A DNA stretch of 61,473 nucleotides, counting the filler, from Basidiobolus meristosporus CBS 931.73 (taxonomy: Eukaryota; Fungi; Basidiobolomycota): NCBI GenBank assembly GCA_002104905.1. It is 4 parts of 4 records of this genome, joined end to end, with 100 filler letters (N's around TTAATTAATTAA, not from the genome) between each part and the next. Parts side by side here need not be neighbours in the genome. Positions count along the whole stretch, not along the records: positions 28,733 to 40,344 come from MCFE01001271.1; 3 more parts are not named here. One strand, given 5' to 3'. The number at the start of each line of letters is the position of its first letter. Positions within the stretch are counted from its first letter, which is position 1. This document shows positions 1-61,473 of this stretch, piece after piece. The notes under the pieces are model-generated. The model was not told the origin of the DNA. It ran no database searches and saw only the letters and a program-made list of their open reading frames with translations. Made by a program: the position numbers and the translations under genes.

Positions 1-329
1 CCAAGGCTGATGGTACTTTAAGCGTGACGGTAGGGGGGGGGGAGCGAAAGGTCCCCGACGATTTCTTGAAATATACAAAATCTCCAGACGAGTTTCCATG
101 GATTTCATACGTTTTTTTTAGCGGCATATTCTCTAGTATTTTAGAAACCTGTACTTTTTATCTTTCCATTTAATCCCAATAAACGATGTGATTTTGTGCT
201 ATCTCCAGTTGTGATGACATTAGGCCATCATATTTCTGCCTACCCACTCCACTTGCAACCAAGGATTTGTCGAAAGTAGCAGTGGAACCTTGGAGGTGAC
301 CTGGCATGTTTAGAAGAATTTGTAGTGTC

Positions 330-667
330 TGTTGTAGATTTTGTGTTCACACCTAAATATTTGCACCCATGTGGTCACATCGATTCCAGTCCACGCACTT
401 TCATATTTCTCAACCAAGTTCTGTGCCGGAGGATTATTCACCAGAATGTCAAGTGCCTGGAATACGATATTTCTTCCAGTTATCCAAATCACCCCGAATT
501 TCACACATATCTTTTGGGACCTTCCTAAGCGTATTATATTTACTGGCTTCTCCAAGACCGTATAATGGTGGAAACAAAATTTTTACACTCACAAAGTCGT
601 TAGGTGAAACCAACATAATATACTTGACCTCCTAATCATTTCCAATATCTCTGATATTCTCACAACA
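330..667 (+). repeat. Diverged solo LTR of the window's copia family
   Basis: Bounded by TGTTGTA...CACAACA and colinear with the reverse complement of LTR 1892-2240. Unlike the other copies it retains several CpGs. Confidence 0.7.
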
Positions 668-739
668 CAAAGTACAGTGGCCCTGAATAAACATTGAATA
701 CTCATTGATCATACATCCTGCCATATCAAGATTGCCATG

Positions 740-1500
740 AGGATCTTGAGGATATTAGAAGTGATTGGGAGTACTAGTAGATCATGTGGCTATCACTAGC
801 AATTTGCTGAATGTGAAAGTGGTATTTGTACTATTATATGGCCTAGGCAAAGCAAATATGTGCAATATTTCTAGGATGCTTTGTGGATTTTGTAATTACA
901 CCTAAATACTCACCTAACTGGGTCACTTAGATCATCATCTACAAACCTTAGAGGGAGCTGCCTAATTTACTTGTTGGGACTTAACTAGAATACTTTGACC
1001 ACAATATCAGGTACCCAGAGCATGAAAATATCAAAGCCCTCCAAAGTGTTGTCAAAATTTGTAATTCCAACTAAATATACACCTAACTTAGTCACTTAGA
1101 TCAATACCTACAAATCATAGGGAATACTGACCAAACTCCTTGTCAGGATTTACTTGGAATATTTTCACCAAAATATCAGGTACCAAGAGCATGAAAATTA
1201 GATAAGTTGTCCAAGCAGCCTCAATATTTGTACACCTGTTCTTAGGATCTTCCTAAGCCTATTCTATATGTTTGTAATTCCAAGACCATGTAAAAGTATC
1301 AATACTACTTCTACATTCAATGAATCATGAAGTGAAAATCTCCCAATCTACTTGTCCTCCCAATCACTTCCAATATCTCCAAAATTATTTCAAGTAAATC
1401 CCATCAAGGAATTTGGCCAGTATTCTCTGGGAATTGAAGGTAATGATCTCAGTCACTAAGTTAGGTGATTATTTAGGTGGAATTACAAGTTTTTACAACA
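740..1500. repeat. Pile-up of copia LTR fragments in both orientations
   Basis: Repeated blocks such as cacctaacttagtcacttagatca and ggaagtgattggga match the 349-bp copia LTR. There is a near-full plus copy at about 1047-1385 and partial minus copies at about 740-860 and 1390-1500. Confidence 0.75.
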
Positions 1501-1891
1501 AAGCTGCTAAGAAAATGTGTCTGAGACAAAAAATCTTCACTACAAAGATGCAGCCAGGAGAAGTAATGTAAAATTCAATTGACAGAATAACCCTGCTGGT
1601 GGATGAGATGGAATATGTGGGTGTACCAACTACTGATGAGGATGTGCTAGTCACCATCCTGTATAGCCTGAAAGATAGGTTTTAGGGCCTTGTATCAGCC
1701 CTTGAGTCCAGAACTGAAGATTTGACCTTAAATTACATGTATGGAAGGCTCCTGGTGAAGAATTAAGAAAATCAAGCACCATCAAGAAGGAAGAAGTAAA
1801 TACTTAACAAGAAATGATAACCAACAAAGGAGATACCCAAGACCCTTTAAAGGCAATAGCAAATTGTTTTGCAACTACTGCAAAAGGAAAG
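1501..1891 (+). pseudogene. Copia gag fragment, cut by the LTR at 1892
   Basis: Translates as AAKKMCLRQKIFTTKMQPGE... through to the start of a zinc knuckle (CNYCKRK). It is homologous to the minus-strand gag at 5400-5960. Confidence 0.7.
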
Positions 1892-2240
1892 TGTTGTAAG
1901 AGTATTGGAGATATTGGAAGTGATTGGGAGAACAAGTAGATTATGTGGTTTTCACTTAATGATTTATTGAATGTAAAAGTAGTATTTATACTTTTACCTG
2001 GTCTTGGCATTACAAAAACGTAGAATAAGTTCAGGAAGATCCCAAGAACATGTGTGCAAAGTTTGGGGCTGTTTGGACAACTTTGAGAATTTTCATGTTC
2101 TGGGTTCCTGGTATTTTGGTGAAAATTTTCTAAGTAAATCCCTACAAGGAATTTGGTCAGTATTCTCTAGGATTTGAAGGTAATGATCTAAGTGACTAAG
2201 TTAGGTGAGTACTTAGGTGGAAATACAAATTTTTACAACA
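1892..2240 (-). repeat. Copia 3' LTR
   Basis: Terminal inverted repeat TGTTGTAA/TTACAACA, followed directly by the PPT. Confidence 0.9.
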
Positions 2241-2250
2241 CTCCCACTCA
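2241..2250 (-). other. Polypurine tract of the copia element
   Basis: Reads TGAGTGGGAG on the minus strand and abuts the LTR. A similar tract (cccccactca on plus) follows the LTR ending at 39271. Confidence 0.75.
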
Positions 2251-2259
2251 GTTAAATGT

Positions 2260-3665
2260 TCATACTGACTAGTCCTAATTTTGACCTAAGATATTCAAAC
2301 TTGTCTCTAGCTAATGGTTTGGTAAATATGTCTGCAATCATTTCATCTGTAGGACAGTAAACTAAGCTAACTAAGTTACTCTCTATAGCTTCATGTATGA
2401 AATGATGTCTAATATCTATGTGCTTGGTTCTAGCATGAAAAGTTGGATTTCTACCTAATTGTATACATCCTTGATTATCTTGAAATAAAGTAATAGGTGT
2501 TTTTTGACATAGGCCTAAATCTGTAAAATTTTTTTCTTAACCACATTGCTTCTCTTGTAGCTTCACAGGCTGCCATATACTCTGCCTCTGTGGGGGAAAG
2601 TGCTGCGGTTGATTGCATTCTTGAATTCCATGAAATTGCTCCTTTACAGTAAAGAAAGGTGTATCCTGTGATGGATCTTCTGTCTTCTATATTTTGTCCC
2701 CAATCAGCATCAGAGTATCCCACAAGATCCTGCTCTGAATCCTTATAAGTGTATCTTAAGCAGATATCAGCAGTTCCTTTTAGGTATCTAAAAGTCCGCT
2801 TAACTGCTACAATATGATCAGATCCATAGTTCTGATTATGTTGGCTGACAACTACCACTGAATATGAGATATCTGGACATGTTCCAAGCATAATATACAT
2901 CAGACTGCCGACCATAGATTGATAAGGAAAGTCAGGGCTTTCAGATGGCGCCAAGCTCTCTTGATTTGGTTGAGTTTTGACCAAGATAAGGTTTGTTTCC
3001 ATTGGGTTAGCTGCTGGTTTACAGTCTTCCATTTGGTACTTCATTAGTATATCTTAAGTATACTTGGATTGGCTTAGGGTGATAGTCTGGGTACTTCTGT
3101 CTATGGAGAACTTAATCCCTAAGTAGTAATTAAGTTCTCCTAGATTGGACATCTTGAACTCCTTAGATAGGCTGGATTTAGTCTCTTCCAATGTTTCTAG
3201 GTTATTGGCAGCTATAATAAGATCATCCACATATAGAGCTAATAGAACTGGATTTGCTCTATCTGGCTTATAGTATATACTATAGTCAGCATTACTCCTT
3301 TTGAAACTCAAAGATTCCAAATAAGAATCTATCTTGCAATTCCAGGCTCTTGGTTATAGTTTGAGACCGTATAGTGACTTTTTAAGCTTGCAGGCCAAAT
3401 GGGGGTTATCTTGGTCAACACACCCATCAGGCTGGTCCATATACATGTCCTCATCAAGTTCTCCATTCAAAAATGCAGTTTTACATCCATTTGATGAACA
3501 AAAAACTTATATTTGGCTGCAATAGCCAATATTAATCTGATGAAATTAAACTTGGCTACTGGTGCAAAGGTCTCAGTATAGTCAAGTCCTTTTGTTTGAG
3601 AGTATCCTTTGGCTACAAGTCTTGCTTTGTATCTTTCAGTTGTGCCATCAGCCTTGTATTTTGTC
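2260..3665 (-). pseudogene. Copia reverse transcriptase / RNase H (disrupted)
   Basis: ORFs 3054-3320 (ALYVDDLII, MSNLGELNYYLGI) and 2475-3044 (YQSMVGSLMY, GYSDADW, AISWNSR, EAEYMA). Confidence 0.9.
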
Positions 3666-3673
3666 TTGAAGAC

Positions 3674-5274
3674 TCATCTGCATCCAATTGATTTTTGGTT
3701 AATTGGTAATTTGACCAAGTCCCAAGTTTGATTTTCCATCAGGGCCTGATATTCCTCAGTCATTGCAGATCTCCAAGACTTTGTCTGAGGGCTATTTAGG
3801 GCCTCTTTTACAGTCTGGGGTTCATCAATATGGACTGAATAGGCATAGGCTAAGTTTGTACCCTTATTGATATAATAATTTGGACTATTTCTTGTCCAAT
3901 TGGATCTCCAGGCATTTGATACTGGAATGATCACTTCTGGGATATTCCTGGGCATTGATTCTGGCTGAACCACAGCTGTTGAGTCCTCTGGAGTGAAAAA
4001 ATTCTCATTGTTTTGCTCTGATTCAATCCTGACAATTGGTGGACTTGAGATCAAATTTTTGTCATCATCTGATGTCATTTTTTGTGAAAATTCTGAATTT
4101 TCATCAAACAACACATCCCTGGACTTGATCAGCTTCTTTGCTTTGGTACTGTAGAGTCTGTATGCCTTACTCTCATTGCAGTAGCCCAAAAATATGCATT
4201 TTACACTTTTTGGCTCAAATTTTGACTTATTTCCGGCCAGTTTTTTGGCATATGCTATACACCCAAATATTCTTAGATGTTCTGCACTTGGTCTGTATCC
4301 ATACCATGCTTCAAATGGAGTAGAATCACAAAGTATTCTATTGTAACTCCTATTTTTAAGGTATACAGCTGTGGCAACCAATTCCGCCCAAAAATCATAG
4401 GATAATTTTTGATCATGGATCATAGATCTTGCCATATCAGTTATTGATCTGTTAGTATTTTCTGCTACTCCATTTTGCTGTGGGGAGTATGGTACAGTAG
4501 TCTCTTACTTTATCCCATGAATTTTGCAGAAGTGGATGAAGAGTTTTGAGGTATATTCTCCACCAATGTCAGAGTGTATATTCCTGATTTTTTCACCAGT
4601 TTCTCTCTCAACCATGGCTTTAAACTCCCTGAACTTAGACAGAGCTTCTTCCTTTCTCTCAATGAAGTAGACCCATGTGTATCTTGTATAATCATCAATA
4701 AAAGTGATTAAATACTTCATCCCACCTAAGGATAAATTTTCCATAGGTCCACACAGATCTGAGTGAATTAGATCAAATTTTTTCTTAGTTTTGATTAACT
4801 CAGAGCTCTTGAACAGTTGGCTGGCTTGTTTCCCATATATGCAGGCTTCACAGTGCTCCAAATTAGCTGGGGGATCAACTTTCACACCAGAAATTAGCTG
4901 ATCTTTGAACATTTTACGCAAATAATCAAAATTGATGTGTCCAAAGCACCATTTTGATCAGTGATCCTGCATCCAGAATTGTCAAAACTGAAACTGAGTC
5001 CTTCTGGTGTGGCCTTGCTTACAGAGAGTAGGTTCTTGGCTATTTCTGGTACATAGAGTACTTCTTTAAAGGTCAGTGTATTGCTTCCTTCACAGCTTCT
5101 AAGGTTTACTTGGATAGTTCCTTCTCCCACTGCATCAAGTGTTCTATTTTCACCCCTGAAAACCTTCTTGATTGGAATTTCTTGATATTGGGTAAGAAGT
5201 TCTTTTTGGTGAGTAAAGTGTTGAGATGCTCCAGAGTCAATATACCACATCTGAGAGTCCTTGTTTGTGGTCAT
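3674..5274 (-). pseudogene. Copia protease / GAG-pre-integrase / integrase (disrupted)
   Basis: ORFs 4894-5274 (WYIDSGAS), 4505-4921 (CEACIYGKQ, HSDLCGP, FIDDYTR) and 3674-4435 (FWAELVATAVYLKNR, IFLGY). Confidence 0.9.
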
Positions 5275-6290
5275 ATTTAGTGCAGATATGAATAGCCTAT
5301 CTTCAGTTGTTGCAGCATTTCCATATTCAGGCTTATTTTGCTGATTATCTCTCTTCTTGAGACACCAGTCTGACGTGTGTCCTTTGCTTTTGCAGTAGTT
5401 GCAAAACAGGTTGCTGTTGCCTTTGTAGGGTCTTGGGTAACTCCTTTGTTAGTTATCACTGCTTATTAAAGCATTTTCTTCTTCCTTCTTATTGGCACTT
5501 GATTTTCTTAATTCCTCATCCAGAAGCCTTCCATAAACATCATTTAAGGTCAAATCTTCAGTTCTGGACTCTGGGGCTGATACAAGGCCTTGAAACCTGT
5601 CTTTCAGGCTATTCAGGATGGTAACTATCACATCTTCATCAGTAGTCAGTATGCCCACAGATTCCATCTCATCTACTAGCAGGGTAATTCTGTTACTTAG
5701 ATTTTCTATTTTTCTCCTGGCAGCATCTTTGTAGTACAGAATTTTTGTCTCAGATACATTTTCTTAACAGTAGACATTACAGAGAGTGACAGCTTGGGGC
5801 TCATGACCTGTTGTAAGAGTATTGGAGATATTGGAAGTGACTGGGAGAACAAGTAGATTATGAGGTTTTTACTTAATGATTTATCAAATGTAAAAGTAGT
5901 ATTTCTTCTCCTGGCAGCATCTTTGTAGTAAAGAATTTTTGTCTCAAATACATTTTCTTAGCAGCAGAACATGAATGGTAGGTGTCTTCTAATGCTTTCC
6001 AGGCATTCATTGCTGTTTTGGCTCTTGAGCATTGAACTAACAGATTGTCTTTAACATTAAGGCAAATGCAGTTAGAGGCACTTTGTTCTTTCTTCCAGTA
6101 CTTGAAGGCTTCCGCTCCCACATTTTTAGGAGGGCATTCTTCTCCCATGACAGTATCCCAAAGAGCTCTTTCTTGTAGCAGCATCTTCATCTTCACCTTC
6201 CACACTTGGTAGTTAGATCCATCCATCTTTTTAGCAGGGGGGAAAACTCCAGCAATAGCAGTGGCAGACATTGCAGAGAGTGACAGCTTG

Positions 6291-6302
6291 GGGCTCATAA
6301 CC
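6291..6302 (-). promoter_or_regulatory. Copia primer-binding site complementary to the anticodon arm of initiator tRNA-Met (half-tRNA type)
   Basis: Reads GGTTATGAGCCC directly after the LTR. The plus strand GGGCTCATAACC is the iMet anticodon stem-loop sequence. It recurs at 37399-37410 and, with one change, just left of 5809. Confidence 0.85.
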
Positions 6303-6651
6303 AATTGTAAGAGTCTTGGAGATATTGGAAGTGATTGGGAGGACAAGTAGCTTATATGGTTTTCACTTGACAATTTATTGAATTTAAAAGTAGTATTTAT
6401 ACTTTTACATGGTCTTGGCATTACAAACACATAAAATAGGTTAAAAAAGGTCTCAAGAACATGAGTTCCAAGCTTGGGGCTATTTGGACAACTTTAAGAA
6501 TTTTTATGTTCTGGGTATATAGTATTTTGGTGAAAATATTCTAAGTAAATCCCAACAGAGAATTTGCTCAGCATTCTCTAGGATTTGAAGGTAATGATCT
6601 AAGTGACTAAGTTAGATGATTATTTAGGTGGAATTACAATTTTTTACAACA
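6303..6651 (-). repeat. Copia 5' LTR
   Basis: Colinear with 1892-2240 but visibly diverged (roughly 85-90% identical by eye). Confidence 0.88.
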
Positions 6652-9600
6652 GAAATTGGCTTGTGACCAGGAGAAGCCTGGTATACTTTGGCAAAGTTGT
6701 CCTATTATAAATTAGCTGCTTGTTGCACCCAACCTAACTTTGCATTATCTAACTACCTACCCATGCATTGGGGCTGCTCAGCTTCATAATGCTATAGGCA
6801 TAAGTGTTGCCATGGACACATCTGTCTTCAGTATTTTCCTACTCTTCCTGGCTGTCCTCCATGTGCCAAATCATCACATCCACAACAGACTTGAAGATAA
6901 TATTCTTGAGGAGATTGGGATATGGTAGTACCTACAACTTGATTTGTCTTCCTATCTTCCAACACTTCTGCGCCATAGGAAACACCCAAAAGGTGATGCA
7001 AGGACCAACATTTTCTGTTCACAAAGCACAAAGGAGTAGAGAACAGATACAATAGCAGCAGTGATCTACTCATTCAGTTTTAGGCTTTTATTATAGCTGC
7101 TCATCTCTCATAACAAACTCCTTGCATAAAAGCTGTAGATGCATCAAGTTGGCATTGATGATCTGCTTCTGGATAAATATTCTAATAATATCAACATAGG
7201 ACTCCCAATGCTTCTGATGTACTGTTATTAGAAATGGCTTCAGAAGGCCACTTAAATAAATACTTATCCAGCTCATCCAGCCCTTGCATTTGTATTGTTG
7301 CATGTGAGTATGGGTATTGCTTGGAGCCTGTGAAATGTACTTTGGGTAGTGGATGCTCTGTAATATCTAGCCAGTTCATTGTAATTTCCCCAATATCTCA
7401 AAGGGATCATCCAGCTTGCAATACCCCATGTACAACTTGGTCATTAGTATAAGGATAATGTTGAAAAGTAAATGCATTACTCTCAGCAGAGAGCTTTTGC
7501 TCAAACGGATACCCACTATCTTGTGTGTTGCTGGTTTCCAATTGAGTCCACATTCTGGCCATTGGCTTATAGCTTACCAGCTTTGCTACAATTCAATGCT
7601 GACTTCTATACATTCTCTGTGTGGGAAGAAGATGTTCTTAGTGCTGGTGTTTGAATAATTACAATGTAAATGAGTTATAGAGTTAATCCCCTGGTTCTCA
7701 CAAATTTAACAGTAATATGCTCCATTGTGCCCAGATAAGCCAGCTATTTTACTGACAGCTAAGATATCTGCAATGTAGATAGTAATATGCTCTTTGATAT
7801 GATGGTCATTAAGTAGTATCCCACGGAAATGCATACAAAATGCATCAAGCAATGGGTAGAGGTAGCTGTCCAGGTTGGATAGTGGTTTAGGCCCAGACAC
7901 CAGTGAGAGTGCCATTGGATTTCTGCTCAGATACTGCAGGATAGGTGGCAGGTTGAGGTTGATGAGAACCAGCAGCCATATGGATTTGCTGGTAGAGTAC
8001 TTCTTAAAAGAGAGTCTATCAAGTTCCATGGCAAAGGCATAGTCATGCATACCTTCAAGCTGGCTCTTACTTCATAATTTTTTGTAATGCTTGCTCTCAA
8101 GTATACTTGATATGTTTGCACTTAATTGATACTGAGTGTGGTACTTTCTACCATCACAATGTTTGCCAGATTGCATAAACTTCTTTAGATAGGGTATTAT
8201 TGGACCATATCTGGAGTGTAAACAATACTCTCCTCTTGTGGTGGTGGTTTCCTGACAAGTTTGACACCTTGCAATGGTGGCATTTTTGGAGGTGAATGTC
8301 ATGCAACTAACATCACATGCTTGTATCAGGACTTTCTATGGGTCATATGTTGCCAGCTGCATGATGGTTGTCCACTTGAACCATGTGCATGGTAAGTTAC
8401 ATCCTGGAATGATTATGGCAGAAAGTAGCAGTATATCCTCAAAGCCCCTATCACTGATACTTGTGGAAACTTACCATTTCTCTAGCCACCACAATACATC
8501 ATTCACTGGTAAATGGATTACTGAGCTCTCTTGGCTCCATAGAGTATCTTTGGCACTTTTTCTCATAGGTGTTGTCTCATCACATATTGGGATTTGGCTG
8601 GACACATGTTGAGTATTGTTGTGAAGGGAGATAGTTCACAATTAATTGGTGAGCCTTTTCTTCAGAGCTATCACTTCAAGTCCCATATTTAGAAGGCTGA
8701 GGTGAGTCTAAAGGCATCACAAACTCACAGGACTCAATTTGCCCAAGGTGCTAGGTACAGCAAGGTGGCAACTTAGAAGTGCCAAGCAGCCGCCAAGATA
8801 TTGTTGGTACAGTAATGACTAATGAATGGTCAATTATGACTTGTGTAGCAATGCACTGTTTGTGATACTTGTAATACTTCCTAGGCTGTCTGTGTGCTTT
8901 ATGGCTGAGAGGCTTGTCACAACAGCCACATGGTCTTTTTTCTCTTCTATTATGGTGTTGAGTCATAGTAGTATTCTTTATGGGGCAAACAGCTTGACAC
9001 TCAACAATGTAACACCATTGTAATACTTTTTTGTCAATTATAATTCAAATTTCAGTCAGTATTATGTTTTAGACATTGCATCTACAAGATTGTAAGATTC
9101 AATGATGACCCGCCACAGTAAGCATAATCAACACAGTTGTGGCACCGCATACACATGTATATGTAACACTATGTCCCCCTTGTTTGACTCACTTCAATAT
9201 ATGTGCTGTCAAATTAATGCAGAGTTGCCTGGTCCCAACCAAGCCTCACCACTGACAGCAGCAGAAGAAATGTTGGACAACAACTTGCTTTGATGTTGGG
9301 TATAACAAGCAGGGCTACACCCAAAAATGACCAAGATGTCAGTTTGCCTTCTGAGGGTAAAAATGCTGACTCTATAGGCTCCAAGTAAACTAGGCAATTG
9401 AGAATCTCTGCAGGGCTGCAAGTTGTTTGTAATGACCAGGTTGATGAGAATGTAGCAAATGCAGTGCTTTTGGTTGAAGACCAGTAAGTGTCAGTCATAA
9501 CATCATCATTACCTGTGTTAGCAAGTATGTTTTAGCTTATAGCAAAGCACTAACAAGGCAATCAGGCATATTGGCTGATAGAATAGATGCAATGGCCCAG

Positions 9601-11400
9601 AGAAATCAGGGAATAGACCAGAAACCGGATGAGCAGATGATACCTGTAGAGCAATCAATATCCCAGGTAGAGAAAGCAGTATCTTTGCAGCAAAAATGGA
9701 ACTCAATTAGTTTAATGTCACAGACAAGAATTAAGCATTTCCCAATCTAACAGCAGAAGAACACTGTACAGTCTTTGAAGCACAACTACATTGTCTAAAT
9801 ATAAATCCAACAGAAATACTTAGCACTGCATGTGAGGGAGAAGCTATGATATTTATACCCAGGCCTAAAAATCAAAGACATTGATGATCCATGAAGCCAT
9901 TGAGTGCGCTGAAAAAGGGTAGGCTCTTAATACAAGAATCACTTAGTCACAGCAGCTGTGAAGGACTTGACAGTAATAAAAACCCATAGCTCTCTCAGGA
10001 GTGCATCACAAGCAAGGCAGGAAGCACTAAGCAAGCAGTAAAGAGATGCCAGGTTGCCAATAAAGTGCTGGCAAGGGACAAATAGGCCAAAATAGATGTA
10101 TTGGCTCAGCATTCATCAAGGAGAAAACAGTGTTCAGCACAAGAGGCCCTTAGTTGCATTAGCAGTGAAGGACTTGACAGTGATAAAGCCCATGGCTTTC
10201 TCAGGAGCCTGTCACAAGCTATGCTGAAAGTTCCAAGCTGGTGACAAAGTAATATGCATTGCTGGGACAAGCAGGCAAAGATAGATTCATCAGTGCAGCA
10301 TTTGGCAAGGAGAAAACTGAGTACAATGTAAGAGAGACTCAGTCAAAGTAGCACTGAAAGACTTGGTAGTGATAAAGGTAAAGGTGAAGAGGAAAAGGTC
10401 CACCCAGTCCACAGACAGGGAAGTGTGAGAAAAAAAGTCAGTTCTCACCAACTAGTGGTGTCAGCCTAGAACAGGCAAAATCCCAGCATAGCCAAGAAGA
10501 ATTGCCTACAAGACAAAAGCTGTTTTCTTGAATGTTGGAAGTGCAGCCAGTTGAACTACACTCCAGTGAGGGAGTTGAGTTTACGGAGAAAAGCAATTTG
10601 TCTACCACTGCCTTGTCATCCTGCATTTTAGGCAGAGTGGAGATCCCACTGACAGATAAAGCAGCAATGTAAAGAACCCAAAAGATTATCACTAAGCCTA
10701 CAGAGAAATTTTGGAATGTTAATAGGCACACCAAGAGGTTGCAACACTTCTTCAAGAACAGTGCTCAAGAAAATGCACTATAATATTGCAAATAGTCATT
10801 GCAAAGACTGGCAGATGAGGGGCTAGAGCTTGCAGTGCAGGCTGAAGACCAAGACATATGGGAATCTGCAAAGGAATAGTAGCACAATGCACAGGGTTCC
10901 TGGCAAAGTCATGAAAAAAGGGCAATACAGTATAAATACTTATTATATGATGGATTTTGATAGAGTTACTTGTTGAGTGTGGGGTTGGGCTTTAGGTTGG
11001 TGTTGGGTATAGGGACTTACATAGGTTAATATAATTGGCAATCAAGCTAGAGCTGGAGTTTCAAGGGAAATAAATCAATCAGTTTGGTCAGGAAAAGCAC
11101 AGTGCAAAAAGCGGCAATAGCCAATCAAGGTATGCAAACATAGGTAGAGATTTTGTGTCTTGGATTAGCAAGTGAGAGAGATGGCAGTGGACCAATCAGA
11201 AGCCACTTGTGTACTGCTGTGATGCAAAAATTCTGGCCAAGTATTTTGTGAAATCTGTGGTGCAATGACTTTTCAACTGTCCTTACACAAAGTCCTGATG
11301 GGATCAGTACTTCTTGGTCATGGGACTTTGACTCTATGAAGGCCTCTTTATGGTATTATCACAGCTTTTTTTCATAGGGTAAGGAGCTTATCAAGAATTG
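6652..11400 (-). mobile_element. Degenerate CACTA/En-Spm DNA transposon, copy A (Tnp2-type transposase on minus, second ORF on plus)
   Basis: ORF 7706-8050 (FAMELD..., LINLNLPP, VSGPKP.NLDSYLYPLLD, ADI...AGLSGHNGAYYC) matches transposase family Tnp2. The region is colinear with 40445-49082. Termini were not resolved. Confidence 0.8.
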
Positions 11401-11759
11401 GTGGTAATAGTCCAACTATTATTCATTGCTAAATAAGCATTGTGTTTAAGCCTTTATCAATGCTATGCAACTGTATCACTAAGTTAAGAGAGCATCTAAA
11501 TATGTGGTATCAAGCTCTAACAGTTACAGGGCTAATATATGTAATGCTTGGTTATAGTGTCAAGCTGATCATTAATTTAAGAAAATATTCATGCAATTAT
11601 AGATCTGGAAAAAAGTGGCAAAGTTAGGGCAGTATATAGTACAATAATGACTAAGACTAGTCCAGAGCTGCTGAATGAACCTAAATAGTCAAATATCTTA
11701 GCACTCCACTTCAGGAAATGATATACTTGTTTCAATCTGTTGCTTAGCTTTCTGAGCTG

Positions 11760-13090
11760 GGCCCAGCAAACAATATAATTAATATATCTGCCACCATTTT
11801 GTCAGATGGAAAGAAAACTAAAATGGCCAAGCCATTTTGTACAGCTTGTCAAACAAAGTGATGGAGTAGAAGTGGATATAGAGTTTTGGTGTATATACTC
11901 TACCATTCACAGAACATATTTTCTTGATTCTCTCACCAATTGCACTCTGTGCCACGGCTTTAAGCACACTGAGCTTAGACCAGGGCTTCTTCCTTCTTTC
12001 CATGGAGTAGACCCATTTGAATCTTGTATATTCTTCAATAAATGTAATTTGCTACTTCTTCCAGCCCAACATCAACTTCATAATAATCCACAGAGCTCTG
12101 AGTGAATTAGCCCTTAGTTTTCTTTGTTGTACCTAATAAAGAGCTCTTCAGCAGCTGTCTGGCATATTTCCCATAAAAGCAGGCTTTGCAGTGCTCCAAA
12201 TTTGCTGGGGGATCAGTTTGTGTTCCAGAAGATAGCAAATCTTGGACCTTTTTGTACATGTACTTAACATTAATGTGCACATCTCCTCTGCCAAAGCAGT
12301 GGTGCTTCTTCCCTGAAACTATTTACATTGGCTCCCAGATATTATACAATTTAAGTCAACTTGTATAGACTCTGATCTTTGATACCTTAAGAAATATGGA
12401 ACTCAATTATCAAGTGTTCTATTGTAACCCATCAAAACATATATGATTGGAATATCATGATATTGGGTGAAACCTTTTTTTTGGTGTTTTACACATTGGG
12501 ATGCTCTTGAATAGATCTACCATATCTGAGAGTTCTTATTTGTGGGGATTATCCATTCTGATATGAATAGTCTATCTTAAGTTGTTATAGCTTTGAGTAT
12601 TATCTCTTTTATGGGGCATCAGTCCAATAAATATCCTTTCCTTTTGCATTGGTTGCGAAATAGGTTGTTGTTGCCTCTGAAGGGTCTTGGTACCTCCTTT
12701 GTTGGTTATCATTGATTATTAAGTCAATCTCATCATCCTTTTGGTATGCACTTGATTCTCCTCATTCTTCATTGAGGAGCCTTTAATATATGTAATATTA
12801 GCTCAAATTCTCAGTTAGGGACTCTAGCACTGATACAAGGCCCTGGAACCTATAGGTCAGGGTATATAGGATGGCAATTATGGATCCTCATCAGTAATTG
12901 GTATGCCCACAGATTCCAGCTAATTAACCAGCAGGGTAATTACATCTATTAGTTTTTCATTTCTTAGCCTGGTTGCGTGCTTGTAGTAAAGAATTGTTGC
13001 TTGAGAGACATCTTCATAGCAGCTGAACATCACTGGTTAGTGCCTCCTAATACCTTCCAAACATTCTTTGTTACTTTTACTTTTGAGCAT
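11760..13090 (-). mobile_element. Older, heavily decayed copia gag-protease-integrase relic
   Basis: Blocks align to 4740-6050, for example tttgcagtgctccaaatttgctggggga and ggttgttgttgcctctgaagggtcttgg. Confidence 0.7.
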
Positions 13091-13099
13091 TGAATAAAC

Positions 13100-13980
13100 A
13101 AACTGTGGGTGGATCTAATCTGGTTCAATCATACGGATCCCTCAATGGGACAGTCACAATGCCTGCTGCTTGGAGTTATGAACCCTCCTTATATTCCTAT
13201 AAAATCAATATGATGGTGTTTTGCTGAATCCACTGCCCAACTTGTAGGCATGCTTGACAATGATTCAACAGTCCCTTGACAGGATTTCAGTGGCATTGGT
13301 ATGTTTCTCCAGCAGACCACACTTATTTGAACATACCCAATCAGCAAGTGCATGCAATTGCTATATGTGGAGATACACTTGATGGTACTTTATGGCCTTG
13401 TTGCTGGTATCTGTTGGCATTATAATGACAGTATGGCCACTTGTAGCCAGTACAGTACAATACCAGCATACCAATTGACCAAATTGTATTTCCTTTTGCT
13501 GCCTCCATTTGCACTGTTGATATGTACTATAGTAGAATCCCCCGGCTTCTTGCTTACCCACTACTAATGCTGGTATTTGACATATAGCTAGAATCAAAAA
13601 AAACTGTGGCCTTCTGTTGATAACCCTTTATATACAGGCACACCTGCAGCAATTGACATACTTCTATTAACACAGTCTTATGGCCATTATGTTTGATACA
13701 TGAAAAGCTGCCTTATACCTTGCATTGCCAGTAGCATATTCATCTTGCAAACATATGCTTGGTTGCTACTACTTTTGCCATCAATTCCTCTTTAATATCT
13801 GCAAAATACTTTTAGGTGCCTTGCTGTTATATTTCTTCTCTCTACTGGATACTAGTCCCCCCTATAGGTGCACTTTGGTTCTTGTTTGTATGAACTATAT
13901 ACTGCAGGGTGTACAAATTGGCTGGCACAAAATGGAAACCTGGCATAATTTGGTAAAGTTACCCAAGTCAGAACTGGCCA
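13100..13980 (-). mobile_element. CACTA transposase 3' fragment
   Basis: Aligns to 40520-41100 (for example catcttgcaaacatatgcttggttg). It is cut at 13981 by a gypsy LTR. Confidence 0.7.
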
Positions 13981-14826
13981 TGTCATGCTCACATGACAAC
14001 CATGAACACCCATGCCAAGTTTCAGCTTCCTAGCTCAATTTCTAAGAGAATCCTTTTGGAACCTTATACCACCTTCCAGAAAGTTCCTGACCATTCCAAG
14101 CCATTGTTACACAATGGAACATTCCATGGAAGCTTTCCATCGTATTTTTCATAGTCCAGTACCATATATGGAAATACCAGGTCACATGACTTAGTCACAT
14201 GATCAGGTGACCCAATCCATTTCCCCATCCTGTCTCAGTGCTGTGTCATCTATGTCATTATCCCCGCACCATTGCTGTGCCTCACCCCACAACCCCATTA
14301 GTATTAGCTAATATCTCTCGGCATCAATATAGCCAAAAAAGTATATATAGTCCTATCCCCCCTTAAGTATTCCTCAGTCTGATAAACACAGGTCTTGAAT
14401 AAACAGCCTTGCCTTGAATCCTGCCTTGCCTTGATGGTCCACACCTAAGTCCTTCCCTGCCGTGCCTAGCTTTTCCTCCTGCCTTGTGTCTATTCATAAC
14501 AGTTTTATCAGACTCTCCTGACTTACCTGTGGATCCCTGCCTTCTGCCCAAAGTTTGAAGAAAACTTGTAAAAGGAATACTCACCGTAAGTATCACCCAT
14601 CATCTTTCCCTAGTCTTGTCCTATAAAGGCAAAGATACTTTATCTTTGTAAAACTATTGGTCAAAGCTGCATTCACTTTATTACCCTGCTGGTGGAGTTT
14701 ACAGTTGTTACAGTATTGGAAGCTTTAGTACAATACTCTATCAAAGGACGTTGAAACCAGTACCTTCTGAAGTGACGCTAACTTATTTAAGTTGGGGATT
14801 GTGGCTCAATAGTTGTATTCTTGACA
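13981..14826 (+). repeat. LTR of a second Ty3/gypsy family (gypsy-2)
   Basis: TGTCA...TGACA termini, a TATA (gtatatatag at 14341), HSE-like motifs, and a gag ORF downstream. No PBS was recognised. Confidence 0.7.
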
Positions 14827-14907
14827 TACTAGTGGCTTTACAAACCCACAATCTAGTTTAGTATATTCCAGTATTCCTTGCAAGTTCATCTGCCTTCCTC
14901 TGCTACC

Positions 14908-15150
14908 ATGTCCAACCTAGAGCTGAACTTTGCCCAGCTCATGACTGCCTTTACCCAACTGCAGCAAGACCATGCAGACCTCAGAAACACTCTTGCTCAG
15001 TTCCAGAACCAAAGTGTCCAGCAAACTAGCCATGTCCCAGTCTACCAAGAACCCAAGTATACTCCTGCTAGCAAGTTCAATGGCTCTCAGAATGAATTCC
15101 GTGGCTTCATCAACATGGTGAAGAACAATCTTGCACTCCAGCCCAACCGG
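14908..15150 (+). pseudogene. Gypsy-2 gag N-terminus, interrupted by gypsy-1
   Basis: MSNLELNFAQL...EPKYTPASKFNGSQNEFRGFINMVKNNLALQP resembles the PEG10/RTL-like gag motif P.KF.G....RGF. It stops exactly at the LTR starting at 15151. Confidence 0.7.
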
Positions 15151-16230
15151 TGTGGTGGTGTATAAGTCCAAAGGGCAAAATACGGCCAACACTTCTCAAG
15201 TGTGAATGTGTGTGGGGTGTTCACTGGGTGCGATAACCTCTGGCAAAAGCTTGCTAGGAATACTGGGTCTTTTATCTAATCTAATGTGATGGGGGATAAA
15301 GCCTCAAGCTTGTCAAGGGAAAACTATTGAACTACAATCCCCAACTTAGTTGGCGTCTTAACAAAAGTTTATAATGGCTTCGACGTCCTTTGAGATGACA
15401 ATGTACTAAAGCTTCCAAAGTCAAAACAACTGTAAACTCCACCAACAGGGACTTGATAAGAATGCAGCTTTGACCAATAGTTACAAAAGACTGAAAAGTA
15501 TCTTTGCCTGTACAAGAACAAACTTGGGAAAACAAACAAATATAATAAAATATACCTACTCTGAGTATTCCTCACAAGTAGTGCCTCCAAGGTCAGTTGG
15601 CTGTCAGCGCGGTTTCCTGGGAGTGTTGTCAGGTCTGAGTCAGAAAATAGTGGTAATAGGTAGCGGTGATCTCACTAATCAATAAGTCGGAATATTGGAA
15701 GAGGGATGATTTATTTTAAGGGATAGCCTCCCTTATATACTTTTTTGCTGCTCAATTTCTTGCTAGAAAATACTTTCCGGAAGTTTCCAGAAGGTAGTAG
15801 ACAACCAATCATGTCTTTGTGTACTAAAAATAGCGCAAATTCTTGGCGGATTGTTCCATGAGACATAGTAGCACCTAGCCAATCAGGTAGTGGTAACATG
15901 AAACCTCTGCGTCATGTGGTTGCCTCTTATGGTAGTGAGATGGGGAATTATGAAACCAAGATGGTCACGTGACATGGGCACTGTTGGGGTACTTGCCTTA
16001 TAAGGTAACTATCTTATCTTGCCATCTCGGCAAGGAATAAGAATAGCTTGTGTAATGGGTTAATAGTGACAAATAGTTTGTCAGGTTGCATAGTAATAAT
16101 CACATAGACAAAAATAGGAAATATTGCAAATTTGGGATGATAATAATATAGGCGGGGTAATCCTTTTTAGGGAAGTGAACGCATAAGAATGAGCACATCT
16201 GCCTGTGGGTGTCACTGTGACCCCACTACA
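15151..16230 (-). repeat. Gypsy-1 3' LTR
   Basis: Minus-strand termini TGTAGTGG...CCACCACA. A PPT (GAGAGGGGGGTGGA) lies at 16231-16244. Confidence 0.95.
15775..15792. promoter_or_regulatory. Perfect 4-unit heat shock element in gypsy-1 LTR U3
   Basis: TTCcgGAAgtTTCcaGAA, about 35 bp upstream of the minus-strand TATATAA (15734-15740). An identical copy lies at 21889-21906. Confidence 0.75.
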
Positions 16231-16269
16231 TCCACCCCCCTCTCAGCTTTGAACTCAGGTCAAAGCAAA

Positions 16270-19200
16270 CTAAATGTGATGTGCGAAATTCCGGTGCTTG
16301 AATAACTTAAGTCGGTTTCCTGCCACAGGTGCTCTTAGCGGTGTTCCATCAAGTTCAGACAGGTAGTAGCTTCCATTTCCAATCACCTTAGAGACAATAT
16401 ATGGGCCAGACCACTTATTGTCAAATTTGCGGCTCCACTGCTTGTCTAAAGTGGAATCATAGAGCAGTACTGGATCTCCTTGCAGTAATGGCTTTGGTCT
16501 AAGGCTATGTGACTTGTCAAATGGTTCCTTGTTCTGAAGTCTTGTCTCTTTGAGTTTAGCAGCTGCTTGGGTAATATCAAGTTCATGGTGATCAAGCTGT
16601 TTAATGCGTGTAGTCAGTAGTTCTTCTGTACTCATTGTAGTTCTCCACTCTAGCGCATTCCAGGATGTTGAGTCAAGCTCTATGGGAAGAATGCAATCAT
16701 GTCCATAAAGCAATTTGAATGGAGATAGACCTGTGCTGCGTTTTGTAGTGATTCTATCTGCCCAGAGTGCTAGATGAAGTTGTGTAGGCCACTGTAGTGT
16801 CATGTTGTTGCAGCTCTTGACTAGGGAGTTAACCAATGGGCCATGGCCTCTTTCAACCATTCCATTGGCCTGTGGGTGATAAGCAGTGGTGAAAGCAATA
16901 TGAATCTTGTATTGTGAGCAGAGTTCCTGGATCCAATTTGAAGTCATTTCTCCTCAGTCAGCAACAAACTGGCTGATGCAGCCAAACCTGCATATTATAT
17001 CTTCAAGAATAAATCTCCATATGGTGTGGCTTTTGTTATTGGATAGGGCTCGAGCTTCTACCCACCCACTCAGATCATCTCTGGCAACAACAAGGTACTT
17101 CTTGGTTCCAGCAGTTGGCATGTGGACCAGGTCAATGCCAACCTTCTGCCATAGACAAGGTGTGTAGGTTGGATGGAGCGGCTCCTCATATCTCTTGGTT
17201 GACCTTCTTTGGCAAATGTCACAAGATTCAACAAAGTGTTGGACATCATGATACATATGCTCCCAGTAGTACCTACTGGAAACAACATTGTAAGTGGCGT
17301 CTCTGCCTCTATGACCACCGGGTCTTCCTTCATGAAGGCTTGACATAATAGTCAGTTGTTCCTGGGGCTCAACTATAACTCTTCTTGGTGTCTGTCCAGG
17401 CTTTACTCGTTTGAAGAGGAGGCCATCTTTTATGTAGAAATGATGGGCCTTCTTCCTGAGCTTTCTGAAATCATGTGGGCTCATTCCTGGTGGCTTCTCT
17501 AAGGTTCTCAGATAGTCTTGAATGGTGTTCCACGTAGAGTTGCTGGGCTTCTTCACGTGTAGTTGTCGGATTTCTGCATCAATTATGTCATCAGAGTCAG
17601 GGTCCATATCTTCAGACAACTGTGGTCCCTTCCTGGAGAGTGCATCAGCCACAACATTTGTCTTGCCAGGGATATGTCTGACCTCAAAGTCAAACATTTT
17701 CAGCCATGCCATCCACCGATTTGTGGCATCATCAGGTAGATCAGGTTTGTTGATCATTCCTATAAGTGGCTTAGCATCTGTCTCCAGGATGAAATGTGTC
17801 ATGTAGAGTTGTGACTTCAGCTTTCTCAGCATCTTCACAACTCCTAGTAGCTCTCTCTTAATCTGTGAGTATCTTTGTTCTCTAGGAGAGAAGAGGCAGC
17901 TCTCATATCTGCAGGCATAGCGGTTACCATCTTCATCATCTTGGCCAAGTAGTGCTCCAGCTCCTACAGGGCTTGCATCCACCGTCAAGATAGGTGGGCA
18001 TTCAGTGTTCTGATAGTCAAGAGGTCTCAGAACTGGTGGAGATACTAAGGCCTCTTTTAGTAATTGCATGGCTTCTTCTTGCTCTTCTCCCCAGCTAAAT
18101 GGGGCATTCTTTCTCTGTAGTCGGTAGATTGGTTCTGCTATCTCAGAAAATCTTGGGATCCAGATCCTAAAGAACCCACAAGCTGCCACAAAGCCACAAG
18201 CTTGTGTTAGATTTGTGGGGGTAGGCCAGTTGCATATCTTTTGTGTCTTGGAGTCTCCGGGTGAACAACCAAAGGTGTTGCATTTTTGTCCAACAATGGA
18301 TATCTCTGATACACCAAAGCTGCTTTTCTCACCACTGATGGTGAGTCCAGCTTCTTCAATGGCTCCTAATATGGCATCATTGTCTGAAATATGGTCATAG
18401 ACAAACTTTCTTACTCCAGGCATAACTTCGGTTGTGTCCCGGAGTTTTGGTCCTTTGATGCCTATGTCATCAACAAAGACAGCAAGTTTCTCAGGTATAA
18501 ACCGGTAGAGCACATTTACCATGCACCGCTGGAACTGAGCCACGGAGTTTGTTGCCCCTTGGCTAAGTCTTGTCATTCTTAACAGTCCAAATGGTGTCTG
18601 GAGTGCAAACATATCTCTTGATGTCTCATCTAGGGGAATCTGGTCGTATCCTGAGTAGAGATCATATGTTGAGTAGATGGAGTGACCACTAAAGCTTTCT
18701 GCAAAGTCATCAATAGACGGAGGTATTGCGGCATCTCTGATAGTGACAGCATTTGCAGGTTGCATGTCTTGAATGAATCGGAGCTTCCCATTCTTCTTTT
18801 TGGTCACAAACCATCTGTTAGCATAAGGTCCATGGCAAGGTTCTAGGATACCAGCTTCAATCTTCTTCTTAAGTAGGTCATGCACATCAGCTTGGAGTCC
18901 TCTAGGCAGTGGGTAAGGCTTAAATGACCAGGGTGTGTGGGGCACTGTATGAATTTTGATAGGTTTTTCCACAGATGTCTTTAAGAGTCCCATCTCCTTG
19001 TTGTTATATGAGAAAACCTTATCATGCCTTTTCAGGGTTTCTTCAAATAGTAAGATCTCCTCCGGTGTTAGGTTTCCATCACCAACGGTAAGTTGCTTAA
19101 GTCTCTCAGGTGTAAGTCGTATATCTTCTGGTGTTCCTTCTGGTGGTCTGATGTAATCAGCAGGTCGAGACCCATCAGTTAAAGGCGTAAGTGATGGTCT

Positions 19201-20916
19201 AATCTTCTGTTCCACTGTCTTGTATTTTGTGCGAACCATAGCTGTCTGCTCCTGTATACCTAATGAGTAGCTCCAACTGTTAGGGTGTATACTGTCAGGC
19301 TCCTCATCTTCTTCTATAACAAGATGTGTCTTCTGGCAAGCGGTATGTGTCCTCTTATTGTTGGGTGTTACCCCACAGAATGTTGACTGTAGTCCTGGGT
19401 TGGATCCTTGTATAGTGTACCACACTGACCCATCAGAATAGTTGGTAGTTGTAGCCTTAGTACTGGTCTCCCATGGTCTGCCTAACAGAAGGTCAAAGTT
19501 TGCCTTCTGGCAGATAAAGAGGGGAAGCCAGACCTTGATTCCTTGTACCTCAATAGGGAACTTGTGCACTACACCATAGAGTGGGCTAGACCCTGAGTTT
19601 GCATCAGTCATGTTCCATCCAATATCTCTATCAACAGGCAGTAGCTCCTTGCTTCTAAGTGTCTTTCAGAAGTCTAGCGGCATAACACAAATCTCTGAAC
19701 CACTGTCAATATGGCAGTCAACAGGGTCATCATATATATACCCTTTCACCACAGCAGTTGCAACTGAGTAAAAGGTCTTATATTTGGTAGCATTGTCATC
19801 CTTTTTGTGGTCTTCATGGTTTGTCTGGATTATATGGGTGTCCATATGTTCAACAGCTTGTCTTCTTGTTCTAAGCTGCTCATCAAAGGTCTTCCTAACA
19901 GATGGTGATACACTCATGATTTCTCCAACTGACAAAGTGAGGTTCTGCTTCAGTAGTTTCTCAGTAATCAATTGGGGGCTTGAGTAGCCTGCTATCTTTG
20001 AGGTCATCTGAAAGTGAGGTAATGGGTCTTGGGTAGGCAGTGTTCCAGGCCTCTTGTCAATAATAACCTCAGGCTCTTCAAATCGTGGTCTTCTAAGGAT
20101 GGGTTTGACAGGTTCTTCAGGAAGGTGTCTCTTAGTAGCAAAGGTGTCTACTTCATATTTTCTGTTGTCAGGGCTGTTTGGGCTCTCTGTATGAGTCTCA
20201 ATAGGGGCATCAACAGTAATCTTTCTAGTTGCTGAGTCAGACTTCTGGAAAAGGGCTCTCATTCCGCCTCTTCGGAAATTAGTGGGAATCCTTTTTCCTT
20301 CCTTATCAGCAAGCATTCCATCAGCATCAAACTGTACTGCTCCTTCTCTAAGTAGCTGGCTAAGCTCTGAGCATTCACGTCTGGCATGCTGAGTAGAGTC
20401 ACACCAAATGCAGTGTCTAGGCAAAGCTCTTTGGCCCTCAGTAGCTACCTCAGCTGAGCCGTTAACCTTGAGGGCTAGCTTTTGTAGCTGTTCAGCAAGT
20501 TGGTCAATTCTGTTGGTAGTGTAGGTCTGATTGTCAGCAACAGCACTCTTTAGCTCCTTGGTTGGCTGGTCTGGCAGATTAGCTGTCAGGAGTCTCATAA
20601 AGGTAGAAGTTTGCTTTGCCTCTAGGAGTACACGTTTCATCTCTGCAAAGCAAGGAATGCCAGACTTGTCATCCTTGGCTGCATGTAGGTCAACTTTCCT
20701 TGCCAACTCCTGGGGAAGCCCTTGTGCAAGGTAAAGTGTCATGGTAAACTCAGTTATCGCCTGGGACTCTAGGAGTGGCTTGGCCATATCTTCATATTGT
20801 TGAATGAACTCTTCAATTGGTAGCTTGGAGAGTCCCATCCTCCCAAAGTGTCTGAGGTCTTCAATTCCATAGTATATCTGGGGTCTGCCATACTCGGCCT
20901 GTAGGTAGGTCTTCAT
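16270..20916 (-). pseudogene. Gypsy-1 gag-pol polyprotein (one reading frame broken by two in-frame TGAs)
   Basis: ORFs 19666-20916, 16954-19611 and 16270-16947 are all in frame: PLDF*KTL... and VAD*GEM (expected DRG, so CGA>TGA). Confidence 0.93.
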
Positions 20917-21241
20917 TAAGGTCCAGTCAGTCAGAATGTTCCTTGTCTGAGAAGCTTGGTAGTAATATCATCAGTGCAGTAGTAGGGGAAGTCTTCAGCC
21001 ATTTCTTGTTCAGATAGGCTGCACATCTTGCAGAGCTTCTCCCATTTGAATATGAAGCTCTCCACATTCTTTCCATCAAACTGTGGGGCTCCATGTGAGA
21101 GTGGTAACGGCATAGAGTTCATTTTGGGTAGGTAGGTTGGTGTTAGTAGTCTTGATAATATTGGTAGTCTTGTTTCAATAAATGGGTAACGGCTCAAATC
21201 TTCAGGTAAATCTTGTTGGGTCCTAGGGAGCTTGTATGAAC

Positions 21242-21259
21242 CCCCCACGTTGGGTGCCA
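21242..21259 (-). promoter_or_regulatory. Gypsy-1 PBS, tRNA-Lys(CUU) type
   Basis: TGGCACCCAACGTGGGGG versus the classical Lys1,2 PBS TGGCGCCCAACGTGGGGC gives 16/18, with one mismatch a CpG>CpA change. It lies 4 nt from the LTR. Confidence 0.85.
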
Positions 21260-21263
21260 AATA

Positions 21264-22343
21264 TGTGGTGGTGTATAAGTCCAGAGGGCAAAATACGGCC
21301 AACACTTCTCAAGTGTGAATGTGTGTGTGGTGTTCACTGGGTGCAATAACCTCTGGCAGAAGCTTGCTAGGAATACTGGGTCTTTTGTCTAATCTAATGT
21401 GATGGGGGATAAAGTCTCAAGCTTGTCAAGGGAAAACTATTGAACTACAATCCCCAACTTAGTTGGCATCTTAACAAAAGTTTATAATGGCTTTGACGTC
21501 CTTTGAGATGACAATGTACTAAAGCTTCCAAAGTCAAACAACTGTAAACTCCACCAACAGGGACTTGATAAGAATGCAGCTTTGACCAATAGTTACAAAG
21601 ACTGAAAAGTATCTTTGCCTGTACAAGAACAAACTTGGGAAAACAAACAAATATAATAAAATATACCTACTCTGAGTATTCCTCACAAGTAGTGCCTCCA
21701 AGGTCAGTTGGCTGTCAGCGCGGTTTCCTGGGAGTGTCGTCAGGTCTGAGTCAGAAAATAGTGGTAATAGGTAGCGGTGATCTCACTAATCAATAAGTCG
21801 GAATATTGGAAGAGGGATCATTTATTTTAAGGGATAGCCTTCCTTATATACTTTTTTTTTGCTGCTCAAATTCTTGCTAGAAAATACTTTCCGGAAGTTT
21901 CCAGAAGGTACTAGACAACCAATCATGTCTTTGTGTACTAAAAATAGCGCAAATTCTTGGCGGATTGTTCTATGAGACATAGTAGCACCTAGCCAATCAG
22001 GTAGTGGTAATATGAAACCTCTGTGTCATGTGGTTGCCTCTTATGGTAGTGAGATGGGGGTTATGAAACCAAGATGGTCACGTGACATGGGCACTGTTGG
22101 GGTACTTGCCTTATAAGGTAACTATCTTATCTTGGCATCTTGGCAAGGAATAAGAATAGCCTGTGCAATGGGTTAATAGTGACAAATAGTTTGTCAGGTT
22201 GCATAGTAATAATCACATAGACAAAAATAGGAAATATTGCAAATTTGGGATGATAATAATATAGGCGGGGTAATCCTTTTTAGGGAAGTGAACGCATAAG
22301 AATGAGCACATCTGCCTGTGGGTGTCACTGTGACCCCACTACA
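21264..22343 (-). repeat. Gypsy-1 5' LTR
   Basis: About 97-98% identical to 15151-16230 on manual comparison. Confidence 0.95.
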
Positions 22344-22559
22344 GCGGTGTTGTATAAGTCCAAACTGAGCTATAAGAGCTACTAGGAGATAAACTTGGGC
22401 AACTTAAGTCTGAACTTGCAAAAGATGAATATATAACAGAGAGTATTTTTGTGTCATGTGAACTATATAGATTCAAGACAAAAAAAGATGTAGTAGAAGC
22501 CCATGCAAAAGGTATGCACAAAGATAAACAAAAGCTGTATAGCAATGTTGTTGAACTAC

Positions 22560-25180
22560 TCTCCCAACTGCAGTTGCAACTGAGTAACAGGTCTTATACC
22601 TAGTACCCTCATCATCCTTTTGGTGGTGTTAGTGGCTTGTTGGAATTATATGAGTATCCATGTACTCAATGGCTTGTTGTCTTGTTCTAAGCTGCTCATT
22701 AAAGGTCTTCCTAATAGATGGGGATACACTCATGATCTCTCCAACCAGCAAAGTGAGGTTTTGTTTCAACCACTTCTCAATGATCAGATGAGGGCTTGAG
22801 TAGCTTGCAATCTTTGAGGTCATCTGAAAGTGAGGTAATGGTTCTTGGGTGGTCAGCATACTGGGCCTCATGTCAATGGCAACTTCAGGCTCTTCAGATT
22901 GTGGGTATTATGAGGATGTGTTTGACAGCTTCTTCAAGAAGGTGTCTTTTGGCAGCAAAGGCATCAACTTCATATTGTCTGTTGTCAGGACTGCTTGAGC
23001 TCACTGTAAGACTCCCAATAGGGGCATCAACTGTAATCTTTCTGGTTGCTGAGTTGGAAATCTGGCAAAGGGCTCTCATACCTCCTCATTGGAAATTGGT
23101 GGGGATCCTTCTTCCTTCCATGTCGGCAAGCATTCCATCAGCATCCAACTGTACAGTTTCTTCTTTGAGCTGTTGACTAAGCTTAGAGTATTCTCTTTGG
23201 GCATGCTGAGTGGAATTACACCTGATGCAGTGTCTGGGCCAAGGTTTTTGGCTCTCAGTAGTTATTTCAACTGAGCCATCAATCTTGAGGGCTAGCTTTT
23301 GCGGCTGTTTGGCAAGTAGGTGATTCTTTTGGTAGTATAGGTTTGTTTGTCAGCAACAGCACTCCTTCACTCCTTGCTCAGCTGGTCTGGCAGATTAGAC
23401 TTCCGGAGTCTCATAAAGATGGACATCTGTTTTGCTTCTAGGAGAACATGTCTCATCTCTGCAAAGCATGGAATGCTGGGCTTGTCACCCTTGGCTGCAT
23501 GTATGTCCACTTTTTTTGTCATGTCTTGGGGAAGTCCTTGTGCAAGGTAAAGTGCCATGGTAAACTCAGTAATAGCTTGGGAATCTAGGAGTGGCTTGGC
23601 CATGTCTTCATACTGCCAAATGAACTCTACATGTGGTTGCTTGGAAAGTCAGTTCTTCTAAAGTGGCTCAGATCTTCAATTCCATAGCTTATTGGGGGTC
23701 TACCATACTTGGCTTGTAGGTAGATCTTCATTAAGGCCCAGTCAGTGAGTATTTTCCCTGTCTGAGAAGCTTGGTGGTATCTTTAGTGCAGTGGTAGGGA
23801 ATTCTTCAACCATTTCTTGTTCAGAGAGGCTGCACATCTTGCAGAGCTTCTCCCACTCAAATAAGAAGCTTTCCACATTCTTCCCATCAAACTCTGGGGC
23901 TCTGTGTGAGTGTGGTAATGGCACAGAATTCATTCTGTGTAGGTAGGTTGGTGTTGTAATCTTGATAATATTGGTAATCTCCTTACAATAAGTGTGTAAT
24001 GGCTCAAATCTTGGGGTAAATCTTGTTGGGTCCTAAGGAGCTTGTATGGGCCCCACATGTTGGGTGCTAAATATGTGGTAGAGTATAGTGTAAAGAGAAA
24101 TATCTCATATGTTGTAGAGTATAAGTGTAAAGGAGAAATATCTCCAACACTTCTCAAGAGTTTTGTGTGTGGGGTGTTCACTTGGTGCAATAACCTCTGG
24201 CAAAAGCTTGCCAGGAATACTTTGGTTCTGTCTCTAATCTAATGTGATGGGGAATAAAGCTACAAGCTTGTCAAGGGAAAACTAATTGAGCTACAATCTC
24301 CATGTTAGTTGGCATCTTAACAAAAGTATTAGCTGGGTTCAGTATCCTTTGAGATGACAGTGTACTAAAGCTTTCAAAGTCAAAACAGCTGTAAACTCCT
24401 CCAGCAGGGACTTTATTAGAATGCAGCTGTAGTCAATAGTTACAAAGACAGAAAAGTATCTTTGCCTGTGCAAGAACAAACTCAAGAAAGAATCAAATAC
24501 AACAAAACATACCTAATCTGAGTATTCTCACAAGTAGTGCTTCTATGGTCAGTTGGCTGTCAGTGCAGCTTCCTGGGAGTGTCCTGTAGTCTGGAATTGG
24601 AAGTTCAGGTAGCAGTAGGTAGCAGTGATCACACCAATCAACAAGTTAGTATACTAATAATAGGGATGATAATTTATTGTGGAGGATTGCCTCCCTTATA
24701 TACTTTTCTCACTGGTTAGGTGATTACTAATCAAGGTATTCCAGAAGGTTCCAGTGGTCAAATAGAAATATTATTGACATCCAAATGAGCTAAGAATGCT
24801 CTAAGTAGGTGCCAGAAGGTTCTAAGAGGCACAGCACCCCCAACCAATCAGGGATCAATATATTGGAGCCTGTGTAACATAGGAATACCATATATGGTAT
24901 CAAAATGGTAAGGGATAGTGACACAGCTTGATCATGTGTTACAGGTACTGGTTTGGATACCTGCCTAACATAGAAGCACTTACATCCAGTAATCTAACTT
25001 AAAGTGAGGGACAACTTATGCAATAAGGTAAGCAGGTGTGATAGTCAGCCAGCTTATGGATAATACTGATCAAGTAAGACAAATGGGATAAAACTAATAT
25101 AAGGGTAGTAGAAAAATAGGGAAGTAGAAACTATGGGAATGAGCACATCTGTCAGTGGATGTCACTGTGACCCCGCTTCA
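22560..25180 (-). mobile_element. Older truncated copy of the gypsy-1 family (5' LTR, PBS, gag)
   Basis: Gag fragments (FDGKNVESFLFEWEKLCKM; PLPHFQMTSKIA) match 19800-21120. A decayed PBS lies near 24050 and a diverged LTR at about 24073-25180. Confidence 0.85.
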
Positions 25181-25699
25181 ATGTCCTCAACTCATCTGTT
25201 AAGCTGTTCCATTGATTAGTCATCTGAGATCTATCCAACTACTTAGCAGTTTCCAAGACATCAGCTGATTATTGAAGCAATTTCTCATTTATCTTATGCA
25301 CCTATGAACACCCCAACATATTCAATGAGTCCAGTCACTTGGTGCTTACTAATTCAACTTGATCAGAAAAGTATTGATAAAGTTTACTGAACCTTTTGGT
25401 TTAGTGAGTGTCTCAACGAAAACAAGATTGTGCCTCAGCAAAATTAAGAATTCAACAACTCTGGTTTAGTTTCCATCCAAGTCTAGTATATCTAGCACTC
25501 CCAAGAAACCAAGCCTAGCCTACATAGCTAACCAAATCTGTTGCCTTTATAGCCCAGCTTGGCTATATACAAGACTATTATTAGACCAGAGCTTCTCTGG
25601 TAATATTTCTGTCACTCTTGACAATTGTAAGATTTTACGCTTAGTTGCTACTTAGGCACAGTTAACTCATTCAAGAGTTTATTACACTTTTATCTTGGA

Positions 25700-28260
25700 A
25701 ACAACAAAGTGACCTTCTGAAGCCATTTCAACCAGGAGTACACTGGAAGCATTGGGAATCATATGTAGACCTTATAAGAATATTTATCCAGAAGCAGATC
25801 ACCAATACCAACTTGACACATCCAGAGCTTTTGAGTAAGGAGTCTGTGATGTGATTTTAGTGGCAATACCTCAAATATAAAGCTGAATGCAGAGATCTCT
25901 GCTGCTACTATATCCATTCTCTATTCTATCTTGCTAGGTGTGTAGAGAATACTGGCCATTGCTTCATCTTTTGAGAGTTTCCTATGGAGCAGATGTGTGG
26001 GGAGATCAGTAGACAAGTCAAGTTGCAGGTACTACCATATCCCAATCTCATCACAAAGATACATGGAATTCATTAAGGAAGACTTAGAAAATACTGAGGA
26101 GATATATGCACATGGCAACACCTATACCATGGCAATAAGAAGCTAAGCAGCCGCAATGCCTGGGTAATCAGTTAAGTAATGCAAAGTTGAGCTAGCAGCA
26201 ACTGGCAACTAATTTACATTAGAAACACTCTACCAAAGTATGCAGGGTTTCTCTTGGTTGCAAGCCAGTTTCTACATCATTGAATATGAAATTTACACAA
26301 ACAAGTGGCAGAGCGCACCTTTAAGGGGGACTAGAATCTGGCAGGGAGAAGGAATATATTGGCTCAATTCCAAAAAGCTCTTTTTGGATATTTGGGAGGA
26401 ATTCATGGCATCAGTGACAGTAACCAGGCATATGTTTGCAAGATGCATATGTTACCAGCAATACAAGGTCTATGGTAACTTTTGAAGTACCATATTGAGC
26501 AGATACATAGGTAAGGTGATAGAAGTGTGCTAGTTGTAACAGGTGTGCATGTTTGTAGAGGTTAATAAGCAGGAGGCCATAGTTTATTTTTTGATTTGAG
26601 CTATTTGTGGCATACCCAAGGTAGTGGTGGGTAGGCAAATAAACAGGGGTGATTATACAATGGAATATATTAATTGCATATGGGGAGATACATAATAGTA
26701 AATTGGTATGGTAGCATTATACAGAGCTAGCTGTAGGCCACCATACTGCTGTAATAATATCATCAGAGGCTTGCAATGAGGCCATCAAGATACTATCAAG
26801 TTTTTTGCCATATATGGCAATGGGATGTACTAGCTGGTTAGATCCACTCAAATAGCTATAAAGTGCAGTAAGACTGCAATAATGCTATGCCACCCTTGGC
26901 CAAATACCACCCAAACACCATAGTGTATTTGAGCATTGGTTGGCAGTAAAATTGGCCAAACACTGTTGTGATCCCATCTTAAGACTACATAGAGTGTCAT
27001 GCATTCTAAGCTACTAGTATAAGTAGTATTCAACAATGACAATGCAAGTACTGGATGCACTGGATATGTATTTGGACAAGTGGCCTTTATAAGCATTTCT
27101 ACCCAGAGTACATTGGAAGCATTGGGAGGCATACATTGACATTGTAGGAATAATTATGCCAATGCAGATCACCAATGACAACTTGATCATCTGCAGCTTT
27201 TATGCAAAGGGCTTGTGACATGATTTGCGTAGCTATACTGCAAGCACAAAGCCAAACATGCAGATCTCTGCAACTACTGCATTCATACTCTAATCCATCT
27301 TGCTTAATGTGCAGTGAATATTGGACCTTATTTCACCTTTTTGGAGTCTCTTATGGATTGGATGTGTGTGCAGATAGGTAGACATGTCAACTGGCGACTA
27401 CTACCAGATCTCAATCTCATTACTAATGTGACCTTCAATTTTTTTATGCGTATGATGAGTTTGCACTTGGAGGACACCCTGGAAGAGTTGGAATACATTG
27501 GGGAGCAATGTGCACATGGAGACACCTATGCCATTGGCATTAAGAAGCTAAGCAGCCCCAATGCATGGTGGAATAGTTAAGTATTGCAAAGTTGGGTTGG
27601 ACATAACAAGCAACTAGTTTTTATTGGGAAAACTTTGCCAAAGTATACTGGGCTTCAATTGGGTATAAGCTGATTCTACACTATTCAATATTGAACTAAT
27701 ACAAACAAGAACCAGAGTGTACCTGGAAGTGGGAGTTAGATCTAGAAGGGAGAAGGGATATATTGGCCAAGTATGAGAAAGCTTTATGAGGATATTACAC
27801 AAGTGTTCATGGCAAAAGTGGTGGCAACCTAGCATACCTTTGCAAGATGAATATGTAACCAGCAATACAAGCTTTATAGCAACTTTGGAAGTACTATGCT
27901 GAACAGATATATAGTTGAGGAGATAAAAGTGTGTCAATTGCAGCAGGTGTGTTCTTATGTTGGGGTTAGTAGGCAGGAGGCCATATTTGATTTGATTTAA
28001 GCTATACATGACATACCCATGGTAGAGTGGGTAAGCAAATAAATTGGGATGATTCTGCAATGGTGTATATGAATGGTGTAAGGGGAAGTTGCTAATGGAA
28101 GTACCATTTGGTAAATTGGTAAAGTAGCATTATACAAAATTGGCTGTAGGCTGCCATACTGCCATTTTAGTAACAATAGATGTCTGCAAGAGGGCCATCA
28201 AGATACTATCAGTTGTTTTCCATATATTTTAATTGGATGTACTAGCTGGCTGGAACTGCA
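25700..28260 (+). mobile_element. Two tandem decayed copies of the CACTA transposase 3' half
   Basis: The block 'tacactggaagcattggga' recurs near 25740 and 27110. Both copies are reverse-complement homologues of 40520-41700 (HWKHWESYVDIV; ENIGP...ELPMEQMCGEI). Confidence 0.75.
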
Positions 28261-28632
28261 CAAACAAGTATAGGCCAACATGGAACCATGTGTTGTGCAT
28301 CAACATTTAACACTTAGCCAACTTCACTCCATTACAAAATCTAGTACTCTAACTGATTTTCCCTAACCCAAACATAACTAATCCCTGTTATGGTTTATTT
28401 TATCACTTCTCAGAAGCTATTTTTTAGCTGTCAAACCTGATCAATTTTTGAGTGGTCATTATGTCCTCAACTGATCTGCTAAGCCTTTCCAAAGGATTAG
28501 TCATCTGATATCTATCCAACCACTTAGTAATTGTCAAGATATTAGCTGATTAATGATGCAATTTCTCATTTATCTCACGCACCTATCAACACCCCAACAG
28601 ATTTCATTTAGTCCAGTCTCTTGGCACTTACT

Positions 28633-28732
28633 NNNNNNNNNNNNNNNNNNNNNNNNNNNNNNNNNNNNNNNNNNNNTTAATTAATTAANNNNNNNNNNNN
28701 NNNNNNNNNNNNNNNNNNNNNNNNNNNNNNNN
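28633..28732. other. Assembly gap with six-frame-stop linker
   Basis: N-run containing TTAATTAATTAA, 100 bp in total. Confidence 0.99.
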
Positions 28733-30105
28733 GCTGACCCGCCGCCATTGCCACCATATTCGCCGCCTTCTCCACCTCCGTTACCACCGTACTCCCCTCC
28801 ACCCCCTCCGCCACCACCGTATCCACCGCCAGAGCCTCCGCCATGACCGCCGTATTCACCACCACCACCGCTACCACCATATCCACCAGAACCACCGCCG
28901 TTTCCACCATATTCGCCACCGCTACCACCGCCGTTTTCCACCATATCCTCCACCGCTGCCACCACCGTTGCCGCCATATTCCCCGCCACCGCCATTTCCA
29001 CCGTATCCTCCCCCGGAGCCGCCTCCATTACCGCCATATCCTCCTCCTCCTCCGCTGCCACCGTATCCACCGCCAGAGCCTCCGCCATTGCCACTGTATC
29101 CACCACCTCCTCCACCGTTGCCTCCATATTCGCCGCCACCGCCACCACCATTACCACCATATCCTCCTCCTCCGCTGCCACCTCCGTTGCCACCGTATCC
29201 ACCGCCGGAACCTCCGCCGTTGCCTCCATATTCGCCGCTGCCGCCGCCACCATGACCACCGTATTCACCACCACTACCTCCTCCGTTGCCTCCATATTCA
29301 CCGCTGCCGCCGCCACCATTACCGCCGTATCCTCCTCCTCCTCCGTTACCACCGTATCCACCGCCGGAACCTCCACCGTTGCCTCCATATTCGCCGCCAC
29401 CGCCACCGCCACCACCATTACCACCATATCCTCCTCCTCCGCTGCCACCGTATCCACCGCCGGAACCTCCACCGTTGCCTCCATATTCACCGCTGCCGCC
29501 GCCACCATTACCGCCGTATCCTCCTCCTCCTCCGTTACCACCGTATCCACCGCCGGAACCTCCGCCGTTGCCTCCATATTCGCCGCCACCGCCACCGCCA
29601 CCACCATTACCACCATATCCTCCTCCTCCGCTGCCACCTCCGTTGCCTCCGTATCCACCGCCGGAACCTCCACCGTTGCCTCCATATTCACCGCTGCCGC
29701 CGCCACCATTACCGCCGTATCCTCCTCCTCCTCCTCCATTACCACCGTATCCACCGCCGGAACCTCCGCCGTTGCCTCCATATTCACCGCCACCGCCACC
29801 ACCATTACCACCATATCCTCCTCCTCCGCTGCCACCTCCGTTGCCTCCGTATTCGCCGCTACCACCGCCACCATTACCGCCGTATCCTCCTCCTCCTCCG
29901 CTACCACCATATCCACTGCCAGAACCTCCGCCGTTGCCTCCATATTCGCCGTCACCACCACCATTACCGCCGTATCCTCCACCGCCGCCTCCGCCGTTAC
30001 CTCCATATTCACCACCACCGCTACCACCGCCATTACCGCCGTATTCTCCTCCTCCTCCGCTACCACCATATCCGCCGCGGGAACCTCCGCCGTTGCCTCC
30101 GTATT

Positions 30106-30136
<31 letters not shown>

Positions 30137-30415
30137 ATTACCGCCATATCCTCCACCTCCGCCTCCACCGTTACCTCCATATTCACCGCCACCACCACCA
30201 CCAGAACCTCCGCCATGACCGCCATATTCACCGCCGCCGCCGCCACCACTGCCGCCATATTTTCCACCAGAACCACCTCCATGACCTCCATACGACACAC
30301 CGCCACCACCATTACCGGCGTAATCTTTTGTGTCATATCCACGCTCCAAGACTGCGGCATTAACCAGCGCCACGGCAGAGGCAACAAACAGGATTTTAGC
30401 CGACGAGAACTTCAT
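28733..30415 (-). CDS. Secreted glycine-rich repeat protein (GGYGGNGGG / GGEYGGNGGG repeats), 3' end lost in the gap
   Basis: Signal peptide MKFSSAKILFVASAVALVNA, and a TATA (GTATAAATA) at 30469-30477. The repeats continue in another frame after one extra T in the run at 28934-28937 and run into the gap. Confidence 0.85.
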
Positions 30416-30800
30416 TCTTGTAGTACGAACTGAGAAACTTTAATAAGCAACACAAATTCTTGAGCGGGTATTTATACACAGGAGACATCTAATGAGGCAG
30501 GTTTGATGTTGATCTTGGGAGATAATCCAGGGGAGTAACGATTGTTCTGAGCCGGAAACAAAACTGACATGGTTGGTCACCGATCGTGCATGACCAATCT
30601 AATCCTGAGACTTGCATGGTTTATTGAGTGTTGATTGAGGTCTTATGTGCTTACTACACATTCAAGTGCAAAGGACAGATCGACACTCCTGGACAATGAA
30701 CATCCGCATGACATGCATGCGAATAAGGAACGAATCAAGCGAATGGGATTCAGCGATGATTGATGACCAACATCACCCCTTACTCAACAAACAATCAACA

Positions 30801-32976
30801 CTACAGCAACGAAGTGTCGAATACTCGATACCTCTTTACCAAACTACCATCCTCGGCGGTGACCGTGTACGACTTGATGCAGCAATCAAACCAAAGTCCG
30901 TTGTAGGGCGTCAAGCGAGGGCCATCCCATAATTTACGAAACCTCTGGTGAAGGGCGTTAAGGGTTTCCTGATCTGCATGCAAACTGGATTTGATCAGCA
31001 GAGAATCGATTGTTGTGACTGCAGGAGCTTACTTGGTGGGGGGCAGGCCGTCGAAGAAATTCCTCTTAATGAGTTCAGGGTTGAGTTCGAAAAGGACTGG
31101 TGATGGAGATAGGATAGCAATCACATACCGCATCTTTTCCGTACAGATACACCGGCAAAGTGGATCGAGCGCGATCCTCCACTAGTAGGGCAAACATGTA
31201 GATGAACGAATATTTGCTCATTGTAAACGAGCACTCGGGGCATTGTGTGAGCTGGATGCGCGTAGGGGCGAGGCTGGTGAACATGTTAGATGCAGTGGTA
31301 AGCAAGGGAATCGCCAAAGCAAAACCTTTTGTTGCAATTGGTGCAATACGGTCTTGCGAAGTCCTCCATCTTTTCTGGCATGTAGTCCGTGAGACGTACT
31401 CGGATCCGGAACTTCGCATTAGCCTAGCAAACATCAGACAGATGAGATAAGCCGCACCCGACGCGCTGGTATAGATGGCGAACATGCCTGAGGGTGATTG
31501 AGCACATCGTCTATCGAGACTGGGATCTGCGTTATGTGCTTGATGGCTGAGGGTAGTGCGGTGAGCAGCTGCACACTGGGGATGCTAAATACCAGACGTA
31601 CCGGTGATCTGTGGGTTGTCGTGGCTCATCCCTTCGGCAAGATTTCGAGAAAATTCAGCATTGGCGTCTTCCAGAAACTCCTTCTTCTGTCTTGAGGCAG
31701 TTAAGTAACGACGCGGTGAGTCAAAAGAGACGCTCGATAACAATACCGGTTTAGGTCTGCGACCTGGGGATGCGACTTGTCCAGGATGACGACGTTCGGC
31801 TCGCTGTTCAGATACCCACGTTTGTCTCCGTGCAGCTTGAATTCCATATAGCCCATTGGGGATATCTTGGCATTGAGGTTTCGCATGAAGACATAGCTTC
31901 CAATTGGCAGCTGTTCTCCCACCTCCGCGTGCTCGTCCCAGAGTAGGCATTGCACCACTCGAGGGCCATAGACCGCGTACGGATCCTGGGGGTTTCTTGG
32001 GGTTACGCTAACGTTTGTGGGTGAGCGAATACGTTCCGGGATTAGAGGATTCAATGATTCTTACGGTAAACTGTGGTTAGTGGTGTAGTCAGTCAACTGG
32101 AGCTCAACGCACGACGGAAGATTCCCCGAAGTCACTTTCACAACCTTTGAAGTGGGAAATGGGCGTGAGCGTTCGCGTCTAGACCAGTTTTCGAGAAAGG
32201 CATCCTACCTCACCCACAAAATCAAAGAAGGTGTAAGCTTTGACTTGGGAAAGTTTCAATGTCGACCGCTGAGATTTTGGCGGTACATATTCCTTCAAAA
32301 CTGGCACAGAGATGGGTGCGTCTTTCGCCAGCCACCACTCCTTCATCCATTTGGCGATGCGAAAGTCACACTCGTGTGAAACAAAGTTACTCGATTTCGT
32401 ACACGCGTCGGAGTCGCGACTTCCGTCAATCACCATCCAACTGGAGGATTTGGTGGAAATTGCTTGGGTTTTGTTGCCGAAGGGCTGAATCTACTAGGTC
32501 GTTAGGGAATGCGGTCTACTCTATGGAATGCTTTCGCGTAGAGTAGCATGAGGAGGTCGCATACCTTGACTTCTTTGCAGAACAATATATCCCCAGTCTT
32601 GGCCACTTTCGGGAGAAGCCCCACAGAGGATTTGAAGTAATTGATGACAACGGCCGACCCACCAGCGGCATCGGACTTTGGGTCGGTGATCACAGTGGAG
32701 CCTACATAGTCTACAGAAATTTTCAGCTTGGGACTGACACCAGCATGAGGTAGGTGGTTCAAGGCTAACCGGTTCCTCGGCTCTTCTTGGGCGCTTTGAA
32801 GCTAGTAACCACCCCCACCACATTCGCATAGTTCGACCGGGGCCGCAGGTCCAATATTGATACATAGCCTAATTCCCCTCTCTACAAACGATTCTTTATT
32901 AATTCCCAACTCGAGCTCTCTCGAAAGCAAAAAACCTAACCTCATACTCCTGTTGAGTCTCTGAGCAACTCATCAT
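30801..32976 (-). CDS. POT1: Protection of telomeres 1 (OB-fold telomere ssDNA-binding protein), 12 exons, 507 aa
   Basis: Exons: 32976-32941, 32881-32770, 32710-32565, 32490-32209, 32144-32065, 32007-31747, 31690-31602, 31546-31488, 31423-31326, 31273-31129, 31064-31033, 30984-30801. They sum to 1524 nt and every phase is consistent. Motifs are NVVGVVTSFKAPKKSRGTDY (OB1), LTDYTTN and LWDEHA (OB2), and KFRIRVRLTDY, CTNC..CPEC, FDCCIKSY...YRVFDT (C-terminal OB3). Introns are 48-74 bp. Confidence 0.88.
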
Positions 32977-33194
32977 AGGGCGTGTGACCACCGGACTGAT
33001 CAAGACGATTTATAAGCAGATGTTTTGGTGAGGAAAACGGGCAGATCATTGGACGATGCTTGAGGGATAAATATTTATTATTGGGAAAGCAGCACAAAAA
33101 GTACGGGCTATTTTATGATTACATTGGATGCTGACTGGGGGGATTTTTCTTGTTTACAATTCATTCAGTTGGAGGCCGCGTTCTGGACAGTAAC

Positions 33195-35417
33195 TTAATC
33201 CGATGTTCTGGACGCAACGCTTGGGCGAAACTCGACCGCACACGAAGCCCCGTCGCAGAATCTTTCCATCTCCGGGTCCTCGTTGTCCCCCTTGTGGAAG
33301 TCCACCTTCGAGATCCCGCTAGCCATCTCGAAGTACTCATCCTCAGTGATGGCCTCGTAGGGCATCTGGGGATAGACGCCAGCTGGGATGCGTGGAAGGA
33401 AAGAAATCCCCTTGAGTTGGTATTGGAAGTAATCCAGGGCGTGCTTCATCTGGTCCCCTTCGGTTTCCGGATCAAATGTCACCGTGCAACTGACCTGATT
33501 GTCCGACCAATAGCGTTGAAGGAATGAGGTGAGGCTGAGCTGCTCCCACATCGACACCTCTTTCAACCCACGCAAGCCCTCGCCATGATCAATGGGGATC
33601 TCTACCACGTAAGTGCTGCTCTCCCACACGTCGTCTTCTATCTTGTAGCCGGCCTTGCGCAGAGGCTCGATCAGCTCCGAGCTTTTCGCGATACGTACTC
33701 GTCTGATGCAGTACCGGGACTCGGGGAAATGAAGCCCGGGGGTAGCGCCGGCGAGCAGTGAGACCGTTCCGGATGGCTTGACAGTGGTGGTTTTGATGGA
33801 GTGGGGGATGCAGAACAGTCTCGATAGCTTATCGTCCACCGCCTGGACCTGAGCATATCCCTCTTCGCACCACTTCTTGAACTCATGGATGCCATGCTTG
33901 CTGATGAACTGTGCAATGCCACTCAAGCCGGTTCCGATGCGTCTGTTGCGTAGCATCACGCGGTTGGTCTCTGCCCAGTGGGTTTTGCCGAGGGTGACGG
34001 TCTTGGCGTACATGAAGGCCAGCTCGATGGTTTCAAGAAACTCCTCCATGGTCTCGTGGTTGTTGGGGAAGATCTCGACCAAGCAACAAAGCTCGAACGA
34101 TTCCAAGGTCTGTTCCAGGCATGGGTTTCCTCCCAGCGCCAGACGGTCCTTCATGTTCTTGGGATCCTCCATGCGTCCGTAGTTCTGGGCATTTTCGAGC
34201 CAGGCAAACCCAGGCTCCCCGTTCTTGGCCGCGCGGGCGCAAACGCCGGAGTAGTCCATGCCCAACTCCGCAAACACCGAGTTATTACTGGTCCAGCCGT
34301 ACTCGATCCGATGCGGGTTGACCTCGTAGTTCTTGAGGTCGATGTACTCCTCGTCGTTGGGATCCCCAAATGCGATTTCTGCTGTTCTACGGATCTGGAC
34401 AAAAGGGGTTAGTTGACACTACCAACACATGGTTGCACAAAGGTGTTCTATTCTTACGTTGCCAGCGACCACGCACTTGCCAATCAGATTCATGATGTCG
34501 ACGATGCTGGTGACGGAGATGGGCGCCCCCACATTCTTCTCCAGGATGTTGCGCACTTGAAGATGGAGGTCCTTGAGTGCGGCCGAGCCTGAGGAGACCC
34601 CGCCAAATCCCTTGATAGGGAGGCCAGCCGGCCGGATCTTCTCGTAGTCGAATTCCTGGACTGGCATGCTTGGATCGAAGTACGACTCGATCAAGAGCTC
34701 CAAGGATTTGACCCAGCCCTCACGAGAATCTTCGATGACATAGGTCTCGGTGCGGCTCTTGTCTGGTCCCGTTATATTGATATGTTTCTCCTTTGCAGTG
34801 GCTGCCCCTCTGGTGTCAAAGCCGACGCCCACTCCAAGCATGGAGGCGTCCATCAGGAAGGTGAAGGGGCGACTGCGTTGATGCCCCTCTTCAAACATGC
34901 ATGTGGTGCTAACGAACGCGCAGTTGTTCAGGGCGGTGTAAATCCCGCGCTCCTCTGTCAATGGGGATCCCATCGCCCAGAGGCCTCTGCCGGGTGGAAG
35001 GAACTTCATGTGGAAGATACGGTCAAACATTTTCTGTGCGGTGACCTGAGCTGACTGAGGATTCCAGCCTAATTCGTTCAGCTCCATGTGGCGCTTTTGC
35101 ATGTTAAATGTGCCATTCACCACTCGCTCCACGGTCTCAAACCTAAATTCAGTGGTGTTAGAGGATTCCAGTGGCTTACAACACTCCCTATCCGAGGCCT
35201 ACCATTGCTCACGTTCGCCGTTCTCCTTTAGCCGAGAGTAAGTTCTCTGGTACACGATGTTGCCCAAGCCGTTGAACCCAAACGGCGCTCTTTGGTGTCT
35301 ATATTTTTCAACAAACTCGGAGTCCAGCTGGAATTGGTTGCTGCCCTTTTTGCTGCTGCTGCTGCTGCTGGCAGTGGCTGGTGAGCTGGTAGACTGAGCA
35401 TTCTTTACGGCACCCAT
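33195..35417 (-). CDS. nrdJ: Class II adenosylcobalamin-dependent ribonucleotide reductase, monomeric RTPR type, 3 exons, 699 aa
   Basis: Exons 35417-35203, 35142-34458 and 34394-33195 total 2100 nt, with GT-AG introns of 60 and 63 bp. Motifs are EQWFETVERVVNG, LNNCAF, VVAGNIRRTAEI, GGNPCLEQ...LCCLVE, TTVKPSGTVSLLAG and a C-terminal CDGASC, matching the catalytic Cys set of Lactobacillus RTPR (C119/C408/C419/C731/C736). Confidence 0.95.
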
Positions 35418-35494
35418 ATTTTCAAATTCTTTACAAATGGAGATGGCTTTTTGTTACAGCAAACGAATATTGGTGGTCCACTCGTCCACACCAA

Positions 35495-35503
35495 TATTTA
35501 TAC
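35495..35503 (-). promoter_or_regulatory. TATA box of the class II RNR gene
   Basis: GTATAAATA about 80 bp upstream of the ATG. The same 9-mer precedes the three Gly-rich genes. Confidence 0.6.
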
Positions 35504-37077
35504 CAGTTGTCTGTGGGCTGGACCCTGCCATTCCACCCTCATCACCAGGATGAACCCAGGGTGATCGCCAGCTGGATCCCCGGATCCGTTGCCGCAGCCG
35601 AGCCCAGTTTCATTTATTCAGCCGCCATTTTTGGGAACCAGCTAGGATCTGATCCGGCGCGTTGACCTTCGTGTGATGGACGTGTTTTTACTCGATTTGG
35701 CTCCGACGGATAGACTTCACCAACCGCAGCCCGTGGATTCACCAACCTTCCTAGATCTCCTCCACCGCACCAAAGTGAGCATGGTCGAGCTGGTGGTGGT
35801 GTGATGCTGGGTTGGGTTAGGTATCAACGGTTCCCATAGTTGGGGAGATGGATCGATCACAATTCGCCCGGGAAACCAAAACAATGCGGGTTCTAGCTCG
35901 GATTCCTCGGACTAGAGCCTGTTCCGACCGCTGTCAGATATCCTAGCGAACTGGACCGTCACGCCTTCATCTAGAGCCCCTCTGTTGACCGGGTGGTCTT
36001 TGTTTTGATGTGGATGCCATGCCAAGTACCTTCCCATTCTCTCGTTCGAGGTGACTTGGATTTCCTCCAGGTCACGTGATATACATTGGCGGTCCCATTC
36101 ATTGGCCGAGAGGAAGGTTTTACATAAACAAAGCAATCTTCACGAATCCACCAGCGAGATTACTTGGCTTCGCTGCCACCCTCGCCTTCTGTCTAGGCCG
36201 AAAAAAAAATATCCTTCCAACTGGAACCTGGGGCTCAGTCCACTGTAAACAAGGTGGATTCCCTGGGTGGCAAGGTTCGCATTCATTGGGTCGAGCCGTG
36301 AATTATGCCATCCGCTTCAAGAGGTTCAGACACCTTGGAGTGGATACCTTAGCAATCCCATTTTGAGGCCATGTCCTGTATCACCCTCATGCGGGGAGTT
36401 GTGGCTCGGTGCCTACTTGAGAAATTTTAGCTTCAAGCTTAATCCAGCCAGTTACGAGTTCTACGGTGGGGTGTAGGGCCATGCAAGTGCACTGTATATC
36501 AAGTACTGTTGGCGGTGTGCAATTGTGTGATAGGGATGGTTGAGGTTAGGATACACAGGTTACTGTGATACTGTTGGGGATGATCCTGTCCGATGTTCTA
36601 AAGTGTACTCACAACTACCGGCTCACTGGGTTGAGCTTTTGGCTAATGAGTATTTGGCACGGGCTTTAACACACTGTTGCATATTTGGTTGGTTTGTAGG
36701 CTGCCGTATCTCAGGCAGCATCCAATCTTATAACCCTGCGAGTTCAGATTTGGCGGCATTTGCTTATTTTATTGAGATAGCCCAAATATCCTGCGGGATC
36801 GCAAGCAAAAGGGCGTAGACAGTCATTTTGGTGACTGCTATGTGGTCAAAGAGGTGACGAGTACATGGTGCAACATCATCAGGTAGCCACCAAAGAAAAG
36901 GAAAAAGGTTGTTGTGTAGTGAGCTACAACAGAAATGCCAACATTCACATCAGTTTGGTATACCAAGGTATGTGCAGCTCTGTACAAGTAAGCAAGAAGC
37001 CATGACTGATTCATCCAAGAAAATACTGCTGGAAAGGGCAATGCAGCCCATCCAGAGTATAAAAAAAATGTTAGAGG

Positions 37078-37690
37078 TGTTATAAAAGTTTGTAATTCCA
37101 CCTAAATATTCACCTAACTTAGTCACTTGGATCATTGCCTACAAATCTTAGAGAATTCTGACCAGATTCCTTGTTGCAATTTACTTGGAATATTCCCACT
37201 AAAATATCAGGTACTCAGACCATGACATCATTGTTAGGAGGGCATTCTTCTCCCATGACAATATCCCAAAGGCCTCTTTCTTGTAGCAGCATCTTCATCT
37301 TCACCTTCCACACTTGGTAGTTAGATCCATCCAACTTTTTAGCAGAGGGAGAAATTCTAGTAATAGCAGTAGTAGACATTGCAGAGAGTGACAGCTTGGG
37401 GCTCATAACCTGTTGTAAGAGTCTTGGAGATATTGGAAGTGACTAGGAGTACAAGTAGATTATGTGGCTTTCCCTTGATGATTTATTGAATGTAATAGTA
37501 ATATTTATACTATTACCACATAATCTATTTGTCCTCCCAATCACTTCCAATATCTCCAAGACTCTTACAACACTGGGTACTTGGTATTTTCACCTACACA
37601 TCAGGTACTCAGAACATGAAAATCAGTTGTGTTCCCCAAACAGACCCAAACTTTGCACCCATGTCCTCAGGACCTTTGTAATATATTCAA
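37078..37690. mobile_element. Scrambled copia LTR / PBS / gag-start fragments
   Basis: Plus LTR part at 37078-37220, minus gag start (MSPKLSLSAM...KKLDGSNYQVWKVKMKMLL), PBS at 37399-37410, LTR start at 37411, then further plus LTR pieces. Confidence 0.8.
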
Positions 37691-37699
37691 CATGTTTGT

Positions 37700-39002
37700 T
37701 TTGCCAAGACCATGCCATATGAAAAGTAATTGTGATGATGCTGTCCAAAGGCTACCAATTAAAATCCTGTGACTGAGAGGTATTGATTCTATCTGCACAC
37801 TGTGCAGAGACCACTAAGAAAAATTGCTCCCCAGATTTCACAAAAAACTTGGACAAAATTTTTCATCATAGCAATACATAAGTGGCTTTTGATTGGTTCT
37901 CTGCCAATTCTCTCACTTTCTGATCCCAGACACTCAATCACCTCCTACATTTGTGTACACCAATTGGTTATTGCATCTCTTTCACACATCTGACTTCCAA
38001 ATTCAACCAATGCTCTTACTTTTTGTGCATTCATATTAGTTTATTTCTGCTGAAACTTCAGTTGCAACCCAATTGCCAATTGTATTGATCTATACAAGTC
38101 CCTATACTCTATACTAACATTAAGCCCAACCCCATACTCTGCAAGTAGCTCCATTAAAATTCACCATTTAATAAGTATTACTGCTGCAACACCCTTTTCC
38201 ATGACTTGGCAGGAACCCTGCTGTATTGGCAATTATGCATTCACTGGTTCCCATACATCCTGGTCTTGAGCAGGCATTTCAAGGTCTAGCACTTTATCTG
38301 CCAGACTTTGCAATAAATCCTTGAAATATTCAAGTGCATTTTCTTGAGCACTGCTATTGAAGAAGTGCTGCAGCCTCATGGTGTGCCTATTTATGTTTCA
38401 AATTCCACTGTAGGAAACATGATAGTCTTTTAAGTTCTGGACATTGTTGCTTTGTCTGTTAGTGAGATCTACACTCTGTCTACAATGGAGGATGTGCAGG
38501 GAGTGGTGGATGAATTGCCTTTCTCTGCAAGCTCCTACACCTCACTGGAGTGAAGTTGAACTGGCTGCACTTCCAACTCTGGTGAAAACAGCTGTTGTTT
38601 TGTTGGTAATTCTTGGCTAATATGGGATTCAGCTTGTTCTGGGCTGAGGGCATTGATTACTGAGAACTGCAGCTTTTTTTGTATGCTTCCCTGTCCCTGA
38701 CTTCAGTAGATTTTTTCTCTTTACCATTACCTTTCTCACTGCCAAGTCATTCACTGCAACTTTGACTGAGTACTTCATATACTGTACTCTGCTTTCTCTT
38801 GGCTAAATGCTGCACTGGTGCATTCTTTTCTGCCTGCTTGTCCCTTAACAGCACTCTGCTGGCAGCCTGGTGTTTCATTGCTGCTTGTTTCAAGCTTTTG
38901 GCTCAGCTTGTGACAGGATCCTGAGAAAGCCATGTGTTATTATCACTGTCATGTCCTCTACTGCCACTTTGACTGAGTGCTTCTTGTAATGAGCTATACA
39001 TC
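37700..39002 (-). mobile_element. CACTA second-ORF / subterminal fragment in inverted orientation
   Basis: Reverse-complement homologue of 10000-11350 and 47600-49050. It is cut by the copia LTR at 39003. Confidence 0.75.
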
Positions 39003-40344
39003 TGTTGTAAGAGTCTTTGTGATATTAGAAGTGATTGGGAAAACAAGTAGATTATGTATGCTTAGGAAGGTCCCAAGAACATATGTGCAAAGTGTGGGGC
39101 TTTTTTGACAACTTTGAGAATCTTTATGTTCTAGGTATCTGATACTTTGTTGAAAATAATCTGAGCAATTCCCAACAAGGAACTTGGTCTTTATTCTCTA
39201 TGATTTGCAGGTAATGGTCTGGGCAACTATGCTAGGTGAATATTCAGGTGGAGCTGCAAATGCTTACAACACCCCCACTCAGCTATATGTTCATTTGTAC
39301 TAGTCCTAATCTTGACCTAAGATAATCACATTTTCTCTAGCTAATGGCTTGGTGAGTATGTCTGCAATCATTTTATCTGTGGAGCAGTAAACTAAGTTAA
39401 CCATGTGATTTCCTATAGTTTGGCATATGAAATGATGTCTAATATATATGTGCTTGGCTCAGGCATGAATAGGTTGATTTCTACATGATTGTATATATCA
39501 TTGATTATTTTGAAATAAAGTATTAAGTGGTTTTTGACATAAGCCTAAATCTTTAAAAGGGTTTCTTAGCCACATTGCTTCTTTTGTTGCTTCACAGGCT
39601 GCCATATACTCTGTCTCTGTGGTAGAAAGTGCCACAGTTGGTTGCTTTCTTGAATTCTGTGAAATTGCTCCTTCAGAGCAAAGAAAGGTGTATCCTGCAG
39701 TGGATCTTTTGTCTTCTAAGTCTGTCCCCAATCAGCATCAGAGTATCCCACAAGATCCTGTTCTGAATCCTTAATGGAGCACCTTAAGCAGGTATCAGCT
39801 GTTTCTCTTAGGTATCCAAAGTCTGCTCAACTACTGCAATATGTTTAGATCCACAGTTTTGATTATGCTGGCAGATGGCTCCCACTGGATATGAGATATC
39901 AGGAGGTGTCCCAAGCATGATTTACATCAGACTGTCAACTGTAGAGCAATATGGGAACTCTGAGCTTTCAGATAGCACCATGCTCTCTTGATTTGGTTGA
40001 GTTTTGACCAAGTAAAGGTTTGTCTGCATTTGGGCACCTACAGGCTTACAGTCTCCCATTTGATGCTTTATTGGGATATCTTGAATATACTTGGACTGGC
40101 TGAGGGTGATAGTGTGTATACTTCTGTCTATGGAGAACTTTGTTCCTAAGCAGTAACTGAGTTCTCCTAGATCAGACATCTTGAACTCCTTAAATATGCT
40201 GGTTATAGTCTGATCCAAGGTTTTTTGGGTATTAGTGGCTATAACAGTATCATCCACATATAGAGCAGATAGAGCTGGATTAGCTATATCTGGCTCATAA
40301 CAGATACTATGGTCAGAAGTGCTCCTTTGGAAATGCAATGATTC
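39003..40344 (-). mobile_element. Copia 3' half (LTR 39003-39271, PPT, RNase H, RT), truncated by the gap
   Basis: TGTTGTAA...TTACAACA LTR with an internal deletion. ORFs include ALYVDDTVI and AISQNSRKQPTVALSTTETEY. Confidence 0.88.
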
Positions 40345-40444
40345 NNNNNNNNNNNNNNNNNNNNNNNNNNNNNNNNNNNNNNNNNNNNTTAATTAATTAA
40401 NNNNNNNNNNNNNNNNNNNNNNNNNNNNNNNNNNNNNNNNNNNN
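40345..40444. other. Assembly gap with linker
   Basis: N-run containing TTAATTAATTAA. Confidence 0.99.
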
Positions 40445-42184
40445 CAGGTAGATCCAATCCAGATCAGCCATCAAGACCCCAGTTGGCCAGGACATCCAGT
40501 TGCTTTTTATGGCGAGACACATGACGGTATTTTGTTGGCCTCATAGCAAGACTCTGATGGCATTATATTGGCAGTATGACAGTCTACTGCTGGTTCTGTT
40601 TAATGCTACTGTACCAATTTACCATATGATACTTCCTTTTCCTACCTCCCCTAATGCAATTCCTATATTCCACTGTAGAATCACCTTTCTTTAGTTGCTT
40701 ACCCACTACTACCTTGGGTATTTCACATATAGTTCAAATAAAAAAATACTTTGGCCTCCTGCTTACTAACCTCTACAAACGCATACACCATCTGCAACTG
40801 ACATACTTCTATCACCTCAACTTTACAGCTTTTGAGTGTGATACTTGCATAGTTGCCATATACCTGGTACTGCTGGTAGCATATACATCTTGCAAACATA
40901 TGCTTGGTTGTTGCCACTTCTGCCATGAATACATCCTGAATATCCACAAGGCACTTCTTGGTATTTAGCCAATATATTCCTTCTCCTGGCTGGATTCTAG
41001 TCCCCCTTATAGGTGTGCTCTGGCTTTTGTTTGTGTGAGTTCCATATTGAATGGTGTAAAAGTTGGCTTGTGACCATGAGAAATCCAGCATATCTTGGTG
41101 GAGTTTTCCTGATAAAAATTAGTTGCTTGTTGCACCCAACCCATTTTGCATTACCTAACTGATTACCCATGCATTGGGGCTGCTTAGCTTCTCAATGCCA
41201 TAGGCATAGGTGTCTCCATGTGCACATTTGTCTTCAGTATTTTCCAACTCTTTCTGGCTGTCCTCCATGTGCCAACTCATCACATCCATGACAGACTTGA
41301 AGGTAATATTCTTGATGAGATTGGGATATGGTAGTACCTGCATCTTGAACTGTCTTCTTATCTCCCCACACATCTGCTCCATAGGTAACTCCCAAAAGGT
41401 GATGCAAGGCCCAATATTCTCCACACACCATGCAAGCTGGAGTAGAGAATGGATACAGTAGCGGCAAAGATCTATGCATTCAGCTTTATGTATGTAGTAT
41501 AGCCACTCAAATCCTATCACAAATGCCTCACACCGTAGTGGCTGATGTGTCAAGTTGGCATTGGTGATCCGCTTCTGGATAAATATTCCTACAATGTCCA
41601 CATATGACTCCCAATGCTTCCAATGTACCCTTGGTAGGAATGGCTTAAAAAAACACTTGAATAAATACATATCCAGCTCATCCAGTCTTTGCATATGTAT
41701 TGTTGCATATGCGTATGAATATTAATTGGAGCCCATGAGAAGTACTCAGGGTGGCAGATACTCTGTAGTTTTGCCAATTCTTTCAGATTTCTCCGGTATC
41801 TTGAAGGGCTTATTTAGCTTGAAATGCCCCAGGTACAACTTGGTCATCAGTATAGGGATATTGTTGAAAAGCAAATGCATTGCTCCCAGTGGACAGCTTT
41901 TGCTCCAACAGATACCCTCTATCTTGATATCTCTGGTTTCCGGTTGATTCCATATTCTGGCCAATGGCATAAAGCTTGCCAACTTTGCTGCAATTGCATG
42001 CTTACTTCTGTACATTCTCTTGGTGGAAAGATGATATTCTTAGTGCTGGTGTTTGGGTAATAATAATATGTGGGAGTTATAGAATAATCCTCTGGATCTC
42101 ACACATTTGACAGCAATACCATCCATTGTGCCCAGAAAAACCTCCTATTTTGCTGATGGCTGGGGTATCTCCAATGCAGATAAT

Positions 42185-45100
42185 AGACCTGTTCCATTAT
42201 ACTGTGCCAGGGCATGCAGTGCAATCCACAGTTATAAAGAACAATTGGGCGCAATATTATAGTTACCAGTAGGCAGGATCATTCTTGGACAATTTTGCAC
42301 TATGTGGGACAATCTTGCACACTATGGCACAATCTGACACAATGAGGTTGGCACAGATAATTGCATCAACTTGTAATGATTGCCACATGTGGGCAATTGG
42401 ATACCGCTATTATGGAAGGTAAAATCCGGTATTGGGATATGTTTCTTTAATGTAAATGGAAACAAATGTGTATTGCACTATAAACTACACTGATACTTAC
42501 CATTTTGGTTACCAATACTCCAATTGGACGGTATCTCAGTGGTTAATTGGTCCAAAAGTATCCTGAAGCTGGCAGCCCCTAGTTGGCTCATTGACTACTA
42601 AACAAGCTACCTAATTTGCCATCAAATATCCCATTTTGCCCATTGCGCAAGTAAATCCCTGATCCTAGTGATTGGACAAGGTGTCATAGCTAGCACGCAA
42701 GCAATTGGGTAGGTGCAAAACAGATCCAATAGCTGCACTGGTATTACAGATGATGTATATATAAGCAGGGTGTTTATTTATAGGGGTTATGTCTCACAAG
42801 TGAGATGACCTTGATATTACTTATATCAAAGATTTGATGATCACTGATTTGTGATGGCTCAATTTGGATTGCAAAAAAATGGGTTGTTGGGATCATTACA
42901 AAAAATAGTAATTCAAAGCAATTGCGTCATCTTCTCCTGGGTTTTTTTCTCACAGGGATTACTACTGAAGCATTTGGTAGTGACTGACTTTGCACACCCA
43001 TACTACTTCCTGGCTGACTATCATCTTAGCTACTTGTGTATTTGTAGTCAGTATTTTGCCTCCTAGATGATGAGTGCAATGCTGCAGCTTAGCCAAGCTG
43101 AGTTGCTCAGACTGAATCAACTGAACCAGCCTGGAGTGCCACGTGCTGATGTGTTCTTTTACTTGCCAAGGGCTCTGGTGGTTGAGGCACTTCATGTTGG
43201 TCATCATCAGTCAGTTACCAGAAGTAACTTGCTGATGGTCAGGCAAAACAGCACAGGCAGGCACAACTTGATGCGTTGAGATAGCCCTTGGCTGAGCTCA
43301 ATGTGATGCTGCATGTTGACACAACCTGGTCCGCTCCAATGGACTTGTGTCTAAATGAGCAGTTTGGCAAGTTCTGGTAGTTTTGCTCTGAAGCGTGCAC
43401 CTTGACCCAACACACGTTGACTCAATGTGGGGCATTCTGGTAAAGGGTGTTGGTGTAGTCTGGACTGACATGCGCCAGTGTGCTGTGGTTGCAAGAGATG
43501 GTAAGGAATCCAGCAAGGCATGCTGGTGCAATCTGGACAATGTTGCTCACGGTATGTATTCTTCCTCCTGAAGCTCACCATCTGATTCTTCAAGGTATTC
43601 ACTAACCCTCTGTCTGATACCTTGGAGCTGTAGCTTGGATGAGTCCTGTGTATATTGCTCTTGGAAGCCACTTAGCTCTACTAATATATCACACAGTACA
43701 TTAGTCATTTGAGGCAAAAACTCATTCAAATCTCTTTGGTTCCCAAAGTTGAGGCACAAACAGACACGTCTGGCCTGTACTGTGCAAATTGCGCGTAAAA
43801 TTGCTCCCATGCGGCTTCTTTATCAAATCCCCTCACTCTCAGCTCATTCTTGATTTCAATACTTGTCTTGTTATATATCTTCTTACATACATTAGCTGGC
43901 ATCTTGATGTAGAACTCATGCCACAGCTTTCTACTCAAATTCAAATTGCGTTGACACAGATCAGATCACATCAATTGCAGATTTCCTATTAGATTATAGA
44001 CCTATGAGTAAAGCATCAATAAAAGTCCCAAGGCATTGTTTGTGGATGATTTTTGCAACATAATGATGGGATACATGGTAATTGATGGAGATTTAATCAT
44101 AATGCATTAAAAAATTGATAAATAAGGCGGATTGCGCCAAATTGATTCAAACCACCTCCATACAATCATCCACTAATTTTAATATGAATTACTCATCTGA
44201 ATGGTATTTTCTCATCAATCCCATCACTACCACTGGATTTCCTTTTGACACACTAGAGGAGATCTATTCCAAGTACTGTGGACCATCACCCCCAATCTAC
44301 TCAAGGAGATCCCTTGTTAAGCTTCTCTGCTATTACAAGAACTATTGCCCTACAAGGTTTCATCCCACCATGCATGGCAACAAAAGTCCTAGAAGCTGTC
44401 ATTCCCAGCTGACAGCAATGAAGAGCCACCTTGCAGAGTGTATGAATGACTTAGAGCAAGCATGGAATACTTGGTTCAGAAGCTCCAATAGACTTCCATA
44501 TCCCAGAGTGTTCAGCAACAGGTTCCATATGAGGAGTATTTTGGATATCTTCCCAGTGAGGATTTACAGACCTTCTATAGGGCAGAGGCACTCTTATTCT
44601 GGCAAGTACAAGGCACACTGTGTGAAGCTTCAAGCACAGTCTAACATTGAGGGTAACATCATCTGGCTTAGTGGGCCATTGCTGGTAGTAGGTTTGACAA
44701 AGCACTCTGGGTAGAGAATCCTCCTAAATTCAGTAGAGGGGAGGAATGTATGGCAGGCTAAGCCTATATAGGAGAGGATTGTATCAGATTAGGATGTATT
44801 ACAGCTTATAGGAAGCCAAGGAATGGTGTGCTTAGCAGGAAGCAGAAGCTCTACAACAAGATATTTAGTCATTTCAGAGTGAGGGTAGAGCACACAATTG
44901 GATGTCTGAAGAGATTCAGCATGTTGGCAGGTAAATACAGAGGAAAGTCATAAATAGGAGAAAACAGCAGAATAGGTAAAATAGTTAAGATACTTATTAA
45001 TGCACAGTATGCTCATACAAGAAGACATCCACTGAGAGAAATGTGTCTGGAGCATTATGAAGAGTAAATAAAGCAAGGAAAGCGCTGTTCTGAGCAACAT

Positions 45101-45250
45101 AAGTAAGATTGAGTAAATTGACCAGTAACTGTATCATACCACTGGCATCATGGTAGAAATTATAGTGCCAGATAGTGCCATAGGGTGCCAGATCAATCTG
45201 GCACTATAAACAGGCTGGCACTATGTGGCACTACCCAACAGAACAAGTCT
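42185..45250 (+). mobile_element. PIF/Harbinger-like (PHIS) DNA transposon, 3066 bp
   Basis: TIRs AGACCTGTTC / AGACTTGTTC (9/10) and a 3-bp TSD AAT (42182-84, 45251-53). Removing the element and one TSD restores the CACTA sequence seen near 7780. It encodes a DDE_Tnp_4 transposase on plus and a decayed divergent ORF on minus. Confidence 0.85.
44144..44960 (+). pseudogene. Harbinger-type DDE transposase (disrupted)
   Basis: ILDIFPVRIYRP...YSGKYKAHCVKLQ...GNIIWLSGP, then AYIG...TAYRKPRNGVLSRKQKLYNKIFSHFRVRVEHTIGCLKRF. Confidence 0.85.
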
Positions 45251-48200
45251 AATAATATGCACTTTAACATGATGACCATATACCATTATCCTGCTGGAAA
45301 GCATACAAAACTCATCCAGCAATGGGTACAGGTAGCTATCCAGGTTGCACAGTGGTTTAGGCCCAGATACCAGTGAGACTACTATCAGATTATTGCACTG
45401 ATACCGTAAGATGGGTGGTAGATTCAGATTGATGAGAATCAGTGGCCAGCAGGATTTGCTGGTAGAGTACCTGTTTAATGAGAATCCATCAAGTGCTAAA
45501 GCAAAGGCATGGTCATAGATACCGTCAAAGTAGCCCTTGCTTATTAGCTGTTTGTATTGTTTGCCACTGAATATATTGGATATGTTTGCGCTTGATTGAT
45601 ACTGGGTGTGGTATTGTATAGCTTTGCAATATTTGTCAGACTGCATCCACTTCCTCAGATGGGGCACAACCAGAATATATCTGGAGTGTGAACAATGTTT
45701 CCCCTCAGTGGTGGTGGATACCTGCCAATTTGAACACATTGCAATGGTTGCATTTTTGGATGTGAATGCAATGCAACTGTTAACACATGCTGGAATCTTG
45801 ACAGTCTCTGGATCATATGTTGCCAGCCACATGATGGTTGTCCACTTGCTCCATGTACATGATAGGGTGCATCCTGGTATGATTTTGGCAAGAAGAAGTA
45901 ATAAATCCACAAAGCCCCCATTACTGATATTAGTGGAAACATGCCACTTTTCTAGCCACAATATTACATCTTTCACCAGTACGTGGATTACTGGGCTCAA
46001 TTGGCTCCATAAAGTATCTTTGGCATTTGTTTCAATGGGTGTTGTCTCATTGCATATAGGGATTTGACTAGGCCCATATGTGGTACTGTTGTTGGGGAAA
46101 TTGGCTCAAAATCCATCAGTGGGCCTTCTTTGCCAGATCTATCACTCTGCATGCCATATTCCAAAGGCTGAGGTGAGCCTAAAGGTGTCACAAACTCACC
46201 TGACTCAGTTTGGGCAAGGTGACAAAGATGGCCAGGTGCCAATATAGATGTATCAACTGGCCAGCAGGATAATGTTGGTAGAGTAGTGACCAATAAATGG
46301 TCAAATATGACTTGGGAGGCAAAAGACTGGCCATGAACCATCTAATACTTCCTATGCAGTCTGCACATATCATGGCTGAGAGGCTGGCCACAATAGCCAC
46401 ATGGACTGTTTTCTCTTTTCTTATGGTGTTGAGTCAAAGTAGTCTTGTCCATGGGGCAAACAGTTTGGCCTTAACAATGTAATGCTGCTATATCACTTTT
46501 TGGTCATTACTCATGTGAACTTAAGATAGTCTTGTATTTGAGACATTGCACCTACATGAATGTAAGATTCAATGATGACCCCTCAGAGTAAGCATTATAA
46601 ATAAAGTTGTGGCACCACATACACATGTATATGTAATACTATTTCCCCTTTGATTTGACCCACTTACATATATATGCCGCCAAAAGATAAAGCAAAGTAG
46701 TCTGGTTTTCAACCAAACCCCACCACTGACAGCAACAGAAGAATGGTTGGACAACAGCTTGCTTTGACATACAGTGCAACAAGCAGGGCTACATCCAAAA
46801 AAGGCCCAGTGGACAGTGTGCCCACTGAAGGTAATAGTGTGGACTCCTCAGGCTCTCAGTCAAGTAGGCAATTGATAACCTCTGTGGAGCCACAAGTTGA
46901 CTGTTATGCTCTGGCAGATGAGAATGTGGCAAATGCAGTACCCTCAGCTGAAGATCAGCAAGTGGCCATGATAACATTACCACCACCCACATTAGCAAGT
47001 ATGTTGTCAGCTCATACCAAAGTATTAATGAAGCAATTAGGTGCAGTGGCTGATAGGATAGATGCAATGGCCCACAGAAATCAGGTAATAGTCCAGAAAC
47101 AGGATGAGCAGATAATACTAGTAAAGCAATCAATATCCCAGGTAGAGAAAGCAGTTTCTTTGCTGCAAACAAGGAACTCAAGTAGCTCAATGTCACAACC
47201 AAGAATTGAGCCATTTCCCAATGTAACAGCAGAGGAACATTGTACAGTCTTTGAAGCACAACAACAGTGCCCAAAGATTAAGCCCACAGAAAAACCTATC
47301 ACAGTGTAGGAGGGAGACAATGTGGTGATTATACCAAAGCCTAAAAATCAAAAGACATTGAAGAACCGTGAAGCTGTTGAGTGCAATAATGAATGGTGAG
47401 CTAATATACAAGAGGCCATCAGAAGTCTAGCACACCATCACCTTAAGGCCAGCAAACCATGGGACCATCAGGAACTCAAGGCCAAGCAGAATGCACTTGA
47501 CTAGTTCCATGAGCATTATCCTGAATTCAAATGGGCAAACAGATTTTGGGCCACTATTGGTATGCTAAGAAAGTATCTCAAGAATAGCAGTAATTATCAA
47601 CAGCAGAAGAACAAGGGTGCCATGCCTAAAAACCAGCAGCTTCCTCAAGAGCCTGTTACAAACAGGGCCAAAAGCTCCAGACAAGCATCAAAGAGATATC
47701 AGGCAGCTAGCAGAGTGCCAATTAGGGACAAGCAGGCAAACATGAATGCACCAGCAAAACATTTATCAAGAAAAAAGCATAGTACCACTCAAGAAGCACC
47801 CAGTCAAAGTAGTAGTGAAGGACCTGGCAGTGATAAAAACCAGCTGCGTTTACAGGAGTCCGTCACAACTATGGTTGAGAGCTCAAAACCAGCTGAAAAG
47901 AAACATCAGGTTGTTAGAAGAGTGCCAGCAATGGACAAGCAGGCCAAAACAGATGTGTCAGAGCAGATTTTATCCAGGAGAAAACAAAGTTCTTTACAAG
48001 AAGCACTCAGACACAGTAGCAGTGAAAGACCTGGTAGTGATAAAGGAAAAGGTAAAGGGAAAATGTCTACCCAAGACTGAGACAGGGAGGCATGCAAAAA
48101 GAGCTTCAGTTCTTGCCAATTAATGCTGCAAGCCAGGAACAGACTGAATCTCATCATAGCCAGGAAGAATTACAAACAAGAAAACAGCTGTTTTCACAAG

Positions 48201-49082
48201 AGTTGGAAGTGCAGCCAGTTGAGCTACACTCCAGCAAGGTAGATAAGTTTGCTGAAAAAGGCAATTTGTCTACCGCAGCATCCACAGCCTCCGCAGCCTT
48301 CATTGTTGACAGAGTGGAGATTCTACTGACAGACAAAGCTACAACATCAAGAGCTCAAAAGACTATCACAATGCCTTCAGTGGTGTTTTGGAACATCAAT
48401 AGGTACCCCAAGAGGTTGCAGAACCTATTCAGAGCAGTGCTCAAGAAAATGCACTGGAATGTTGCAAGGATTTATAACAAAGACTGGCAGATGATGAGCT
48501 AGACCTTGCAGTGATGGCTGAAGACCAGGATGTGTGGGAACTAGTGAATGAACAGTGGCATAAAGCTGTTGGATTCCTGCCAAAGTTGTGGAACCAGAGC
48601 GTTACAGCGGAAATACTTATTGAGTGGTGGATTTTAATGGAGCTACTTGTAGAGTGTGGGGTTGGGCTTAATGTTGGTGTAGGGTATAGGGACTTGTATA
48701 GGTCAATACAATTGGCAATTGAGGTACAACTGATGTTTTAATGGAAATAAATCAATTTATATGCATGAAGAGTAAGAGAAATGGTTGAGTCAGGAAGTAA
48801 GGAGGGTGAAAAAGAGGCATTAGCCAATCAATTCACACAAGTGTAGAAGGCAATAGAGTGTCAGAGATCAGAAAGTGAGCAAATTGGCAGGGAACCAATC
48901 AAAAGCTACTTTCACATTGTTGTGATGAAGAATTTTGACTAAGTTTTTTGTGAAATCTTGGTTACAATTATTTTCAACAGTCACTGGACAGTGTCTTGAC
49001 AAGATTAGTACTTCTTAGTCACGGGACTTTCACTTTGTGATGGCCTTTTGATCAGATCATCTCAATAATTTATCATAAGGTG

Positions 49083-49151
49083 CAAAGGAGCAATTTCATG
49101 GAATTCAAGAAAGCAACTAACTGTAGCACTTTCTACCACAAAGGTAGAGTA
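49083..49151 (+). pseudogene. Copia RNase H fragment
   Basis: KGAISWNSRKQLTVALSTTKVEY, cut by the LTR at 49152. Confidence 0.7.
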
Positions 49152-50036
49152 TGTTATGATCTGCCGCTTGAATGTTTAAGTTAGATCAGTTTTTAGTCAA
49201 ATCAAATAGTATATGTTTAGGTTATCAGTATATCAGTATTATCTATGAAATCAGTAGCATTAGTCAGCAAATGAATCAGCAGATCCTTATCAGACAGTAA
49301 CAGATATATTAAGTAGAATCTTATTGGGTGATGATGATGCAATCAAATGAGTCATCAGCCACAACCTACATTAGGAAATACAATTAGTCAGCAATTGATC
49401 TGGCAAAATGTATATAAGGAGCTGCTGGAACCTCAATAAAAATCAGTTCAAGTTTTAGTGAATACAATACTAGCTAAACTCCCTATTCCTCTACAACTCT
49501 TATACCAAGACTTGTAACATTGGTAGCAGCGATAACCAGAAACCTCCCTCCTGAAGAAAAGAAGAAACCACCCTCAAGATGTCGGACAATCAAGAATGGA
49601 AGAATGCCATGCAGCAAATCCTGGCCCAACAGCAACAGCTACTCCAGATCCTCAGCCAACAGCAACAAGGAATGACTACCATGGCTCAGAGCCAACAAAG
49701 CCCTGTCAAGAGCAACTTGAGTGTGAAGGTCAACCGGTACCATGGCAGAGTCAATGAAAACCTGGGAACTTGGCTCTTTCAGATTGAAGAAGCTTTTAAA
49801 GCTAAAGGAATTGCTCCAGAGAGCAAGTTGCATTATGCAGCTTCTTACCTGGCAGATGCAGCTTTACAGTGGTACCACAACAAGATCAGGTCAGCCACTA
49901 TGATGGGATGCTCTACAATCTCTACCTGGGATGAGTTTGTGTTGGAAATTCAAGATGCTTTTGAACCTCCACACCAGCAGACACTACTAAGAAGGAAGTT
50001 AAAGACACTCAGACTGAAAGGAATGGTGCAAGAATA
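49152..50036 (+). mobile_element. Third Ty3/gypsy family: 5' LTR (49152-49519), PBS (49521-49531) and gag, truncated by the gap
   Basis: TGTTA...TAACA termini with TATA (gtatataag) and AATAAA. The PBS TGGTAGCAGCG resembles initiator-Met 3'-end primers. Gag reads YHGRVNENLGTWLFQIE...AASYLADAALQWY...TWDEF...AFEP. Confidence 0.85.
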
Positions 50037-50136
50037 NNNNNNNNNNNNNNNNNNNNNNNNNNNNNNNNNNNNNNNNNNNNTTAATTAATTAANNNNNNNN
50101 NNNNNNNNNNNNNNNNNNNNNNNNNNNNNNNNNNNN
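50037..50136. other. Assembly gap with linker
   Basis: N-run containing TTAATTAATTAA. Confidence 0.99.
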
Positions 50137-51342
50137 ATCGAGAAATGTATAAAAAGTAGATCCTACGCTAAAATAAAGGACAGACCTTGTTACACCAAAC
50201 AGAAGGACGGGAACTGGCCTGGATTTCATAACACTAACTGTTACAATAGTCTGAAAGCCGACCAGAACATACAGATGATCACGACGTATATAGTTATGTC
50301 ACCGTGTGATGATGTTTCAATATATGCTCGCTGTTGGGTAAACTTAAGACAACAGTCTATGCAAGCAATCGGGAATTGTGTTAAAAGCAGATCCAGCGCT
50401 AAAAATAAAGACAGACCTTGTTACACCAGAAAACTAGGAGACCCGGACCTGAGTATCATAACAAAACTGGTACAATATGGCGCCCAAAGGCTTGGTACTA
50501 AAGACCATATTAGGAACAAGCCCAAACCCAACGACATAGTATCTAATACATAGAACCTAACAGAGCCAAAACATGGATAGGGTACTTGAAACCCTACCTT
50601 TCCTGAACCATAGTAATGAAGCATCATCCATGTATATGTAACAGACGCATACTTTTATTGTAGTGTAGTAGTGCTATAAAGGATTGCTATATATTTTCCC
50701 TCGACTCAAGTAAAAGGCAATACCCGTCAGAACCATACTGTATGGAATATACCCCCATAGTTACTAGGAAGCTGATTTTGAATTGATTCCGACTGTACCA
50801 GATGTACCTCCTAACAGATCGCATAAGATAAAATATTTGTAACCCGCGACTTTCTCCTCTTACTAGGTTGTCCCAGCATATATTATTCGCAGCAGCTGGC
50901 AGATTCAACGTACGTTTCTGCTAACAATAGGGCTTACGAAAATACTGCAGGTCGTTGGTGAAGTTTACCATTTGCAACAAGAAAATTATATCATGTGTCA
51001 AAGACCAGGTCCCTTACTCGTGTTAAATATCACATACAATTTGCTATCTTAAAGAATTTGTCAGGAGCATTTTCCCATGTAACTCTCATCTTCTATGTAT
51101 TGTTTTATTGCTTTGACAAAGTCTAAGCACTCTTGTTGTGCTAACACATCTTTTTGGCTCTAGAATGATGTACAGATGTATCCGAAATTGTCATTCCCCC
51201 TCCCCCAACCCTATTCTTCATAAATAAACTCCTATAGCTATATAGTACTAGATATCCCCATATGGCACTAAGAAGTAATATCGATTAGGCAATGGGTGAT
51301 AGGGATTATAAGTACATTATCATTCTACCATAGCTCTATGTG

Positions 51343-52443
51343 CTACTGACAATTGTCATTGCCATTACCATCACTATTTCCCGAGTTATAAGCACCAGCA
51401 CCGTTTCCATTGTCATCTCCATTACCACCATTTCCTTTTCCAGAGTCATAAGCACCGGCTCCGTTTCCACCGTTTTCATTGCCTCCATTTCCATTACCAG
51501 CGTTGCCGTTTCCAGAGTCGTAAGCGCCAGCACCGTTACTACCGTTTCCATTACCGTTATTGCCATCTCCATTGCCAACTTTACCTTCACCGCTACCACC
51601 GTTGCCATTTCCATCCCCGTTTCCGGCGCCGTAAGCACTAGCATCGCTGCCATTTCCATTACCACCGTTTCCGTTTCCAGAGTCATAAGCGCCAGCACCG
51701 TTACCATTACCATCTCCATTACCGCCATTTTCATTTCCACCATTTTCAGAGCCATAGGTACTGGCTTCGTTGCCATCGTTTCCATTACCATCTCCATTGA
51801 CTCCGTTGCCGTTACTGCTGCTTCCGCTTCCTCCGTTTTCAGAGTCATAAACACCAGCTCCGTTTCCTATATTCCCGTTGCCACCGTTGCTACTGCCGCT
51901 ATTTCCATCTCCATTGCCTCCATTTCCAGAGTCATATGCGCTAGCCCTGTTACCAGCATTTCTTTTACCAGTATTGCCATTATTGTATCCGGTACCGTTA
52001 CTGCCGTTTCCACCATTTCCATTACCACCACTGCCGTTTCCAGAGTCGTAAGCGCCAGCACCGTTACCACCGTTTCCGTTACCGCTATTACCATCTCGAT
52101 TACCTCCGTTGCCGTTGCCGTTGCCGCCTTTTCCATTAATATCTCCACTGCCAGAGTCATAAGCACCTGCTCCGCTACCTCCATTACCACCGTTACCACC
52201 GTTTCCATCGCCTTGGTTTCCGTTGCGGACATTTCCCGAGCCATAGGCACCAGCTCCGTTTCCTCCATGACCATTACCACCATTGTCGTTAGAATCGCCA
52301 CTACCGCCATTACCTCCACCAAATACATCCGTCACATCATAGGCCCCACCGCTTCTAGCTTGCAATCTCTGATCGAAAGCTGCAGCGTTGATTGCTGCCA
52401 AACCAGAGAGGAAGCACAAGATTCTATGAGCGGAGAATTTCAT
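51343..52443 (-). CDS. Secreted Gly/Asn-rich GAGAYDSGNG-repeat protein, paralogue 1 (366 aa)
   Basis: Signal peptide MKFSAHRILCFLSGLAAINA, TATA about 65 bp upstream, recurrent (G/S)AxYDS motifs separated by GN runs, C-terminus NCQ. Confidence 0.85.
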   Translation of the reverse strand: MKFSAHRILCFLSGLAAINAAAFDQRLQARSGGAYDVTDVFGGGNGGSGDSNDNGGNGHGGNGAGAYGSGNVRNGNQGDGNGGNGGNGGSGAGAYDSGSGDINGKGGNGNGNGGNRDGNSGNGNGGNGAGAYDSGNGSGGNGNGGNGSNGTGYNNGNTGKRNAGNRASAYDSGNGGNGDGNSGSSNGGNGNIGNGAGVYDSENGGSGSSSNGNGVNGDGNGNDGNEASTYGSENGGNENGGNGDGNGNGAGAYDSGNGNGGNGNGSDASAYGAGNGDGNGNGGSGEGKVGNGDGNNGNGNGSNGAGAYDSGNGNAGNGNGGNENGGNGAGAYDSGKGNGGNGDDNGNGAGAYNSGNSDGNGNDNCQ

Positions 52444-53303
52444 TCTATTATAAAAAGAGATATAGCACTTAGTGGATGCCCTGATATATCTCACTAGAGC
52501 CTCTATTTATACCAGCTTACAGCATTAGCCTTTTGGACAAGAAGAATATGCACACTGATGCCCCTTTATTTTTCCTGTTCATTTCAATGAGTTAATCATC
52601 GTAAGGAGTCCATCCCTGCCTTGCAAATTGAGTAAACAGAAACTTCTTCCCCACATTTACCCTAACTTCCTCTACCCCGTAGCTGGTGAGTTGCATCATA
52701 TCAAGTAAGTGGTGTTTTACTGGCTATTCTAGAGGATCGGGAGTTAGAGTCTCGTTAACACCTGGGTATTTGCATCAATCGAATAGATTCTGTTGATATA
52801 CTGAAACTATGGACAATCGTATAGAAATGATTTATTTATACAGTGATATTATTGTAGAAGTGGGAATTACTCTCACCAAAACGACAAGCAACCTTTTGCT
52901 AAACTCTGATATGTAAAGTAACCACCATATAGCGCAAGAATGTTGTATGAAAGGTGAGTAAATAAACAACTCGTTTTAGTATTTAGCTCTAGTTTGAGTG
53001 CATAATTCAACCATTTTACTAAGACAACTTTATTATTCTGGAACATTACCCTCTACTTGGGTAGGGATTAGAGAATGGAAATAATTCAAAAAATCGATGA
53101 ATCCTCGACTGAACTTGAAAAAATGTCTATTGGAGCCATAGATCAATGAACAGCTTTTAGATAGGGATTTACTGCTTTCTTGTATCCTGAGTAGTTAGCA
53201 CATTTTTCGCCACTATTACTTCTGGTCGTGAGTATCAGCTATATTCGATTTTATTTATGGAATTTATATATAAAAACAGGTTCTAGATTGTATGGCTCTA
53301 TAA

Positions 53304-54314
53304 TTACTGACAATCGCTGTTACCGGTACCTGCGCCGCCATTCCCTGCACCATAAGCACCGGCTCCATCTCCTCCTTTCCCGTTACCATCACCATTGCCA
53401 CCGTTTCCAGTATCATAGGCACCAGCTCCATTTCCTCCGTTGTCATTGTCACCACCGTTGTCTCCATTACTGTTTCCAGAGTTGTAGGCACCAGCTACAT
53501 TTCCTCCATTGCCATTGCCACCACCGTTCCCTCCGTTACCGTTGCCATTTCCATTGCCGCCACCGTTGTTATTGCCTCCGTTTCTAGTATCATAGGCACC
53601 AGCTCCATTACCGCCATTGCCATTACTATCTCCATTTTCTCCATTGCCATTGCCTCCGTTACCATTACCGCCGTTGCCAGAATCGTAGGCGCCAGCTCCA
53701 TTTCCTCCATTGCCATTGCCACCACCGTTGCCTCCATCATCTTCATTACCATTACCATTGTCTCCGTTACCGTTGTCATTACCACTTTCTCCAGAGTCAT
53801 AGGTGCCAGCTTGATCACCTCCATTGCCATTGCCTCCTTTACTGTTGCCATTACTGCCGTTTCCAGAATCGTAAGCACCAGCTCCGTTTCCTCCGTTATC
53901 ATTGCCGCCACCGTTGTCTCCATTACTGTTTCCAGAATCGTAGACGTCAGCTCTATTTCCTCCGTTGCCATTACCACCATTACCATCCCCATTATCTCCG
54001 TTACCGTTGCCATTACCACCGTTTCCAGAGGCATAAGCGCCAGCTCCGTTGCCTCCATTTTCTCCATTACCATTGCCCCCGTTACCGTTATCACTGCCGC
54101 CATTCCCAGAGTCGTAGGTACCAGCTCCGTTTCCTCCATGACCATTACCACCATTGTCGTTAGAATCGCCACTACCGCCATTACCTCCACCAAATACATC
54201 CGTCACATCATAGGCCCCACCGCTTCTAGCTTGCAATCTCTGATCGAAAGCTGCAGCGTTGATTGCTGCCAAACCAGAGAGGAAGCACAAGATTCTATGA
54301 GCGGAGAATTTCAT
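53304..54314 (-). CDS. Secreted Gly/Asn-rich GAGAYDSGNG-repeat protein, paralogue 2 (336 aa)
   Basis: Same N-terminus as paralogue 1, a different repeat order, C-terminus DCQ. Confidence 0.85.
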   Translation of the reverse strand: MKFSAHRILCFLSGLAAINAAAFDQRLQARSGGAYDVTDVFGGGNGGSGDSNDNGGNGHGGNGAGTYDSGNGGSDNGNGGNGNGENGGNGAGAYASGNGGNGNGNGDNGDGNGGNGNGGNRADVYDSGNSNGDNGGGNDNGGNGAGAYDSGNGSNGNSKGGNGNGGDQAGTYDSGESGNDNGNGDNGNGNEDDGGNGGGNGNGGNGAGAYDSGNGGNGNGGNGNGENGDSNGNGGNGAGAYDTRNGGNNNGGGNGNGNGNGGNGGGNGNGGNVAGAYNSGNSNGDNGGDNDNGGNGAGAYDTGNGGNGDGNGKGGDGAGAYGAGNGGAGTGNSDCQ

Positions 54315-55085
54315 TCTATTATAAAAAGAGATATAGCACTTAGTGGATGCCCTGATATATCTCACTAGAGCCTCTATTTATACCAACCTACATCTTTCCC
54401 CTTATGGACCAGCCAAACATGGGGTATTCCATATGTAAACAAGTGCCCCTTCCTTTTCCTGCTCAGTCTCATTAAGCCAAGATACAGCTCAGTGTGTTAA
54501 CTATTAGAATCAACCCAAATTTAGCCAAAATTACGATTGGTAGTTCACCCCCTGCCTTGTGAATTGAGTAAACAACGCCTTTTTCCCCCATATTTGCCAT
54601 TGTATGGTTTACTGGATTATATTTGTATGTATAGGCGACTTTATACTATAGTCAAAAAATAGTACGGGCCTCCGCTTCTGCACAAGCTCTTGACTACTTA
54701 AACACTGTCAGAATCAGTAGCATCCTGGTCATTACCTCCATTCCGTATCCAGAACCGTTTCATTTCCATTATTAATGCATGCTAGCTTCGGTGATTCCAG
54801 AACCATCGCTACTGGTATTATCACTAGTCAGGTACATATAGGCAAAGTATCTTGGTGCAATGAGCTGAGACAAATACTTTCAACCACAATTCAATGCCTG
54901 CTCATTTATGCGTATCAAGTCTAGTTGTGTGGCATTGAGAAAGAGAAATAGATTCGGAAATGTTTTAGATAAACAACATCTTTGACCACCATCGTGGCAA
55001 ATGATTGTATTATTGAATAGATGTGCTGCTCATAGTAATTATAATGTATTTCCGTCAATCCCTCAGTTCTTTATTATTCCCGCAA

Positions 55086-55649
55086 CTAGTAATTTGGCTC
55101 AGCCGGAGAGGCACCATCTTCCGTATGAGAATTTGTGGCCGGGGGAACATCATCAGAATAAGGTTTTGGTTCAGGGATAGGAGTTGTTGGAGGTGAGGGA
55201 GGTGAGTGATTTACAACATGGATCTCGGTTTTACCTGGTCTACCTGGTCTACCAGGTCTTCCTCGTTTTCCTTGTCTCCCCCGCTTCCCCTGTCTTCCAC
55301 GTGGACCACGTGGGCCACGCGGACCGCGTTTTCCAGCAGTTCCGTGACCGTGACCGTGACCGTGCCCATGCCCATGCTCCTTTCCTTTGCTACTCTTTCC
55401 CAGATTCAGAGGATTGCCTTGAATAACGGGTACACTTCCTGCAATGCTATGAGAACTGAAGAGAGCGGGGCCACCACCGTAGCGCTTTTCCAAGCGAACG
55501 GCTTCAGGGCCCGGTACCGCGGCTCCACCATCAGTAGTCCCCTGACTGGCAACAGCAGTGCCACCATTTTCAACTTCCTGACTAGCAACAGGATTGTGTG
55601 TAAGAGCAATCGCAACACTGATCAACAGTAGGGATTTTATGATGGACAT
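55086..55649 (-). CDS. Secreted protein with (HG)7 tract and cationic collagen-like Gly-X-Y domain (187 aa)
   Basis: Hydrophobic N-terminus, LEKR Kex2-type site, HGHGHGHGHGHGHG, 12 consecutive G-X-Y triplets (GKR GPR GPR GPR GRQ GKR GRQ GKR GRP GRP GRP GKT), a Pro/acidic tail, and TATATAAA at 55691-55698. Confidence 0.82.
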   Translation of the reverse strand: MSIIKSLLLISVAIALTHNPVASQEVENGGTAVASQGTTDGGAAVPGPEAVRLEKRYGGGPALFSSHSIAGSVPVIQGNPLNLGKSSKGKEHGHGHGHGHGHGTAGKRGPRGPRGPRGRQGKRGRQGKRGRPGRPGRPGKTEIHVVNHSPPSPPTTPIPEPKPYSDDVPPATNSHTEDGASPAEPNY

Positions 55650-56049
55650 GGAGGGCAGACTGGTGAGGATATAGATGTTCCAATCACTTCTTTATATACT
55701 GATTATGAGTTGCTGCATGAATGTTGCAATTAGTTTGGCTGATACTTTCTATGCAGCCTAGAACCGATGATTACTTTGGCATTCAAACACTGTGTATCAT
55801 TTCCATCTCTGTACAGCTAGCGTAGCCCTGGAACCAGAATCACCCAATAATCTTCATTGCCCTGATGATTCCATGCTTGGCCAATTCCTTGGTTCGTTGT
55901 GGAAATAATGGCGACGATGTTTGATCAAGTGCTTTTACAATCCATGGTGTTTCATGAAATTACCGTATTTCTACTCAAGAACTTGGCAGGTAATGGCACT
56001 TCCTGATACTGTAAAGGCATCATAATCCAATCGTTTTCAAGGCCTCATA

Positions 56050-56199
56050 GAAGTGAAGGCATAGCTAAGGATGGGCGAGAAGGTGTCAGGTCAGAATGTG
56101 GATGTTCGCGAGATCAGCCATGCGCTCCCCGACAAGCACTACCTCAGTATCAACCTGAAGCCCCTCAACCTTCCCAACAACGGCAAGGACCCATCATAA
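56050..56199 (+). pseudogene. Probable uricase (urate oxidase) C-terminal gene fragment
   Basis: MGEKVSGQNVDVREISHALPDKHYLSINLKPLNLPNNGKD resembles the uricase segment M.E.IL....V.Y.LPNKHYF.IDL. There is an in-frame stop at 56062 and no rest of the gene nearby. Confidence 0.55.
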
Positions 56200-57338
56200 T
56201 GCGCGTGGGCAATAATTTTCAACTACCCATTCATTGTACTGAATCTCTGACGTATAATCTGGATACCGAATAAATCCTATTTAACTATACCACACAACTT
56301 CGACACCAAGGAGCGGCTTACCTCCGTGGTATAGAAATGAGTCGGCGATTCTCCACAGTGGTATCCATTTGTAAGTGTTCTCTCCGAATGAGTCACCTAC
56401 CACCCGGCCTGTCGAGGGCGACGCGATTGGAGGCCATAGCTGATTGTTGTAGGTGGCTGCACTCTCAGTTTCATGCTTTATTTCCACACCATTAACCAAC
56501 ACCTGGAAACGTAACCTCTTTTTATATCGCCTTATAGCATTCGAGTTTCATATGTTTGAAGTTAATTAACCACCGGTTTGTACCAAGGTGCCTCTGCGCC
56601 AGTGCGTACACAGAGCTAATTAGCACATTCAGCGGTGCGATATTCGGTCGAGCTTTAGTGAAGATGCCTGTGGTCTTCGTTCGTGAACCCTTAGTTGGGA
56701 ACTGGAATATGATCCACAAGCCTGATCTAGTGAGGATCTACTCGGACATGAGCGATCATTGGCGGAGATGCGAGATGTAATTGATGAAAACCTTCGCTCC
56801 CAAGAGGAAGGTGACAAGCGAAAGGAGCATAAAAGAATCAAGTGCATCACCATAATGGTAAGTGATCTGCACTCTCGATCTTGACCGATAACTAGGCAGA
56901 CCCTTCTCCCTTGCCCAGGTGAAACTTCTCACCCTCGTTGGACTTTTTGGTGCCGCCAACTAAGCCTACTAACAGGCTATGAGAGCATCCTATGGGACTC
57001 AGTTTCGCTTCCATAGCACTTCTTCAGAAAGGGTTATTTTTACAAACAATTTCCAACTTTTCCTAGCTTCTGTTACAACACCTACACGCATCAACACCTC
57101 TCAATCACAGGATTTGAGCTTTGTTATAGCCCTGTGGTGGGGTCATCCCAAATACTTTCAATATGAACACCAGCAATACTATATGTTCTCCCAATTACAT
57201 TGATTGGCAGTGCTAGTGGAATAACTTCTGTAGACACTTGTTTATTCTAAGATACAAGGCTAAGATTACATGAAATAATCAGATATATAACTAGTGTACA
57301 TTGGTAAATACATGAATATAGTATTCTAAACTCGCTGT

Positions 57339-58229
57339 TTAATCCAACTCTTCAACAGTTGGTTCACTGCTATCGGCACCAGGGAATCCACCAGGGGCGG
57401 CACCACCAGGGAATCCTCCTGGAGCAGCACCTGGGGCACCGCCAGCAGCTTGGTACATCTTGGTCATGATGGGGTTGGCAACGCCTTCCAACTCCTTTTG
57501 CTTGTCTTCGTATTCCTCCTTAGAGGCCTCTTGGCTGTCGTCCAACCAGCTGATGGTGCTGTTGATGGCTTCCTCGAGCTTCTTCTTGTCATCGGCCTCC
57601 AATTGTCCGGCAACCTTCTCGTCTTGGATGGTGTTGCGGAGAGAGTAGGCATAGGACTCGAGTCCGTTCTTGGCGGAAATACGAGAGGCAGCGGCTTCAT
57701 CCTCAGCCTTGTACTTCTCGGCCTCAGACACCATGCGCTCGATATCCTCCTTGGAAAGACGGCCCTTGTCGTTGGTGATGGTGATCTTGTTGGAGCGGCC
57801 GGTGGTCTTGTCCAAAGCAGACACGTTCAAGATACCGTTGGCATCAACATCGAAGGTGACCTCGATTTGAGGAACTCCACGAGGAGCAGGTGGGATACCG
57901 GTAAGCTCGAACTTGCCAAGGATGTTGTTGTCCTTGGTACGGGCACGCTCACCTTCAAAGACTTGAATCAACACTCCAGGCTGGTTGTCGGCGTAGGTGG
58001 AGAAGGTCTCGGACTTCTTGGTGGGGACAGTGGTGTTTCTCTTGATCAAGGGAGTCATCACTCCTCCGGCGGTTTCGATACCCAAGGAGAGGGGAGCAAC
58101 ATCGAGCAAAAGCAAGTCTTGAGTCTTCTCAGAGGTATCTCCAGACAAGATAGCAGCTTGGACAGCGGCACCATAGGCAACAGCCTCATCGGGGTTGATG
58201 GATTTGTTGGGCTCCTTGCCGTTGAAGTA

Positions 58230-58268
<39 letters not shown>

Positions 58269-59279
58269 TCCTCCAACAAGGACAATCTCGTGGACATTGG
58301 ATTTGTCAATCTTGGAGTCACGAAGAACCTTCTCGACAGGGTCCATGGTGGAACGGAACAAGTCTTGGCAGAGTTCCTCGAATCTAGCACGAGTCAAGGA
58401 GGTGTAGAAGTCAATTCCCTCGAACAGGGAGTCAATCTCGATGGAGGTTTGAGCAGCAGATGAAAGGGTTCTCTTGGCACGCTCACAGGCGGTTCTGAGA
58501 CGACGAAGGGCACGAGCATTGGTGGACAAGTCCTTCTTATTCTTGCGCTTGAACTCTTGGACAAAGTGGCTGACAAGACGGTTGTCGAAATCTTCACCGC
58601 CCAAGTGAGTATCACCAGCAGTAGCCTTGACTTCGAAGATGCCATCCTCAATGGTCAAGAGGGAGACATCGAAGGTACCTCCTCCAAGATCGAAAATGAG
58701 GACATTCTTCTCACCACTGGTCTTCTGGTCAAGACCGTAGGCGATGGCAGCGGCGGTAGGCTCGTTGATGATACGAAGAACGTTCATACCCGCAATAGCT
58801 CCGGCATCCTTGGTAGCTTGGCGCTGAGAGTCGTTGAAGTAGGCAGGAACGGTGACAACAGCGTTCTTGACCTCACCACCGAGGTAGGCCTCAGCGGTCT
58901 CTCTCATCTTCAACAAGATCATGGAGGAGATTTCCTCAGGAGTGAAGGTCTTGCTCTCCCCCTTGTACTCGACTTGGATCAAGGGCTTGGAGTCCTTCTC
59001 GACAACCTTGAAAGGCCAGTGCTTCATGTCGGATTGGACCTCGGAGTCGTTGAAACGACGGCCAATGAGACGCTTGGCATCGAACACACTGTTGGTGGGG
59101 TTCATGGCGACTTGGTTCTTGGCGGCATCACCGATGAGACGTTCAGAGTCGGTGAAAGCAACATAGGAAGGAGTGGTTCTGTTACCCTGGTCGTTGGCAA
59201 TGATCTCGACACGATCGTTTTGCCAGACACCAACACAGGAGTAGGTGGTTCCCAAATCGATTCCGACGGCTTTAGACAT
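57339..59279 (-). CDS. HSP70: Cytosolic Hsp70 (Ssa type), intronless, 646 aa
   Basis: [32 protein letters not shown], a GGAP repeat tail and a C-terminal EELD, with no signal or transit peptide. Confidence 0.99.
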
Positions 59280-59363
59280 GGCGTGTTATGTGATTAAGAG
59301 TAAATGAAAGTGTATGTGGTATTAGGATATATTGAGTGTCGAGCCAGTTTGGAGCCAGTGTGC

Positions 59364-59428
59364 TTTTATACTTCTGGTGAGTTGTTTTGAAGAAATTCGG
59401 GATTCGTCTCATAAATTCCAGCATGTTC
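59364..59428 (-). promoter_or_regulatory. HSP70 TATA box and imperfect heat shock element array
   Basis: TATAAAA at 59364-59370. TTC/GTC units occur at 59396, 59406, 59416 and 59426 (10-bp period), with GAT and GCA at the GAA positions. Confidence 0.5.
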
Positions 59429-59633
59429 CTTTGTGACGATCGATCATTCCACCAATCATGGCCGAAGTACCGAGATAAGCCAATTTACGTCGTTTCGGGA
59501 TTAACAAATAGTTTAACACCGGTTCTTAAGCGGCTGCTAGATTTGGACAATGATATTACCGTATCAATGGTACCAATTTTGGCTATCGGGAGAACATGAC
59601 GTGTTGTATAGGTCCTGGTACCAGAGGCAAGGA

Positions 59634-59661
59634 TTAGGGCTAGGGCTAGGGTTAGGGCTAG
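59634..59661 (+). repeat. Interstitial telomere-like repeat (TTAGGG/CTAGGG x4.7)
   Basis: TTAGGG CTAGGG CTAGGG TTAGGG CTAG. Confidence 0.85.
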
Positions 59662-59814
59662 CTAAGCGTGTAGTTATTTAACTATTGTAATTTGACTAAT
59701 AACTTTCATTTCTCCAGGTAGATGTTCAAGCTTGATGATTCGCTTGATCAAATCCTGTCAAGTCCTTTGAATTTTTTCCTCACCACAGTACTACTGATTT
59801 TTGTTATCACTTTT

Positions 59815-60140
59815 AACTGCACCACCGCCATTGCCTCACTACTGTCATTACCATTACCTCCGATCACCATTACCATCTCCACCGTGTCCAATGTTGTAAA
59901 TACTAGCACTATTGGCACCTATATTATCTCCATTTCCACAATCATAGGCTCCAGCGCCTCTATTAGGTGCCTCTATTACTGCCATTTCCGTTACCATATC
60001 CGTTACTGTTTCTATAATCATAAGCACTAGCTGCATTTCTACTGTTTCCATACCTCTGTTACTGCTTTCAGAACCATAGGCACCAACATTATTGTCCTAA
60101 CAACCCTTTCTGCTTTTGCCATTGCTATCTGCCTGTAGGA
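59815..60140 (-). pseudogene. Decayed third copy of the GAGAYDSGNG-repeat family
   Basis: VGAYGSE, ASAYDY, GAGAYDCGNG and ASIYNIG occur across shifted frames with stops. No signal peptide was found. Confidence 0.7.
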
Positions 60141-60199
60141 CTACTCATGCCTGTACTGCCCTATTAAAGTAATGTTGGAATAAGAAATTGGAAGGAGGC

Positions 60200-60520
60200 A
60201 ATGCTCAAATAAGAACAGTGACAAGAGTATGATCACCTAATGGGTAAAGTGAACTTGCACTTGTTGGTGAGGAAATTGTACCATTTGGAAGTTTCCCCAA
60301 TCCCTGTATTGGGACTCAAATAACATTTACCATGATGGCATCTGTAAGTGTAAGATGCTAGAAGGGCACATGGCAATATTTGATGATACCCTTGGGAAAG
60401 AGCCTTGTTTACAAGAAGCTGGCTAACAAGAATTCTGATCCTGCTTTCATCCCTCACGTGCAACACTATTTGTAAATGGCTGACTAAGTACCATAAAGCA
60501 TTACATCCATTTGGTTGATT
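60200..60520 (-). pseudogene. Possible gypsy reverse transcriptase relic
   Basis: Weak resemblance only: SQGYHQI...TYRCHHGK. CpG-depleted. Confidence 0.3.
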
Positions 60521-60854
60521 TACTACAGGTTTCAACATTCAACAAGTGATATACAAGTGCTAATATAAAATACCACTTAGCAGTTAAGTAAACTTATTGT
60601 TGTTTGATCAAGGGCTCTGTAGAAACACTCATCAAGAATTCCTCTCTATTGACTTGGATTCTTCTAGTATGATATGTATCTTGGTTGTTCTGTGTGTCCC
60701 CTATGAAATATATCAAACTTGGCTCTCATATGGTATTCTACTGCCATCTTGCCAATATTTTGTTGTGAATTTTTCAAGGGTAAATTGCTTATTATTGTCC
60801 TACTGGTATTTTGGTTATTGAAGCACAATACTCTTATGAATATTTGTTGATTTA

Positions 60855-61200
60855 GGGGTAAATTCTGTAATTACGCCTATATACTCACCTAACTTGACTC
60901 CCTAGATCATTGACTCCAAATCCTAGAGAACTTTGATGAGATTCTCAGGTGGGATTCACTTGGAATATTTTGACCAAAACATCAGGTACCCAGAGCATAA
61001 AATTTCTCAAGATTGCCCTAGCAGCTCCAAGCTCTGTACACATGTTCCTGGGACCTTCTTAAGCATATTTTGTATGCTTTCCTGCCACATCCATTTAAAA
61101 GTATAAATAATACTTTTACATTCAATAAATCACTAAGTGAAATCCACATAATATATTTGTTTTCCAAATCACTTCTAATATCTCCAAGACTCTCACTACA
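60855..61200 (+). repeat. Diverged solo LTR of the copia family
   Basis: Colinear with the reverse complement of 1892-2240 (tactcacctaac...ttttacattcaataaatca...atatctccaagactc). Confidence 0.75.
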
Positions 61201-61473
61201 TAGACCACCATAAGAAGTCCCAGCTTTATTGCACTCTTGGGGCTTGTGAAAGTTGCCACACCAACTTGCATACATTGTTACTCTTATAATCTCTACATGA
61301 GGCTATTCTTTGCTAGTTTCATTACATTGATTTCCTACTGCTAACACCCATACTTTGCCCTCTACTCTACAGATGGATGGCCCCTACCACAAATTCTGAC
61401 AATGGAAATGGTGGTTAAGAGAAGTGTCCTATAGAATGATGCTAAAAGAGAAGCTCATTTCTCTAAAGGATCA

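Follow-up and report, generated by a model that had tools for sequence, protein, structure and literature searches.

A spliced gene for a predicted B12-dependent class II ribonucleotide reductase in the fungus Basidiobolus meristosporus

Does the gut-associated fungus Basidiobolus meristosporus CBS 931.73 have its own gene for a ribonucleotide reductase (RNR) that depends on vitamin B12, or is the gene at this locus a bacterial contaminant, a recent acquisition, or a duplicate in decay? The locus lies in one piece of the window (the whole stretch of DNA that was analysed, 61,473 nucleotides with filler); the piece comes from scaffold MCFE01001271.1 of assembly GCA_002104905.1. We propose that the gene belongs to the nuclear genome of the fungus and that it encodes a monomeric-type class II RNR that requires adenosylcobalamin (AdoCbl). 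We put the probability of this reading at roughly 85%. The presence of the gene, its family, and its evolutionary origin were already known, as the gene had been annotated and was counted in a 2021 survey that is discussed below. What is new here is that the gene is depleted in introns, that its branch is longer than those of the other Basidiobolus copies, and that it has lost no conserved residue despite its faster rate.

On the minus strand, the gene runs from an ATG at 35417 to a TAA whose last base is 33195, so the coordinates given in the original prediction were exact. There are three exons and two introns, with 2,100 nt of coding sequence (699 codons plus the stop). The features of the locus, in the direction of transcription and all on the minus strand, are:

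35495-35502, minus strand: candidate TATA box, TATAAATA, 78 nt upstream of the ATG
35203-35417, minus strand: exon 1, with the ATG, residues 1-71, and the first two bases of the Trp72 codon; it covers PF17975 profile positions 1-41
35143-35202, minus strand: intron 1, 60 nt, phase 2, GTAGGC...CTCTAAC...TTTAG
34458-35142, minus strand: exon 2, with the third base of Trp72 and residues 73-300; it encodes the remainder of RNR_Alpha and the insertion domain (residues 201-272)
34920-34922, minus strand: redox-active Cys146, within exon 2
34395-34457, minus strand: intron 2, 63 nt, phase 0, GTAAGA...AACTAAC...CCAG
33195-34394, minus strand: exon 3, with residues 301-699 and the TAA; it encodes the catalytic barrel
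34113-34127, minus strand: finger loop N390-P-C392-L-E394, within exon 3
34086-34088, minus strand: Cys403, within exon 3
33240-33257, minus strand: C-terminal redox pair, Cys680 and Cys685, within exon 3

The exons were searched separately, and the full-length analyses used a database protein of 699 amino acids from the same strain (P0001). The translations of exons 1, 2, and 3 are each 100% identical to this protein. When P0001 is aligned exactly to the scaffold with splicing allowed, the same exon boundaries result, so the gene is already annotated with this exact model. The protein appears in NCBI as "PFL-like glycyl radical enzyme" and in UniRef as ribonucleoside-triphosphate reductase; it is also in EukProt. 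Intron 1 splits the Trp72 codon (TG/G), and the protein's match to PF17975 (profile positions 1-101, residues 31-131) continues unbroken over the junction. An alternative donor for this intron (GTGAGC at 35212) was rejected, as its use would break the frame and delete a conserved E-Q-W motif. The two spliceosomal introns of the original prediction thus hold up: their splice sites are canonical, they have CTAAC branch points, the mapping of P0001 is exact, and their positions are common to other fungi (see below). The ATG at 35417 is the earliest possible start past the in-frame upstream stop, and it has an A at -3 and a G at +4. Comparative evidence and the existing annotation support the expectation that the gene is transcribed and spliced; RNA-seq data for CBS 931.73 exist and served in work by Mondo et al. 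2017 and Tabima et al. 2020 (PMC7466969).

Judging from its sequence, P0001 is a predicted AdoCbl-dependent class II RNR of the monomeric type that is known from Lactobacillus leichmannii (RTPR or NrdJm). Besides RNR_Alpha (PF17975), it contains the RNR-II insertion domain (RNR-II_ins_dom or PF21995, residues 201-272, E = 1.2e-10) and the RNR barrel. It scores 354.3 bits (E = 1.1e-105) with the RTPR equivalog family TIGR02505, above the curated cut-off of 340.05; exons searched singly gave 127.6 and 184.3 bits. The model for dimeric NrdJ proteins (TIGR02504) gave a weak partial match, with 56.8 bits where 399.95 are required.

By sequence, the sole solved relative of P0001 is RTPR from L. leichmannii (1L1L; E = 1.2e-99, or 1.8e-58 for exon 3 alone). 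The two proteins share RNR_Alpha, the insertion domain, a ten-stranded barrel, and a C-terminal pair of cysteines, and their catalytic residues align. In this alignment, C146 and C403 of P0001 correspond to the active-site redox pair (C119 and C419); N390, C392, and E394 correspond to the finger loop (N406, C408, and E410), with Cys392 as the thiyl-radical cysteine; and C680 and C685, in the motif CDGASC, correspond to the C-terminal pair (C731 and C736). The proteins differ in that P0001 is only about 30% identical to the L. leichmannii enzyme, is encoded by a spliced eukaryotic gene, and has a Ser-rich N-terminal extension of 26 residues. The original prediction of a complete monomeric NrdJ with all of its catalytic cysteines therefore agrees with both the alignment to 1L1L and the TIGR02505 score.

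These residues are highly conserved. C146, N390, C392, E394, and C403 are each present in all 86 rows of our alignment of homologues. The C-terminal cysteines are present in 84 of 86 rows (at C680) and 82 of 86 rows (at C685), and P0001 has both. More broadly, P0001 has the expected residue in all 147 columns whose conservation is 95% or higher. This bears on whether P0001 might be a paralogue that has kept the fold and acquired a new role, so that it is no longer an RNR or acts on another substrate or with another cofactor. The genome has five copies, and the expansion of a gene family often precedes divergence; this copy also evolves at an elevated rate, and it lacks a Pro/Ser-rich insert ahead of the C-terminal tail. 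However, the residues for radical chemistry, for redox chemistry, and for the C-terminal shuttle are all retained, as is every near-invariant column, and the score against TIGR02505 is above the equivalog cut-off. We consider a change of function to be very unlikely.

The Ser-rich extension that was originally described is also there. It is of low complexity and comprises residues 1-26, ahead of the first residue that matches Pfam (residue 31), and residues 1-25 have a pLDDT under 50. We rejected the idea that the start of the protein (MGAVKNA) is a site for N-myristoylation, as the pattern is too loose to carry meaning. An AlphaFold2 model of P0001, built from a shallow alignment of 24 rows, was poor (pLDDT of 60.2 and pTM of 0.57). 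Its best match in the PDB by Foldseek was 1L1L (E = 4e-31, TM = 0.51), which is consistent with the sequence result but adds little to it and is not independent proof. The match of this poor model to the dimeric NrdJ of Thermotoga maritima had E of about 1e-6 and a TM of 0.35.

Is the gene fungal? It might also be accounted for by bacterial DNA that contaminates the assembly, or by a recent transfer from gut bacteria that is specific to Basidiobolus. The scaffold is short (11.6 kb), the gene has merely two introns, and homologues from prokaryotic metagenome-assembled genomes reach 60-64% identity to P0001, which is about the same as for the homologues from other fungi. Also, Basidiobolus is known for horizontal transfer from bacteria (PMC7466969), and about 5% of the genes in this genome are candidates for horizontal transfer. 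To place P0001, we used a tree of 86 rows. Of these, 24 were named eukaryotic sequences (with none from oomycetes, Dictyostelium, or Euglena), 15 were metagenomic proteins, and 47 were prokaryotic loci taken from GTDB genomes. (A scan of genome contigs with the single protein P0001 as the query found no relative, and a scan with an alignment as the query found 79 prokaryotic loci.) P0001 fell within a clade of 20 rows from Zoopagomycota and Mucoromycota (SH-aLRT of 99). That clade is nested within a clade of 23 rows that adds Gonapodya and Amoeboaphelidium (SH-aLRT of 98). In a more careful tree of 33 rows, the support values were 100/99 for the 20-row clade and 100/98 for the 23-row fungal clade, with the prokaryotes outside. 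Inside the fungal clade, the Kickxellales and the Glomeromycotina each form groups, and the Mucoromycota form one weakly supported group (80/98). A phylogeny with prokaryotic NrdJ had been suggested along with the original prediction, and in it P0001 groups with the fungi, to the exclusion of the prokaryotes.

The positions of the introns tell against a bacterial source as well. We compared eight proteins that could be mapped to genomic loci (P0001 and seven fungal homologues). The phase-2 intron at residue 72 is present in seven of the eight genes, at the same aligned residue and in the same phase: besides the P0001 gene, it is found in both of the B. meristosporus paralogues that were compared, and in Calcarisporiella, Rhizophagus, Umbelopsis, and Gonapodya (six of seven homologues). 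The phase-0 intron at residue 300 is present in six of the eight genes, again with residue and phase matching; here the five homologues are paralogue 3 of B. meristosporus (P0123), Calcarisporiella, Rhizophagus, Umbelopsis, and Gonapodya. As these introns are common to Gonapodya and the others, both predate the split between the Chytridiomycota and the terrestrial fungi. The conserved positions provide support from gene structure, independent of the tree, for vertical inheritance across fungal phyla. Together, the phylogeny and the intron positions indicate that the P0001 gene descends from a gene of the ancestor that Chytridiomycota, Zoopagomycota, and Mucoromycota share.

Codon usage gives the same picture, and it is host-like, as had been claimed. 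The relative synonymous codon usage of the P0001 gene is correlated with that of the two intron-rich host paralogues (r = 0.76 and 0.73) and is anti-correlated with that of the closest prokaryotic homologues (r = -0.19 to -0.44). The GC content at third codon positions is 0.72 for the P0001 gene, versus 0.22-0.35 for the prokaryotic homologues. The neighbours are eukaryotic too, in line with the original prediction. A multi-exon gene for the telomere protein POT1 begins 221 bp downstream on the same scaffold and is followed by a gene for a secreted Gly-rich repeat protein, and decayed remnants of copia-type retrotransposons lie upstream. (Scans of this piece with Rfam and for tRNAs found no RNA genes.) Because four independent lines of evidence (phylogeny, gene structure, codon usage, and neighbours) agree, we take this to be a fungal nuclear gene and not a contaminant, as first proposed. 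Contamination or recent transfer is effectively refuted by the clade, the introns, the codon usage, and the neighbours, and we regard it as extremely improbable.

The original prediction also pointed to a TATA box, and the octamer TATAAATA is indeed at the place listed above, as a candidate element. This octamer occurs three times in the piece, versus 0.2 occurrences expected. All three copies are on the minus strand and each is upstream of a minus-strand ATG; the other two are 54 nt before the ATG of the gene for the Gly-rich protein and 96 nt before the ATG of a copia gag ORF. The copy at 35495-35502 is enriched and well placed, and we infer that it may act as a promoter element.

If the gene is fungal, it could still be a silent or decaying duplicate, which arose by duplication or by partial recombination with a cDNA, is dispensable beside four other class II copies and a class I RNR, and is becoming a pseudogene. 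The P0001 gene has just two introns, versus 14 and 12 in the host paralogues P0121 and P0123 and 13 each in Rhizophagus and Gonapodya (Calcarisporiella and Umbelopsis have 8 each). In the P0001 gene, ancestral intron positions stand vacant at six places within exon 2 and at about seven places within exon 3. Its end branch of 0.35 is the longest of the Basidiobolus copies (0.22 and 0.06 for the two host paralogues), it adjoins degraded retrotransposon sequence, and it could be redundant, as the genome has five paralogues. On the other hand, the fungal genes of this genome have a median of two introns (PMC7466969). The frame of 699 codons is uninterrupted, both introns have canonical splice sites and CTAAC branch points, and there is a TATA-like element upstream as well as the A at -3 and the G at +4. 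Furthermore, P0001 has not changed at any of the 147 conserved positions, while paralogue 3 has lost a C-terminal cysteine. A gene in decay is thus an unlikely explanation, and we favor an intact gene for a class II RNR.

As for how the Basidiobolus copies arose, an approximately unbiased (AU) test did not reject a single Basidiobolus clade (p-AU = 0.548), and the constrained tree was better by 1.04 lnL units. Because the monophyly of the Basidiobolus copies is not rejected, lineage-specific duplication is the simplest reading. Our trees include three of the five B. meristosporus copies. The copies have diverged in different ways. In paralogue 3 and in its ortholog from B. ranarum, the second C-terminal cysteine is replaced by tyrosine, and both proteins bear an N-terminal extension of about 170 residues. 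P0001, despite its faster rate, has kept all of its conserved residues. The pattern of divergence would seem to suggest a division of labour among the copies. We have also considered whether the family expanded as an adaptation to the B12-rich and oxygen-poor gut of reptiles and amphibians, with the intron-poor P0001 copy being a supplier of dNTPs that is expressed highly or conditionally (under hypoxia or iron limitation). We view this idea as doubtful.

The mechanism that we propose for P0001 is the established chemistry of the family, and what we can show for P0001 itself is the conservation of the residues. A single polypeptide would bind AdoCbl, and homolysis of the Co-C bond would yield a 5'-deoxyadenosyl radical, which would generate a thiyl radical at the finger-loop tip, on Cys392. 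This thiyl radical would take the 3'-hydrogen from a ribonucleotide, which is probably a triphosphate. Cys146 and Cys403 would provide the reducing equivalents, with a disulfide forming between them as the 2'-OH departs. The flexible Cys680/Cys685 pair would then re-reduce the active-site pair and would in turn take electrons from thioredoxin or glutaredoxin. The insertion domain would provide the allosteric specificity site within one polypeptide, where dimeric RNRs build this site across the subunit interface. The reaction would proceed without O2 and without a di-iron/tyrosyl R2 subunit, and it would require exogenous B12. The AdoCbl would be made by the MMAB-type adenosyltransferases of the genome. 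Alongside class I RNR, which all fungi retain, the cell would then have a route to dNTPs that is independent of both O2 and the di-iron/tyrosyl radical. The B12 might come from bacteria, such as those in the gut of a reptile or amphibian.

The original prediction noted that class II RNRs had been reported computationally in early-diverging fungi. This was right but understated, as one of these reports covers this very genome. Orlowska, Steczkiewicz, and Muszewska (2021) used PF17975 and 1L1L as queries against all non-Dikarya proteomes (PMC8085122). P0001 is one of the class II RNRs that they identified, a set that Amses et al. 2022 (PMC9457484) drew on as well. Table S1 of the survey lists 5 class II RNRs for CBS 931.73, which is the highest count in the table and the largest fungal expansion recorded (PMC8085122). 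Our trees recover the same fungal clade as theirs. The survey (PMC8085122) did not consider gene structure, and we add the intron positions and the branch length for P0001. The use of cobalamin by early-diverging fungi is treated as established by Amses et al. 2022 (PMC9457484) and by Merenyi et al. 2023 (PMC10406608). The accepted evidence for it in non-Dikarya fungi is class II RNR together with MetH and the methylmalonyl-CoA mutase pathway.

Cobalamin-processing genes, whose absence would have told against the original prediction, are present in this genome. For CBS 931.73, Table S1 lists 3 MMAB (CblAdo transferases), 1 MeaB, 1 CblD, 2 MetH, 1 methylmalonyl-CoA mutase, and 1 epimerase, and it lists 0 CblC (MMACHC), which is a point against our reading (PMC8085122). 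Class I RNR, which had also been raised as something to look for, was found in every genome that the survey analysed (PMC8085122). CBS 931.73 was isolated from gecko dung (PMC7466969), and given this B12-rich and oxygen-poor source, the physiological suggestion that accompanied the original prediction is reasonable. It is plausible that the fungus scavenges B12 and that the enzyme may supply dNTPs under hypoxia in the gut. What a B12-dependent RNR does for aerobic eukaryotes that also have class I is a question of modest interest. Basidiobolus may be a convenient system for testing it, as it is culturable, is associated with the gut, and has five diverged copies of class II RNR.

To our knowledge, the only eukaryotic AdoCbl-dependent RNR that has been characterised biochemically is the class II enzyme of Euglena gracilis, which is also of the monomeric type; Euglena is an excavate, whereas P0001 is fungal. 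We know of no fungal class II RNR that has been assayed. An ascomycete reportedly has a B12-dependent RNR, according to an old report; among the papers searched, none treated ribonucleotide reductase in Pithomyces. Among the bacterial enzymes, the dimeric NrdJ of T. maritima (TIGR02504; 1XJE and 3O0N) is like P0001 in having the barrel and the AdoCbl-based class II chemistry, but it has no insertion domain, which in proteins of the P0001 type takes the place of the dimer interface. NrdJ from Dictyostelium discoideum is a eukaryotic class II RNR of the monomeric type that coexists with class I, as P0001 does, but it is from a different supergroup. It is expressed, was not obtained in soluble form, and its role was called enigmatic (Crona et al. 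2013, PMC3605638), so expression is no guarantee that the role of such an enzyme is understood.

We also note that the Pro/Ser-rich insert that P0001 lacks is present in the other homologues from Zoopagomycota and Mucoromycota that we compared, except for those from Kickxellales and Endogone. The P0001 copy is streamlined overall: it has 2 introns, no such insert, and a short N-terminal extension, with the residues for chemistry intact.

About 12 intron positions, each in the same phase, are common to the Basidiobolus paralogues of the class II ribonucleotide reductase (RNR) and at least one of Rhizophagus, Umbelopsis, Calcarisporiella, and Gonapodya (loci L081-L087). Martensiomyces (Kickxellales) has none of them. 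Given these shared positions and their absence from Martensiomyces, we infer that the ancestral fungal nrdJ was intron-rich and that its introns were lost independently and repeatedly.

The C-terminal region also varies among the fungal proteins. In the aligned homologues from Zoopagomycota and Mucoromycota, except for those from Kickxellales and Endogone, the C-terminal tail is preceded by a Pro/Ser-rich insert of 20-60 residues (PTPHSPKPPR...). P0001, the protein encoded by the RNR gene in the window, does not have this insert (residues ~660-679; window 33258-33320, minus strand), and in this it resembles the Kickxellales, Endogone, chytrid, and prokaryotic sequences. In paralogue 3 of B. 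meristosporus (P0123, L082:3001-6380) and its B. ranarum orthologue (P0002), the second C-terminal shuttle cysteine is replaced by tyrosine (FCDWGPYMF vs. FCDxxxC). This lineage also has an N-terminal extension of ~170 residues that contains no Pfam domain, and it scores narrowly below the cut-off of the RTPR equivalog model TIGR02505 (337.2 vs. 340.05 bits). The enzymes of this lineage may need a different reductant, or they may be impaired.

Proteins that are 57-64% identical to the fungal enzyme, and thus no more distant from it than different fungal phyla are from each other, are found in prokaryotic metagenome-assembled genomes (MAGs) from unrelated phyla (GTDB contigs L001-L012, L025, and L030). 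The sources include Flavobacteriales, Rickettsiales, Pelagibacter, marine Methanobacteriota, DPANN/Nanoarchaeota, Anaerolineales, and one unclassified proteobacterial bin. Such a scattered occurrence suggests that the gene has often spread laterally, possibly via viruses. One of the contigs (L012, "Proteobacteria bacterium ST_bin11") clusters with a eukaryotic transcript from MMETSP; either mis-binning of a eukaryotic contig or a eukaryote-related transfer may therefore explain it. The class II RNR of the aphelid Amoeboaphelidium occidentale (P0174, 1059 amino acids) contains an intein-type domain (PF14890, from the precomputed Pfam list); such domains are unusual in eukaryotic nuclear genes.

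The other features of the RNR gene's scaffold (MCFE01001271.1) are, in window coordinates:

28739-30415, minus strand: gene for a secreted-looking protein with a signal-peptide-like start and Gly-rich repeats
30469-30476, minus strand: TATA-like octamer TATAAATA, 54 nt upstream of the ATG of the Gly-rich gene
30801-32974, minus strand: gene with several exons that encodes a homologue of POT1 (protection of telomeres), 506 amino acids
37215-37406, minus strand: N-terminus of a copia gag (DUF4219, E = 2.4e-11)
39498-39731, minus strand: open reading frame that is RNase-H-like by eye, with no Pfam match
39922-40338, minus strand: reverse-transcriptase fragment (RVT_2, E = 6.7e-12), cut by the scaffold end

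The POT1 homologue (Pfam domains POT1, POT1PC, and OB_POT1A) is already annotated in the public record and lies on the downstream side of the RNR gene, 221 bp from its stop codon. The Gly-rich gene reaches the scaffold edge. Its product begins with MKFSSAKILFVASAVALVNA, which is signal-peptide-like, followed by ~450 residues of GGYGGNGGG(S/E) repeats, and has no match in Pfam. This repeat gene explains why the left end of the scaffold has 64% GC and a GC skew of -0.6.

The right third of the scaffold is richer in AT, is unannotated, and contains decayed pieces of Ty1/copia-type LTR retrotransposons, whose reading frames are interrupted by stops. TATAAATA also occurs 96 nt upstream of the gag fragment. 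The order of the pieces suggests that they are remnants of two elements.
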